Position numbers and translations under genes: made by a program. Below the pieces are notes generated by a model. That model saw nothing but the letters and a program-made list of their open reading frames with translations, was not told where the DNA came from and ran no database searches. From Paramecium tetraurelia (lineage: Eukaryota), in NCBI GenBank assembly GCA_000165425.1, contig CT868108.1, positions 372,001-436,000 of the forward strand: a DNA stretch of 64,000 nucleotides, written 5' to 3'. Numbering within the stretch: the stretch's first letter is position 1; each line of letters starts with the position of its first letter. Shown one piece after another: positions 1 through 64,000 of this stretch.

Positions 1-1735
1 AAATTTGAATAAATTAACTATTGCTTCTACCTAAATCCAAAACTAATGAAGTCTAACAGAAGCTAAAATATTGTTTAAATTTAATTTATATTCTTAAAAC
101 CACAATCTAAATCAAAAATACATGAAAAACAGATCCTTCTAGAAAAATTAATGATATTTTTATTCTTGCCATCTAAATATTTATAAATGAATTAACATAT
201 ATATTACATGATTCATATATTAAGATAATCAGTTATTAATTTACATCTGAACTAACGAGAAGATACTTGTATCTGATAAGATACATATTTTTGTATACTT
301 ACTTTTAATTTAATTCAAGTTCGAAGAAATCTTAAATTTAAACTATTCGTAGATGAACAAAAGATTATGATGAATTTTTGATAATACATACAAATATTAT
401 GATGATTTAGTTTTCGATTCAGAAAGCGGTAAATTGATCAATGATTATTATGATTGCGTACATATTAATGATTAAGGTCTAAGATAATTTTTACCTTAGA
501 TTATTTTTTTCATCATTAAATGAATTTATTATTTATTAGTTAATAAATGTTATATACCTTAACATATTCTTTTTATGGATTAGATAAAGCCTTTGGATTC
601 TATTCAATATTGATTTTTATGATATAGGCTATATATTTTTACATAGTTTTAGAAATAAATTCTCTCTTTTTTTAAAATGATTTATTGTGATCTTATATTA
701 TATCAAATTTTGTTTAGTATGGTTAAAATGTTTATATTAAATTATTATTGAGGTCTTCTAATAAAAACGATACCTATTTTATAATCGTTTTTTATTTAAA
801 AAATGTTGCAAGTGAAGAAACTAATATAGATATCAGTTTAAGGAGATACATTTTTATTGATTCAATCATTTAAATATAAATTATAAAGACCATTACAACA
901 CTTAAATCCTGCGTTGGAATTAATATATTTATATATTTGATTTATCAAATAATTAATGAATTCAATTATATATTATACAATTTCTTTGATTATATCTTTC
1001 TATTTATATACTTGATTTATTAATCAAATATTTAATCTTATTGTTTTGGAATAATAAAAGATGATCATTTCCTTCAGCAAAATGTAATTACATCATTATA
1101 AAAACTGATTTTTTTTATATTCTAAACGCCTCTAAACATACAAAGAATTTATTAGATTTAGATCTTGAGATAATTACAAATTTTGTAAACAAGCATAAAA
1201 AACTGAAATTTACCACTAATAATAAAAAATATATATGAATTTTTGATTTGTTTAGTGTGTATGGGGATAAATTTCTATAAAAAAGATCATGCTGAAAATT
1301 AATGACTATTTATATGAATTATAAAAATATCTAGTTTCAAGTGGAATTTTTAGAATATTTATCTCAATATCAAGAAAAACATCTTTTTTTAATAATAATT
1401 ATTAGTCCAAACTTTGCATATGGTATATTCAAATGAATTATTTGAGATGTAAAATATATATTTATTAAGAATAGTGATGTGAAAAGGGAAGATTTTATAA
1501 AATATAGAAATGATTGGTATAACAGAAGATTTAAATTCTTAAAGTATTTATTAAATTTATGATAAAAATAAATCGTTATTGTAATAAAGAAAAATAGAAT
1601 AAGAAAATATGTATCAAATACTTTTTTTTAATGAAATTTATTAATTAACGAAGAAAGTAATATAATTTAAAACACGATTTATTTAAGAAGTTTATCTAAG
1701 TATTATAATAATGTACTATTATGATTGTTAATGAA

Positions 1736-2160
1736 TCACTCTTTTAAAGCAAACTTTCTTAATGAGAAATTGTTTAATCTTTTCCATTATCTGAGAGTTT
1801 TTTATGCTAATTAATATTGAAATATCGAACCTTTTTCGCTTCTGGTTAATCTTTATCTGATTGCTCTAGTTTATTTGCCTCTGAGATCAACAGGGAGTTT
1901 GCCACTTGATTTTGTGCTTGATTTAACTTAGTCGTGTCTTTATTGATTAATGACTGTTAAATATTTTGCAATTCGTTTTCTCACAAGCTGAAAATATATG
2001 GACTAAGAATTACTCCAATTCTGCCGAGCTTTTGAGCATTACCAGCTGAAACTTTGACTGTTCTTAATTGAATGAGTTCTGACTTAAGCTTTTCTAAATC
2101 CTTAAGAAGATCCTCTGGCTTTTAATCTCTGAGTTTTCTAACCTTGAACTTTTGTGACAT
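1736..2160 (-). CDS. RPL35: 60S ribosomal protein L35 (uL29), 2 introns
   Basis: Ciliate-code translation MSQKFKVRKLRDQKPEDLLKDLEKLKSELIQLRTVKV...LPVDLRGKQTRAIRQRLT...RKFALKE*. Removing 26- and 24-nt GT..AG introns leaves 125 codons. Confidence 0.95.
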
Positions 2161-2191
2161 ATTTTAAAAATAGATTTAATTTTTATTAAAA

Positions 2192-3393
<1,202 letters not shown>

Positions 3394-3405
3394 TGATAAA
3401 TATAA

Positions 3406-5194
3406 ATGTTTAATAATAATCCTTAAAAATACATAAACAGAAATGATATCAAGGAAATTAAAAAGAAATTTGATTGGATTGTCATTCATTCCGTTAATAG
3501 CAAAATTCCTGGAGTTACTTTAGAGGTATTATATTTTAATATTATAGCAAGCTATGCAAATCGTGGCTTAATAAATAGATTCATCGCCTCATATATTTTC
3601 AAGATGGGTTACTAGATAAAGTCGAAGAAATGTGGCAACATGGCCTTAGATTCTAGAATTGATTGAGACATACAACTAGTAATAGGAAACAGCATTCGAT
3701 AATTAAATTTATGAACAATCAAGTTTCTAATTCATCGAAGATAAGTTTATGTAATTTATTTTATTTTTCCTAAGGGTAATGAAACCATCATACTTCTAAA
3801 TAACAAACTAATAAGAAAAATAAATCTTTGTCTATTACATTGAAAATATGTCATATGTCAAATTGAAATAAGAATTCGCTATTCTAATTTTTAACAATAA
3901 AACGTTAGCTCTTATGAACATTCATAATTTCAAACCAATCCTTGTGGTTTCTGCTTAATCAATTGAAAAAACAAAGAAAAAACAGGCAGACGAGTTTATG
4001 GGTATCTTATAAAGACTTGATTAATAATAATCTAAAGACAGTTGGAAAAAATAAATTAATTTTTACAAAAAATCAATAGAAAACTCTTTTCATTTCGAAA
4101 GATTGGACACAAATTCTTCAATGAAAGAAAGACTGGATCCCATTTTGCAATGCAAAAGAGATATAGAACACCTATAAAAGGTAGTTAATTTGAATCCCTG
4201 GGATCCACAATTAAGACCTTTAAATCCAGATCCTAAAATGCAATTAATTAGAAAAAGAGGATAATCTGAACATTCTAAACGTTACCAAGTTCTTGAATAA
4301 GAGAATTATAAATTGAATTCTTCCTTATAAGTTTAGCTAATCTGTTCAAAAGATAATAATATTATATTAGTCTTAGAAAATCTAGTGCTATAATATTATT
4401 AATTGGAGTATGATTATAAAAATGGTGATTACTCCTTAAAAAAATGTCATGAATTCACATTAAACGATAAAATTGATTAAATTGCCATAACTTAGAATAA
4501 ATGGATTAAGTAAGATCATTGTTTAATTTTGAAATCAAAATAAATGTTAGTGTATTCTATGCCTGATTTTAAATTAGTGGATAAGATTTAGGTGGGTTAA
4601 TAAGCAGATACAATGTTATCAAATAAGATTATTATAATTTGTTAATATGATGGATTATTCAGTATAATAAAAGAGAATTTAAGGAAAAATCAATAAGAAT
4701 AATTTTATTCAGTGGGTCTTTAAAAATAGGTTAAATTTAATGATCTCAAATAATCAGTTTCAAGTCTTGATTATTCAAGCAAATACTAATTTGTAATTTT
4801 TGGCAGCATGTGTACGTTGGTCAGCATTTATGACATTCGCAAAGGATAGTTTATCCATTAATTTAGTGTTCTTAACACATCTTAATAATTTAATCAGATG
4901 AATGATAAGATTCTAAGGGTTTTTGTATTTGACTCTTAAAATCAATATCTAATTATTTTTACATCTGGATATGTTACAATTTGGGACATTTAGAGACATA
5001 AAAAAATATAAGAATGTATGAAATAATCGCCATAAAATAAAACACAACAATAGTATTTTTAAGGTATGTTTTTGGAACAAAGAGGAATGCTGTTATTAGG
5101 AGGATTCAATCTCTAAAGTTGGGTATCTAGAATCAACCCAATACAGATTTCGGATACTATTTTAGATTCCAATTCATCTCCTATATACTCCTGA
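3406..5194 (+). CDS. hypothetical protein, C-terminal half possibly beta-propeller/WD40-like
   Basis: Long ciliate-code frame with tiny introns. Segments such as VSIYDIRKG and GYVTIWDIQ resemble WD repeats. Ends SSPIYS*. Confidence 0.5.
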
Positions 5195-5302
5195 ATAATA
5201 TTATGATATATTTATTGTATTCCATTAAATTTCAATCTTTAATTAGGTAGTAATTCTTATTTTATATAAACAGTTATTTTGGTAATTAACATAAAGATAA
5301 AC

Positions 5303-6936
5303 TCAACCTAAGTTCTACATTTGTTCTATGTTCAATCTCTTTTGAACCCAGTCTTACCACTCGAAATAAGCCTTACCTTCCTTTTAACACTCTTTATACA
5401 GGGTTTCTGTGTTCACACTATAAATCTCATCAAAATTATCTGAGTTCATTTTCACGCATTATACTAGCTAAAATGGAATAGTTTAAATATATTTACAAGT
5501 TCAAAGAAGATGTAATATGGATCTGGGTAAGACTTCTAAATTTCAATTATTTTTGAATTAGATCTCTTTCCAAGCTATTGCAAATACTATTACACACCAA
5601 CTTATTCAATAGTTTTTGATTTTCTTTATTTGGCAACCGTGATCCTATTATTAATGTCTGAGAATTGAAATTTTGGAATCTAAGTTTTATTTAGATCTAA
5701 TCTTGCTGTTTATGAAACAAATTATGAATTAGGAGCACTTTCAATTTGATTATCTTCTTAAACACTTTTGATTTTATCTCTTAAATTCTCCTTCTCAACC
5801 TAATTGACTTCAAAGGTTGAAACAACAGTATAAAGATCGCTTTCATTTTAGTTGCCTTTTTGGGTTTAATCTGATTGCTCTTACCTTTCAGAAACTTCTG
5901 GAATTTGAAATTTATATAATTATTATCTGTATGACAGTAAAGGGAGTTATAATTTAAGATTAGGTTGTGTTTATTAATAATTCGATTATTAGACTTCGCT
6001 GAATTAAGTTGCTTCTAAGTTAGTGGTGTAGGCGCTATTTTATAAATTGTAATCTTAATCATCTCCTTTTTTTTCAATTGCTTTTTCGTTTTATTTCATC
6101 TTAGTAATGTTTATTGATCTAATTTACTCCTTCAATTGATCTATTTAAATTTCATAATCAATTACAATTTCATTTTAGATTTTGAGATCTTATTCTAATG
6201 ATTATATCAGAATATCCTACTATTACTTTTGTAATTTTAATTATGAAAACTCAAACTTCATTTATTTCAATAGTAAATTTAGTTCTTCTATTTAATCTTT
6301 ATAATCATTGATCTCAATTTAATTAGCTTACAAATCTGATTTCAATTTTTGATTCACAGCCTATAATTCTTATTAAAAATTTTGATTTTTCACTAATTAT
6401 TATTCTTAAAGTTAAATAATTTCTGTTATGCTACCATTATCTATTTGGCTCCTTTGAATTCTTAAGTTTTGATTTTCTAGATTAGTGTTTTGATTCTTTA
6501 AAATTGATACTTATTGCTCCAAATCTGAAATAACATTTAATTATTCATCTATGATCTAACATTTTTCATGGTACAAGTTCTACAATAATAGACATACATT
6601 CTACCTTATACTGAAGTATTTAATCTCTTTCTTATTGCAATTCGTTTAAGAGTTGCTTTCTTTGTTTTTCTTGAAAATCATTATTTTCTTATTCATCATC
6701 CTGTTTAGCTTATAAAGTTCCTATTAAAAATAGAGAGATGTAAATTAGATTTTCGATAACACCCTGGTCTTGATTGATTTATTCCATCATAAATTTGATC
6801 TCATCTTTGAATAATGATTAATCTTACTATTTTTTTCTTCCGATGAAGTGTCATTCATTCTCTTTTCAAAGAAAGATTCGCTGTACATTTCTTCAATCTT
6901 CTTGATATATTCATTAATTTGCGCTAATTCGTTCAT
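5303..6936 (-). CDS. coiled-coil protein with conserved-looking C-terminal helical domain
   Basis: MNELAQINEYIKKIEE..., Q/E/K-rich middle, C-terminus DPYYIFFEL/LVQCVKMNSDNF...LYKECQKEGKAYFEWQDWVQKRL. Confidence 0.6.
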
Positions 6937-7007
6937 TCCCTAGATTGAATTTTGGTTTTAAAAATTATAGAAAATATGCAGATATATATTATGTATAATT
7001 TCAACAA

Positions 7008-9239
7008 TCATTCTGGATAAGAATTTTATTCCGTAATAAACTTGTATAAACACTTCAGATCTAAGATCGCATCTTCATATTCATCATCTATGACCTGTAA
7101 TTTGATCATCTCACAAATGGGCTAGTATTTAAACAACTCCCTTATATCTAAAATCAAATCTTCCTTATGATGGCATAAAATTGAAATCTGCTTAGCGAAT
7201 ATTTCAGGTGCTTCAAGCAAGAATTCATCCCTTATTATCAATTTCAACAATGGCACTGAATTGATAATAATTTTATTGTCATCTGTGATTTGCTTCTCAA
7301 ATTCATTCTCCATTTCCATACATGAAATGAAATATTATCTTATAGCCTTACATAGCAACATAATTCCTATCAACTTTTAATTGAAATCAAAGAATAACTT
7401 ACCATCAACAAATTTAAAATATCTCAAAATTTCAGGAAATGCTATATCTTTACTGGATATTTCCGACAAAAACAAAATGAATAGCTGTTTACAAAATTCT
7501 AATTATTCTATTGTTAAATCCTCATTATTTGATTTTACTATTATTTCTGAATCAAAGAACTTTGTTTTTATACAACACAACTTAGCCTTACTCCTTTCTG
7601 ATGACTTTGACTACTTAATATAGGATTCCACCTTATTCATAACACTCCCAACATATTAAGGAATGTCCTACTACTGGTTTGGTTCTCCAAAGACCTCGTC
7701 TTTATATAATTCATTCAGTTTCGATTACAAAGCCTTGAATTTTCTATCGTTTATAACAAAACTTAATTAATCCAATTCATCTATTCTATCTAATACCAAT
7801 TGAAGCACTGAATACAATACTGTCTCATCTCTATCCTCAATATTCTTATTTGAATGCTCAAAATTTAATTAGTCAAGACCCTTAAAATCTAAATAGTCAA
7901 AATCATTCATCTTCAACTATTAAGCAATAGTTTCCATGCCCTATTTGTCAACAATCAATTTCACTAGTTCCACACTCGGCAATATGTATATCCCCTATTC
8001 TTCTGGCCTATCTTAAACATTGTATCTGCTCTTTCTAAGTGACAAGTACTGAAGCACTTCTGGTACTGGAACATCTAGCTAGACAGCAGAGAACAACAGA
8101 GTTTTAGCTGCTTTCTTAATGATTTTCTGGTGTAAAAGTTAGGCCTCACTACAACCACCATGTTGATATTTATTCATTATTGGTCCTGTCAAAACATAAT
8201 TATTTATTCTTTCTAAAAAGGCAATAATTAATTCACATTTCTTATCTGCACATTTGGCTTTGGCAGTCAGCTTATCCTTTAATTATCTTAATTTCTTTTA
8301 AAAGATGATTCCTGAACATGTTGCTATTATTTGTTCTCGATGTTATTCTCTCTTCTCATAAACAAGTTTAACCATTTCATAAATCAATTCTAATTAATCT
8401 GTATTGTAATTAGTTCTATAGTATTTGATTTAATCATCAGCACTAACATTCTCACCAACCTTTTGCCATAATTGATTAGCCAAGTCATCGCAATCTTTTA
8501 AGTACAAAGAGTAGATGTAAGTCTTCTAAAGTATTTTAAAATCTTGGAGAATCTTTGGCACTGGTACTTTTTTTTCAATGAGTATTGTCAAAGCTTGCAA
8601 TATTCTTATTCTACATTATGGCCATTTATATTGGTAATCATCTCGCATCATAGTATCCTTACCAATCTATGAGTTCTTGCTTTATTTTGATTATTTTTTG
8701 TCTTCCTATTGAAAATCATTAACCATTTATCTAATATCTTCATCATCAAAGTCTTAAATCAAAGGTATAGATTTCAGTTTCTCCAAGATCTCATTATTTT
8801 TTGTATTTTCTTTAGATCTTTTTACATTTTATTCTTTTTTATGGTGATCACTCTTTTTGATTTCAAAAGATTAGTTTTGTAAATTAATCTCTTCATTTTA
8901 TATTTGAGGATATTATTTCTCAAGAATATCTTATTATTTGGCTTGCATTTTTTAGGATTTGTTTCTTATTTTATTCCGAGACAAATCCTCTGTTTATTAT
9001 CCTGATCCTTAATTTTCATAACTTGAGTCTCCATCTGAATCGGATTAAGAATTATAGTTTTAAATTTAACACTAATTTGATAAATAGTGATATAATTATT
9101 CTTTACTTTTTAACATGAATTTTTAAATGTGAAATTTCTATATTAATTTTAAGAAATCTTAATAATCCTTCAATTCTGAGTAGTTTTGACTTTTAAAAAC
9201 AGGCAATTGATTCGCAAGTTGTGTTGTGGAATTAAACAT
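7008..9239 (-). CDS. hypothetical alpha-helical protein (~740 aa)
   Basis: Long ciliate-code frame from MFNSTTQLANQLPVF to FITEQNSYPE*. Contains track ORF 7122-7319. Confidence 0.65.
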
Positions 9240-9366
9240 TAATATTTATCAATCAAACTCACAATGTAATATTTGGCAAAATTTTACAAGGATTTGAAAC
9301 ATTAATCAAGATTAAAAATCAACTATATAAATGAACACAATTATATTAATTACTAACAACATATGA

Positions 9367-9942
9367 TCATTGATTCATAGTCTAATAATCTACATTCAGA
9401 AATTCTATTTATGACTAATTATACTGCTTTGTTGAAAACTGAGAATCTTTGGGATTACAGAGATTAAAAATAAATTCAATAGAAACAATATATAATGGTA
9501 TTATAGTTCATTTTAATATTGCTATCAGTTTTCTTAAAGGTATCTCCTCTTTTACAAACTCCTACTTTGGTTACCTATAAATTTGTGGCTATTAGTAGTT
9601 AAGAGGATCTATTCGTTCATTTTAATCTAGTAGGTTGGTTTCGAATGAAATCGTATCGTATAATTAAAATATAGGAATACCTATGAAATCATTTTCTTTT
9701 GTTTGCTGAAACTTATTCGTTTGATTAATTTCTTAAACATTTGACTTGATTATTTTGTGAAATTGAATATTGGAACCACAGTGAGTTAGATTTGAGTAAT
9801 TATTCAAAGAGATTTTTTAGAGTTTTGAAATCTCTCGCTCTTATTTTAAATTTAATAGAACATCCTCAGAAAACAGCTAAGTAAATTGATCATTCCTCTC
9901 CTTTTATAGCCACCTAATAAAGTCTGTTTTAGCATCGTTCAT
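9367..9942 (-). CDS. hypothetical protein
   Basis: MNDAKTDFIRWLQKERNDQFTQLFSEDV... open in ciliate code. The 3' end is uncertain. Confidence 0.4.
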
Positions 9943-10042
9943 TTATCCTTGTAATATTTATGAATAAAATTATAATTATTAACATCATTTTTTAATTCTT
10001 AAATATTCTAATAGAATATTATAAAAATATTATGAAGTCTAG

Positions 10043-11831
10043 TCAAAAGTTTAAGGATTAATAAAAATATTCACAATAATCTTTAAATTAAATTTAAAGA
10101 TCCTTATAACCTGGCTATTCATAGAGTGGTCGCATTTCCTCATTCGAACCCAAGCCAAGAATGCAACAATGTTTGGTTGGTTGATATTTCGGATGCTTGT
10201 CATCAATACTTACGGCTACATCGATATAATTTTACTAAGTGAAATCACAATAGATTATTTGTTTTTGCTATAAGATAATGATCAAAGATATACATTAAAG
10301 ATTGAATCTGGATTTTCGTATATAGGAAGACTAATAAAATGATCAATGAATAATTAATGCAATAGGGTAACAAAGATTTTCATTGCCTCCTTATAATTGG
10401 GGATTTTAGAATATTAGGAATACCATTCATGAATGAGGATAACTCGCTAGACAAGTATTTAGATATAAACATAATCCATTTGAATCATCTTTGTTACTTC
10501 CACATTAATTTATCTAAGTAATTTAAACCATTTACCCCATTGTAACATTTGGTCTTAATTCCACCCTATCAGTTACAAACTATGGGTGACCAGGCAATAA
10601 ATAACCCCCTGGAGTTGATATTTTCTTAATAAACTGTTTATGTTCGTCTGTCATAGAACTCTTAGTCATAAATGGTATTTTCTTAAAAAGAACAGTTATT
10701 ATGGAAAATATTAATTTAGATTTGATATCAACTTCTTATTTATCGAAAATATTCCAATTTTTAGTTAAATACTTGTTTTTATTGCATTCAACAACAAACA
10801 AAACAAAAACTTCTTTGTAGTTCTATTTAATTTGATAAATCAATTACAAATTCATGATCGAATTTATCAATTAATTACTATGCTTCAGTATTGTAATACT
10901 CTTGTCTTCGTTGTAGCCAAACTCTTTTCAAATATTTTCTAAGCACTAAACCAATTCTAAAATACCAAAATACTCCAGATAGCTTTCTCCTCAATTTGAG
11001 TTTCTCTTCTTCTGTAAAGATCTTTTTTTAATTATTCTTTCCTTTTCCTTTCCCCTACTATCTTATATTGTAACTTATCTAACTATCATTAATAGAGACT
11101 CTACTATTTGTTCTCTGGTGATCTGAATAATCTTAGTCTCTAATCCTGTGATGATCTCTATCTTTTATTTATTTCTTATCTTTATTCCTCTTGTAACGTT
11201 ATCTATCATCATAATGTCTTCTTCCATCCAAATTTGAATGATGTCTATGTTACCTGCTTCTGTCATCTTGATCATCAGTATATTAACTTGGGTAAGAATC
11301 TTTTCTCTATCTATTTGGATCCCTTAAGTGGTTATTACCTTTCTAAAGCATCTCCAGAACTATTTTTTTGTAAGGGTCATCCTGATTGGATTATTATTAT
11401 TATGGATATGGATACATAAATGGCGGAGGCATAGGAAAGTATGGATTCATGAACATATATGGAGGCATCATTGGCTGCACTTATTATTGTTATTGTGGCG
11501 GACCAGGTAAATATTGTGGAATTATAATTGGATGTTGAACAGGTTGTTTTGGACCTTATTCAATATTATTTATTTGTCTCCTCAGAGTTTTTACTTCCTC
11601 TAGCAACTGCAAAGTGACTTCATCCTTCTCTGGGTTAGGTTATATAACAGATTGATTGAATTGAGGCCTGTAGGATTGCTCTGTTTTAGACTCCTTTACT
11701 AGATTAACAAGTTCTTTTATAGTGTCTTTCTATTGTTCCAGTTTTCTTCTTAAATCTTGAATCTATTTGGAATCTCTAAAACTCTTGTTTTCCAGCTCGG
11801 GTAATACAAGACGATTTGGTGTTTTGGACAT
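10043..11831 (-). CDS. hypothetical protein with Pro/Met/Tyr-rich and Arg/Asp-rich low-complexity segments
   Basis: MSKTPNRLVLPELENK...PMMPPYMFMNPYFPMPPPFMYPYP...RHYDDRQRYKRNKDK...CEYFYQSLNF*, with several tiny introns. Confidence 0.65.
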
Positions 11832-11893
11832 TAATTGAAAAATTATTACAAATAGTTTTAAATATTTCTTCATAAAATTGTTATAAGTGAAAT

Positions 11894-12792
11894 ATGAAAT
11901 ATACTAATTCTGATGTACATCTGTGTGGATTTGCTTTAACCATGATTGCCTCTTGATTTAGTTTAGACATTGCAATTTGAAATACAAATTTCCAACTAGT
12001 TTTTAGACAATTTAATAAAGGAAGTTACCAACAAATACACTTAAATTATAAGGGCTTAAAATAAAGGAAACCCAAGGAGTAAGAACGATAAGAATTATGT
12101 TTTTAGATTGAAAGGAGATTTTTTCTCTTTAATAATATTCTTATGCTGAAAACTTTAAAAGTGTTATAAAAAAACTTGAATCATAAAAGAAAAGCTATGT
12201 TATATGTTAGATAATTTGATATTTTTGGGTGAAGATTTTATGAGTTGGGTTAAAATTCTTTGTAAATGGAGAGAGTTTTAGATTGAAGGAATTAGATAGA
12301 GGGTAGTATGGGTAGAGGAAACTTTGTTAAGTAGATAGTAAGAATAACTAAAACTTAGAAATCTATACATATAAAAACGGATTTCATATTAAAATACAGC
12401 GAGATAGGAATTGTTATATCAAGTATATGAAAGCAACAGGTTAAAACTAGAGTTACTTTATAAAATGCTTTCTAAACTGATGTAAAATTACGATATGGAT
12501 AAAATTTGTTGCGTGATTATCTATTTATATAAGGACTAAAAACAACAGAAAGGTCTTGCTTAAGATATTCAACTACTTAGAACAATGAATAAATTTTATT
12601 ATTATTAGTCTATTAAAAATCATTACTGATATTCTACTTAGGGATCTAATACTGTGGTATGAGGTTAAGTTAGCTTTTTAACTCTATCATATCTCAGTAC
12701 TTTGCTTTAAACCAGAAGTCCAGTTAATTGAGAACTCAATGTTAATTATCAATCTGATAAGTGATTAATCGTTCAAAAAGCACAACTGTTGA
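11894..12792 (+). CDS. hypothetical protein (5' structure uncertain)
   Basis: Coding-like frame IFLGEDFMSWVKILCKWREFQIEGIRQRVVWVEETLL... ending SFKKHNC*. The start codon is not securely resolved. Confidence 0.35.
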
Positions 12793-12820
12793 ACATTATT
12801 ATTAATTATATTATTAACAG

Positions 12821-13402
12821 ATGAACTTCAATTAATTGGTATTCCCAACATAAAACAAATCTCAAAAATCATTAAATTCTCATCAATAAAACTCCAACAA
12901 TTCAAACAAAAAAACAATATCAAATACTCCTCTCCTATCTAAGCATCCTACAACAAATAAGATCAACAATAGGGACGATATCAAAAATAAGGAAAAATTC
13001 TTAGATCTTAAAAATTTAAAGACTCCAATAACAAAATAAATCTCCCTTGACACAGAACCCTAGTACTTTAAGGGAAAGAGACCTTCAGCATAAACTATCT
13101 CGAATGATGTAGAAAAGGCTAAATTTCTTTAAATTTAAACAACAAGAACTGTGCGCACTAGTTAGATTGATCGAAATAATACAATGAAAATACAAGAAAC
13201 ACACTAAATATCAACAGAATAGAGGAATAAAAATTACTTCAAAAGCGATTGCATTAATAATGACAAGATCTTAGATTTGCTATTATTGAATACGTAAGAA
13301 TTGAAAGGCATTTTCCAGAAGGAGAAAGAACCACCACAAAGAGCAAAGCCAAGAATAAACAATGTTAAAGGTTTTCCATCCGATTTCTTTTCTTTATTGT
13401 GA
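12821..13402 (+). CDS. hypothetical low-complexity protein
   Basis: Uninterrupted ciliate-code ORF MNFNQLVFPTQNKSQ...NNVKGFPSDFFSLL*. Confidence 0.6.
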
Positions 13403-14681
13403 ATTTTACAAATCATCAAATTTTGATTAAATATTCAAAAATACTAATTATTGAATATGTTTCTCTTTAATTTATCTAGATACAATATTAATAAGTTTCA
13501 TCTTCTAATATAATTAGTATATTATTTGATAAATATTCTAATTTTATATTATATAGAGAATAATCAACAAATATTGTAATACTCTTTTCTTAATCTAACA
13601 GCTCGCATTCAGATGGAATAGAAACCTAGTTTCACTATGAAAGGATTTGCAAGGTTAGAATTCGATAGTCAAATATTATGTCAATGCAAAATTTCATCAA
13701 ATCAATATTAATTGTGAAATTTCCATTTTTAGTTATTACATTTGCTAATTTTTTGAGATGCAGATTTTGACTTACAAACTCAGAATTTATAAACTTTAAT
13801 TGTATTAAAGCTCAATCTTTATAAATATAATTTTTGAATAATCTCATTTCTTATTCTTAATTTTCAACTACAACCTTAACTATTCTTAAAAGCTATAAGT
13901 CGTTTTATCATTTGATTAGATATATTCATTTAATAATTTAATATTTTTATCAAATAAATTAATTTAATTAGTCTAAGTCTACAAACAAATGTCAAGTTAG
14001 AATAAAATTTATTTAATGTGTACTGTTTGAATCAACATGTTGTATTAAGTAATAGTCTAATTATAAAAAAAGAATTAATTAATTCTCTAGAAGTCCTTAA
14101 TTACTGTTCATCATAGAACAAACTCTTATGATTTTCTTTTTTATCATACCAAGTTAAATATTCCACTAGAATGTTAGATTTCCTTTGAATAGTTAATACA
14201 GATTTCTATAATTGTAATTTTAATGAACCTTTTATATCATCGTTATTTAAACTAATACTAAGTTTAGATGCATATTTCACAGTAAACTAAAGAGAATACA
14301 ATTTGTTCCAGTCTTTTCCTTCGATTGCTGTATTCAAATTTAATTATATCAATCGAAAAGATTACATTAGTAAAAGTGAAGTAAATTTCTTTTGATATAA
14401 ATTGAAAAATATTCAGGAAGACAACAATTATTAAAATTGGTATCTTATGAATTATTCACCATTTAATATATACACCTATTTTTTATTACTATTGTAATGA
14501 CTTTTCTACTATGTGAATAAGTAAATTATTACAATGGGTTTTTTTGATCTTGGTTATAAAGGGAGTCTCAAGGGCTTTTAATTAAATATGGCATGGAGTG
14601 GGCAGTGATGTTATGTTTGAGCATGAATTTAGGTCAGATGGTTGATTTTGAATAGTATTCCTATTATCATTTAATTAAATA

Positions 14682-15698
14682 ATGAATAATAGCTTCAATA
14701 ATTTCAGAGAATGTTACAACCTCCCTGGCCTTCGTAGTTTCAACTCTTAAAGTGACACTTCTCTGTTTCGAAATAAGTAATCGAGCTTCAAGAACGATCG
14801 ACATAATCTGCATAGCTCTAATGAAGAATTATTTGCTGATATTGAAAGATCCTGCAATATGAATGTGAGTGGAGAGTCACTTCCAACAAGTGAGGAAGAA
14901 CATAGTCTAATCGATTAAGCAATCGACATGTTTTCAGGTATTGTACTTGTAAAACTTTCCCAGATACAAAAGTAATATTGCCGAAGCAACAAGCAGACAT
15001 CAGAGATGTGCAAGACCAAATGATAAAAGACATCAATCATGTTTTTGTAGATTCGTGTTATAAATCATATCTTTCGACAGAAATATTCGAACCCGAATTT
15101 CTTGAGAATAATCAATCCTTAAAAGACTAATTCTACGAGAACAACCACAGACGTAAACGTAAAACTATATCGGATGAGGATTCCCATAATTTTATTGTAC
15201 GAATTGATGGTATTGAAGGAGATACAAGAACAACTGTCATGGTTAAAAATATCCCAAATAAATACACTATTCAAATGCTCAAAGAATTAATTGATTATCA
15301 TCATTCAGCCTCCTATGACTTCCTCTACCTTCCCATAGATTTCAAGGTATCATATAGTACACAATCCTTATAGAACAAATGCAATATGGGTTATGCATTC
15401 ATCAATTTTGTTGAGAGTCGAATGATAACTTCTTTTCACAATGAGTTTCACGGTTAGAAGTGGCCTCATTTTAACAGTGAAAAAGTAATTGCCCCCTTAT
15501 TATTGTAGATTTGCTAGTTGAGATATGCAAGAATCCAGGGCAGATCTGCATTGTTACAACATTTCCAATTTTCAAGTGTAATGAACCAAAAAGATAAGAA
15601 ACTCAAGCCAGTGATTGTACCTCAAAATGAACTATAACGTATACAGTAGATGATTTAAGTACACCTATCAATTATATTCTTAGATGTAAAAATAATGA
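14682..15698 (+). CDS. Mei2-like RNA-binding protein (C-terminal RRM3 / RRM_2 domain only)
   Basis: Diagnostic [16 protein letters not shown]...[23 protein letters not shown]...[19 protein letters not shown]. Four introns, 305 codons. Confidence 0.92.
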
Positions 15699-15768
15699 AA
15701 TGTAAAAACAATTTTGTTTAGGGAATATTGATAGCACAATAGATCTCAATTTTGAGTATGCTCATTAA

Positions 15769-17478
15769 TCATATTCCCATAATTTAATTAATTATTTGTT
15801 CACTTTTTTTCATTCTTTAAGATAATTTCTTCTCTACATGTATATTCTTAATGCTATGATCACTGCTGTTAGGAGAATGGAAGGCTGGACTTTAAGTAAA
15901 TCTTGAGACCTTAGACATCAAATTTGTGTAGGTTTCAAGGAGATTTCGAGGTCGTTCTCTTAGTCTTGGCAATTAAGTATATTGTTATTTCATCATTTTC
16001 TCTACAATTTCCTTTTCCTTATCGAAGTCTCTCATTTGCAAACATAATTTCACATTCTTTAATTTCTCCTTCAAAGAACATTGATGATTATTGTATTCAA
16101 CAATTTAATTGATTCTATCCTTACTAATTGTATTAGAAGTGGTTTTTAACTCTCTCTAGGTGATACACTTTTACAATATCTCCTTGGTGTTGATATCTCT
16201 TAAAATCTACTTATTGCTTTCTTATTGTTATTTTGCAATCATCCTATGACATTTCTTAACCCAATCCTATCTAAACCCATCACTACTGATCCTATAATCA
16301 TTGATCCTTTCTCTCATAAATCTATCCAGTCCAGAACATTATTTTTTTGGGAGAAAGTAAATGATAGTTTCATAGGACACAGATGTGGCAGTGTATAGTC
16401 TCAATCCAGGATTCTTTAGATCAAACAATCCAACAAATTGGCATTCACTAAATTAATTGACTCTCACATTATCAGAACTAATTTCAACTATGCCTTGAAA
16501 AATCAAATATAGGCCATCAACAACATCTCCTTATTTAAAGATCGTTTGGTTTATAGAGAATAATTTTCTTTGAAAATCAAAACTTAATTAAATCACAACC
16601 TCTTTGGATGATTATGGAAACATCTTACTAAGCATTCCCAAAGTGAAATTCAATTTCTCTAATTTCGATTCGAAAATCCGTAAGTAATTGGATTTATTCA
16701 AAGCTCCCAAATGCAAAGTATCTAGGGCAATTAGAGTGGCTGCTCTAGGTTCGTTTCTGAACAAAGATACCTCTCCAAAACAATCGCCATCTCTCATTGT
16801 ATTGACCTTTTTATACAGACAAATCATTTAACCATTGGGTAATTTCTGATAATAACGACTTTTAAAAGGAAATAGGAGAATATCTTCCATGTTTTAGAAT
16901 TCCTTTAATTCATTCTATAGATCTTACAATTGTTTTTACATTTACTTAACATCGTCTTTCTTCTTGGAGTTATTTGTCATATCCTCCTTTATTTGATTCA
17001 TTTGTGTCATTATTTGCTTTTATTTCTAAACTTCATCTTCTCTTTAAAATATATAATTCACAAATCTTACTTTTTTGGAACATATACTAAAACTGTTCCT
17101 TTCAAAATCATATAGAAATAATCTCCTCTTTCTCCACAATGAAATACAATGTTCCCCTTCTTCACTTATTTATATTCCAAGCTATTAATGGTTTCTTCAA
17201 TGTATTCAAAATACTCTGCTTGCTGCTCCAGTGCTTTGAAATAGCTATATTAATAATGATTGTGCTTACCCAAATTCTCGGAGAATATCTTGCATGTAGA
17301 TTCGACTAGCCAGTTCATTCAGTTATAGATTCTTAGACATAATCTCGATTGCCTTTTCAAATGATTCAGACGACAAGTCATATTCCCTTACTACACTGAG
17401 ATTTAGGGTACTACGACGGACAGGCAAAGGGCCAATAGAAGAATGAACTATTTCGGAATCATTATTATAATTATTCAT
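15769..17478 (-). CDS. cyclic-nucleotide-binding domain protein (two cNMP-like domains)
   Basis: VFHCGERGDYFYMILKG...GDCFGEVSLFRNEPRAATL, then a second IFKQGDVVDGLYLIFQG. Introns of 25 and 29 nt give an intact frame. An alternative start exists at 17340. Confidence 0.85.
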
Positions 17479-17948
17479 TTTATTACTGCAATCTCGATTA
17501 ACAATATTCGTTCAGTACTTGTTGATAAGACTTTCTTATGTTCTGATGCTTCGTTCTGTATGTCAAACTGTTCTGTACATTTTCTATGCTTCTTTTGAGT
17601 CTTTTATTTTCCTTTGCGATTTCATCCGAGATCTCAGTCTTTTCCTTACGTTTTATATATAATTTTGGTAAACTGTGCTTTGCATTGCTTATTTTCATTA
17701 TTGCTTATTAGATTTTTTAATTGTTATAAGCAATGCTCTTGTTCTCCTCGATGGCTTCAAAGGCCTACACTTGATCCTTAATTTTCTTAATTGTCGATAC
17801 TACATATAACCAATAAGTTACATTAACGAATCACACCCAAAGAATCCTCTTCGACCTTGTTCTTTCTACCCTTGATCTATTTAAGTGAGTTCACATGATT
17901 TGCAAAATATTAGCGATGGATGGGATCAGGCAATATTGCTAATTTCAT
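17459..17948 (-). CDS. small basic coiled-coil protein, CFAP97/Hemingway-like
   Basis: QYFANHVNSLKQIK...IAYNNQKIQQAIMKIS...EIAKENKRLKRSIENV. One 22-nt intron, 156 codons. Family assigned by resemblance only. Confidence 0.55.
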
Positions 17949-17964
17949 TATAAATATTAATTAA

Positions 17965-19026
17965 TCAATCATATTGTTTTTCAAACTCTAGATGCTTTTC
18001 AAAAACCTCAATTAATCCAATCTCATCTTCTTAATAATCTTCAGTCACAGGATCCGCACTTAAAATCACATCTTATGTACTTGTATCTATCTTGCTTCTT
18101 CCCCTTCATCCGATTGTCTATATGAGTCAAAATAATCGAATTGCTCAGAGAATTAAGAAAACTAAAAGAGCATAAATCAAACTCTACTTCTAATCCCTCC
18201 TAAAATACTTCTCTACCTTTTCATCTGCCCTATTCACCCTCGGAAACTCCTCCTTTCTGCCACTCTTAAATTTTGGAGTCGTAATCATGGAATTGAAGGT
18301 GTACTTATGCTGTAGCTTCACTTCTTGAGGAGTCAAACTAAAGTTCTTAACATCTCTTAAATGTCCTTTTGGTCTTTGCCTATCATTTAAATGTCCATAA
18401 ACATTTTGGTTATCATTTTTTTCCATAAAATCAGTAAACAATTCTATCATTTTATCAATATTAATGTCTCACCATGTTTACGTCTGAAATGACTCGTCTT
18501 CTACAATGTTCTATATGCTTACTAGAAAGTATAATCTTGATTCTTCACTTTTGGTGTCTTAACAAAATTTATCTGGTTTGTAACTGTACTTTAATATTAA
18601 TAACATTTCTACTTCACTAATCTCACATTATTAAATCCTTCCGCAGGCTAATTACTAAACTTCTATTCTGAAATATTGTAGAAATCGTAATTATTCAATG
18701 TATTGCTACGTAGCGAATCCCATTTGCTCTTTGGTTTCTGCTGTCCCTTGATGAATGGATTGTCGTAGCTCTCTTTGCAAATCAATGTATTTGGAGTTCT
18801 GAAAAAAGATGGCGATTCCAAAGAGTTTCCAAATGCATACTAAGGCAACATCTTTTTGCCTCTTTTCTCTTTGACTGGTTCCTACAATTAATAGGTGTCA
18901 GTGAAGGTGCTCCTTAAATACTTTGGTAATTCCTTGCTTTCTTGATTTCCTCGATTGGACTAGACTTTTTTTTAAGCGCATTACTCTCAAAAGCAATAAA
19001 GCCGATTCTTCTTTGCCTGTAAGCAT
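17965..19026 (-). CDS. hypothetical protein
   Basis: MLTGKEESALLLLR/SNRGNQESKELPKY...; includes track ORF 18190-18450 and ends KHLEFEKQYD* after tiny introns. Confidence 0.6.
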
Positions 19027-19667
19027 ATTAGATTGGACTTATTTATTTTAATATTATATTTTTATATTTTTATTCCCATACTTATATAACTGGTTGAATT
19101 ATTTCTAACTCTATCCAGCTATATCCTCTAAAAAATTATACATCAACTGTCTCGCTTTCCTAGTAATCACATTATTTCTCAGATTGACCAACATAGATCT
19201 TATATTTAAATTAGAAATAGTCGCTACATCAATTTGTTATAAAAGTACCATAATCTTAACCTAGCAACTTAAAATTTAAAAAGATTTGTGAAGTAAATTT
19301 TAATTTTCTTATTAAAAACTGTCTTAAGTTCCAGATAGGTGAAATCCTTTGTTTTCAATGAGTTGATATATGATTTTTAATATAATCCAATAGAGAATTC
19401 TTTCTCTCCTTAGACTATATAGAGAAGGGTTTTCATACTTCATTTTTATGAATGAGATTCTATAATAACACCAAATGAATATCAATCAAATATACAAATT
19501 TAAGAATCAAACTGTATTGTATCAAGAAGATTAAAATTATTAAATAAATCCATAAAAAAGATGATTAATAATTAATAAATAGTATTTATATATTTTGACA
19601 ACATACATCATCTTAAACAATTATTATTTACTAGAAATTTTTATTATCATATTATAGTTATTTACAA

Positions 19668-20790
19668 TCAATTTGTTCTTAAATTGTTAACATATTTTCT
19701 ACTGTTTCCCAAACAGATTAGTAAGAGTGTCATAAAGATAAAACAAATGATATCAGCTAAAAGTACTAATAAACTAATGTTATAGACATCGTCACCAGAT
19801 AAACGATCCCATTCCATCGTCAATGGTTTTTCTATCAATAAAAAATACATCAATTAAGGTGTAAAGAACAGTATTTCTAATGATTTCATTATAAAATTTT
19901 GCACCTACAAAAAAACCATTGCTTTTTTATTTCAAAAATATGAATTGACACTCAGGGGGAATTAAAACAATATATGTTTTAAGTATCAAAAGCCATCGAT
20001 TTAAAGAATTCACTTACTATTAAAGTTACCTCAATTCCAATTCGTCTTATCCATTCCTAATGACCATCTAATTGCATCTAATCAATAACTGGTCCCTTTC
20101 ATTAATGGTCTTATTAAACCAAGCTTCATAAGTATCATAAACAATTTTAATCCTTGTGTCTCTCGTCTAAACACCTACAGAAAGTAATTTGTAGATTATC
20201 AATATAAATATTAGTCTAATTCCAATAAAGGAACCTGGAATCCACCAATAAAATTACGTCATTATCTCTTAACTGTTTTCATCCTAAGCTTAGTTATTAT
20301 AATCATTTTTTATCACAAAAAATATAACAATAGCCACATATCCAATTCTCAACCCGATATTCAACCAAATGTATAGATTCATTAAATATCTAATCCATCG
20401 ATTCTTGTTAATCAACTTAATCAATGCAGCAGAAGTATCCAAAGAACATTCTAACTAAGACTTTTGTCTTTAAGGCCTTGATCTCAACAACAAGGTTTCT
20501 ACTCGATTCCTCTTGACTTGTCCAATTGGAACCACCTATCTTTTTCGAGGTACCAATTTGGACAATTAGGTTTCACTATTCAGCAAAGGCTCCATACTGG
20601 ATTCTTGAATACTCCCCAATTATAATGTGTTCCTATGTATTTATTTTGGTCGTATGTATAGAGTTGGTCGACTTTGAATATTTTCTATAATATATAAAAG
20701 TAAAATACGTTATAAATCAAGCACAGAGTGGAATTCGTCTTAATCAACATTATCCTTGTAAGTCATATAGGAGATTCTTTCTGATTTCAT
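19668..20790 (-). CDS. hypothetical multi-pass membrane protein
   Basis: Hydrophobic segments LYIWLNIGLRIGYVAIVIFFV, WWIPGSFIGIRLIFILII and ISLLVLLADIICFIFMTLLLICL. Confidence 0.55.
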
Positions 20791-21561
20791 ATATTAAAAT
20801 TATGAGGAAATTATAGTAAATTTATATTTAGATATGAGCACCTTAAAACCGAGAGTGATATATATTTAATATATAAATCAGAGTACGATATAATGATAAT
20901 TATAAATAAATATCTGCTATTTTGCTCAACGCTAACAATAAAAGTATTTGAATTAACAAACGATCATTAAAATATTTTATTCAATTTATTGATTATCAAA
21001 TATTTAATTAAGTATTTCATTTACAAAATCTTGAAACTTATTATATCTTTAATAAATTAGGGAAAAGAATCAAAGACAATTAATTAATGAATAACTCCTA
21101 AAAAGAGTAGAGATGAACTTAAAATGTATCAAATTTGATTAATTAGAATCAATAAATTTAACTTTATCATTGAATAATAATTAAGAATTAATTATCTCAA
21201 CTTGACTGATACATTAAGAAGCAATTATAATTTTTAAGAAAAATCATTAAATTCTGACGAAAGAAGGTCGGTTTTATAAGGCTCCTTTATTTTTAATCTG
21301 ATTTATTAATAATTACATTTAAATCTAGTCATTATGAAAAATTTAAATATGTGGACTGAATGTTGAAAATTGTTATGCTTAATCTATTCAATTCGATAAA
21401 CATATTTAATAGTGATGAATCTGATAGAAGAATGATTTAATCTATAAAAAGTAATTTTTTGAAGAAGATAGTGATATTAGTAAGATTAGTGTAATTAATT
21501 TAAAGGAAGCAATAAATTATTTATTCAAGACTATTCTAATAATGAACGAAGCAAATCAATC

Positions 21562-21930
21562 TCATTTTACAAAGCCTCTTTTTTTTTGTTCCATTTGATT
21601 TCTTTATTACGATATCGTGTTATCAATTTGGTTGTTCTTACATATATTTCCTTCAATTCTTATTCCTTAACTTCACCAATATATTCATACTTATTGTGCC
21701 ACGTCTTAGGTGTTCATCATTTCAAACAACCATCTTTCTCTTTCGAATTTAGTCATTTCAACAGGTAATTTATGTGATCGTTATGACAATTTTCTTTGCA
21801 ATGAGTAATAATCCAAACTTGAACATGGCTTTTGTTAAGATGTGACCTTACTGTTTTTCTCTGATAAAATATTTAATAGTTTCTATTTCATATCAGTTTA
21901 GCTTTATATTTTAGTATTCGAATTTGACAT
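21562..21930 (-). CDS. small hypothetical protein
   Basis: MSNSNTKIQSQTDMKQKLLNIL...RERWLFEMMN, one intron, ends KEAFVK*. Confidence 0.45.
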
Positions 21931-22078
21931 TAATTAAAATAACAAGTGATATTTTAATAATTAAAATCAAAATTCTCATAAAAAATTAGATGAATCGAAT
22001 TCTAAATTTCGCTAATTGATGACTAGAAAATGGAATAGATTTTTTATTTGTTTGAATAATGTAATGTAAATTTACTTT

Positions 22079-22634
22079 TCATAATCTTCTTCCTCTTCTA
22101 CCTCCTGGTCTTCTAGTTGAATCTGTTGGGATTGGTGTGACATCTTCAATTCTACCGATTTTTAATCCCAAACGAGCTAGAGCTCTGAGGGCAGCTTAAG
22201 CTCCTGGTCCTGGTTGTCTAGTATCGACACCTGATTGAATTGATTTATGTAAATACCTCCTCTGGCTCTCAATTTAATATGTAAAGCATTAATTTTAAGT
22301 GTTTTCAACTTCTCATAAACATCTTTGGCTGCTTGCATAGCTGCATATGGTGAAGATTCTTCTCTGTCTGATTTGACTTTCATTCCTCCTGTGACTCTTG
22401 CAAGTGTTTCTCTGCCAGTCAAATCTGTAATGTGGATAAAGGTATCATTCCAAGTAGAGAGAATGTGAGCAACTCCGAAAACTAATTCATTTCCAGCAAC
22501 ATTTGGTCCCAATGTGGCTACAACTTATTAAGGTTGATCTTCTCCTTAATTCTTTTTTCCTTTCTTTGCCTTAGTTTATTATACAGCAGGTTAAACTTTA
22601 GTGTCAGCCTAAATTAAATTGCTTAACATACCAT
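22079..22634 (-). CDS. RPS14: 40S ribosomal protein S14 (uS11); first exon is the ATG alone
   Basis: [25 protein letters not shown]...[18 protein letters not shown]...[26 protein letters not shown]. Confidence 0.96.
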
Positions 22635-22744
22635 TCACCTAAAAAAATTTTAAATCTTTTTTTAATATAAAAAAATAGAAATCAAACACAATATGTAGGT
22701 AATTATATAGATATATATATTGTACTATGTAAATGCTTAAAACA

Positions 22745-23346
22745 TCATTCAGCTGCAAATTTGTTTTAGGTTTTCTTGACTCTTGTGGCTTTATTCTTTT
22801 CTCTTCTATCATTTTATTCCTTCTCAATTTTATCAACTCTAACTTTTTCTTATTTAGTCTCATGAATTGCTTCAATGAGGACTTTCTTGTTTTTATATTG
22901 ATTACCTTTTGAGGCCAAATAGAATTCATGATATCTAAGCAAAATATTGTATAAATCCATTACTATTATCTATCAATCTTTTTGGCAGCTCTGTATTTTC
23001 TTAACAATCTTCTTAAGACTCTTTGTCTACGGATCCAAAGTACTTTAGTTGGCATTCTAGCCTCTCTTGTACCTCTTCTCTTACCAGTACCAGTGTGTCT
23101 GCCTAAAAAATGAATGATAATTGAAATACCTCTTCTTTTGGCTTCAAGGAATCTTCGTGCTCTGGCTCTTGAATGGATTGTTCTCAATCTTCTCATGATG
23201 AGTCCATCCTTAATTAATTTTCTGATTGACATTCTTGAATTTGCTAGACTGATTTCACTTGCTTCATTTGGGTCCAACCACACTCTGTTAATACCAACTT
23301 TCAACTATGTGGATGCCAATCTTTTCTATAGACGGAGGTTTACCAT
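22745..23346 (-). CDS. RPL19: 60S ribosomal protein L19 (eL19), 2 introns
   Basis: MVNLRLQKRLAS...RVWLDPNE...[14 protein letters not shown]...[18 protein letters not shown]. Confidence 0.96.
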
Positions 23347-23386
23347 TAATAAATTAATATCTAAATATTTAAATTTTTATATTTTT

Positions 23387-23906
23387 ATGGGAACTTGTGG
23401 AGCAAAGAATAAATCTAAAAATAAAGTAAGAAATCTTGTAATAGAAAGATGAAAGAACAAGTTATAAGTACCAATTAGAATAACGGAATACAAAACCAGG
23501 AATAGAATATAAAAACGAACAGAGAGGGAGATATTGCATAATAAGTTTAGCAAACTTCGGATAAATAAGACCCCAATAAAGAACAAATTGAGGATAAAGT
23601 TTCCTAAATTAATCAAGAGAAAAATAACATTTAAGAAGATTATTCAAAGTTAAGCGAAGTTTTACCGATGTCGACCGTTGGAATACACCCTACTACTACT
23701 CCTATTATTTAAATATCAAAAAAGAAAGTTTAAGATGATGATTTTGCCAAGCATCATTTGGAAGTATGAGATTTTTTTTGAAATAGTGCATAAAAAATCA
23801 AAATGAAGGAGGGCACCAAACATTAAAAATAGGAGTGCCTGTCAAACAAGAAAATAAATTTAAAGTTGAAATTGAGGGTTCATATTATTATTAATAAAAT
23901 AAATGA
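23387..23906 (+). CDS. small hydrophilic protein with MGTC N-terminus (putative dual acylation)
   Basis: MGTCGAKNKSKNK, then a 23-nt intron and an open frame. Stops at 23769 if unspliced or at 23906 if the 23764-23786 intron is used. Confidence 0.55.
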
Positions 23907-25562
23907 TAAAATCGAGATTTTTTTTTTCATACTAAACTAAAGGTATCTTTAGAAGAAAAAATTAAAACATTAGAAGGGAGGATTTCGTTGTCAAGGTGGC
24001 AGACGAAGATGTTCATTCAAAAAGATTGGCTTCAGCATTAAACATTGATGAAAATCAAAGTGAATCAAGTCATTCCTCAGCATAATCCAATTTCTTCTTC
24101 AGAGAATCCAACTTACAAAAATTAGATCTATCCGATTTATATCGTATCGATTTTGACAATAACGATAAAATTTCTATTGTCCCCACGTTGATTGAGCCTT
24201 TAGAAAATATTGTTAAAAACCCAGGAATTTATCCCATCTCTGAATTCAAAAATCACCACAATTATAATTACTTAAAACAAATATAGAGAAATGGCCAAAT
24301 GAATAAGTTCGATGTTTATGTTCCCCCCTCAAAAGATATAACACTTTAATAATTTGCCAAAGCCTTAAACCTTAGATATTGGTACCATATATTTTATATA
24401 ATTTAGTGTTTCAACAAGTACTTTTTCCAATGTCCTCAGCTAGATCTTCTACTTACTTAGTGGCTTCCATGGTCCTGATTTCAGCAGTATTTTCGAATAG
24501 TTCCCTGATGAACCAAGAAAGTTTATGATCTCCCAAAGAAAACCAACTTCTGCATTATTACATAAAGTTGATGAAAACATGTATGCCTTGGATGGTGATC
24601 CAGGTATCTTTGAAGAAGAACTCATAGAACTCTTAATGTCTGGTAAAATTGTGGAAAGACAATTAACTCAAGATTAAGAGGAATTCGAAAATAGATATAT
24701 TAAATTGGATCCCAGTATGCCACTTGTAGAAGACTTCCATAGATTTATGGAGTTGAATAATGAGATGTGTTTGAGATCCTAAATTGATTGCAGGAATCGA
24801 TCTGAAAATCCTATTGTTTTTGAAATCAAGGCCAGAGGAGCATGTCCTATAAGATACGATTATCCTAATTACAGAGATTACTTGGATTATGAAATCAATT
24901 AATATAAAGGATTGTTTTAATCCTTCGAAAGGGAATATTATGATTTGATAAGAGGAGCATTCTTAAAATGGGCAATCCAATTAAAAATAGGTAGAATGGA
25001 TGGAGCCTTTGTAGCATATCATAACCTATTAGAAATACAAGGATTTGAATATATAAAATCCTCAGAAATATACAAAAGAGTATTTGGAACTGAAGAGTTC
25101 AGTGATTTAAGTTTATTAGTTGGATCAAGAATTGCTACTAAACTGTTTGATGAGATCATCGCAGACATCAACGAAGACTTTGAAACTCTAAAAATAGGAC
25201 TCTATTCCCAAAGCTTCACAAAAAAATTAATTTTGTTTGTAGAAATTATTAAAGATAAATCAGATTTCTAAAAAGTATTTAAGTAAGAAAATTTGAAAGA
25301 CGAATATGACTATTATACTAAGCATCCTTTAAAAAACAAAGTACTAAAATATGAATTCTTACTTAAACCAGAAATTAATGGAGTTGAATATTGTTATCCA
25401 ACTATTTTTAGAAAAAATGATTTGATTTCCATTAAATACAAATTAAGAAGTTTGGGATAAGCTGATTTCGGAGACTATATGAACTTTCTTCACGATTGTT
25501 ATAAACATGAAGAAATTAATATAGAAATCAATTATTCTGGAGCTTGGCAGAAATCGATGTGA
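23903..25562 (+). CDS. PET127: Pet127-like mitochondrial 5'-3' exoribonuclease (PD-(D/E)XK fold)
   Basis: Arg-rich, acid-free presequence MIKSRFFFSYQTKGIFRRK. Family motifs YVPPSKD, STST, LRSQIDC, FEIKAR and SFEREYYDLIRGAFLKWAIQLKIGRMDGAFVAYHN...GFEY. One 25-nt intron, 545 codons. Confidence 0.88.
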
Positions 25563-26073
25563 ATAATTATAATAATCTCAAAAGCAATCATTTAATTTAT
25601 AATTATTTTTAATAATTTTCTGTTTCTTTCTTGTAGTAAATATATTAATATCTAATCTCTAAAATAGCATCAAACATTTTTATTAATGATAAGATATATT
25701 TCTCTTATTATTCTTTAAATTCTGGATATAGATTAGAGGGTTTTAGCATAATAAATAAGAATGAAAAAAGAATTTGTTTGTTTCAATTCTAGACTACAAA
25801 ATTTTACGAAACAAATATTTTAAGGATTCAGGATATAGTTTGAGTTTAAATTACTGTATGTATTTCAAATTTTATCAAAATCTTAAATAATTATATCAAA
25901 GAAAGTTGAAAAAATAGAAATAGAAGATGTTGTTTATTTAGATATCGATTTTGAATCATATGATTAGTGATGCTATACAAAATTAAGCTTAATTAACCAA
26001 TCTATTGAAGTAAAAATAAGAAAGAAATGCATTTTTTTAAACTATTTTATTCTATGTGAGAATAACTATAAAA

Positions 26074-27859
26074 TCATTCATTTTTTTAGATATTTTCAAT
26101 TTTTTAAAAGCTAAATGTCTTTATTTGTAACATTTTGAATACTGGCTTAGGGGGTTATTCTATAGGAGGAGGGTATATTAATTTCTATTAATTTGATGAC
26201 TAATTAAGATTTTAATGTTAATTTCCATATAGAGGTTTCCTAAGAGCACTCATAGGTCTATTTATAATGGCTATACTACTGAAAGGTCTTGATTAAGATG
26301 GAGTTCTAGTTTAAGGAGCAACAGTTCTAAGAGTTAAAGGCTGATTTGTTTAGGCTTCTAGATCACTAAAAGATTTGTTTTTGGAAAGTTTTGGAGGAGG
26401 TTTAGCCAAAGGAGGTCTAGACTCAGTTTGCAGTTTTTGTATTTTATCAGGTTGCTTTGTAATATCTAATTATTATTAAATAATTATTGTTTCTTTCTCT
26501 TTTTGTTTTGGTGGCATAAACTATTCGTAGTATTGTAAATTCTATCTGATATAGTTACACATATACTTCATCAGGATAAACTCTAATATAGCCATTTAGA
26601 TGTTTATTTTCATAAATGGTAATTTAGTTTACTTATTTTTCCTTTTCTTCTTAATTCATTTTTGGAGGTCTTTAAAAAGTAGGAGCCCTTTTTTAATCTA
26701 AATAGTTTTTCTTAGGTTTATTTCTAATATCTAATAAAATTAACGTATCTAAAATTAAGTTCTTTTTAATGATCTTATCTAAGGGTGTATCAGTTGAAAA
26801 TGAAGGAGTATGATTGACTTCAAGCAACCATGGTTTGAGATTAGAATCCAAGAGAATATCAAAACCAAACAATTCAAAGCATTATTCTATTCCATCTACA
26901 TTATGCTATTGTGATCTATATAAATGTGCTAAATCTCCTTATACACTTTGAATTGTCTTTACAATCACTGATTTAATTTATGACATCAACTAATCTACAT
27001 CATGATCCTAATCTTTCAAATACTAAAGAGATAGCACAAATTAATTACTTTGAATACTGAAGACAGAGATCTTTTATGACCTACATCATCTTTGTTTGTG
27101 TCATTATTAAATACAAAGTCTTTGCTTCTTTTATTAATAGCATAATTTGTTAGATGCATAGTAACACTGCTTAAATTCTTCTTTTAAGGTTTTACATACT
27201 TTTTAGTTGAGAATCTTGCTAATCCTTCTTAGTACATGAAGATTTTAAGAGGAGCAATTGATTTAAGCATAACATAAATTCTAGAATTCATTTAACTATT
27301 TTACCTTAAATCGAATTTGAGTCCATCAATCAAATAAGGATTACTGATATATTCCTATACAACATAATGCTTATCTAAAAATTAATCAAGCTTTTTTGTT
27401 AAAAATATTCCTCTTCCTTAACAATTAGCTTCTGGTTTTATTATAAAAATTCCTGTTCCTTATTTATTTCTTAATTCTTCGCTTTAATAAGGCAAATGCC
27501 ATGTTTTTGGATAAAAATCATAATCTTAAGGGTATTGTTTACGCATCTTATTTAAATTTCTACACAATTCATTTTTTTTTCCAAGCATGTATGATCCTGG
27601 AAAATGGTTGATTCTTTGATAAGGCAACAAACGACGATATTCTTCATCTGTTACATAAGTATCCTTCCAAAAGATATGACATTCAAATTCTGATGGAGTG
27701 GGCTTCCAATCTAGTATTTATACTACCTCATCTATCACTTTATACTTAGTCTCTTAATTGCTTTAATTAATTTTTACATTCTAAATTGATTTAGATTTTC
27801 CTTTTAACAAAGTTTCTTTGCATCTAAGCCAGTTATTGAAGAGTAAAAATTTCACTCAT
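26074..27859 (-). CDS. tubulin polyglutamylase, TTLL6/13-like
   Basis: [79 protein letters not shown] and [12 protein letters not shown]. Confidence 0.93.
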
Positions 27860-28981
27860 ATATTCAAATAATAATAATTATATCAATTTATCTAATCAAT
27901 TATCTTGTTCATACTAATGGATTCTGAATTATTATGTATGTGGCTTAACACTTTATTCATCCTTGTTATGATTTAATGGAAATAAACAAATAAATTTGAT
28001 TCTAATCCTTTCTTAGAATCATCCATATATTGATGCATTAAATAAATCAACTTTTTTAACAATCTGATATATTAACCTTTCTATAAATTTATTTATTAAT
28101 ATCATAGTCATCAACATTAAATGTATAGATGCAAAATTTAATGCTATAATTATTAATTCTCTCATAATTTTATAAATTTTTCTTTCTTAAATTATTGAAA
28201 ATTAATTTAAACCATAATAAAAGTTATTTGATCATTCTAATTATTCGAAAGGCTTTTTGCAATTCATAAATATCAAAATAGCACGTTCAACATGAATATG
28301 CTTATGATATTGGTTTTATCTACTAATCACAAATTACTCATAAATTTTATTTTAAATAGATAATCTGGATTAGCTATGTTAACTACGAAAATAAAATCAA
28401 TCCAGAACAGATTTAATTCATTTTTGTCTATTCCTAGATTGAATTATGTAAAATAATGCTAAAATCTTTTTGTTTTGAAACAAATGAGTTAAATTTTTTT
28501 TTTTTGCTTCCCATTTTAAAAGATAATATTTTGTCAATGTCAAAGCATAAATGAATAAAACATTATTAAATATAAAAATGTATAAAATGGGTGAATTAAT
28601 TATGTTGTTAAAATATAATTAATATTATTTTAAACCAAACATATTATCAAAATAAATATATGCATGAATCTTTTGATTTAAGAAAAAGGTATTAAAATAA
28701 TCCTCTCTTTCTTTGAAAACTCAATGAAAATATTTATGATTTAACCAAGGTTATGACAAAAATATTTCAGAATATTTAATATGTATAATATAAAAATTTT
28801 TTATATTCCAATCTATTTCTAGAAATAAGCTGAATTGAAATGATTAAAAATATGATTATATCAACTAATTAGTTTTTAGAGAACTTGAATCCGAGGATTA
28901 TTGATATACGAAAAATTATGTATTAAAGAATTGTATATGCATTAAATTTATATCTTTTTAATTAATATTTTTTAAAATCAA

Positions 28982-29373
28982 ATGGCAAAAGCAGCAAAAG
29001 ACACAAGACCAATTGCAGATTAAGCTACTTCAGAGGCTGCATGCACATATGCCGCTCTCATCTTGTATGAAGATAATCAAGATGTACATGAATCTATCTA
29101 ATTCAGATCGATGCTACCAAGTTAGCTAAGATCGTTAAGGCAGCTAATTTGAGAGTTGAACCAATTTGGACAAAAGTTTTCGAAAAGGCTTTGAAAGGAA
29201 AAAAAGTTGGTGATTTATTACATGGAAACAGCGGAAATGCAGGAGGTGCACCAGCAGCACAAGCTACAGCCACACCAGCTGCAGCAGAAGCAAAGAAGCC
29301 TGAGCCTGTTAAGGAGGTTAAGAAAGCTGAAGAACCAGAAGAAGATGTTGATATGGGTGGTTTATTTGATTGA
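28982..29373 (+). CDS. RPLP1: 60S acidic ribosomal protein P1
   Basis: EAACTYAALILYED/IDATKLAKIVKAANLRVEPIW, an Ala-rich hinge and EEDVDMGGLFD*. Confidence 0.95.
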
Positions 29374-29858
29374 AAATGAATACAAAATCGTACATTAATA
29401 TTTAATATATATTTATAAATATATGTAATCAAATTGGAAAGTCTAAACCAGACTAAGATAATTGTAAATAAAGTCTTTTCTTATTATAAAAGTAGTAACA
29501 CCTATAATAGAAGTTCATTTAATTTAAAGTTGTCTCGTTTTATTCAGATTGACATTAAAAATTCCTCTAATGATTATAATTTAGTAGAAATATTAACTTT
29601 TAATTGTATTTATTTTTAACAGAATTATATGAAGAATTGAAAATCCACAAAATTTTATTATCATTTTTAATCATGTAATATTTTGGAAGGCCATAATAAA
29701 GCATAATTTAGATATTACAAAAGTTCATTCATATAAGAATCTGATGTGAAGAACATAAGGAGATTAAAAAGTAAACACCGATGTTATAAGGAGATTTGCT
29801 TGTAATAATAATATTGATAATTTATTTTTCAAGAGATGAATCATAAAATTATTAAATT

Positions 29859-30859
29859 TCATATGTATTTTTCTCTCGATTATTCTAAACTATTTCTTTA
29901 AAATATTCCCTTAAATAATTCATTTAATTTTTCGACTTCTTAATTCCTTACTGAAATCAAATCTTATCTCACCTAATGTTAGTTATGTAAATTTACTCTA
30001 TCAATTTCAGATTTCATTTTGATTTCACTCTCTTCTTTATCATAAAATCTTTTTAGTTCTAATTTTAAATCAAGGTTTTCTTGTTTAAGCAATTTAAATT
30101 GATGTTCAAACTCTTAATAATTTTACTTTAACTAATTATTCATTTCTTTGTATTGTTATAATTTAGCAATTTCTTGATGTTAATCTTGAATGACTAATTT
30201 AAATTCATCCAATTGCTAATTCATCTCAATTCTGCTTTATCTTATATCATGTTATATTTTTTTTTTTTCATTTTTATATTCCTTGATTTCTGCTTTTAAT
30301 TTATTGTTTTCAGCTTTTAAAGGCTCAGTTCCAAAAAGTAACTCATCCAATTTTGATATTTCAGCTTTCAATTGTTCATTTTCAATTTATTATTGAACAA
30401 CATACTCTTCAAATTATCGTTACTTTTCTAATTATAACGACTAAATTATATTTTTATGTACATTCAAATTTTCATTCTCTTCCCTTAAATGCTACACAAG
30501 ATCTCTTAGCTCTTAGTTATCATTCATTAATTGGTCTCTTTCTTGAGTATATTTTTTTATTCTTTGCTTTTCCTTCTCTTGATGCTTGATCTGCTCTGAC
30601 AATGCAACTCTCATCTTATTTAGCTCTTCTCGCAATTTTTGATTTTGGATTTGGAAATCTGTGATAGTTTGATCTTTCTTTAGGAATTCTTCTTTTAAAA
30701 CTTCCATCTGAATTCAATTCAATATAATTGTACCCTCTCCCTCTGCTCCTTCAATTAACTAATATAGTATTATTCTTGTTCTATTTGCTTAAGCTCGTTT
30801 ATTCTAAGTTAGTCATAATTTGGCAACACCTCGACGAATTTGGCAGTCTGTTAATGCAT
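29859..30859 (-). CDS. coiled-coil protein
   Basis: E/K/Q-rich frame including track ORF 30513-30707, with one intron near 30710-30735. Confidence 0.6.
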
Positions 30860-31521
30860 TATATTTTAATATCAAAGTTAGTCTTAGAAATAATTATCTG
30901 AAGATAATTGAATAATTTTGCTAGCAAGATCCCTAGAAAATAATTGGTTATGTAAATTTAGATACTCAAAACTAATACATCAAAAAAGGTTTTTTATCAA
31001 ATTAAAAGCACACAATCATAAATATTAACTTAGATATTTCTAAATTTTAATTGAGTTTCTTAATTGTGTTTTTTTGGCAGCATTTATTTTTATATAATTA
31101 AATTTGAATTATGTGATGTTTAGTATCTTGTACTATATTTATGTCAGCATCACTAATGTTAACTTTTTGATATTATTACGGAATTCAATAGTATATTTGT
31201 TAATTAGTAATAGGAATTACCATGGTTAATGTACATTTAGCTGTATCACTAGGTTTAACAATCCTTTATGTTTATTTAACGCACATAACTCAGGATATTA
31301 GATTTAGATAATTGCACTAAAAACTCATATGTATATATTAATAATGAGGCATCCTTATATAAAGAGTTTGTGTGAATGAGTTTGAAAATTATACAAAAAA
31401 GAAAGGTTTATTATATGTTAGAAAGAGATGATACTTTTATTGATAGAATGGCTAACTCCTGTGATTTGATACAAAGTTAAGGAATTTCTTTATGATGACA
31501 TGCATATACAATAAATAGATA

Positions 31522-32452
31522 TCAAATTTATTACTGTTGGGTTGCCATAAAACCTGGGAATTAGGCGAAGAAGGCCATGCCTTTTAATCTCTCGATGAGC
31601 AAAGCCTGCATTATGAATTGCTATTGGAGAGTGGGTATGGCTTAAATCATAGGCGTGCTTGCATTGGCTTATTAGAGTGGGGGATCTAATTTGGTTAATA
31701 ATTTAGAAATAATTATTTCATCAGAATCAAGGGATTATATCTAATTATGTTATTAAAAAAATAGCTACATGATTTCTTCTGTAGGAATTAATCAAAGAAT
31801 TGTAAGCATTTTTGACTTAGTTTTCAGTTCTTCCTTTTATTTATTTAGAAATCACGGACCACTTTTTTCCATACTTTTACACTAATTGCAACAATTGAAT
31901 TTATTCTTATTCACTCCATGGGCACTTGTTAAGTTCAGGGTCCAAATAATTATTCCATCTTTCCCTAACTTACTTGGCATGCCTCATAATTGGGCTTATA
32001 CGGTTATACTCTAGAGCAACGTGAGTCCATGAAATAAATTTTTGCGTCATCACTTTATTTAGGAGTTCATCCTCTTCAATAGTCCATGGAGACTGTTTCA
32101 AATCAGTCTTTAACATCCCTATCCATTTCGAATTCAACAGTTCTGGAGGTGCTCCAAGGATTTCTGACAGTGCTATCCAATCGTCGTCGTTCTAATCAAT
32201 TTAAACATAAATTCATACAGGTTTTAAGTCTGTACGACCTTATTTCTCTAAATGTTTTAGAGTTGTCCAAATAAAAATCATTTTATCCTTTCGTTACCAC
32301 TTGTGCGAAGTATGTTTAGTAAATTCTACAAAGTAATTTGATATGTTTTTAGGTAAACTTTTTTCTTCAATCTTTAAAATCTTTTTCACTTGCTTCAAGG
32401 CAACAGGTTTATTCTTTAGGTCTCCCAATCCATCAAGGAATTGTTAAAACAT
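31522..32452 (-). CDS. Myb-domain (R2R3-type) transcription factor
   Basis: PWTIEEDELL...SWTHVA...RHAKQVRERWNNYLDPELNKCPWSEQEQIQLLQLVQKYGKKWSVISKQIKGRTENQVKNAYNS. The 5' end is uncertain. Confidence 0.88.
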
Positions 32453-33104
32453 CGCTTAGTAAGAGGATATTTCCTTGTTAAAAATAAAAAATAATTATCT
32501 TTGAAATCTTCAATAACATACCAATAAATAAGGGTACACAGTAACAGAACAATACCAAAATCTAATTATATTTAGAAAAAACGAGAATGCCTCTTCACCT
32601 CTGGAATTTTCAAACATTTTTCAAATATTATAGATTTAAACAAATTATAGGTTTTTCAATCTTCCCATCAACCTCAATTCTTCATTAAATTGTTAATTAA
32701 ATATTATTGTTTTCTTAATTTGAACCTCTAATTGCCACATAAACACTTTCTTACAATATTATATAGAATTTATATATATTTAATAATAAAACCCAAATTC
32801 TCATTACGAATAAAAATTAAGTTGCATTTCAAAATAGTTCGATATCTAAATCAAATTATAAATTATATGGAATTAATATAAATAAGTTATTTTAATAATT
32901 GTAAGTTTGATTATTAAATAAAAATTCTCAAACTCCCTTTGTCAAAGTTGCCTTATTTTTATTCGATATGCTTTTTGAAGAACTATCATCATTCTAAATA
33001 TTGTCCTGTCAGAAATTCATTTTTTAATAAAATCATTTTTTATGCTCAATAACATTAAATATACTTATTTTTTTCGTTATAACCTCATATATAAATTTTA
33101 TATT

Positions 33105-36100
33105 TCATTTGCTAAAAATCCCATCAAAGTTTATCGAACTTAATTTGACTGGCACTTTAGTATTCTGCTATTGTTGAATCTACATTTGAGGTAGTACAGC
33201 CTATCTCTCTACAAGTTCTAATCTTTCTCTCTCATCCTATGTTACTTCCTATAATAATATTGAATCATTTTACTCTTCCATCGAGATACAAAATAGTTGG
33301 CAACTTTCTTAAAACCATTTATCGATATCCTGGTCTTCTACTCAAAGAATTTCCTACAAGTTCTAATTCTTTAAGTTGAGTAAGAGCAACTAGATGTTCA
33401 ATATCAGGTAAGTCATTAATCCTATTTGAACTAGCGAATAGATGCTACAAGATAAATTAATTGATTACAAGCAATTTAAATAATTTTTAGATATTTTAGA
33501 AATTCTTTAAACCATTCCCATCAATCTTCAAACATTTAATTGGGTTTTATGCAGCAAATGATAATGGATCGAATTATCTTACTTTATTATAATTTAAATC
33601 TAATTCCTTCAATTACTTTAAGTTTTCCAACTAATCTACTCTTGTAATCTCATTTTTTTCACATTTCATAATTTTTAATTCCTTTAATTAACAATATTAC
33701 AATCCATTAAATTCTTTCAAACAATTCTAAGAGATATCTAGTATCTACAATTATTGGCATCCATTCAATCCCTTTTTTTAGTTGATATCAGTTGGATATA
33801 ATAAAGTTTCAATTTTATTAGAAGTCAATATTAAAATTTTTAATTAAGGCAAAAATCCTAGCATTTTAGTAGAAGTAAATAGATTTTGACTTAAGTCCAA
33901 TTCCACCAATAAAGGGAAAGATTAGACATTGAAAACATCATCAAAATCTCTTAGTTCACAATTCTATAAGCAAAGTTCGGTGATTTTATTTGCAGGCTAA
34001 CCTTAGAGTCTTGAAAACAATATCTCTTCAGTCAGACGTCCAGTAAATAAATTTTTAGCCATCTATTACTCAGAAGCTTCTATAGAAATACCATCCAAAA
34101 CCTTTAATTTAGGAATGATGTAAAGCACATAGGATCTATAATTAGTGTCTCTAGCAAAAGGATTTCCAGATAAATCTAAAATGATGAGTTTATGCAAATG
34201 TTTAATATTATTAACTTCTTTTTAATTAGTTATATTATTATTTCCTAAATATATTTCCATCAAGCTTTTCAAATCTGGAAATTCTTTTAGATTGAGAATA
34301 GCATTATCCTCTAGAGATATTTGCATTAGATTAATTAGATTGGATAGACCATCTATTTAAAATATCTTATTTCCTCCCAATTCTAATTTCTTTAAGTATT
34401 GCATATTATCCAATCCCTATATTTAAATGATAGAGTTCTTTTCTAAATTCAGTTCTTCAAGTAAGATTGAATCCTAAATTGATGTAATTTAGGTGATTTT
34501 ATTATGGCCAAGATTCAAGTGTCTCAATTGTACCAATTCTTCCAGCCCTTTCATACTACTGAGTTTTTAGTGAGTAATCATAACTGATTAAATATGTTAT
34601 TTCCAATCATGTTGGACTTTGCTGAATGTTTACAACATCCCAGTTGTAATAATTTACTTTTAATTGACAGTTGGTTCCCTATCATCTTCTGTAATAGGGA
34701 GATGATCTAAGAATGCCAAATTTTTGAGGATCATAACAATCTCTTTTCTTGTTTCTTTGTATTCCCCTATTGGATTAAAAACAACAGATAGGTATTTCAA
34801 ATTTTGGTTGTATTTTAGAATTCCAACTTAATCAACATCTTGAATATTATTATGTGTTAAATCTAACACTTCCAAATGATTCAAACCTTGTAGACCATTG
34901 AGATTCGATATTTCATTATGTGACAAATCAAGTCTAATTAGATTTGGTAATTCATTCAAACCTTTAATATTGCTGATTTTGTTGTAACTTAGAATGAGAG
35001 TGTGGAATTATCCTTTGATTAATGGGATTTCTTAAACAGAACAATTACTTAAATTCAAGAATTACGTTTGATTCTTCAATATTTCATTCAAATTTGGAGT
35101 GCCAACCAAATTAGGATTTAATTCATAAAGGGTCGATCTACTTAAACAGTATTTAAAGTAATTCACCAAAGCAGGTTTAAGAGATGCACATTCCGATCTG
35201 TCTAAATCTTAGGCTTTCAACTCATAAGTTGGGTACTCTTCGAGATTCTCAAATTGATAGCTATTCAAATCTTCAGCCAATTGATTATATAAGTCGTTTA
35301 TATTGTCCTTGTACTTATTAAAATTAGCAGGATTAATGAAATCATCATCCTCTGACTCTAGCACTCCTAATGCAGATCCAAAATCAGCAATTTTATTCTA
35401 AAGTGGTGATTGCATAACATATTCAAATTCAGCAAGATATTCAGGCAATATAAGATTATTGTCTAACACAAACCACAATTTATGTTTTTGATCATTTTCC
35501 ATGACTCTTAAGACTGTGTATTCATCTTGATATTGTTTGCCATCAAGAGGAAACTTTTGAAACATCTCACTCCAAGGTTGTTCTGTATTAAAATATGGGT
35601 GTTTTAAATCAGATACTGATTTAATCATTAAGACTTTGCATATAAGAATTATTCCAGGTGGTATTATATTATATTTTTAATAGTACAATCTAAGTTAATT
35701 TTATTAATACCTTCGTTTAATAAATCTCTTATTTAATTTTTGGGCATGCTCTTACCCATTCAAATGATGTTGGATTCTTGGAGCATCAGCCCCTAAAATA
35801 CTATTGACCAAAGGAGTATAAGGACTTAATCCTATTGATTGAGAGTCCTTGAGATATTAAATTAGATTACTTTATAACTTCTAAATCCCTCCTCTATTAC
35901 ATTATAGATTTCAGAGGGAAAGTTAGGATCGACTCCATAGAATAGATATTCAAGAGATTTTTTGTGACTTTGATTTGAGACATCAACTAATGACTCCATT
36001 TTTTCTTCGAATTTATTTCTTATGAATTTATTGTGTATTCTCACAACCCTCTTTATTTGAATATCTTTGATGCCGAACTTCCCCATTTAATCTGCATGGA

Positions 36101-37251
36101 ATCTTGAGTGTATAAGATCAACACAAGAACCATACCATTTTTCATTTGTCTTTCCTTCCTCTAATCTAATGTTACCTCCAGTTTCTAATTCTGTCATCAG
36201 TTTTTGTATGCTTTGATCGCAGTACTCATAGACTTTCTTTTTAATGCTATTATAAATTTCATTTTGATTCTCATATTCCTCATACTTATTCTCTAAAAGT
36301 TACTGTCTCTCCTTATCCAATTATTCTTAAGCCAATCTAATATTTAAATTGGAAATGTCTTCACATAATGAATCGATTTTAATTTTCTTGCCTTTCTTAA
36401 GTAATTTACACAATGTTGAAAATGTTCTTTGCATAGTTTTTATTCTCATATTATAGTACATCTTCTTTTTCATGAAGGTTCCTTCAGCAAAGGATTTTTA
36501 ATCATCAGAAATCATAAGAGTGTCCAATTTATATATGTTTCTTAGATGATAAAGCACATAGGTTTGATAGTTACAGAGATTGCAAATAGGGTTGTCTCCA
36601 AAATGAGGATCATAAAAAGCTAAGACTTTAAGATTGGGTAGACGATTCAAATTCAAGGCTTCTTTGAAACTGCATATTTTATTGCCACTTATATTTAAAT
36701 CATACAAGCTTTTTAATTTATCCAAGGATGTCCTCAGATTACTTATAGAATTGGATGCCAGCCATAGTTACTTGAGATTCACTAAGAAATCTAGATTTTA
36801 AATAGTATCGATTTTATTATCGCAAAGCCACAATGTTTCTAGTTTAGTCAAAGAGTCTAAGCCTTCCAATTTTTGAATTGCATTGTGAGATATATACAGG
36901 GCTTTTAAATTGATTGTTGCTTTCAATCCTGATAATTTGACAATCTAATTCTCATTCAAATTTAATTCTTCCAATCTAATTAAATCATCTAAACCCTAGT
37001 TAAATAAATGCATGAGTACTTCAACAACAGTGATACCAACATTAATTAAGGTTAAGGACTTCAAATTTTTGAATACCTGGACCACATTCATTCTGCCAAA
37101 GTCTTCAAGAGTAAGTTCAATTCTTTCAATTTTGTCAAAGTTGCTCCATTCCTTATCAGAAAATGCATTCATAATTTTCTAATTAAATGGAGATTCTTAC
37201 AATTGTCTCCAGTTTCCCAGAGTCTGCCTTCTTCCTATCCTCTTGTTGCAT
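33105..37251 (-). CDS. LRRC9: leucine-rich repeat protein 9-like, with central ART/PARP-like segment
   Basis: Many SDS22-type LRRs. Diagnostic DPHFGDNPICNLCNYQTYVLYHL, KKMYYNMRIKT, TELETGGNIRLEEG...WYGSCVDLIHSRF and LPEYLAEFEY. Confidence 0.85.
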
Positions 37252-37316
37252 TTTAATTATTAAAACTTTGTTATGCTTAACTTGTAAAAAAGAATGAAAT
37301 ATATAATAATATTAGA

Positions 37317-38143
37317 TCAATATTCATTTACTGATACATCAGATGCTACATAATTTATTGCTTAATACGTCTAATGAACTGGAAGAACTCTAAATCATCC
37401 TCTACTCTGTGGTTGCTTTGTTCTGACCATGGTGGCAACTTGATAGTTAAAGTATCAGAATTGGACAAGTAGTTACGATCCTTGGTGACTGGCATTGGTG
37501 GGAACTTAATGCCAACAAAAGGTTTCTTGGCCAAAGCTAAATGAAATATCTGGAAATGCATTTACGATTGTAAACGTAAACATGCTTCTTGGTATTCTCA
37601 GAACTGCTAAGAGACTCTGTCTTTGGGGCAATATTTAAAACCACATCCGTCGAAGAGTTCTGAACAGATTATGCTTCAGTGTCTCCCTCTAAAGATATAG
37701 CTTTGTCAACATAATTTGCTGAGTCAGTCGTTGCCTCCTATAGATTTTGAACTCTTTATTATCTGTTGAATTATTACTGCTCTTAATCTTCGACCTTCTC
37801 GATCTACAAGGATTCCTACTACTGAAAACCATCTTTTTGGGCTTCAATTAAGCTTATTCAATACTTGCATCGATCGATTCCTCAACATAAACCATTGGAG
37901 TATCATCGCTCTTAAACACTACCAAACTAGCTTCAGCCTCCTAATTTTACTCTCCTTAAAGGGTTTCAGCTGAGACATCATCCCTTCCAACATAAAAACT
38001 TTAATCCTCTTTTTCCGATTCGAAGATTGCTTTTCTAAATTAACTCATTTACCTTGTTCTTCTTCAATTAAGGATTTTGGTGAGCCTCTCAACATCTATG
38101 AAGCACCAAAGCAAATTAGCACTGTGAGAATTAGTGTCTTCAT
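37317..38143 (-). CDS. secreted hypothetical protein
   Basis: Signal peptide MKTLILTVLICFGAS. Includes track ORF 37355-37561. A terminal intron gives PSDVSVNEY*. Confidence 0.6.
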
Positions 38144-38763
38144 GAATATATTATATATTAATAATTGAAAAACGATCAAAAATTTATAATTCAACTTCTC
38201 TAATGGCATGATCAAATACTCTCTCTACTCAGAATAACAATCCAGATGCTAAGATCAGCAGTTATATCATTGTAATGACTACTTATTGACTGATCTCACA
38301 GTATAACCTAAGATTTTATTCTTTTTCTCCACTTGGTTCTCATAATTAGAATTGTCATTATGTTAAAGTTGCTTGTATTTAACAATCAATTTATATAAAT
38401 CGATTTTCATTGAACACTGATTATGTTAGGCGTGTTTTTTCAGTTTATTAATTTTTATACAAAAACGATATTGAATTTAAAAGCAACGTGTGTCTCTTAA
38501 GTTTTATTTTGAAATTTAGTAAAATAATAATTTAAAAACGAATTTGAGTTGGAGAAATGATATTTTGTAAGATCACTCATTTTGAACCTAATAGTGCTTG
38601 AGGGTGATTATTGAGATGGTAGTAATTAAATGAATAAAATAAATGGATTTAATTACTGTGTTAATCATTAATATTAGATTGCAGTTATTTCACAAAGTTG
38701 TTGTATTTAGCGAAGATAATTTATCGTTTTTTAATGCAATAAAATAATATAAATCTTTCTAGA

Positions 38764-39577
38764 ATGAGCACTAGCTAACAAGAATTGTTTGAATATATGA
38801 GTGAAACCTTATAAACATCTGAAAAGGGATTATTAGAGATGCAAATATAACATCCACAAAGTAAGCTAAATTGTCTAATATTTTTTAAGATTTCCAAAAG
38901 CTTGTTGAAAAGATGAAGCGCACAATGAGAAGAGAGAAGGCAAAACAAAGAAAAGCAAAAAGATGAACCTGAGATCGTGTCTAGTAGCAAGAAAATCAAA
39001 AGAAAGAAGGAAGACGAGGATCCCTTAAGAGAAAATGATAAGAAAACTATATAGATGATACGTAATAGGATAAGTGCCTAAAACTCAAGGGACAGGAAAA
39101 AACAATATTTACATCAATTAGAAATCACAAGCACAAAAAGAAATGGACTACAACGCCGATCTCAGAAAACAATTAGAAGAACTTTAAGAGAAACATCAAA
39201 AATTGACAAACAAGAGCTCGAAAATAAGAGACCAACTATCAATTCTACAGCAATTAGGTCGTGGATCGAGATTAGGCAAAATAAGTCTCGCTCTCTTGAC
39301 CCTTGTGTCAGTGTTTTCAGTAATCTCCTAAAAAGAAGCTCATCAAACAATAACAACTCCTCTCGTTAAAATTGAAGAGATCTCAAGTGAAAGTGTATTG
39401 AGACCCTTAAACTACGAGAAATCATACTCCATTATAGATACTAATACATTTTTCGAAGAAGAGAAACTAGGAGTTGGAATTTCGGAGGAATCGGAGAATT
39501 GCTACAATTAATTGTTGCCCATCCCCCTTTATCGGTTGAATTCATAGATAGAATACGCACTAGAGCAGCATAGTTGA
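38764..39577 (+). pseudogene. bZIP transcription factor with C-terminal transmembrane segment; interrupted by two +1 frameshifts (pseudogene or sequence error)
   Basis: Basic region QMIRNRISAQNSRDRKKQYLHQL. The zipper (SQAQKEMDYNADLRKQLEELQEKHQKL) and TM segment (ISLALLTLVSVFSVIS) lie in the +1 frame, and the upstream exon frame hits TGA at 38964. Confidence 0.75.
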
Positions 39578-39652
39578 ATATCTGATTGACTTAATGTATA
39601 TTTTTCTATCTTGTTCGAGTAATAATTTAAAAAAAATTAAAAATAAACCAAA

Positions 39653-41503
39653 TCATACCGATCTCTCCTTCGGGGGTTTGTACTTCAATCCTAATATCTT
39701 ATACACATCCATTTCTTCCTCACATGGTATCACTTCGCCTTTCCACAACTTCTTATTATGAGCACCTCTCTGAGTAGGGTAGAGTCCATGATCACTTAAA
39801 GTATATCCATTTTTCTGAGCCCACAATCTCATGCTTCTATTATAATGGTCAGAACCAGTGAAGTACAAAACTGCACAACCATACTGTTCCTTAGGATATA
39901 GTTTTAAATCAATCCTTCTATGCACAGCTTAATTCGATACTCTTCCTATTCCCATATAAGTTTCGCAATCATGCTCAGTTCTTTTTGGCATTGTCAGATG
40001 ATGAGTTAACAATTTCCCCTCCAATCGTGTGATCAAATTTAACAGGAAATCCTCAGTATTTTTACCATCACACCTTGTAATTAAAATATCCATATCTCCA
40101 CATGTTTCTTTTTCTCTTCTATAAGATCCACAAGCAGTTGCCTTAAATAATCCTTATACTCCACTTAAATCATCGATTTCTCTCTTTACTATCTCAAATA
40201 TTAAAGTAGCTTCTTCTCTTGGAATCCTTTACTCTAAATCTTTCACTAATTGTAATCCAACTTATTGATTTCTATTGAGTAAATGTAGATTCTTTTTCAA
40301 ATCCTCCAGAGTCTTAATTCCTTTAAAATAGAATGTGGCAGCAGTGGTAGGTCCAATACCCCAAACTCTCGTTAATTCGCTAATGGCAACATTTTTTTCT
40401 TATCCTTCCAATTTTTATACTTTAGTCAATTTACCTGTTTACATAATTTCAATTATCTTCTTCTTAATTTTATCTCCTATTGTGGGCATATCCTTTAGAT
40501 CCTCACTAGATTTGATTGGATATGGAAGTGCTTTTAAAAATCCAATAGCTTTCCTGTAAGCTATACATCTTCCTTTATCTTTTTCATTTGTGTATATTTT
40601 CAACAGTTTTTCCAACTCTTCAATAATCTCATTATTTTGACACTTTTAAGCAGCGCCAGCTTCACAAACAAAATATCCCTTTTTAGCTTCCCAAAATTAC
40701 TATTTTCTTTTTAATCCTGGATTAAATTATTTGGTTTCCTTTAATTAAGCAGAAAGTATCGGTTATTCAACATTAACAACTGATTTTCCTAAATCCAATC
40801 CATCCAAAATATCAAATTTAACTTTTCTAGTCTCAGTTATCTGGCAATCATCATCACCATAGAATTTCTCAGACTCAGGTATTTGTGGTTCTTCTTTTTT
40901 AAGAATAGATAGATCCTCCAATAAATACTCATAACCATCATCTACCTGATTATGGAAATTATCCAAATCATAATCATACTCATAGTCTAATATTTATTTA
41001 TATTCCTTGAGAATATCCCTTCTAAATTCTTCCATCCTTTTCTCATACTTCATTCTTAACTCATTATCCTTGATATTGTAAATGTTTATGTCTCCATCAT
41101 CTTACTCAACCACTTCTTCTCTCACTGGCACTGTCTTAGCCAAAGCTTCCACATAAACTAGTTTTGTTTTGAATTCTGGCACTTCCTCTAAGACTGGCTG
41201 GAATACTACTTCAGGGAACAACTAAAACTTCTTCTGTTCTTGTAGTTTTTTATTTAATAAGGATTAGGATACCCAATCTGGATTTAGGAACTAGTACCGA
41301 TATTATTCAAAATCAAGATTAAATTTGGCAAATTATTTCTGACATAATTCTACTGTTGCATCAGAGCCAACAATCATTAGTGTATCTGGACCTAATTTCA
41401 TTTGTCCTCCATTCGATTCAATCAAGTTTGTGAGTGTTCTTATCCTAGTATTTGTTAAATTGACTGTTGCCAAAGGGAACATAAAAGACATGTCTTTAAA
41501 CAT
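39653..41503 (-). CDS. POLX: X-family DNA polymerase (Pol lambda-like) with N-terminal BRCT domain, intronless, 616 aa
   Basis: BRCT-like N-terminus (IESNGG...LNPDWVSQS), HhH motif VWGIGPTTA, ACGSYRREKETCGDMDILIT, RRIDLK, YFTGS and YKPPKER. Confidence 0.95.
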
Positions 41504-41597
41504 TTTTCAAAATGTCTTAAAATATTTATTTAAGATTGACTATTTAACAACAACAATATTATTAAATATGTAACTTAATTATTGTTATTCATATTAA

Positions 41598-43558
41598 TCA
41601 AAATAAATCCAACAATTCTTCTCCTACTTATTTCCATTATTATTAAAAGTAATTCCCTTTATATTTATACCATTTTAAATTAGTCTTAGGATCAATCATT
41701 TCTTCAAAGAACATTGGAACATGCACTTAACTTGCTGCTGCCATTGCTTTTCTCCTTGCCCTCTGCTTCTCCTCTAACCTATGTTTCTCACTTGAAGCCA
41801 AATCAATCCAACCATTTTCAAATGCCAATTAATCTGGTCTCAACCTGCAATCTGTACAAGGTAATTCCTAAGAAATTTAGACATGTCTTTATTACTTTTA
41901 TCATATCAATTGTCAAATGATTTAATTACATGGCAAATTCAGTAAAATTATAATACCAATCTGAATCCTATGGTAATTGATGTCTCTTCCACACAATTAT
42001 TTCTCTTTAAGAATCATAAGCTATGAGACGATCATTCCAAAATCCTTTTAACTTATATTTCTCAATTCCATTTTTATCCTTTACGTACCCTCTCATCTCA
42101 CACTCCGATTTCCCTGATTTTTCAATTAATTCCAACACTCCGTTATCACCAGTAGTCAGATTTACAAACTTCATTTATCCCATATGATCCAAAAATTATT
42201 AACCCCATAAAATGTTCTGAACTTTAGTTGTACACCTATTAAATTGGTAATGATCATTTGATGATTTCAAAATGACATTAAATAATCCAACAGGATTCAC
42301 TTAGAAACATAAGCCATTAAACTTTGTTTGGACATCTGTGTGAGCCCAGAATTAAAATGCTTTAGATTCTGCATATCCTGCAGAAATAGGAGGATGATGA
42401 GATACCTATTCACTAATAAACCTACAATTTTGAGTTTGAATTTCATAGGTTTCTCCTAGAATAGGATTAAAAGGTTTCTTTGTTCTTCCAATATTTGCTG
42501 AATATGGTGAGACACCAAAACCCATGATATAACACATTCTTAAAGCACTATCTCCAGCGATTTTATCTGCTTCTTCCAATGAATCAGAGTATTCCATCTA
42601 CTCAGCTAATCTTTATAACATTGACAATGGCTCATTCAAAATAACTATTTTTTATTCTAAAGACATTACTTGGCACTGAAAATCTACCTAGATCCTTTCC
42701 AATCAATTCCTTACACAAATACCACACATTTATTTTTTCATTTGGGTCCTTCCTATAAGGTAATCGATCTCGTTTAGGACTATTAGCAAATTTAATTTTC
42801 TGAAAAGCAGGATTATTAATGAGATTCGACTAAAAACTAATATAACAAATTCTTCAAGTACATATTTAATAGGTTAATGTTCTCTAATTAGCTATGTAAT
42901 CTCAGTTATACTCATCAAAGAGGATTGACCATGTTGTGGTTGATGTTAATAATTCAATTGTTCTTCTCGCATTACTGATTATGCTGAATTTTAATGGATA
43001 AAACTCTCATACACAGTTCCATTCTCCACATTTTATAGCTTTTATTTCTCCTCTTCAACAATTTGAGCACACAAGGTGATCTTCGTTTTTAGATTTTTCC
43101 CTATGCTTTCTAATCTATCAGCCATCTCCTTAATTTGTGAGTTCTTCTCCAACTTAGGAATCAACATACTCAATGTTTCATCGACTACAATAATTCTCTA
43201 TCATACATATAGCTCCAGTCTACCAAACATCAGTAAGCAATTCTTGTATCTTTTACTCAAACCTTATTTCATTTTATCGACTCAAACACTTGTCTTAAGC
43301 AGATTTCAATGCATTTATCCAATCTATCTTCTCATTGATATTGTTTGCTCTCAAATGGATTTCAGTTGTTCCAGTATTGATTATTATTCTTAAAGGATCT
43401 TCTGGTACTAAAATCAGAGCGGAAACCTTCAAATGCACCTACCCTTTAATCTACCCTCCTTGAGAATCACAATAGAGAAGAACATCTTCGTTTAGAATGA
43501 AGTATCGATCTTGCCACCTTGAAAAAAGGTTCGTCCACTTTTTTAAATATCCTTCCAT
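41598..43558 (-). CDS. oxysterol-binding protein (PH + ORD domains)
   Basis: PH domain MEGYLKKWTNLFSRWQDRYFIL. ORD motifs DLGRFSVP, NEPLSMLQRL, KPFNPILGETY and EQVSHHPPISA. Confidence 0.93.
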
Positions 43559-43671
43559 TTTTAATAATTAAAATTTAATATAATAGCATTAATTCTTAGT
43601 TTTTCACTAATCTGACTATAAGATGGAATAAAAGAAGACAATAATGTTATCTGATAATTTGTTAATCTTAA

Positions 43672-45758
43672 TCATAATTTAGCATGTGGAGATGCTGTTC
43701 TGATTGTCTTAATGGTCTTAAATACTTATTCATGGAATTCTGGCTCATTTAATGGATTGAGGTCCTTAGCCCCAATGATATAATTTCTCATATGGATTAC
43801 CCTAAGAATCTCCAATAGCTGATCTTACACTGTTATCATCATATGCAATAGCCTATAAAATAGAGATAATAAGTATACCTCAACTAAACCCAAAGCATTG
43901 TCTTTTAAATTTGAAATAAGTTCATCTCTGGTTTCTCTGATCCAAACAAATTGAGGACCGGATAAGACTCCATACTCAAACAACTATCCTTATTATTCCA
44001 AGATCTTATTGAGACCATACAATAAGCATAATTGAGTGAGGGCAGTCTTAATATTTGGATCAGTCAAAGTATTGACTTCTTCAAGGAAGGTCCTATAAGT
44101 CCAATAATTGGATTGTGTGTGAGCAATTTCTTATAAGAGAATGCCTAAGTGCTTGTCTGTGGATTCCTTAAATGTTAATCCCTTATCACCCATAAGAGTT
44201 TGTAACTTTTATCCTGCATTGGCAACATTGAAAGCAACATTGTATCTTAAAGCAGCCAAGACTTTATTGAGATCTCTGGTGCACTCTTTGGAGACCAATG
44301 GTTACTTGAGTTCAGTCAAATAGTTGAAAATGTCTTCCAAATAATCACAAGTGGTGTTGGGAGCCTTTCCTGATTACATGGCTAATAATTGAAAATATTG
44401 TGATACCTTTGTTGAGATACATCAACAAGACCTTACCCACAGACAAAGATAACACTGTATTATCACCTTCAGCAACAACACAAGGACTCATCTCAGTAAT
44501 AAGAGGTGGGATACCAGAGTAGTAGGAATAACCATGTCCACCAGCACATTGTCTAACCTTTTCTAAGGCAAAGAAGCAATTCCATGTATAATATGCTTTA
44601 GAAGCACTTAAGACAACATGAACTTCCTAAGATGAATTTAAGATATACCATCATTTTAGAGAAATCATTCTTTTATTTGATTCTAGCAACATTGTCATGT
44701 GCCATAGCAAAGACCTTCTTACTTCCTAACATGCATCCATACATTTCAGCAATCAATGGAATCAATTTATGTTATTGAAGTTGATAATCAAAGATGGGAA
44801 TTTCTTATCCTAAGGAATCTTTGAATTGTTTTCTTTGTAATGAATATCTAATAACAATAGTGAGACCAATTCCTAGACATTTCCATACTGAATCCAAGAA
44901 ATGTTATCTCATCAATTACATGGTGGCATGCCATACTTTGTCATCTCCAGTTTTAGTGAATTGTCCATCATCTGAGACATTCACATATTTGCTTAACATA
45001 TTGACTTTGGGAATTCTAACATTATCGAATCTCAAATATCCATTATCTTTTGCATTGTATCCAAACTTAGCACCAATATCACCTACCAAAATGCCTGGAA
45101 GTGTTTGATGAGTTTTCACATCTCTGATTTGGACAACAAAATTCTATACTCCGCATCTCTTACCGTCTATGTACAATTAGGCTTAAGTTACGACATGAGT
45201 AGCTGTTATGCCCATGTCACTTCCCCACCATTTTGTGGCTTTCAATGAGGGAGTGTTGATAATGAAAGATTTTGTTTATTTATCATATGTGGCTGTTGTT
45301 TCGATTCTATTTATATCTGAACCATGTGCTAATTCTGTCTATGAATAACAACCCAGGATCTCCCATCTCGATGCTGGCTCATAAAATAGCTTCACTTATT
45401 CATCTGTGCCCAAATTCATTATTGTGGGCATGAACATTTCATAATTCAATGATGACACCAACTATTCAACATAATGTCATTATCTTACTGCCTCTGGATA
45501 GATCAAGGTTGCGAACTCTTTGATATCACGCAAATCGGCCACTTCTAATAGCTTCTTCATTTTCTTTGCGTATAGTTCATATGTCTCCGCTCTTCCAATT
45601 CCAATGTCTTTAGGATTATTACGAAGAAGGGGATCGGAACTGCATAGCTTCTAAAATGCCATGAATCTCTTGAATCTCTCTTCTCCTTCCCAAATGAAGT
45701 GGGACAGTTTATTTACATCAAATGATATTTTCTTGCGTGCTATCTCAAGTGCTGACAT
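43672..45758 (-). CDS. ACOX: peroxisomal acyl-CoA oxidase
   Basis: GCYSQTELAHGSD, KWWGSDMG, GDIGAKFG, RQCAGGHG and EGDNTVL. Ends in the PTS1 -AKL*. Confidence 0.93.
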
Positions 45759-45774
45759 ATTAATATTTTAATTA

Positions 45775-47872
45775 ATGAATGAACATATCGTTTAAGTTTT
45801 CCACAAAGAACTCCTTGATACCAACGACCCCGAATAAATCGCTTATTTTATTGAAAAGCTCTCCGTTTTTTTTGTCCATGGAGATTGTATAGATTAAGAT
45901 GCCTTTGAGTAACATTCCTCATTATTTAACTAGTTATTTGGCTGAAAATAATATATTGGCTTTATTCTATGAAAAAATTTTCAACTTGACAACTCGGCAA
46001 ATGTGCTCCATCAATTTTAAATTATCCTTCATTATGTATTTATCTCTCCATTATTTAGTTAAAATGTTAAAAAACCACTCAACATCACTTACTTAATTAG
46101 TCACCCAGTCCTGAATGACTTCATAAATTATAAATACGATTTTTCTAACCATGAAATGGTTGATTATTATGTTAATTTTTTAAAATCCATAGCCATTAGA
46201 ATTGATAGAGAAAACTTCTTTCTCCATTTTAACTTACGCTATTCCACTTTTCCTTTGCTTTGGTAAGCATAGAAATTTATCAATTACCCAGATACCCTAG
46301 TAAGCAGCACTGTTAAAGTCATTATCCTTAGTTTATCTAAATGTATCTCTCTATAATAATTTAGTATTCGATATACCTTAGGATGGAGTAGCACTAACTT
46401 AGTCCATTATAAAATAGGAAAATAAATCCATTAAAAAATTCAAAAACTACCTTACACTAAGTCCATTCTGTCTAGCATACCAAAAATATGTTCACTAAAT
46501 GAAATGCCTACTGCCAAATCTTGCTTAAGTCAAATCCCAGGACTAATTAGAAGATTTGATCATGTTCTTTAGCGATTTCCTTTAGTAATGTCCTTTTCTT
46601 ATTCCTCTTTTTGAATAAATAATGCTTGATCAATTAATCCTACCAATCTTGGACTATTTGTTATTAAACAAATTATCTGATTTTAGAACTGAATTTAAGT
46701 TAGGATTTTACCTTATACATCAAATCATCTCGAAATTGCCTGTTAATGAAATACTAAAATATTTTTCATAAGATATGATTCCAAAGGATACTGGTAATAG
46801 ACTAAAATATAATTACATTCCATCAGCAACTTGGGTTTATGAAACAGAGAATTACCCATTTTAATTTGAATAAACCTATTTCAAAAAAGCAAATAATCAA
46901 AACGAAATTGGTGTTATTGAGAATTAACCAGAAAACAATCTCATAAATAATTATTACAAATTGTAGATGCTACAACTTTTAAAAGTATGTTATTATCACT
47001 ACTATTTAAGCCTCGAGATAATAGTATATTATTACTCTAATTGGCCATTTGGCATATAATCAAGAATCATTAATAACCATGGCCTGTGAATCACATTATT
47101 TAAGTATCAGTTTACATCTTACTTAGTTAATATCAAAACCCTAGAATCAAATAAAGTATACAAAAAAAATAATTGATTTAATTATTTAATTCTACTTAAA
47201 TGAAGATACTAATAAACTGAAAGATATTTATTTGGAATATGAAAATTATATAAAATAATTGATAGCTAATATTAAAAGTGGTAAAGCTTAGTTATCAGAA
47301 GCTTTAATAATAAATTGGGGGATTATAGAAGATTTTGATTGGAATCTCTTCAAGAAATCTTAGACTACCATTTCAAATGATGATTTTCAAAATTGGGAAC
47401 GCGAGAATGAACTATCCCAATTTAAATTAGTTTACACTTATTTGCTTTTGAAATTTTTGGTTATGAATAACTAAAAAGAACCATCTAAGACCAAAATTAT
47501 ACTGAATTAAGAGATATCTCATTTAACAGATGATTAATATTTTAAAATTGACAAAAAAAGAACAGTAAAATTTTGTATTATCCTTAGTATTTGATTATAA
47601 GCATCGAGAAAGGTTATGTATTTTAAACTATCCCATGCTCCAATCCAAATAGAGGCGTTGTTACTTTTATATACCCACTTGCGGGTTTAATATGCACTTA
47701 AGAAGCAGATTACTTGAAATTTGAATAGAATTAGTTGGCAATAAATTAAGCTAAGCCAAACAAAATTGAAATGTCTAACAATCTTATCGATGAAATAATA
47801 TCAAAAATAAATGATTCAAAAATAGAACTAGAAAAGATCACTCTTGACAAATTAGAATAATTAATTAAATGA
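45775..47872 (+). CDS. FPL-domain (CLEC16A/TT9/gop-1-like) protein
   Basis: QNVKKPLNITYLISHPVLNDFINYKYDFSNHEMVDYYVNFLKSIAIRI...HFNLRYSTFPLLWQAQKFINYPDTLV matches the FPL pattern. The 3' part was followed less rigorously. Confidence 0.7.
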
Positions 47873-48283
47873 ATAAAATTTAATTTCTACATTTTTATGT
47901 ATAAAGATAAACAAATATAGAAAATACTAAATGTAAAAAAGATACTTCATTTATTATTTACTTAATATTGGTAATAGGATTTAATAGATAATAAAACAAA
48001 AATTTGAAACAATAAATATTATAAAATAAACTCACTAACAAGGTTCTTAAAGATTTTTATATTCTAATCCATAATTACCTTCTGTTTAGAGTGATTATTA
48101 TTACATTTATACTTAAGTAATTAATGGAAAAAAATCTTAGTTTTCATATATACTGATAACACTCAAAAACACATTAGAATAAATTTATAAAAATAAACTC
48201 GCAAAATTTATAATTCATGAAAAACTAAGATCAGCGTCTCAATTAATTACAATATTTTAATTATTGGAATAATAGAAATAGTA

Positions 48284-48760
48284 TCAAAAATAGTTAATAC
48301 ATGAATATCTTTATGAAATATATTTATTGATATTGAAGAGCTTATGAGTTGTTTGGGGACTTTAAATTGAGGGCTGGCTTAAATTAATTATGCTGCATTT
48401 ATATTTCCTTCTTTTTAATGGCCCTGATGACTTTGTATTGGCTTTATGAACAACATCTTGTAATGGAGGATATCTCAATACAGGATAACTTGTTAGATTC
48501 ATTGGAGATTAGAAACATGAACTAAGTGTATTTTAGAATGCGGTTTGAGTAGTTTAGGTGCTTATTTATGTTGATTTACTATTTTAGGTAGGTTGGACAG
48601 AAGAAGAAGAACATTTCATAATTTTTGAATCCAGAATGGCCTTAACTCTATGGCTCTTGCTCTCAACATGTCTTTTCTCGATCCTTGGTAGGTTGCCAGG
48701 TATTAAACTATCTAGATATTCTTGTTCTTCAATGTCCCATCCTAAATATTTCTTATTCAT
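48284..48760 (-). CDS. hypothetical protein
   Basis: MNKKYLGWDIEEQEYLDSLIPGNLPRIEKR... open in ciliate code. The end is uncertain. Confidence 0.45.
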
Positions 48761-48781
48761 ATAATTAGTTTAATAATTATA

Positions 48782-50702
48782 TCACTATTCAATAATTTCA
48801 TTCATATGTTTCTTATATAAACTTCCGTAAACTTGGTTCAATCCTTTCCACCCACTGTCAAGAAGAATGGCAGCGGCAACGCTTTCAAATATATCACCAT
48901 ATAATTTGGGGATCTCATTGATATGAGGTTTTAAACCCATCCTAATAGTTTGTTCTCCCATAAACTTATTTCCCAATAATTATTATTTCCAAGTAGATAG
49001 TAGTCCTGGATTTAAGATCCAATTTGGATTTCTTTATTGTTTTTCCCTTGCTGCTCGAAAAATGTAAGAGATAACAAGCAATTCAATGGCAGCATCGCCT
49101 AAAAACTCTAATCTATCATATTATAATGGATTTATAGCTATTTCGAATAATTGAGGATTATTAAATTTATAGTCCCTGATTTCGATATGCTCAGTATATT
49201 CTGTAATTGGTTCGAAATCAAAGAGGATGTCTTAATAGAAAGATATAGGAAAGTTTGTCCGTCTCAAAATAATAATATATTCATAGAGACTTTGAGTAAC
49301 TTCAAATACACCACCAACAATTGCTTCATAGATATCTGCCTTCTGACTTATTTGCAGTTGTTTATTATCACTAGAAATCATATCATTGACTAAAGGATTT
49401 CGAATTTATTTGAAATGCAAATCCTAATTGATTATATAGTGTTATAGACCTAATTATTCAAATAATTAAGCTAAAAATGTATTCATAATTAACCGACTTC
49501 TTAAGGATGTCATTTCTCCTTCGTCTAACAATTCGTATTGTCTAAAGATATCTACAGTTACGACATATTTCAAAACAGAATCCCCCAACAGTTCTAGATT
49601 TTCATAGTTTCTTTTGAAATTGGATGAAGAAGTTACTATAGCTTCTTCAACCACTTGATAATTTAGAATGCTTTCGACTGAGTCTTGATGACTCCAAATC
49701 TTGAATTAGCATATTAGTGAATGAAAGAGAATGCAAACAATATCATAGGTTTTATAATCTAGAGGATATTCTTACAATTATTAGATGGGTATTAATTGAG
49801 GTTACTTTAAAGGTTGGATAGGTTTGAGTGATGTGCAATACTCTGATGGAATGCCTGAGTTACACTAATCACATTCATTTGTGCTAAATGCCATATTTGG
49901 AACATTCCGATGAAATTAATTGATATGTAAAGTATATGCGCTAAAGGCTATATATTCATGGAAACTCTGATAATTTTATCTATAGGATTGCACATTCCCA
50001 GGAATGAGTTTTTCTAGATGCAACAATTCATGAACATTCATTCCTTCTATCTCATTTAGAGTTACTCCATAATATTATAATGCTTCATCCAGATTCTAAA
50101 ATGCCCTTTATTGCACTAATTTCTAGAAATATGATATTGCTTTCTCATTGCTGTTTATGATATCATATACTGAAAAGGATACAAACGGATTTTTTTTATT
50201 AACATAAATTCGATTAAAATCTGTAAACTCATTTTGAGCTGAATTTGATAGTTTAAATTAATTGAATTCACTCATGTTTTCCCCGTACAACAGGATATTA
50301 TTTCTGTTCTCATTCTTAATATCAAAATAGGACTCAAAAGGTCGATATTTTTATTGTATATATGATAGACTGTTGGCCTTGTAGCAATCTCCGAAAAGGA
50401 AGCAATTGTATAAATAAATCTAATAAAATTCATCTTTAGAAAATTAACAAAGCCGACTTTCAATAAAGTTGATTTTCCAATTAAACATATATTGTAATTT
50501 GTTGCTCTTTAAATATCCCGGAGTAATTAGATAGATGTCATATTGATTATCATCCTTGGTGATCTATATTTTATTTTAATAAGCTAGTATGCGATCATTC
50601 ATTTTCCTATATGAACTACCTTAATAATAAATAATCTATACTCAACTGATTTGGAATCCTTCCTATGAGTTGATGATTAAATTAACTTTAAATTTACTTC
50701 AT
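48782..50702 (-). CDS. DCL: ciliate Dicer-like (Dcl) protein: tandem RNase III domains, no helicase
   Basis: RNase IIIa NYENLELLGDSVLK...KADIYEA and RNase IIIb YDRLEFLGDAAIE...GDIFESVAAAILLDSG. One 22-nt intron, 633 codons. Paralog number not determinable by eye. Confidence 0.9.
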
Positions 50703-50751
50703 TTAATTATAAAAATTAATATACTAAAAAAATAGATATAGACAGATATGT

Positions 50752-50820
50752 ATCGATGGAATTAAAGTAAATTGGAATATGAATTGGATTGGATAGGGTG
50801 GAATAGGATTGGGATGGAAA
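50752..50820 (-). repeat. degenerate pentamer array (TCCAA/TCCTA/TCCAT/TCCAC) just upstream of the Dcl ATG
   Basis: The + strand reads ggaattaaagtaaattggaatatgaattggattggatagggtggaataggattgggatggaaa, unusually G-rich for this intergenic DNA. Confidence 0.45.
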
Positions 50821-50894
50821 CTATTAAATCATTATATATATAGAGAAGTACCTTAGTGCAAACATAATGTTTTTGTAATATTTTATTTGATAAT

Positions 50895-51631
50895 TCAAAG
50901 CTACCAAGGAGTTCTATCCAAAGTTGCTATGGTTTTATTGCAGAACTTAAAATCAGTGTCATCTCTATATCCAACACAGAAATAACTAAGATTATGTTTT
51001 AATCAATTACCTTCCTGTAGATTAATTGTACTTTGGTCTTCCACCATAACAATGTGGACATCTTGGTATTGATCCTAATACTATTCCATCAGCAATTTTA
51101 TTCAACAATTCGTCTTTGTTTCCACTCATACTCTATAAGTTTTTTCTTAAATTATCCTTTATTTCTTAATTTGTCTTTGATGACCAATCCTTGATTGCCT
51201 TTTAGTAAGCTTAATATTAATCTAAGGTGTATGCTGCGTATTTGACAGGCACTTTAGGTTAAGAGTCAGCCTTAGGAGCAACTGGCTTTAACACTTTCTT
51301 TTTATCATCCTTCTATTCTTTGACATTTTATTTTTTTGAAACTTATTTTTTGGCGGGAGCAGCCTTTGCTTTTTTAGGCACAACCTTTTTAACAGGAGCT
51401 GCTTTAACTACTGTTTTTTTTTGTGGTTTTCTAGAAACAACTTTCTTTTTTGCTGGCACAACCTTTTTGGTTTCTTTCTTAACTACCTTTTTAGGCACTT
51501 TCTTCTAGATGACTTTTGTAACCTTCTTCACAACTTGCTTTTTAACTGTTTTAGAGACTGTCTTGGAGACTGTCTTCTTTGTTGCAGCACTTTATCTAGC
51601 TAATATAGAATAAGCCAAGAAAAATACCCAT
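50895..51631 (-). CDS. histone-H1-like Lys/Val/Ala/Pro-rich protein fused to a PADR1 (PARP1 Zn3) zinc-binding domain, 227 aa
   Basis: MARQSAATKKTVSKTVSKTVKKQVVKKVTK...KAAPVKKVVPKKAKAAPAKK, then IKDNLRKNLQSMSGNKDELLNKIADGIVLGSIPRCPHCYGGRPKYNQSTGSYFCVGYRDDTDFKFCNKTIATLDRTPWQL*. Introns 51600-51627 and 50986-51010. Confidence 0.85.
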
Positions 51632-52451
51632 TTATATCAATTGATAATTTGTAATAATAATTCAAGATATACATCGCATTAATTAAACAATAAATAGATA
51701 ATCAACAGAATGTGCACAGATTATTAATTTGCCAAATTATAAATAAACATTAAATATTATCCTTTTTTTGAACATTAGAAATAATTAATAATGGTGTAGC
51801 TTCTATTCATTCCCTTTAATATAAAATCAAAGTTTTCAGTATAGTTTTATTAAATAAATAGAGACATCTAACTGTGTTATGCTAGTTTTTTATTTAATTA
51901 CATTCTAAGAATAAAGCAAAATCAATTTTAGCAATTACTCAAAAAAAATTGACAATTACATCATTTTTCATCAATTAGTTTTATTATATTTTGTTGCTAT
52001 TGATGGATAATTAATATTTGCATTTAGTTCCTTAACAGGACAGAATCAATAAGAATTCATAAGTTTATTAAGACATATATAATATAATTACAATTCCTAT
52101 AAAAGTTTGTAATCTTAAAATATATCTAATTCGCTAATGTTTACAAATAGAAAATCATTTAGTATTAGAATAAGACTATTTTGCAGAATAAACTATAAAT
52201 GCAATTATAAATTAAATGAAATTCAAGAGTTTATTGATTTTACTACCTGATAATAGAAATTTATTCATTATAGAGATTTATAAGAGTAATTGAACCGTCT
52301 CTTTTGGATCGTTCTTACGTTATTAGAGATTTAAGTAAATAATTTCTAATTTTAATGGAGCTTAGTTTTATTCATTAGATGATAATAAATAATAAAATCA
52401 TATTATATAAGAATTATGAATATAAAAAGAAATTTATTATTTATTATAATA

Positions 52452-53620
52452 ATGCAAAAGTTATTACTAATTACATCATTGGTTGTTTCAATTTTTGCCG
52501 AGAACACTAACTACGCCTATACTAATTGGAATACAATCCAAGGAACTGTGAGTATGAATTCAACTCTTGAGAACTATGAATAAACCTTATGGTTGGTTTA
52601 TATTTCAATTGGAGTTCCAGCTCAAAATTTTACAGTCTAAATTGACACAGGGTCTAATATTTTATGGGTTCCTTACACAGATTGCTCAAGGTGTGATATT
52701 TCAACTAGATATAATCCTAATGGATAAGAATATTTTTCTCCAAATGGTAGTACTTATTATTAAGCTTACGGAAGTGGAGAATGCAGCGGATATGTAGCTA
52801 CAGATGTGGTAAGTATATAGGATACAGTAATAAACACAACATTTGCTATGATGTTTGCAACCATGGAGCAAGGTTTTGCATTCCCTACAGTTATGGATGG
52901 TATTATGGGTATTTCTAACAATCAAACATTCACAAATATCTTTTAAACTGCTTTCTAAGCAGGTTAGATACCAACTGAATAGTATGGCTTAATATTGAAT
53001 TAAGCTCCTTTACCATCCTACTTGATTTTTGGAAGCATAGATCCAATTTTACTTAATTAGATTTAATGGGTTATTCCTAATGATATCTATAGATGGAAAT
53101 TGTTTATAAATGCCTTTACTATCAATGGATAAGATTATTCATCATTGATGGGGTCAGTTTAATCTGCAATTTTAGATTCAGGAACTACAGATTTACTAGT
53201 GACCGAAGGGCTTTATGGAGTTATCCTTAAAGATTATTTGGTACCTGGAGGTTGTTTCATGAGCGGTGGTATTTATTGTCCTTGCCAACCAACTGCTGAT
53301 TAATTGGCTTACCTACCAAATATCACAGTGTCATTTAATGTTGTCAATGTGACAATTCCCTTTTTCAATATATTATAAGGATACTATGTCGCAGGTTACT
53401 TTAATGTATTATTACATTAGCTACTGGAGATGTTTGCCAAGTCATGATGTCCTACTTGAGTGGTCCTCCCTTTATGGTCTTTGGTGATCCTGCATTATTA
53501 TCCATCATTCCAATATTTGACAAGACTGCAAACTAAATTGGTATCATTGGAGGTGTTCCAAATGGAATTCCAAATGGAGATTATCCTGGAAATGATGAAA
53601 TAGATGAAGCAGTAGGATGA
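52452..53620 (+). CDS. secreted pepsin-family (A1) aspartyl protease
   Basis: Signal peptide, IDTGSNILWV, YGSG, DGIMGI and AILDSGTT. One intron, 381 codons. Confidence 0.92.
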
Positions 53621-53658
53621 AACAATATATTATCAATATATATAAAATAATAACAACA

Positions 53659-55669
53659 TCATTTAAGTTTTGGTCTATGGGAGGTACTACCTCTTTAAGT
53701 AATTTATGAAGATAAAGTAAAGAGTGATAATTAAGATAACTAGGATTTAAGATGAGTGGAGGTGCTTGAAATTCTTTTCTGTAGTTATTGAGGGGGTCTT
53801 TATGATATTTCCCTATTGGTAGGACTGCTATGCTATAATTGTATTATTTTTTGAATCTAGTTATAATTAATATGATTAGCGTAGTTCCTATCCATTAAAG
53901 ACCTTTCTGAGAGGAGAGTTCTCAAAGTGGGGTGATTATCCTGATTCCTCAATGAGGGAGCCTTCTTTAAAAGAGTCTAAAAGCTTTTTCTCAATAGAGC
54001 CAATGTAGCAGCTGTTGGAGTAGTTCCAGTTAAAGATTTAGGTTACTTCGGGGTTTTCATACTTAATTGATTGTCAATATCCTATAGATTGAGTTGCAGA
54101 TGCTTTTTTGGCGAATTCTAAGTACTATGATGGCCACTATTAAAAAATTGATTATTGATTCTTGGAGAACTAGCAGATTTCAGAGATTATTTAACTGAAT
54201 TGCACTTCTTGAATTAATTTGGATTCACATTAGATTACTTTTCATTTAACACTAGTTTTTATTTTTTTTCCACTACCAAATCACTTGATGCTCTATTTTT
54301 TAAATTCTATTGTTTTGATTCTAACAAGAACTAATCCTAATATAAAGGGTTAATGTAATTGAAGAACTCAAACAAATCATCTTAAGGTTTCAAATCTCCA
54401 GTTTCATTTCTCTAATTAAATTCAGCAACATCCACCTTTAAGAATTCTCCATGAATATGAGTTTCATAGATATCGATCTCAATAGGCATTTCTATTTGTT
54501 TATTTTTTATAGATTCCCAATTTACATCACTTAACCATTAATACCTCTTTAAAACTTTGAAATCCTTTATACGTTTGCTTACATCCTTTTCCAATAGATC
54601 TATCAACAATTCAGTAACTTCTTCAGTAAGATCATCTGGTAACTCTAACTCCTCATTAATTATCTTCTAAAAGATCTCGTCAGTGTTTTAAGAGTAATGC
54701 GGTGGCAATCCCAAGAGCAACTCATGTAATAAGCAGCCTAATGTGTAGAAGTCTGCAGGATATGAGTATCCTTAACGACTAAAATAGTCAATACACTTAC
54801 CTGACTATTTCTGGAGGCATGTACTCAGGAGAACCACAGAAACTATGAGTTACATCTTCATTCATCAAGTCCAACTTGGATAGGCCGAAATCTGTCAATT
54901 AAATGTGACCTCGAATGTCAATCAAGATATTTTCTGGCTGTTATAATTAATTTTAATAATACCTTTAAATCTCGGTAGAGCACTTTACGCTTATGCAATT
55001 CTTCCAAAGTGCAAATCACTTCGCAAAAGTACTTCTTGGCTTCATCCTCTGTAAATCGATAATTTTAGAGATGGAAGAACATCTCTCCTCCTGGACTGTA
55101 TTCCATTAAGAAACACAAATGTTCTCGTGTGGCAAATGTTGCATATAATGGCACAATAAATGGACTTTAATTTAATACATTGGATAATATTTTCTTTTCT
55201 CTCAATACCTGTTCCAAACGTCTACAATCTGTAATGTAATGCTTTTTTATCATTTTCAGTGCATAGAGTCTCGCATTTCCTTTATGTCTTATCAAATATA
55301 CTTCTGACGTTCCTCCTTTGCCTATGCATTTCTCAAACACAAAGTCTTTCAAACTTAACTATCCTGTTTATTACTTATAAATCCCTATCAACCACTCATT
55401 CTACTTCAATTTATTCAAGGGAAATACACCTAATCATTATTATTTCTTACTCCTGTCTTCAGGTCTTGATAGAATATAATCAAGAGTCAAAGACCCAGAT
55501 ACAGTCTTTAATCCAATCAGTTAATTTGGATTTGGAGTCAAGGGATGTTCTTTAATCTATCTCTTTAATTCATTATTACTCTTTTGTAAAGATCACTCAA
55601 ATTGGCATTACTTGGCATCTCGATGAGAATTAATTTGTCTTGTAATTTTAGATTAATTGCCCTTGTCAT
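53659..55669 (-). CDS. AGC-family Ser/Thr kinase with long low-complexity C-tail
   Basis: [29 protein letters not shown] and SFCGSPEYMPPE. Confidence 0.92.
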
Positions 55670-55698
55670 TTTTATCAATTTAATTTTATTATATATAA

Positions 55699-56554
55699 TC
55701 ATTTAGATAGCCATTTCCTATGTTGCCTAGGAAAGTGATGCTGCTTCCAAATTTACACTTGCTCCTTCACATGTTTCTCATTCAGTCGTTCCATGAATCT
55801 GATTTCAGACATATCTTTGTTCATGAAAATATCCTTCACATCATTCTCCATCTCTTCATGCTCCATTATTTTAAGAGCTTCTATGTGCATAATCTGATTG
55901 TCTTTGAATTTGCAATAATTCATTTTTACCTACTCCTTCATCTTTTACTCCTCCTATTATTTTTTTTCATATCTTCTCTTCAACTGCAATAACTTCCCCT
56001 CCGCATTCACTATGGACATCAACTTATTTTCCCGGTCCGTGTCCTCAACCAATGAACTAAATTATGATTATTCAGTAGGAATGTGATGAAACTGTTTCAA
56101 CTTCTCTTTGGCTTCTAATTTCTTCAATTCATTCAGTAACTACCTCTTCCTCTTACTCATCAAATCTAACTATAATTTCTACTTAAATACTCTTGTCATC
56201 AAGAATCCTCTCCACATGCTTATCCAAACGTAAATTCAAATAGTCTTTCTACTTCTTGATCAGTAGATCTTCCCTTAAGTGATTTTCTAAATTCTATCTA
56301 TTCTTTGGCCCAAATAAAGAAAGATTGGCAACCTTAGATAGATTGAGAAGAGCTTAATCAGAAAGACTTTTTTAATAGAGGGGATTCTAAGTTTTATCAA
56401 TCTCCATAAAAAGAGCAGAACTACCAAAATTATTCTTTATTTCTGGGAATTAGGTTTTTAGCATAGTTCTATTAGATTTAACAGTTTTAGTCATATCTCT
56501 CTTCATTTCTGATCTCATTGTATCTCCTAATTCTGTAATCAATAGTCTATTCAT
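55699..56554 (-). CDS. hypothetical basic coiled-coil protein (tandem paralog A)
   Basis: MNRLLITELGDTMRSEMKRD...HFPRQHRKWLSK*. Confidence 0.6.
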
Positions 56555-56576
56555 TTAATATATAATATATAAATTA

Positions 56577-57342
56577 TCAATCAGTATTAATTTATTTATT
56601 GCAACAATTTTATTAGATTCTTATTCTCATTCGAGAGTTACTTTTAATTACTAATTCTTTTTTTGATATGTTAAATCCAGAGAAATTGATATCAAATCTA
56701 TTCGAGTTTTTTTCTTAACTTTATTCCAAACAACTAGCCAGTCTCTATCTCATCCTCAAATCTGCTTGATTTTGCCTTTGAAATCTCCTCTACAATTGTT
56801 CTAATTTGCCTTCAGCATTCACAATCGAGGGAACTTGAAGAATGGTTTACACCTTCTCATTGTCTTTAAACGCCAAGGTATAATTGGATTTACTTCTATC
56901 ACTTTGTTTTATTAACATTAATTGTTTCAACAACTAACTTTTTCGCTTTGTAAATTAATCTCAATCTTTTAGAAATATTGTAAATACCTTGATTATCCAC
57001 AATTTGATGTACTAATTTGTCTAAATTCCTATTTATATAGGAACTCTTTTTTGGTAGATTGAGATCCTACTATATGCAATTCTTCAACTGTTCAGTTTAA
57101 CCTTGCAGGGATAACTTGGCCATGTTATATAGTTTAGTTTAAGCAATAGACACGAGTTCTTATGGATATAAGAGAGGATTAATTGTATTTTATCTTTTTA
57201 ATTCAACAGTGGACTCACTAGCATTGGTTTTAAAGCGAAGGTATCTTTTGCTCGAAGAAAAATTCAAGTCATTTGAAGTACAATCTTCTTTGAGATCTTT
57301 ACGAATTGAATCTCCAATTTCTGTAATAATAATTCGATTCAT
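56577..57342 (-). CDS. hypothetical basic protein (tandem paralog B)
   Basis: MNRIIITEIGDSIRKDLKED..., sharing its N-terminal motif with the neighbour. Confidence 0.55.
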
Positions 57343-57555
57343 TCTTAAATTTAATAAATATATAAATAAGTTGGATTCCATATTTTGATTAATTACACTC
57401 TTTCCGAAAATAAATTGATTTTTTTTAGCCTTATAAATCATTTTGGTGGTAGCAAAAACAAGATTGAATGAGGTTAAGCACAAAAATTTAAAGATATAAT
57501 ATCATTTATAAAATTGTAAAAATATTATAAATATATATATGTAATTTATCATAAT

Positions 57556-59241
57556 TCAATGTCTTCCTGGCATTTACTCCTTCTTTGGTTCTAATTTAAT
57601 CATGTCATCAATTCTCAAGATAGTTATGGCAGCCTCTGTGGCAAATCTATGAAAGATAGTATTAATATTACTTTATTGCTTTCACTTTACTCACAGTTGG
57701 TTCAAGAATGCCATGCTTTAGATTATGTCTCACTTCTCCTTTGATTAGATCTAAGCCACTGTACTTAAATCCCTTTTCATCTATTTTGATTGATTGAGAT
57801 TTGCTATGTAAAACTCTTAACTTGCTGATTAATTCTATTGAATCCTTGGCTGCATTAGTAGCTAATATCTTTGGAATAGCAGTCAATGCTTCAGCGAACT
57901 CAGCAACAGCGATTTGTTCAACTGTATCCAGAGTTCTTGAGAAATCATCCAAATAAATGCTTAAAGCCATTTCAACAGCTCCACCACCAGCTACAACTGA
58001 ACCAGATTCCAAGGTTCTTTTAACAACACAAAATGAATCGTGCATTGATCTCTCTATTTCATCAGTCATCATTTCATTGGCTCCCCTGAGAATAATACTG
58101 GCTGATTATTCCTTTTTCATTCCCTTGAAAAATATATAATCATTGTCTCCTATAGCTTCTTCATACACTTCCTATTATTATAATACTACTATACTTCAGC
58201 TTCTCCTAGACTAGAAACATCAAATGACTCTCCTGTTTCTTCATTTGCAAAGGTAGTTATGATCTTTGCCCCTGTTGCTCTAGCAATCCTTCTTAAATGT
58301 TCTTTGGGAACTCTTCTCAATCCAATAGCTCCTGCTTCTACTAAATATTTATTAGCTAAATCGTCCATTCCCTTTGAAGTTAAGATTACATTGGCTCCTG
58401 CTGATAACAATAAATGAATTCTTTCTTTCAAAACATCCATTTCCTTCTTTCTAATTTTCTCTAAATTGTTAGGGTCATCAACCAAGATTTAAACACCCAT
58501 CTACATTTTGAATTTATTTAAATTGATATCTAAACATGCAACTTTGGCATTCTTTACTTTTGTTACCATTTGTTGTGAGGCTCTTTATGTTTAAAGAACA
58601 TATCCTCGAACCAATTCAGATTAATTAGAGGATTGTCCATGACTTTTAACAACATTTATAGATTGAATAGGATACTTAGGTTTTCCAGTTATGTAACCTT
58701 AAGTTTTGATAAGTCTAACAGCGTCGACGGCCAATTTAGCAAAGATGTGACTCTCGGAACCAATAATTTTACTATTCATCGAAGTCTTGGCAGCATTCAA
58801 TAGAATCTCAGTGTCATCCTCTGTGATTTTGTGCACTAGATGAGATTGAATATATTTGACTGCTTACCTAGCAGCTAATTTGTAACCGGATATAATAGTG
58901 GTAGGATGCACTTTAATTTTGATTAATTCATTAGCTCGCTTAAGCAATTCAGCAGCTAAAATAACAACTGATGTAGTGCCATCCCCAACTTCCTTATCTT
59001 ACAATTGACTCAATTCAACAATGACCTTGGCAGCAGGATGCTCAACTTCCAATTGTTTTAGGATAGTAGCTCCATCATTTGTGATTACAACATCCCCAAT
59101 TTCATCTACGAGCATCTTATCCAATCCTTATGGTCCAAGACTTGTTTTGACTACATTCGCAATGGCCATGACGGCAGTTACATTACTTGTACGAACATCT
59201 TAACCTTGATCTCTTTCACCACGAATACCCACAGCAGACAT
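57556..59241 (-). CDS. CCT1: T-complex protein 1 subunit alpha (CCT-alpha)
   Basis: [45 protein letters not shown] and [12 protein letters not shown]. Two introns, 546 codons. Confidence 0.96.
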
Positions 59242-60670
59242 TTTAATTAATTATATAATTATTTAAACATTTTAAACATACCTAATCAACCATTAATTTA
59301 TTTCTTTTATAGTGAATTTTTCTTCTTGAATTTCATTCTAAATAATTCTCAGTTCTTAAGAATTAAGAATATTCATCTATATTAAATTTTTATATCCTTG
59401 AAGGGTATAAGTCTGTTACAAATTTTCATATGTTTGCTCAAGTCAATCTTAGGATGATGATTAGATCAATAAGGTTTTTCGTTAAAGTCATCCTTTATTT
59501 AGTGATCATCCTAGAAGTAATTTGATTCCATATTTTATTTATTGACTCAACTATTACGAAATGTTCATAACTTCTTTTATAAATATATATTGTTCCATAA
59601 AGGATAGATATGCGTATTTTTAAATATTAGAACATTTTTTTAAATATGATGATTTTAATCTGAGACATATTATTTTAAATAATAACTTATTCATCTCTTA
59701 TGTGTATATTAATTGATACATTAACTAGTCTGCATTATCCGAACTTCATTTAAAATTTGAATTTGCATATTTTAAATTTAAAAAGGAATCTACACCTACT
59801 TGCGCTCCTATTTATAAACCTTACACCTATAAATCCTGAAAATGCAACCCAAAATTACAGTACATTAATCCTTTTTCTTATTGCATCTAAAAAATAAAAA
59901 AATGGTTGCCATTAATTTATGAAAAACAACACTTAAATTTTTTCTATATTAATCATTTGGAAGCTGGTTAAGATATGCAAATTTACTATTTTAATAAAAT
60001 CATCTCTTAGGTTAGGTGAGATTTAGTTTTAAGAAATTAATTTACTGTTTTTATACCTCTTATTGAAGGGATTCTGTCTATATATCATATCCCATCTATA
60101 GTTATTTGAATACTTAAATACAAGTGTCCTTGAATAACCAGGCATAATCACTAGATTTTTATTCTATAACTAAGCAATTGGATGCAATTTAGGTTAAATA
60201 TCCAATATATTAAAAACTCTTTTTGTATTCTTCTAATCACTACTCTAAATGTAAATTTTAATTTTCTTTCCAATACTTTTAGATAACTTTTTTACTATGG
60301 CTTGCTTTTAAGGTGTCTTTTTTGTTTCATTTAAGTGTTTTCGTTGTAAAAGTATACATTCAATTCAATTGATTCTAGAAGTTCAAAATTATATTTCCTA
60401 TCTTTTTTAAAGAGAATTAGTAAATTGTACTCCAAGGTGTTTTTTACCAGAACTTCTTGGAATTTTTTCTATTGAGAAACAGAATTTCTAAGAATTTTTT
60501 GGATCAATGTTCTCTTAAATTTTAAATAGTAGAATTTTTAATTTATCAATTATCATAATGATATAATAATCTGTATCAGACTTGTTCATTTACCTAAAAA
60601 ATATATCTAATTTAATTGAATTAAATTCATTTAAATGTTAGTTTAAAATAATTTTATTCTCATAAATGAT

Positions 60671-62588
<1,918 letters not shown>

Positions 62589-62927
62589 AAATTAAAATAA
62601 AACTTATTCAAATTATTTATAATATTCAAAGTAAATTCGGACTATCTCATAATACTTCCCAATGACAAACTGAAGTATTTTAAACAGTGATAGACTCTAA
62701 ATATTATATCCTTAACTAATAATATGGTTAAAAACTCTATTCTTAAGAATATATGATTAGTTTATCAATAAAACAACATTATAAATACTTAAATACAGAT
62801 TTACTTTAATAAAATGACATAAGGAAAATTTAAGTATTTGAATACTCAAAGGGTATTTCTAAATTTATCTTCACTTAGTGAATCAATTATAATTTGTTTT
62901 AATTAATTTTATAATAAACTTTAAAAT

Positions 62928-64000
62928 ATGCATTAGCAATAAATTGTATTGTCATATTTTGCATAATTGAGATTGTAAATTAGTGATGCATTGCATATCA
63001 ACGCTGAAAAATATTTCAAAAAGCAGGCGTCGGAATCAGAGTTAGTCTTAGTTTCAAGATTAACAGGAAAAATAAATAAAAGGAATACAGAATAATAAAG
63101 GACAATAGTCATCTCTAGTGAAAATATCTATAATATTGATAAGAAATCAATTAAAAGAAAGATTTCAATTCATAAAATATTTGGGGTGACAGTTTCTAGG
63201 TCAAGTTATGAATTTGTTTTACATGTCCCTTAGGAAAGTGATTATCGTTTCAAATCACAAGAATATAGAGATATCATTCTCTATTACTTATCTATTGTCC
63301 TTAAATTAAATAACAAAGATGGCCTAAGGCTCTACATGGTAGATAATGAAGAGTTGGATCAATTTTGTCTGCATGATGCAACAGCTGATTGCAAAAAATA
63401 AATTGCTCTTCATCCAAAAACAAAATTATTATTATTGTATCCTGAGAATTTTCAATTGTCATACATAAATTTGATGTTTGCATAAAATAAAAATCTCAAA
63501 AATTAAAGTATCAACATCCTATATGTTCATGATCCTCTAAATTTAAGGGTAAGATTAGAGGATTATTAAAAACTCGCTATTCTTGCTTAGGGTTCCTTTA
63601 GTAAAGTGCTCTTAATAAACTAAAAAATTGAGAAGCAAACACAATTCTTAGTTCTCAAAACTATTTAATCTTACAATATTGATATTAATATATTACAATT
63701 TCACTTGGAAAATTATACCTAATCTCAGTATATGGAGCAGTTAGAACTGTGCTTAAGATAGCAGGATTAAATTCATTTTTTTTTCAAATTTGTAAGAGGC
63801 GGAGACTTATTCTCTCATCTTTAAGAAGTAAATTATTTTTCAGAAATCGAAGCTAAATACATTATTGCATAAATAGCTCTAGGATTATCGTATCTACATG
63901 AAAGCGGAACGATATATGGAGATCTAAAACCAGAAAATGTATTGATCGATGAAAATGGATATGTTTAACTGACAGATTTTGGATTTGGCAGATTGAGAGT
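62928..64000 (+). CDS. PH-like domain + divergent AGC-like kinase (runs off the window end)
   Basis: N-terminal [16 protein letters not shown]...EFVLHVPQESDYRF. Kinase motifs [25 protein letters not shown] and TDFG. Confidence 0.85.

Follow-up and report, generated by a model that had tools for sequence, protein, structure and literature searches.

The closest described relative of the protein considered here is the Zn3 domain of human PARP1 (PF21728 and PF08063; 2RIQ, 2JVN, 4DQY), in which a helical subdomain is joined to a C4 zinc ribbon. Zn3 is reported to contribute to DNA binding, to the relay of the signal to the catalytic domain, and to chromatin compaction (PMC4081085), and it belongs, together with Zn1, WGR, and CAT, to the set of domains that is essential for PARP1 activation (PMC5175350). 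The same source places Trp-318 of PARP1 at the interface formed by Zn3, WGR, and CAT, and reports that a Zn3 defect in human PARP1 can be complemented between molecules, albeit inefficiently (PMC5175350). A 2019 study of Tetrahymena describes PARPs without PADR1 and zf-PARP domains, both of which are carried by six other proteins, and its authors propose that the Tetrahymena enzymes need additional factors (PMC6502085). In the clade 1A PARPs of Paramecium tetraurelia, WGR, PRD, and catalytic domains are described alongside ankyrin repeats (PMC2964712).

We have analyzed a window of 64,000 nucleotides from P. tetraurelia (contig CT868108.1, positions 372,001 to 436,000 of the forward strand), in which a gene at 50895-51631 encodes a protein that shares the fold of PARP1 Zn3, the four cysteines of the two domains being aligned and an aromatic residue occupying the W318 position in both. 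Unlike its counterpart in PARP1, however, the Paramecium domain is free-standing and C-terminal, lies behind a disordered basic tail, and is accompanied by none of Zn1/Zn2, BRCT, WGR, and the catalytic domain. Sequence identity to PARP1 Zn3 is only about 20-22%, the zinc ligands are spaced more widely (C-x2-C-x15-C-x11-C, with insertions of 3 and 2 residues relative to PARP1), and a SAP-like G-x-K-x-[DE]-L signature persists in the helical part. The Tetrahymena proteins likewise hold PADR1 apart from the PARP catalytic chain but are reported with zf-PARP where the Paramecium protein has a Lys-rich tail (PMC6502085). Two further groups of proteins invite comparison. Linker histone H1, including the macronuclear H1 of Tetrahymena (Hho1), is likewise small, very basic, Lys-rich, and largely disordered; the Paramecium protein, in contrast, lacks the winged helix, has a zinc-binding PADR1 domain, and carries a Val-rich tail devoid of CDK-type S/TPxK sites. 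To our knowledge, a PADR1 domain is present in no H1. SAP proteins, such as PIAS, the Ku70 C-terminus, DEK, and Tho1, resemble the helical subdomain, which scores as Pfam SAP in many relatives of the Paramecium protein and gives weak structural matches to SAP domains (Z 2.7-3.9), but their SAP motif has no zinc ribbon attached and the Paramecium protein itself gives no Pfam SAP match.

The gene lies on the minus strand and consists of three exons separated by two tiny introns, the coding region running from the ATG at 51631 to the end of the TGA stop codon at 50895. Exon 1 (51628-51631) comprises only the ATG (51631-51629) and the first base of codon 2 (G, 51628). Intron 1 (51600-51627, 28 nt) and intron 2 (50986-51010, 25 nt) both have the form GTA...TAG, the latter splitting codon 198 (AG|T). 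Exon 2 (51011-51599, 589 nt; translation P0001) encodes the Lys-rich tail, the helical subdomain, and the first zinc knuckle, CPHC, and contains the match to Pfam PADR1_N at residues 131-175. Exon 3 (50895-50985; coding 50985-50898, followed by TGA at 50897-50895) supplies the second half of the zinc ribbon, with Cys-201, Cys-213, and Phe-210, and the C-terminal PWQL. The spliced coding sequence of 684 nt specifies 227 amino acids (25.5 kDa, pI 10.24). Under the ciliate code, nine TAA and four TAG codons are read as glutamine; the frame holds no internal TGA, and a TGA lies in frame 10 codons upstream of the ATG. Orthologs of 222-228 amino acids are annotated in P. octaurelia, P. sonneborni, and P. 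primaurelia, and these are 94.7% (over the full length), 81.1%, and 83.7% identical, respectively, to the spliced product.

Transcription of the gene was followed in three oligo-dT stranded RNA-seq runs (X20, X21, and X22) that bear the same species label. Reads cover 50911-51617 at a depth of about 30-170. Almost all first mates map to the plus strand, as expected of a minus-strand mRNA in stranded libraries of the usual type. Reads that end at 51600 continue with CATTTATATC, which corresponds to 51629-51638 (5, 21, and 14 reads in X20, X21, and X22, respectively), and reads that end at 50987 continue with TCCTGTAGATT, which corresponds to 51013-51023 (14 reads each in X21 and X22). Because these loose ends match both exon junctions exactly, introns 1 and 2 are removed as modeled; moreover, the match of CATTTATATC to 51629-51638 means that the 5' UTR extends to at least 51638. 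Depth is zero over 51618-52425 and does not exceed about 4 in the interval 50608-50910, and joints to other exons are not reported in the three runs, which together argue against splicing into a longer PARP. An initial sequence-only reading of the locus had proposed a stand-alone gene without a catalytic PARP domain, and this stands: splicing into a longer PARP was looked for in the RNA-seq data and was not seen, and the transcript ends within the 737-bp locus. An mRNA level of some 27-80 reads per kb per million can be estimated roughly from the depths, assuming a genome-wide baseline; depth is similar to that of the neighboring aspartyl-protease gene and far above that of the neighboring RNase III gene. 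By this rough estimate, mRNA abundance is moderate and not histone-like. One assembled contig, from run X3, retains intron 2 and lacks 26 nt across the stop codon.

Residues 121-227 (50898-51243, with intron 2 inside) form a PADR1/Zn3 domain. In Pfam, Zn_ribbon_PADR1 (PF08063) scores 33.3 bits against a gathering cut-off of 25.1 (E 4.1e-8) on the ortholog P0002, which is 94.7% identical to the Paramecium protein under study. On the separate exon pieces of the locus the same profile gives 12.6 and 16.0 bits, covering profile positions 2-18 and 20-42, respectively, the two halves of the zinc ribbon falling on either side of intron 2. PADR1_N (PF21728) scores 18.2-18.6 bits on the locus protein and P0002, below its cut-off of 25.7, whereas many relatives exceed this cut-off in the Pfam scan; among 17 aligned relatives (E<=0.01), PADR1_N matches 16 and the zinc ribbon matches 14. 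Searching the PDB with a profile of these 17 relatives returns PARP1 Zn3 chains at E values between 1.6e-7 (4opx) and 2.5e-5, and places Cys-182, Cys-185, Cys-201, and Cys-213 in register with the four PARP1 cysteines. The first pair of zinc ligands (Cys182-Pro-His-Cys185, 51049-51060), which is aligned to the first cysteine pair of the PARP1 chain (C-E-E-C), is invariant in all 17 sequences of alignment A1. Between the cysteines of the second pair (Cys-201 and Cys-213, 50940-50978) lies Phe-210 (50951-50949), which is aligned to PARP1 Trp-318, the family T-D-F corresponding to T-A-W of PARP1 in the HMMER profile alignment. This position is occupied by phenylalanine or tyrosine in all 12 sequences of alignment A1 that reach the column.

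Structural comparisons lead to the same assignment. The AlphaFold2 model of the ortholog has pLDDT values of 83-94 over residues 121-228 and contains three helices and a three-stranded zinc ribbon, and the top 13 Foldseek matches are all PARP1 Zn3 structures, the best being 2riq (E 7.8e-6, target-normalized TM score 0.62, rmsd 2.5 over 101 columns). In a VIA scan of 48,161 chains, 2riq and 4opx are recovered with Z scores of 12.1 (rmsd 4.7, 107 aligned) and 11.1 (rmsd 2.4, 101 aligned), respectively, and the next unrelated fold has a Z score of 4.9. This structural match takes in the helices of the PADR1_N subdomain as well. Weak structural likeness of residues 127-178 or so to helical motifs of the Rho N-terminal domain, SAP, and LEM type is also seen (Z 2.7-3.9). 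No PARP catalytic, WGR, or regulatory domain is matched in the locus protein by Pfam, nor is SAP (PF02037). A homodimer prediction for the PADR1 domain with zinc gave a score of 0.16 against a mark of 0.32, which speaks neither for nor against a dimer. Since Pfam, the PDB profile search, Foldseek, and the VIA scan agree, we regard the PADR1/Zn3 assignment as sound, and it bears out, in both sequence and fold, the identification of the C-terminal domain made at the outset. The motif string on which that identification had been based needs one correction: YFCVGY, the fourth cysteine, and the terminal R-T-P-W-Q-L-stop are as described, but the spacing given as G-x3-C is G-x4-C (ADG-IVL-G-SIPR-CPHC). 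More generally, the orthologs, the RNA-seq data, and the domain model uphold the original observation as that of a real, expressed, and conserved gene.

The N-terminal 120 residues (51244-51631, with intron 1 inside) form a disordered tail rich in lysine, valine, alanine, and proline (34.2% K, 20.8% V, 10.0% A, and 8.3% P), with a net charge of +38 and a pI of 10.95; in the AlphaFold2 model of the ortholog this region has a pLDDT of about 50 and no secondary structure. The sequence-only reading was correct about its K/V/A/P-rich character, although the length it gave, about 130 residues, exceeds the 120 or so that we measure. What it had called repeats is biased composition: TRF finds in the DNA a single 12-nt unit present 2.7 times (51545-51576), so the tail is compositionally biased rather than repetitive and a true repeat array is rejected. 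The protein does begin with MARQSA once intron 1 is removed. As a specific histone-tail-like signal, however, this start is rejected, since relatives open with MAK, MAR, or MGK and continue with basic residues of no particular pattern. The tail contains no S/TPxK site, and its match to the Pfam HC2 'histone H1-like' family is weak (E 0.0033, 18 bits against a cut-off of 40).

Proteins of this kind are numerous: when 1.84 billion cluster representatives were searched with the profile, 920 matched at E<=1e-3, of which 426 reached E<=1e-10 and 43 reached E<=1e-30. Among the best 150 relatives, 147 are no longer than 400 amino acids. We also scanned 147 of these best 150 with Pfam (E<=1e-4), leaving out P0004, P0005, and P0017 as already present in alignment A1. 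At least one PADR1 family is matched in 134 of the 147 scanned relatives, and a PARP catalytic, WGR, or BRCT domain in none. A zf-PARP finger precedes PADR1 in 15 (13 above cut-off), which amounts to the Zn1 plus Zn3 set, and HHH_8 and DUF5710 domains are found in 14 and 4 relatives, respectively. One protein, P0122, passes Pfam for HC2, and 11 match no Pfam family. In addition, Pfam SAP is matched over the PADR1_N residues in 36 of the 147 (30 at or above cut-off), which gives the helical subdomain a SAP-like character in much of the family.

When 165 proteins were sorted by their N-terminal regions with a local HMM, the PADR1 domain was found to end within 25 amino acids of the C-terminus in 150. 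The region ahead of it is a basic tail in 55 proteins, mixed-charge and Lys-rich in 35, zf-PARP in 15, HHH_8 in 14, DUF5710 in 4, and of other kinds in 20; in the remaining 22 it is shorter than 30 amino acids, these being fragments or minimal forms. Of the 55 basic-tail relatives, 31 carry one or more [ST]P(x)K/R motifs, and the N-terminal region of P0008 consists of 34% K, 18% A, and 18% P. These domain combinations identify PADR1 as the constant C-terminal module of the family, joined to a variable DNA-binding or damage-sensing head that is either a DNA-end sensor (zf-PARP, HhH) or a plain basic tail. The nearest Atlas cluster, defined by protein-language-model features, comprises 123 members; 21 of these have a known phylum, most often Ciliophora; weaker rows contain rotifer and haptophyte proteins (scores 0.89 and 0.87), which we treat as leads only. 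None of 249 pattern matches in viral contigs was confirmed as a relative, and none of 61 candidates for longer or fused forms of the domain reached E<=0.01, which is weak evidence.

As to function, members of the family probably bind DNA or chromatin. For the protein at this locus we tentatively favor, at a little short of an even chance, an adaptor that binds DNA and provides ciliate PARPs with Zn3 in trans. The locus would then encode a small, non-catalytic nuclear protein, the disordered basic tail of which would bind DNA or chromatin electrostatically and independently of sequence. The PADR1/Zn3 module, with its SAP-like helices and C4 zinc ribbon, would sit on the DNA backbone as Zn3 does inside PARP1, and would dock in trans onto a PARP, at its WGR and helical (PRD/HD) domains, presenting to WGR/PRD the zinc-ribbon face that bears Phe-210 at the W318 position. 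Nuclear localization, DNA binding, and PARP partnership are inferred here. Because ciliate PARPs carry ankyrin repeats rather than zinc fingers, a protein of this type would couple DNA binding to PARP activity. The sequence-only reading had suggested a PARP partner at DNA breaks; partnership fits the domain combinations of the family, and the Tetrahymena PARPs that lack PADR1 and zf-PARP, better than a linker histone does, but the basic-tail subtype has no break-sensing finger and may therefore not act at breaks at all. Moreover, PARP2 and PARP3 are reported to be active without any Zn3 (PMC4081085), implying that WGR-type PARPs need no such factor. Affinity purification of Tetrahymena PARP6 yielded histones and ribosomal proteins, and the main-text section describing it names no PADR1 protein (PMC6502085). 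The PADR1_N score, lying as it does below the Pfam cut-off, also counts against supply of Zn3 in trans.

The main alternative, possible although doubtful, is that the protein is a chromatin architectural factor independent of PARP, in which the tail and the SAP-like/zinc-ribbon domain would bind DNA at two points and so compact or bridge chromatin; it may plausibly be likened to the catalytically silent N-terminal half of PARP1. The tail resembles the H1 C-terminal domain in charge (34% K, net +38) and is disordered, and still more H1-like tails occur among relatives, as in P0008, in the 31 of 55 basic-tail members with [ST]P(x)K/R motifs, and in P0122 with its HC2 match. The SAP matches on the helical subdomain in 36 of the 147 scanned relatives point in the same direction. 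Zn3 is said to contribute to chromatin compaction by PARP1 (PMC4081085), and a 2026 preprint reports binding of linker DNA and catalysis-independent compaction of trinucleosomes by Zn1-Zn3 together with BRCT, although deletion of Zn3 lowered compaction only moderately (PMC13320883). Furthermore, according to two papers from 2022, Paramecium has no identified H1, in agreement with what the sequence-only reading had said on this point. One of these papers, however, puts Paramecium linker DNA at only a few bp, a shortness that its authors tie to the missing H1. Also weighing against a chromatin architectural role are the absence of the H1 globular domain, the Val-rich tail without S/TPxK sites, the moderate mRNA level given by our rough estimate, and the rotifer and haptophyte proteins in the nearest clusters, which are leads only. 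Rotifers and haptophytes have canonical H1, and the family is thus probably present, as a lead, in lineages that possess this histone.

We consider it unlikely that the protein is some other basic nucleic-acid binder, whether a nucleolar or ribosome-associated RNA-binding protein or an acceptor or decoy for ADP-ribose, in which PADR1 would serve as a generic zinc-ribbon interaction module. Lys-rich disordered tails of the kind seen here are common among nucleolar and ribosomal proteins, and the weak likeness of residues 127-178 to RNA- or DNA-binding helical motifs is compatible with such a function. Nevertheless, the domains with which PADR1 is combined in relatives (zf-PARP, HHH_8, and SAP) are DNA-binding or DNA-repair modules, and PARP1 Zn3 is the sole strong structural relative.

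Less likely still is the proposal that Paramecium, for which no H1 is recognized, uses the protein as a non-canonical linker-histone analogue, with a SAP-like zinc-ribbon (PADR1) head in place of the winged helix and charge neutralization left to the Lys-rich tail. When first made, this suggestion drew entirely on the composition of the tail, and it has not fared well: the globular domain is absent, the tail favors valine over alanine and is free of S/TPxK sites, and Paramecium linker DNA is reported to be only a few bp long. The Pfam Linker_histone winged helix finds no match at E<=10 in exon 2 or at E<=0.01 in the family. Ciliate macronuclear H1 also lacks a globular domain, so the missing winged helix does not exclude an H1-like role. 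Were the analogy to hold, the family would constitute an unrecognized class of eukaryotic chromatin architectural protein and the source of the compacting N-terminus of PARP1. Finally, the view that no real gene exists here, the frame having stayed open by chance in AT-rich ciliate DNA or belonging to a pseudogene that is mis-spliced, as the intron-retaining contig of run X3 without 26 nt at the stop codon might suggest, is excluded for practical purposes by orthologs 81-95% identical in three other Paramecium species, hundreds of relatives, spliced and stranded coverage in three RNA-seq runs, and a confident domain model.

The domain and its automatic annotation are already known, the ortholog being called 'PARP1-like PADR1 domain-containing protein' in UniProt. 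Stand-alone ciliate PADR1 proteins are mentioned for Tetrahymena in a single sentence and a supplementary figure (PMC6502085). Our literature searches found no characterized stand-alone PADR1 protein, and those on Paramecium linker histones or H1 and on P. tetraurelia PARPs found nothing on the PADR1 family. Within the literature searched, there appears to be no description of how large the family is, of its modular heads, or of its SAP-like helical subdomain. A 2010 survey of PARP evolution states that PADR1 occurs only in PARPs (PMC2964712). Set against that survey is a family of 426 representatives (E<=1e-10), in the scanned members of which PADR1 stands apart from the catalytic domain and is combined with varied DNA-binding heads.

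RNAi by feeding and GFP tagging are routine in Paramecium, and the gene, being small and expressed, is within reach of both. If the chromatin architectural role is correct, the protein would bear on how chromatin is organized in a macronucleus without H1, a question that is posed explicitly in the two 2022 Paramecium papers. If, on the other hand, the protein supplies Zn3 in trans, ciliates and some other protists would run a split PARP1 damage sensor, and would thereby offer a natural system in which DNA sensing is separated from catalysis.

The PADR1 gene lies on the minus strand (50895-51631) between two protein-coding neighbours. Upstream, and on the opposite strand, is a eukaryotic aspartyl protease gene (52416-53447, plus strand; Pfam Asp, 112.8 bits), which encodes a protein with a signal-peptide-like N-terminal start and is well expressed, with a depth of 48-160 in the stranded oligo-dT RNA-seq runs X20-X22. 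The downstream neighbour is an uninterrupted frame of 606 aa (48782-50602, minus strand) in which two stretches match Pfam Ribonuclease_3 (115 bits in total), giving a pair of RNase III domains; the product resembles a short Dicer-like protein. RNA-seq depth over the first ~800 nt of this gene (49800-50602) is approximately 0-6 in X20-X22.

An assembled contig from a further run, X3, has a length of 844 nt, a depth of 25.5, and an extent in the window of 50731-51600; it ends exactly at the boundary of intron 1 (51600) of the PADR1 gene, and intron 2 (50986-51010) is retained. This contig lacks 26 nt at position 50875 (region 50875-50901); the gap covers the stop codon of the PADR1 gene, and its exact placement depends on the coordinate convention. 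Placed at 50875-50900, the missing segment is a GT..AG interval on the plus strand, which would mean that the contig derives from an antisense spliced RNA. Placed at 50876-50901, it is instead a TA-bounded deletion of 26 nt, which is IES-like in size. The gap is seen in none of the X20-X22 reads, the depth at this site being just 0, 5, and 5, respectively. Elsewhere in the coding region, an extra T is present behind position 51345, within an A/T homopolymer, in 5 of 37 X20 reads and in no X21 or X22 read; this insertion probably arose as an artefact of sequencing or slippage.

Several metagenome-derived relatives (P0017, P0018, P0019, and others) end in ...CFGGR, directly after the first zinc knuckle and near the position of intron 2 in the Paramecium gene. 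These look like gene calls that have been cut at an intron or a reassigned stop codon, and many database entries for the PADR1 family are therefore probably truncated.

Scanning 147 relatives (P0020-P0166) against Pfam (E<=1e-4) also revealed small, non-catalytic proteins in which PADR1 is combined with DUF5710, present up to four times per protein (P0064, P0072, P0087, and P0095), or with the helix-hairpin-helix domain HHH_8 (14 relatives). No description of either architecture was found in the literature searched. Moreover, Pfam SAP and PADR1_N, the latter being the profile for the helical subdomain of Zn3, match the same residues in 36 of the 147 relatives, and a G-x-K-x-[DE]-L loop is conserved across the family. 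Taken together, this overlap and the retained loop suggest that Zn3 of PARP1 contains, as its helical half, a SAP motif that has diverged.
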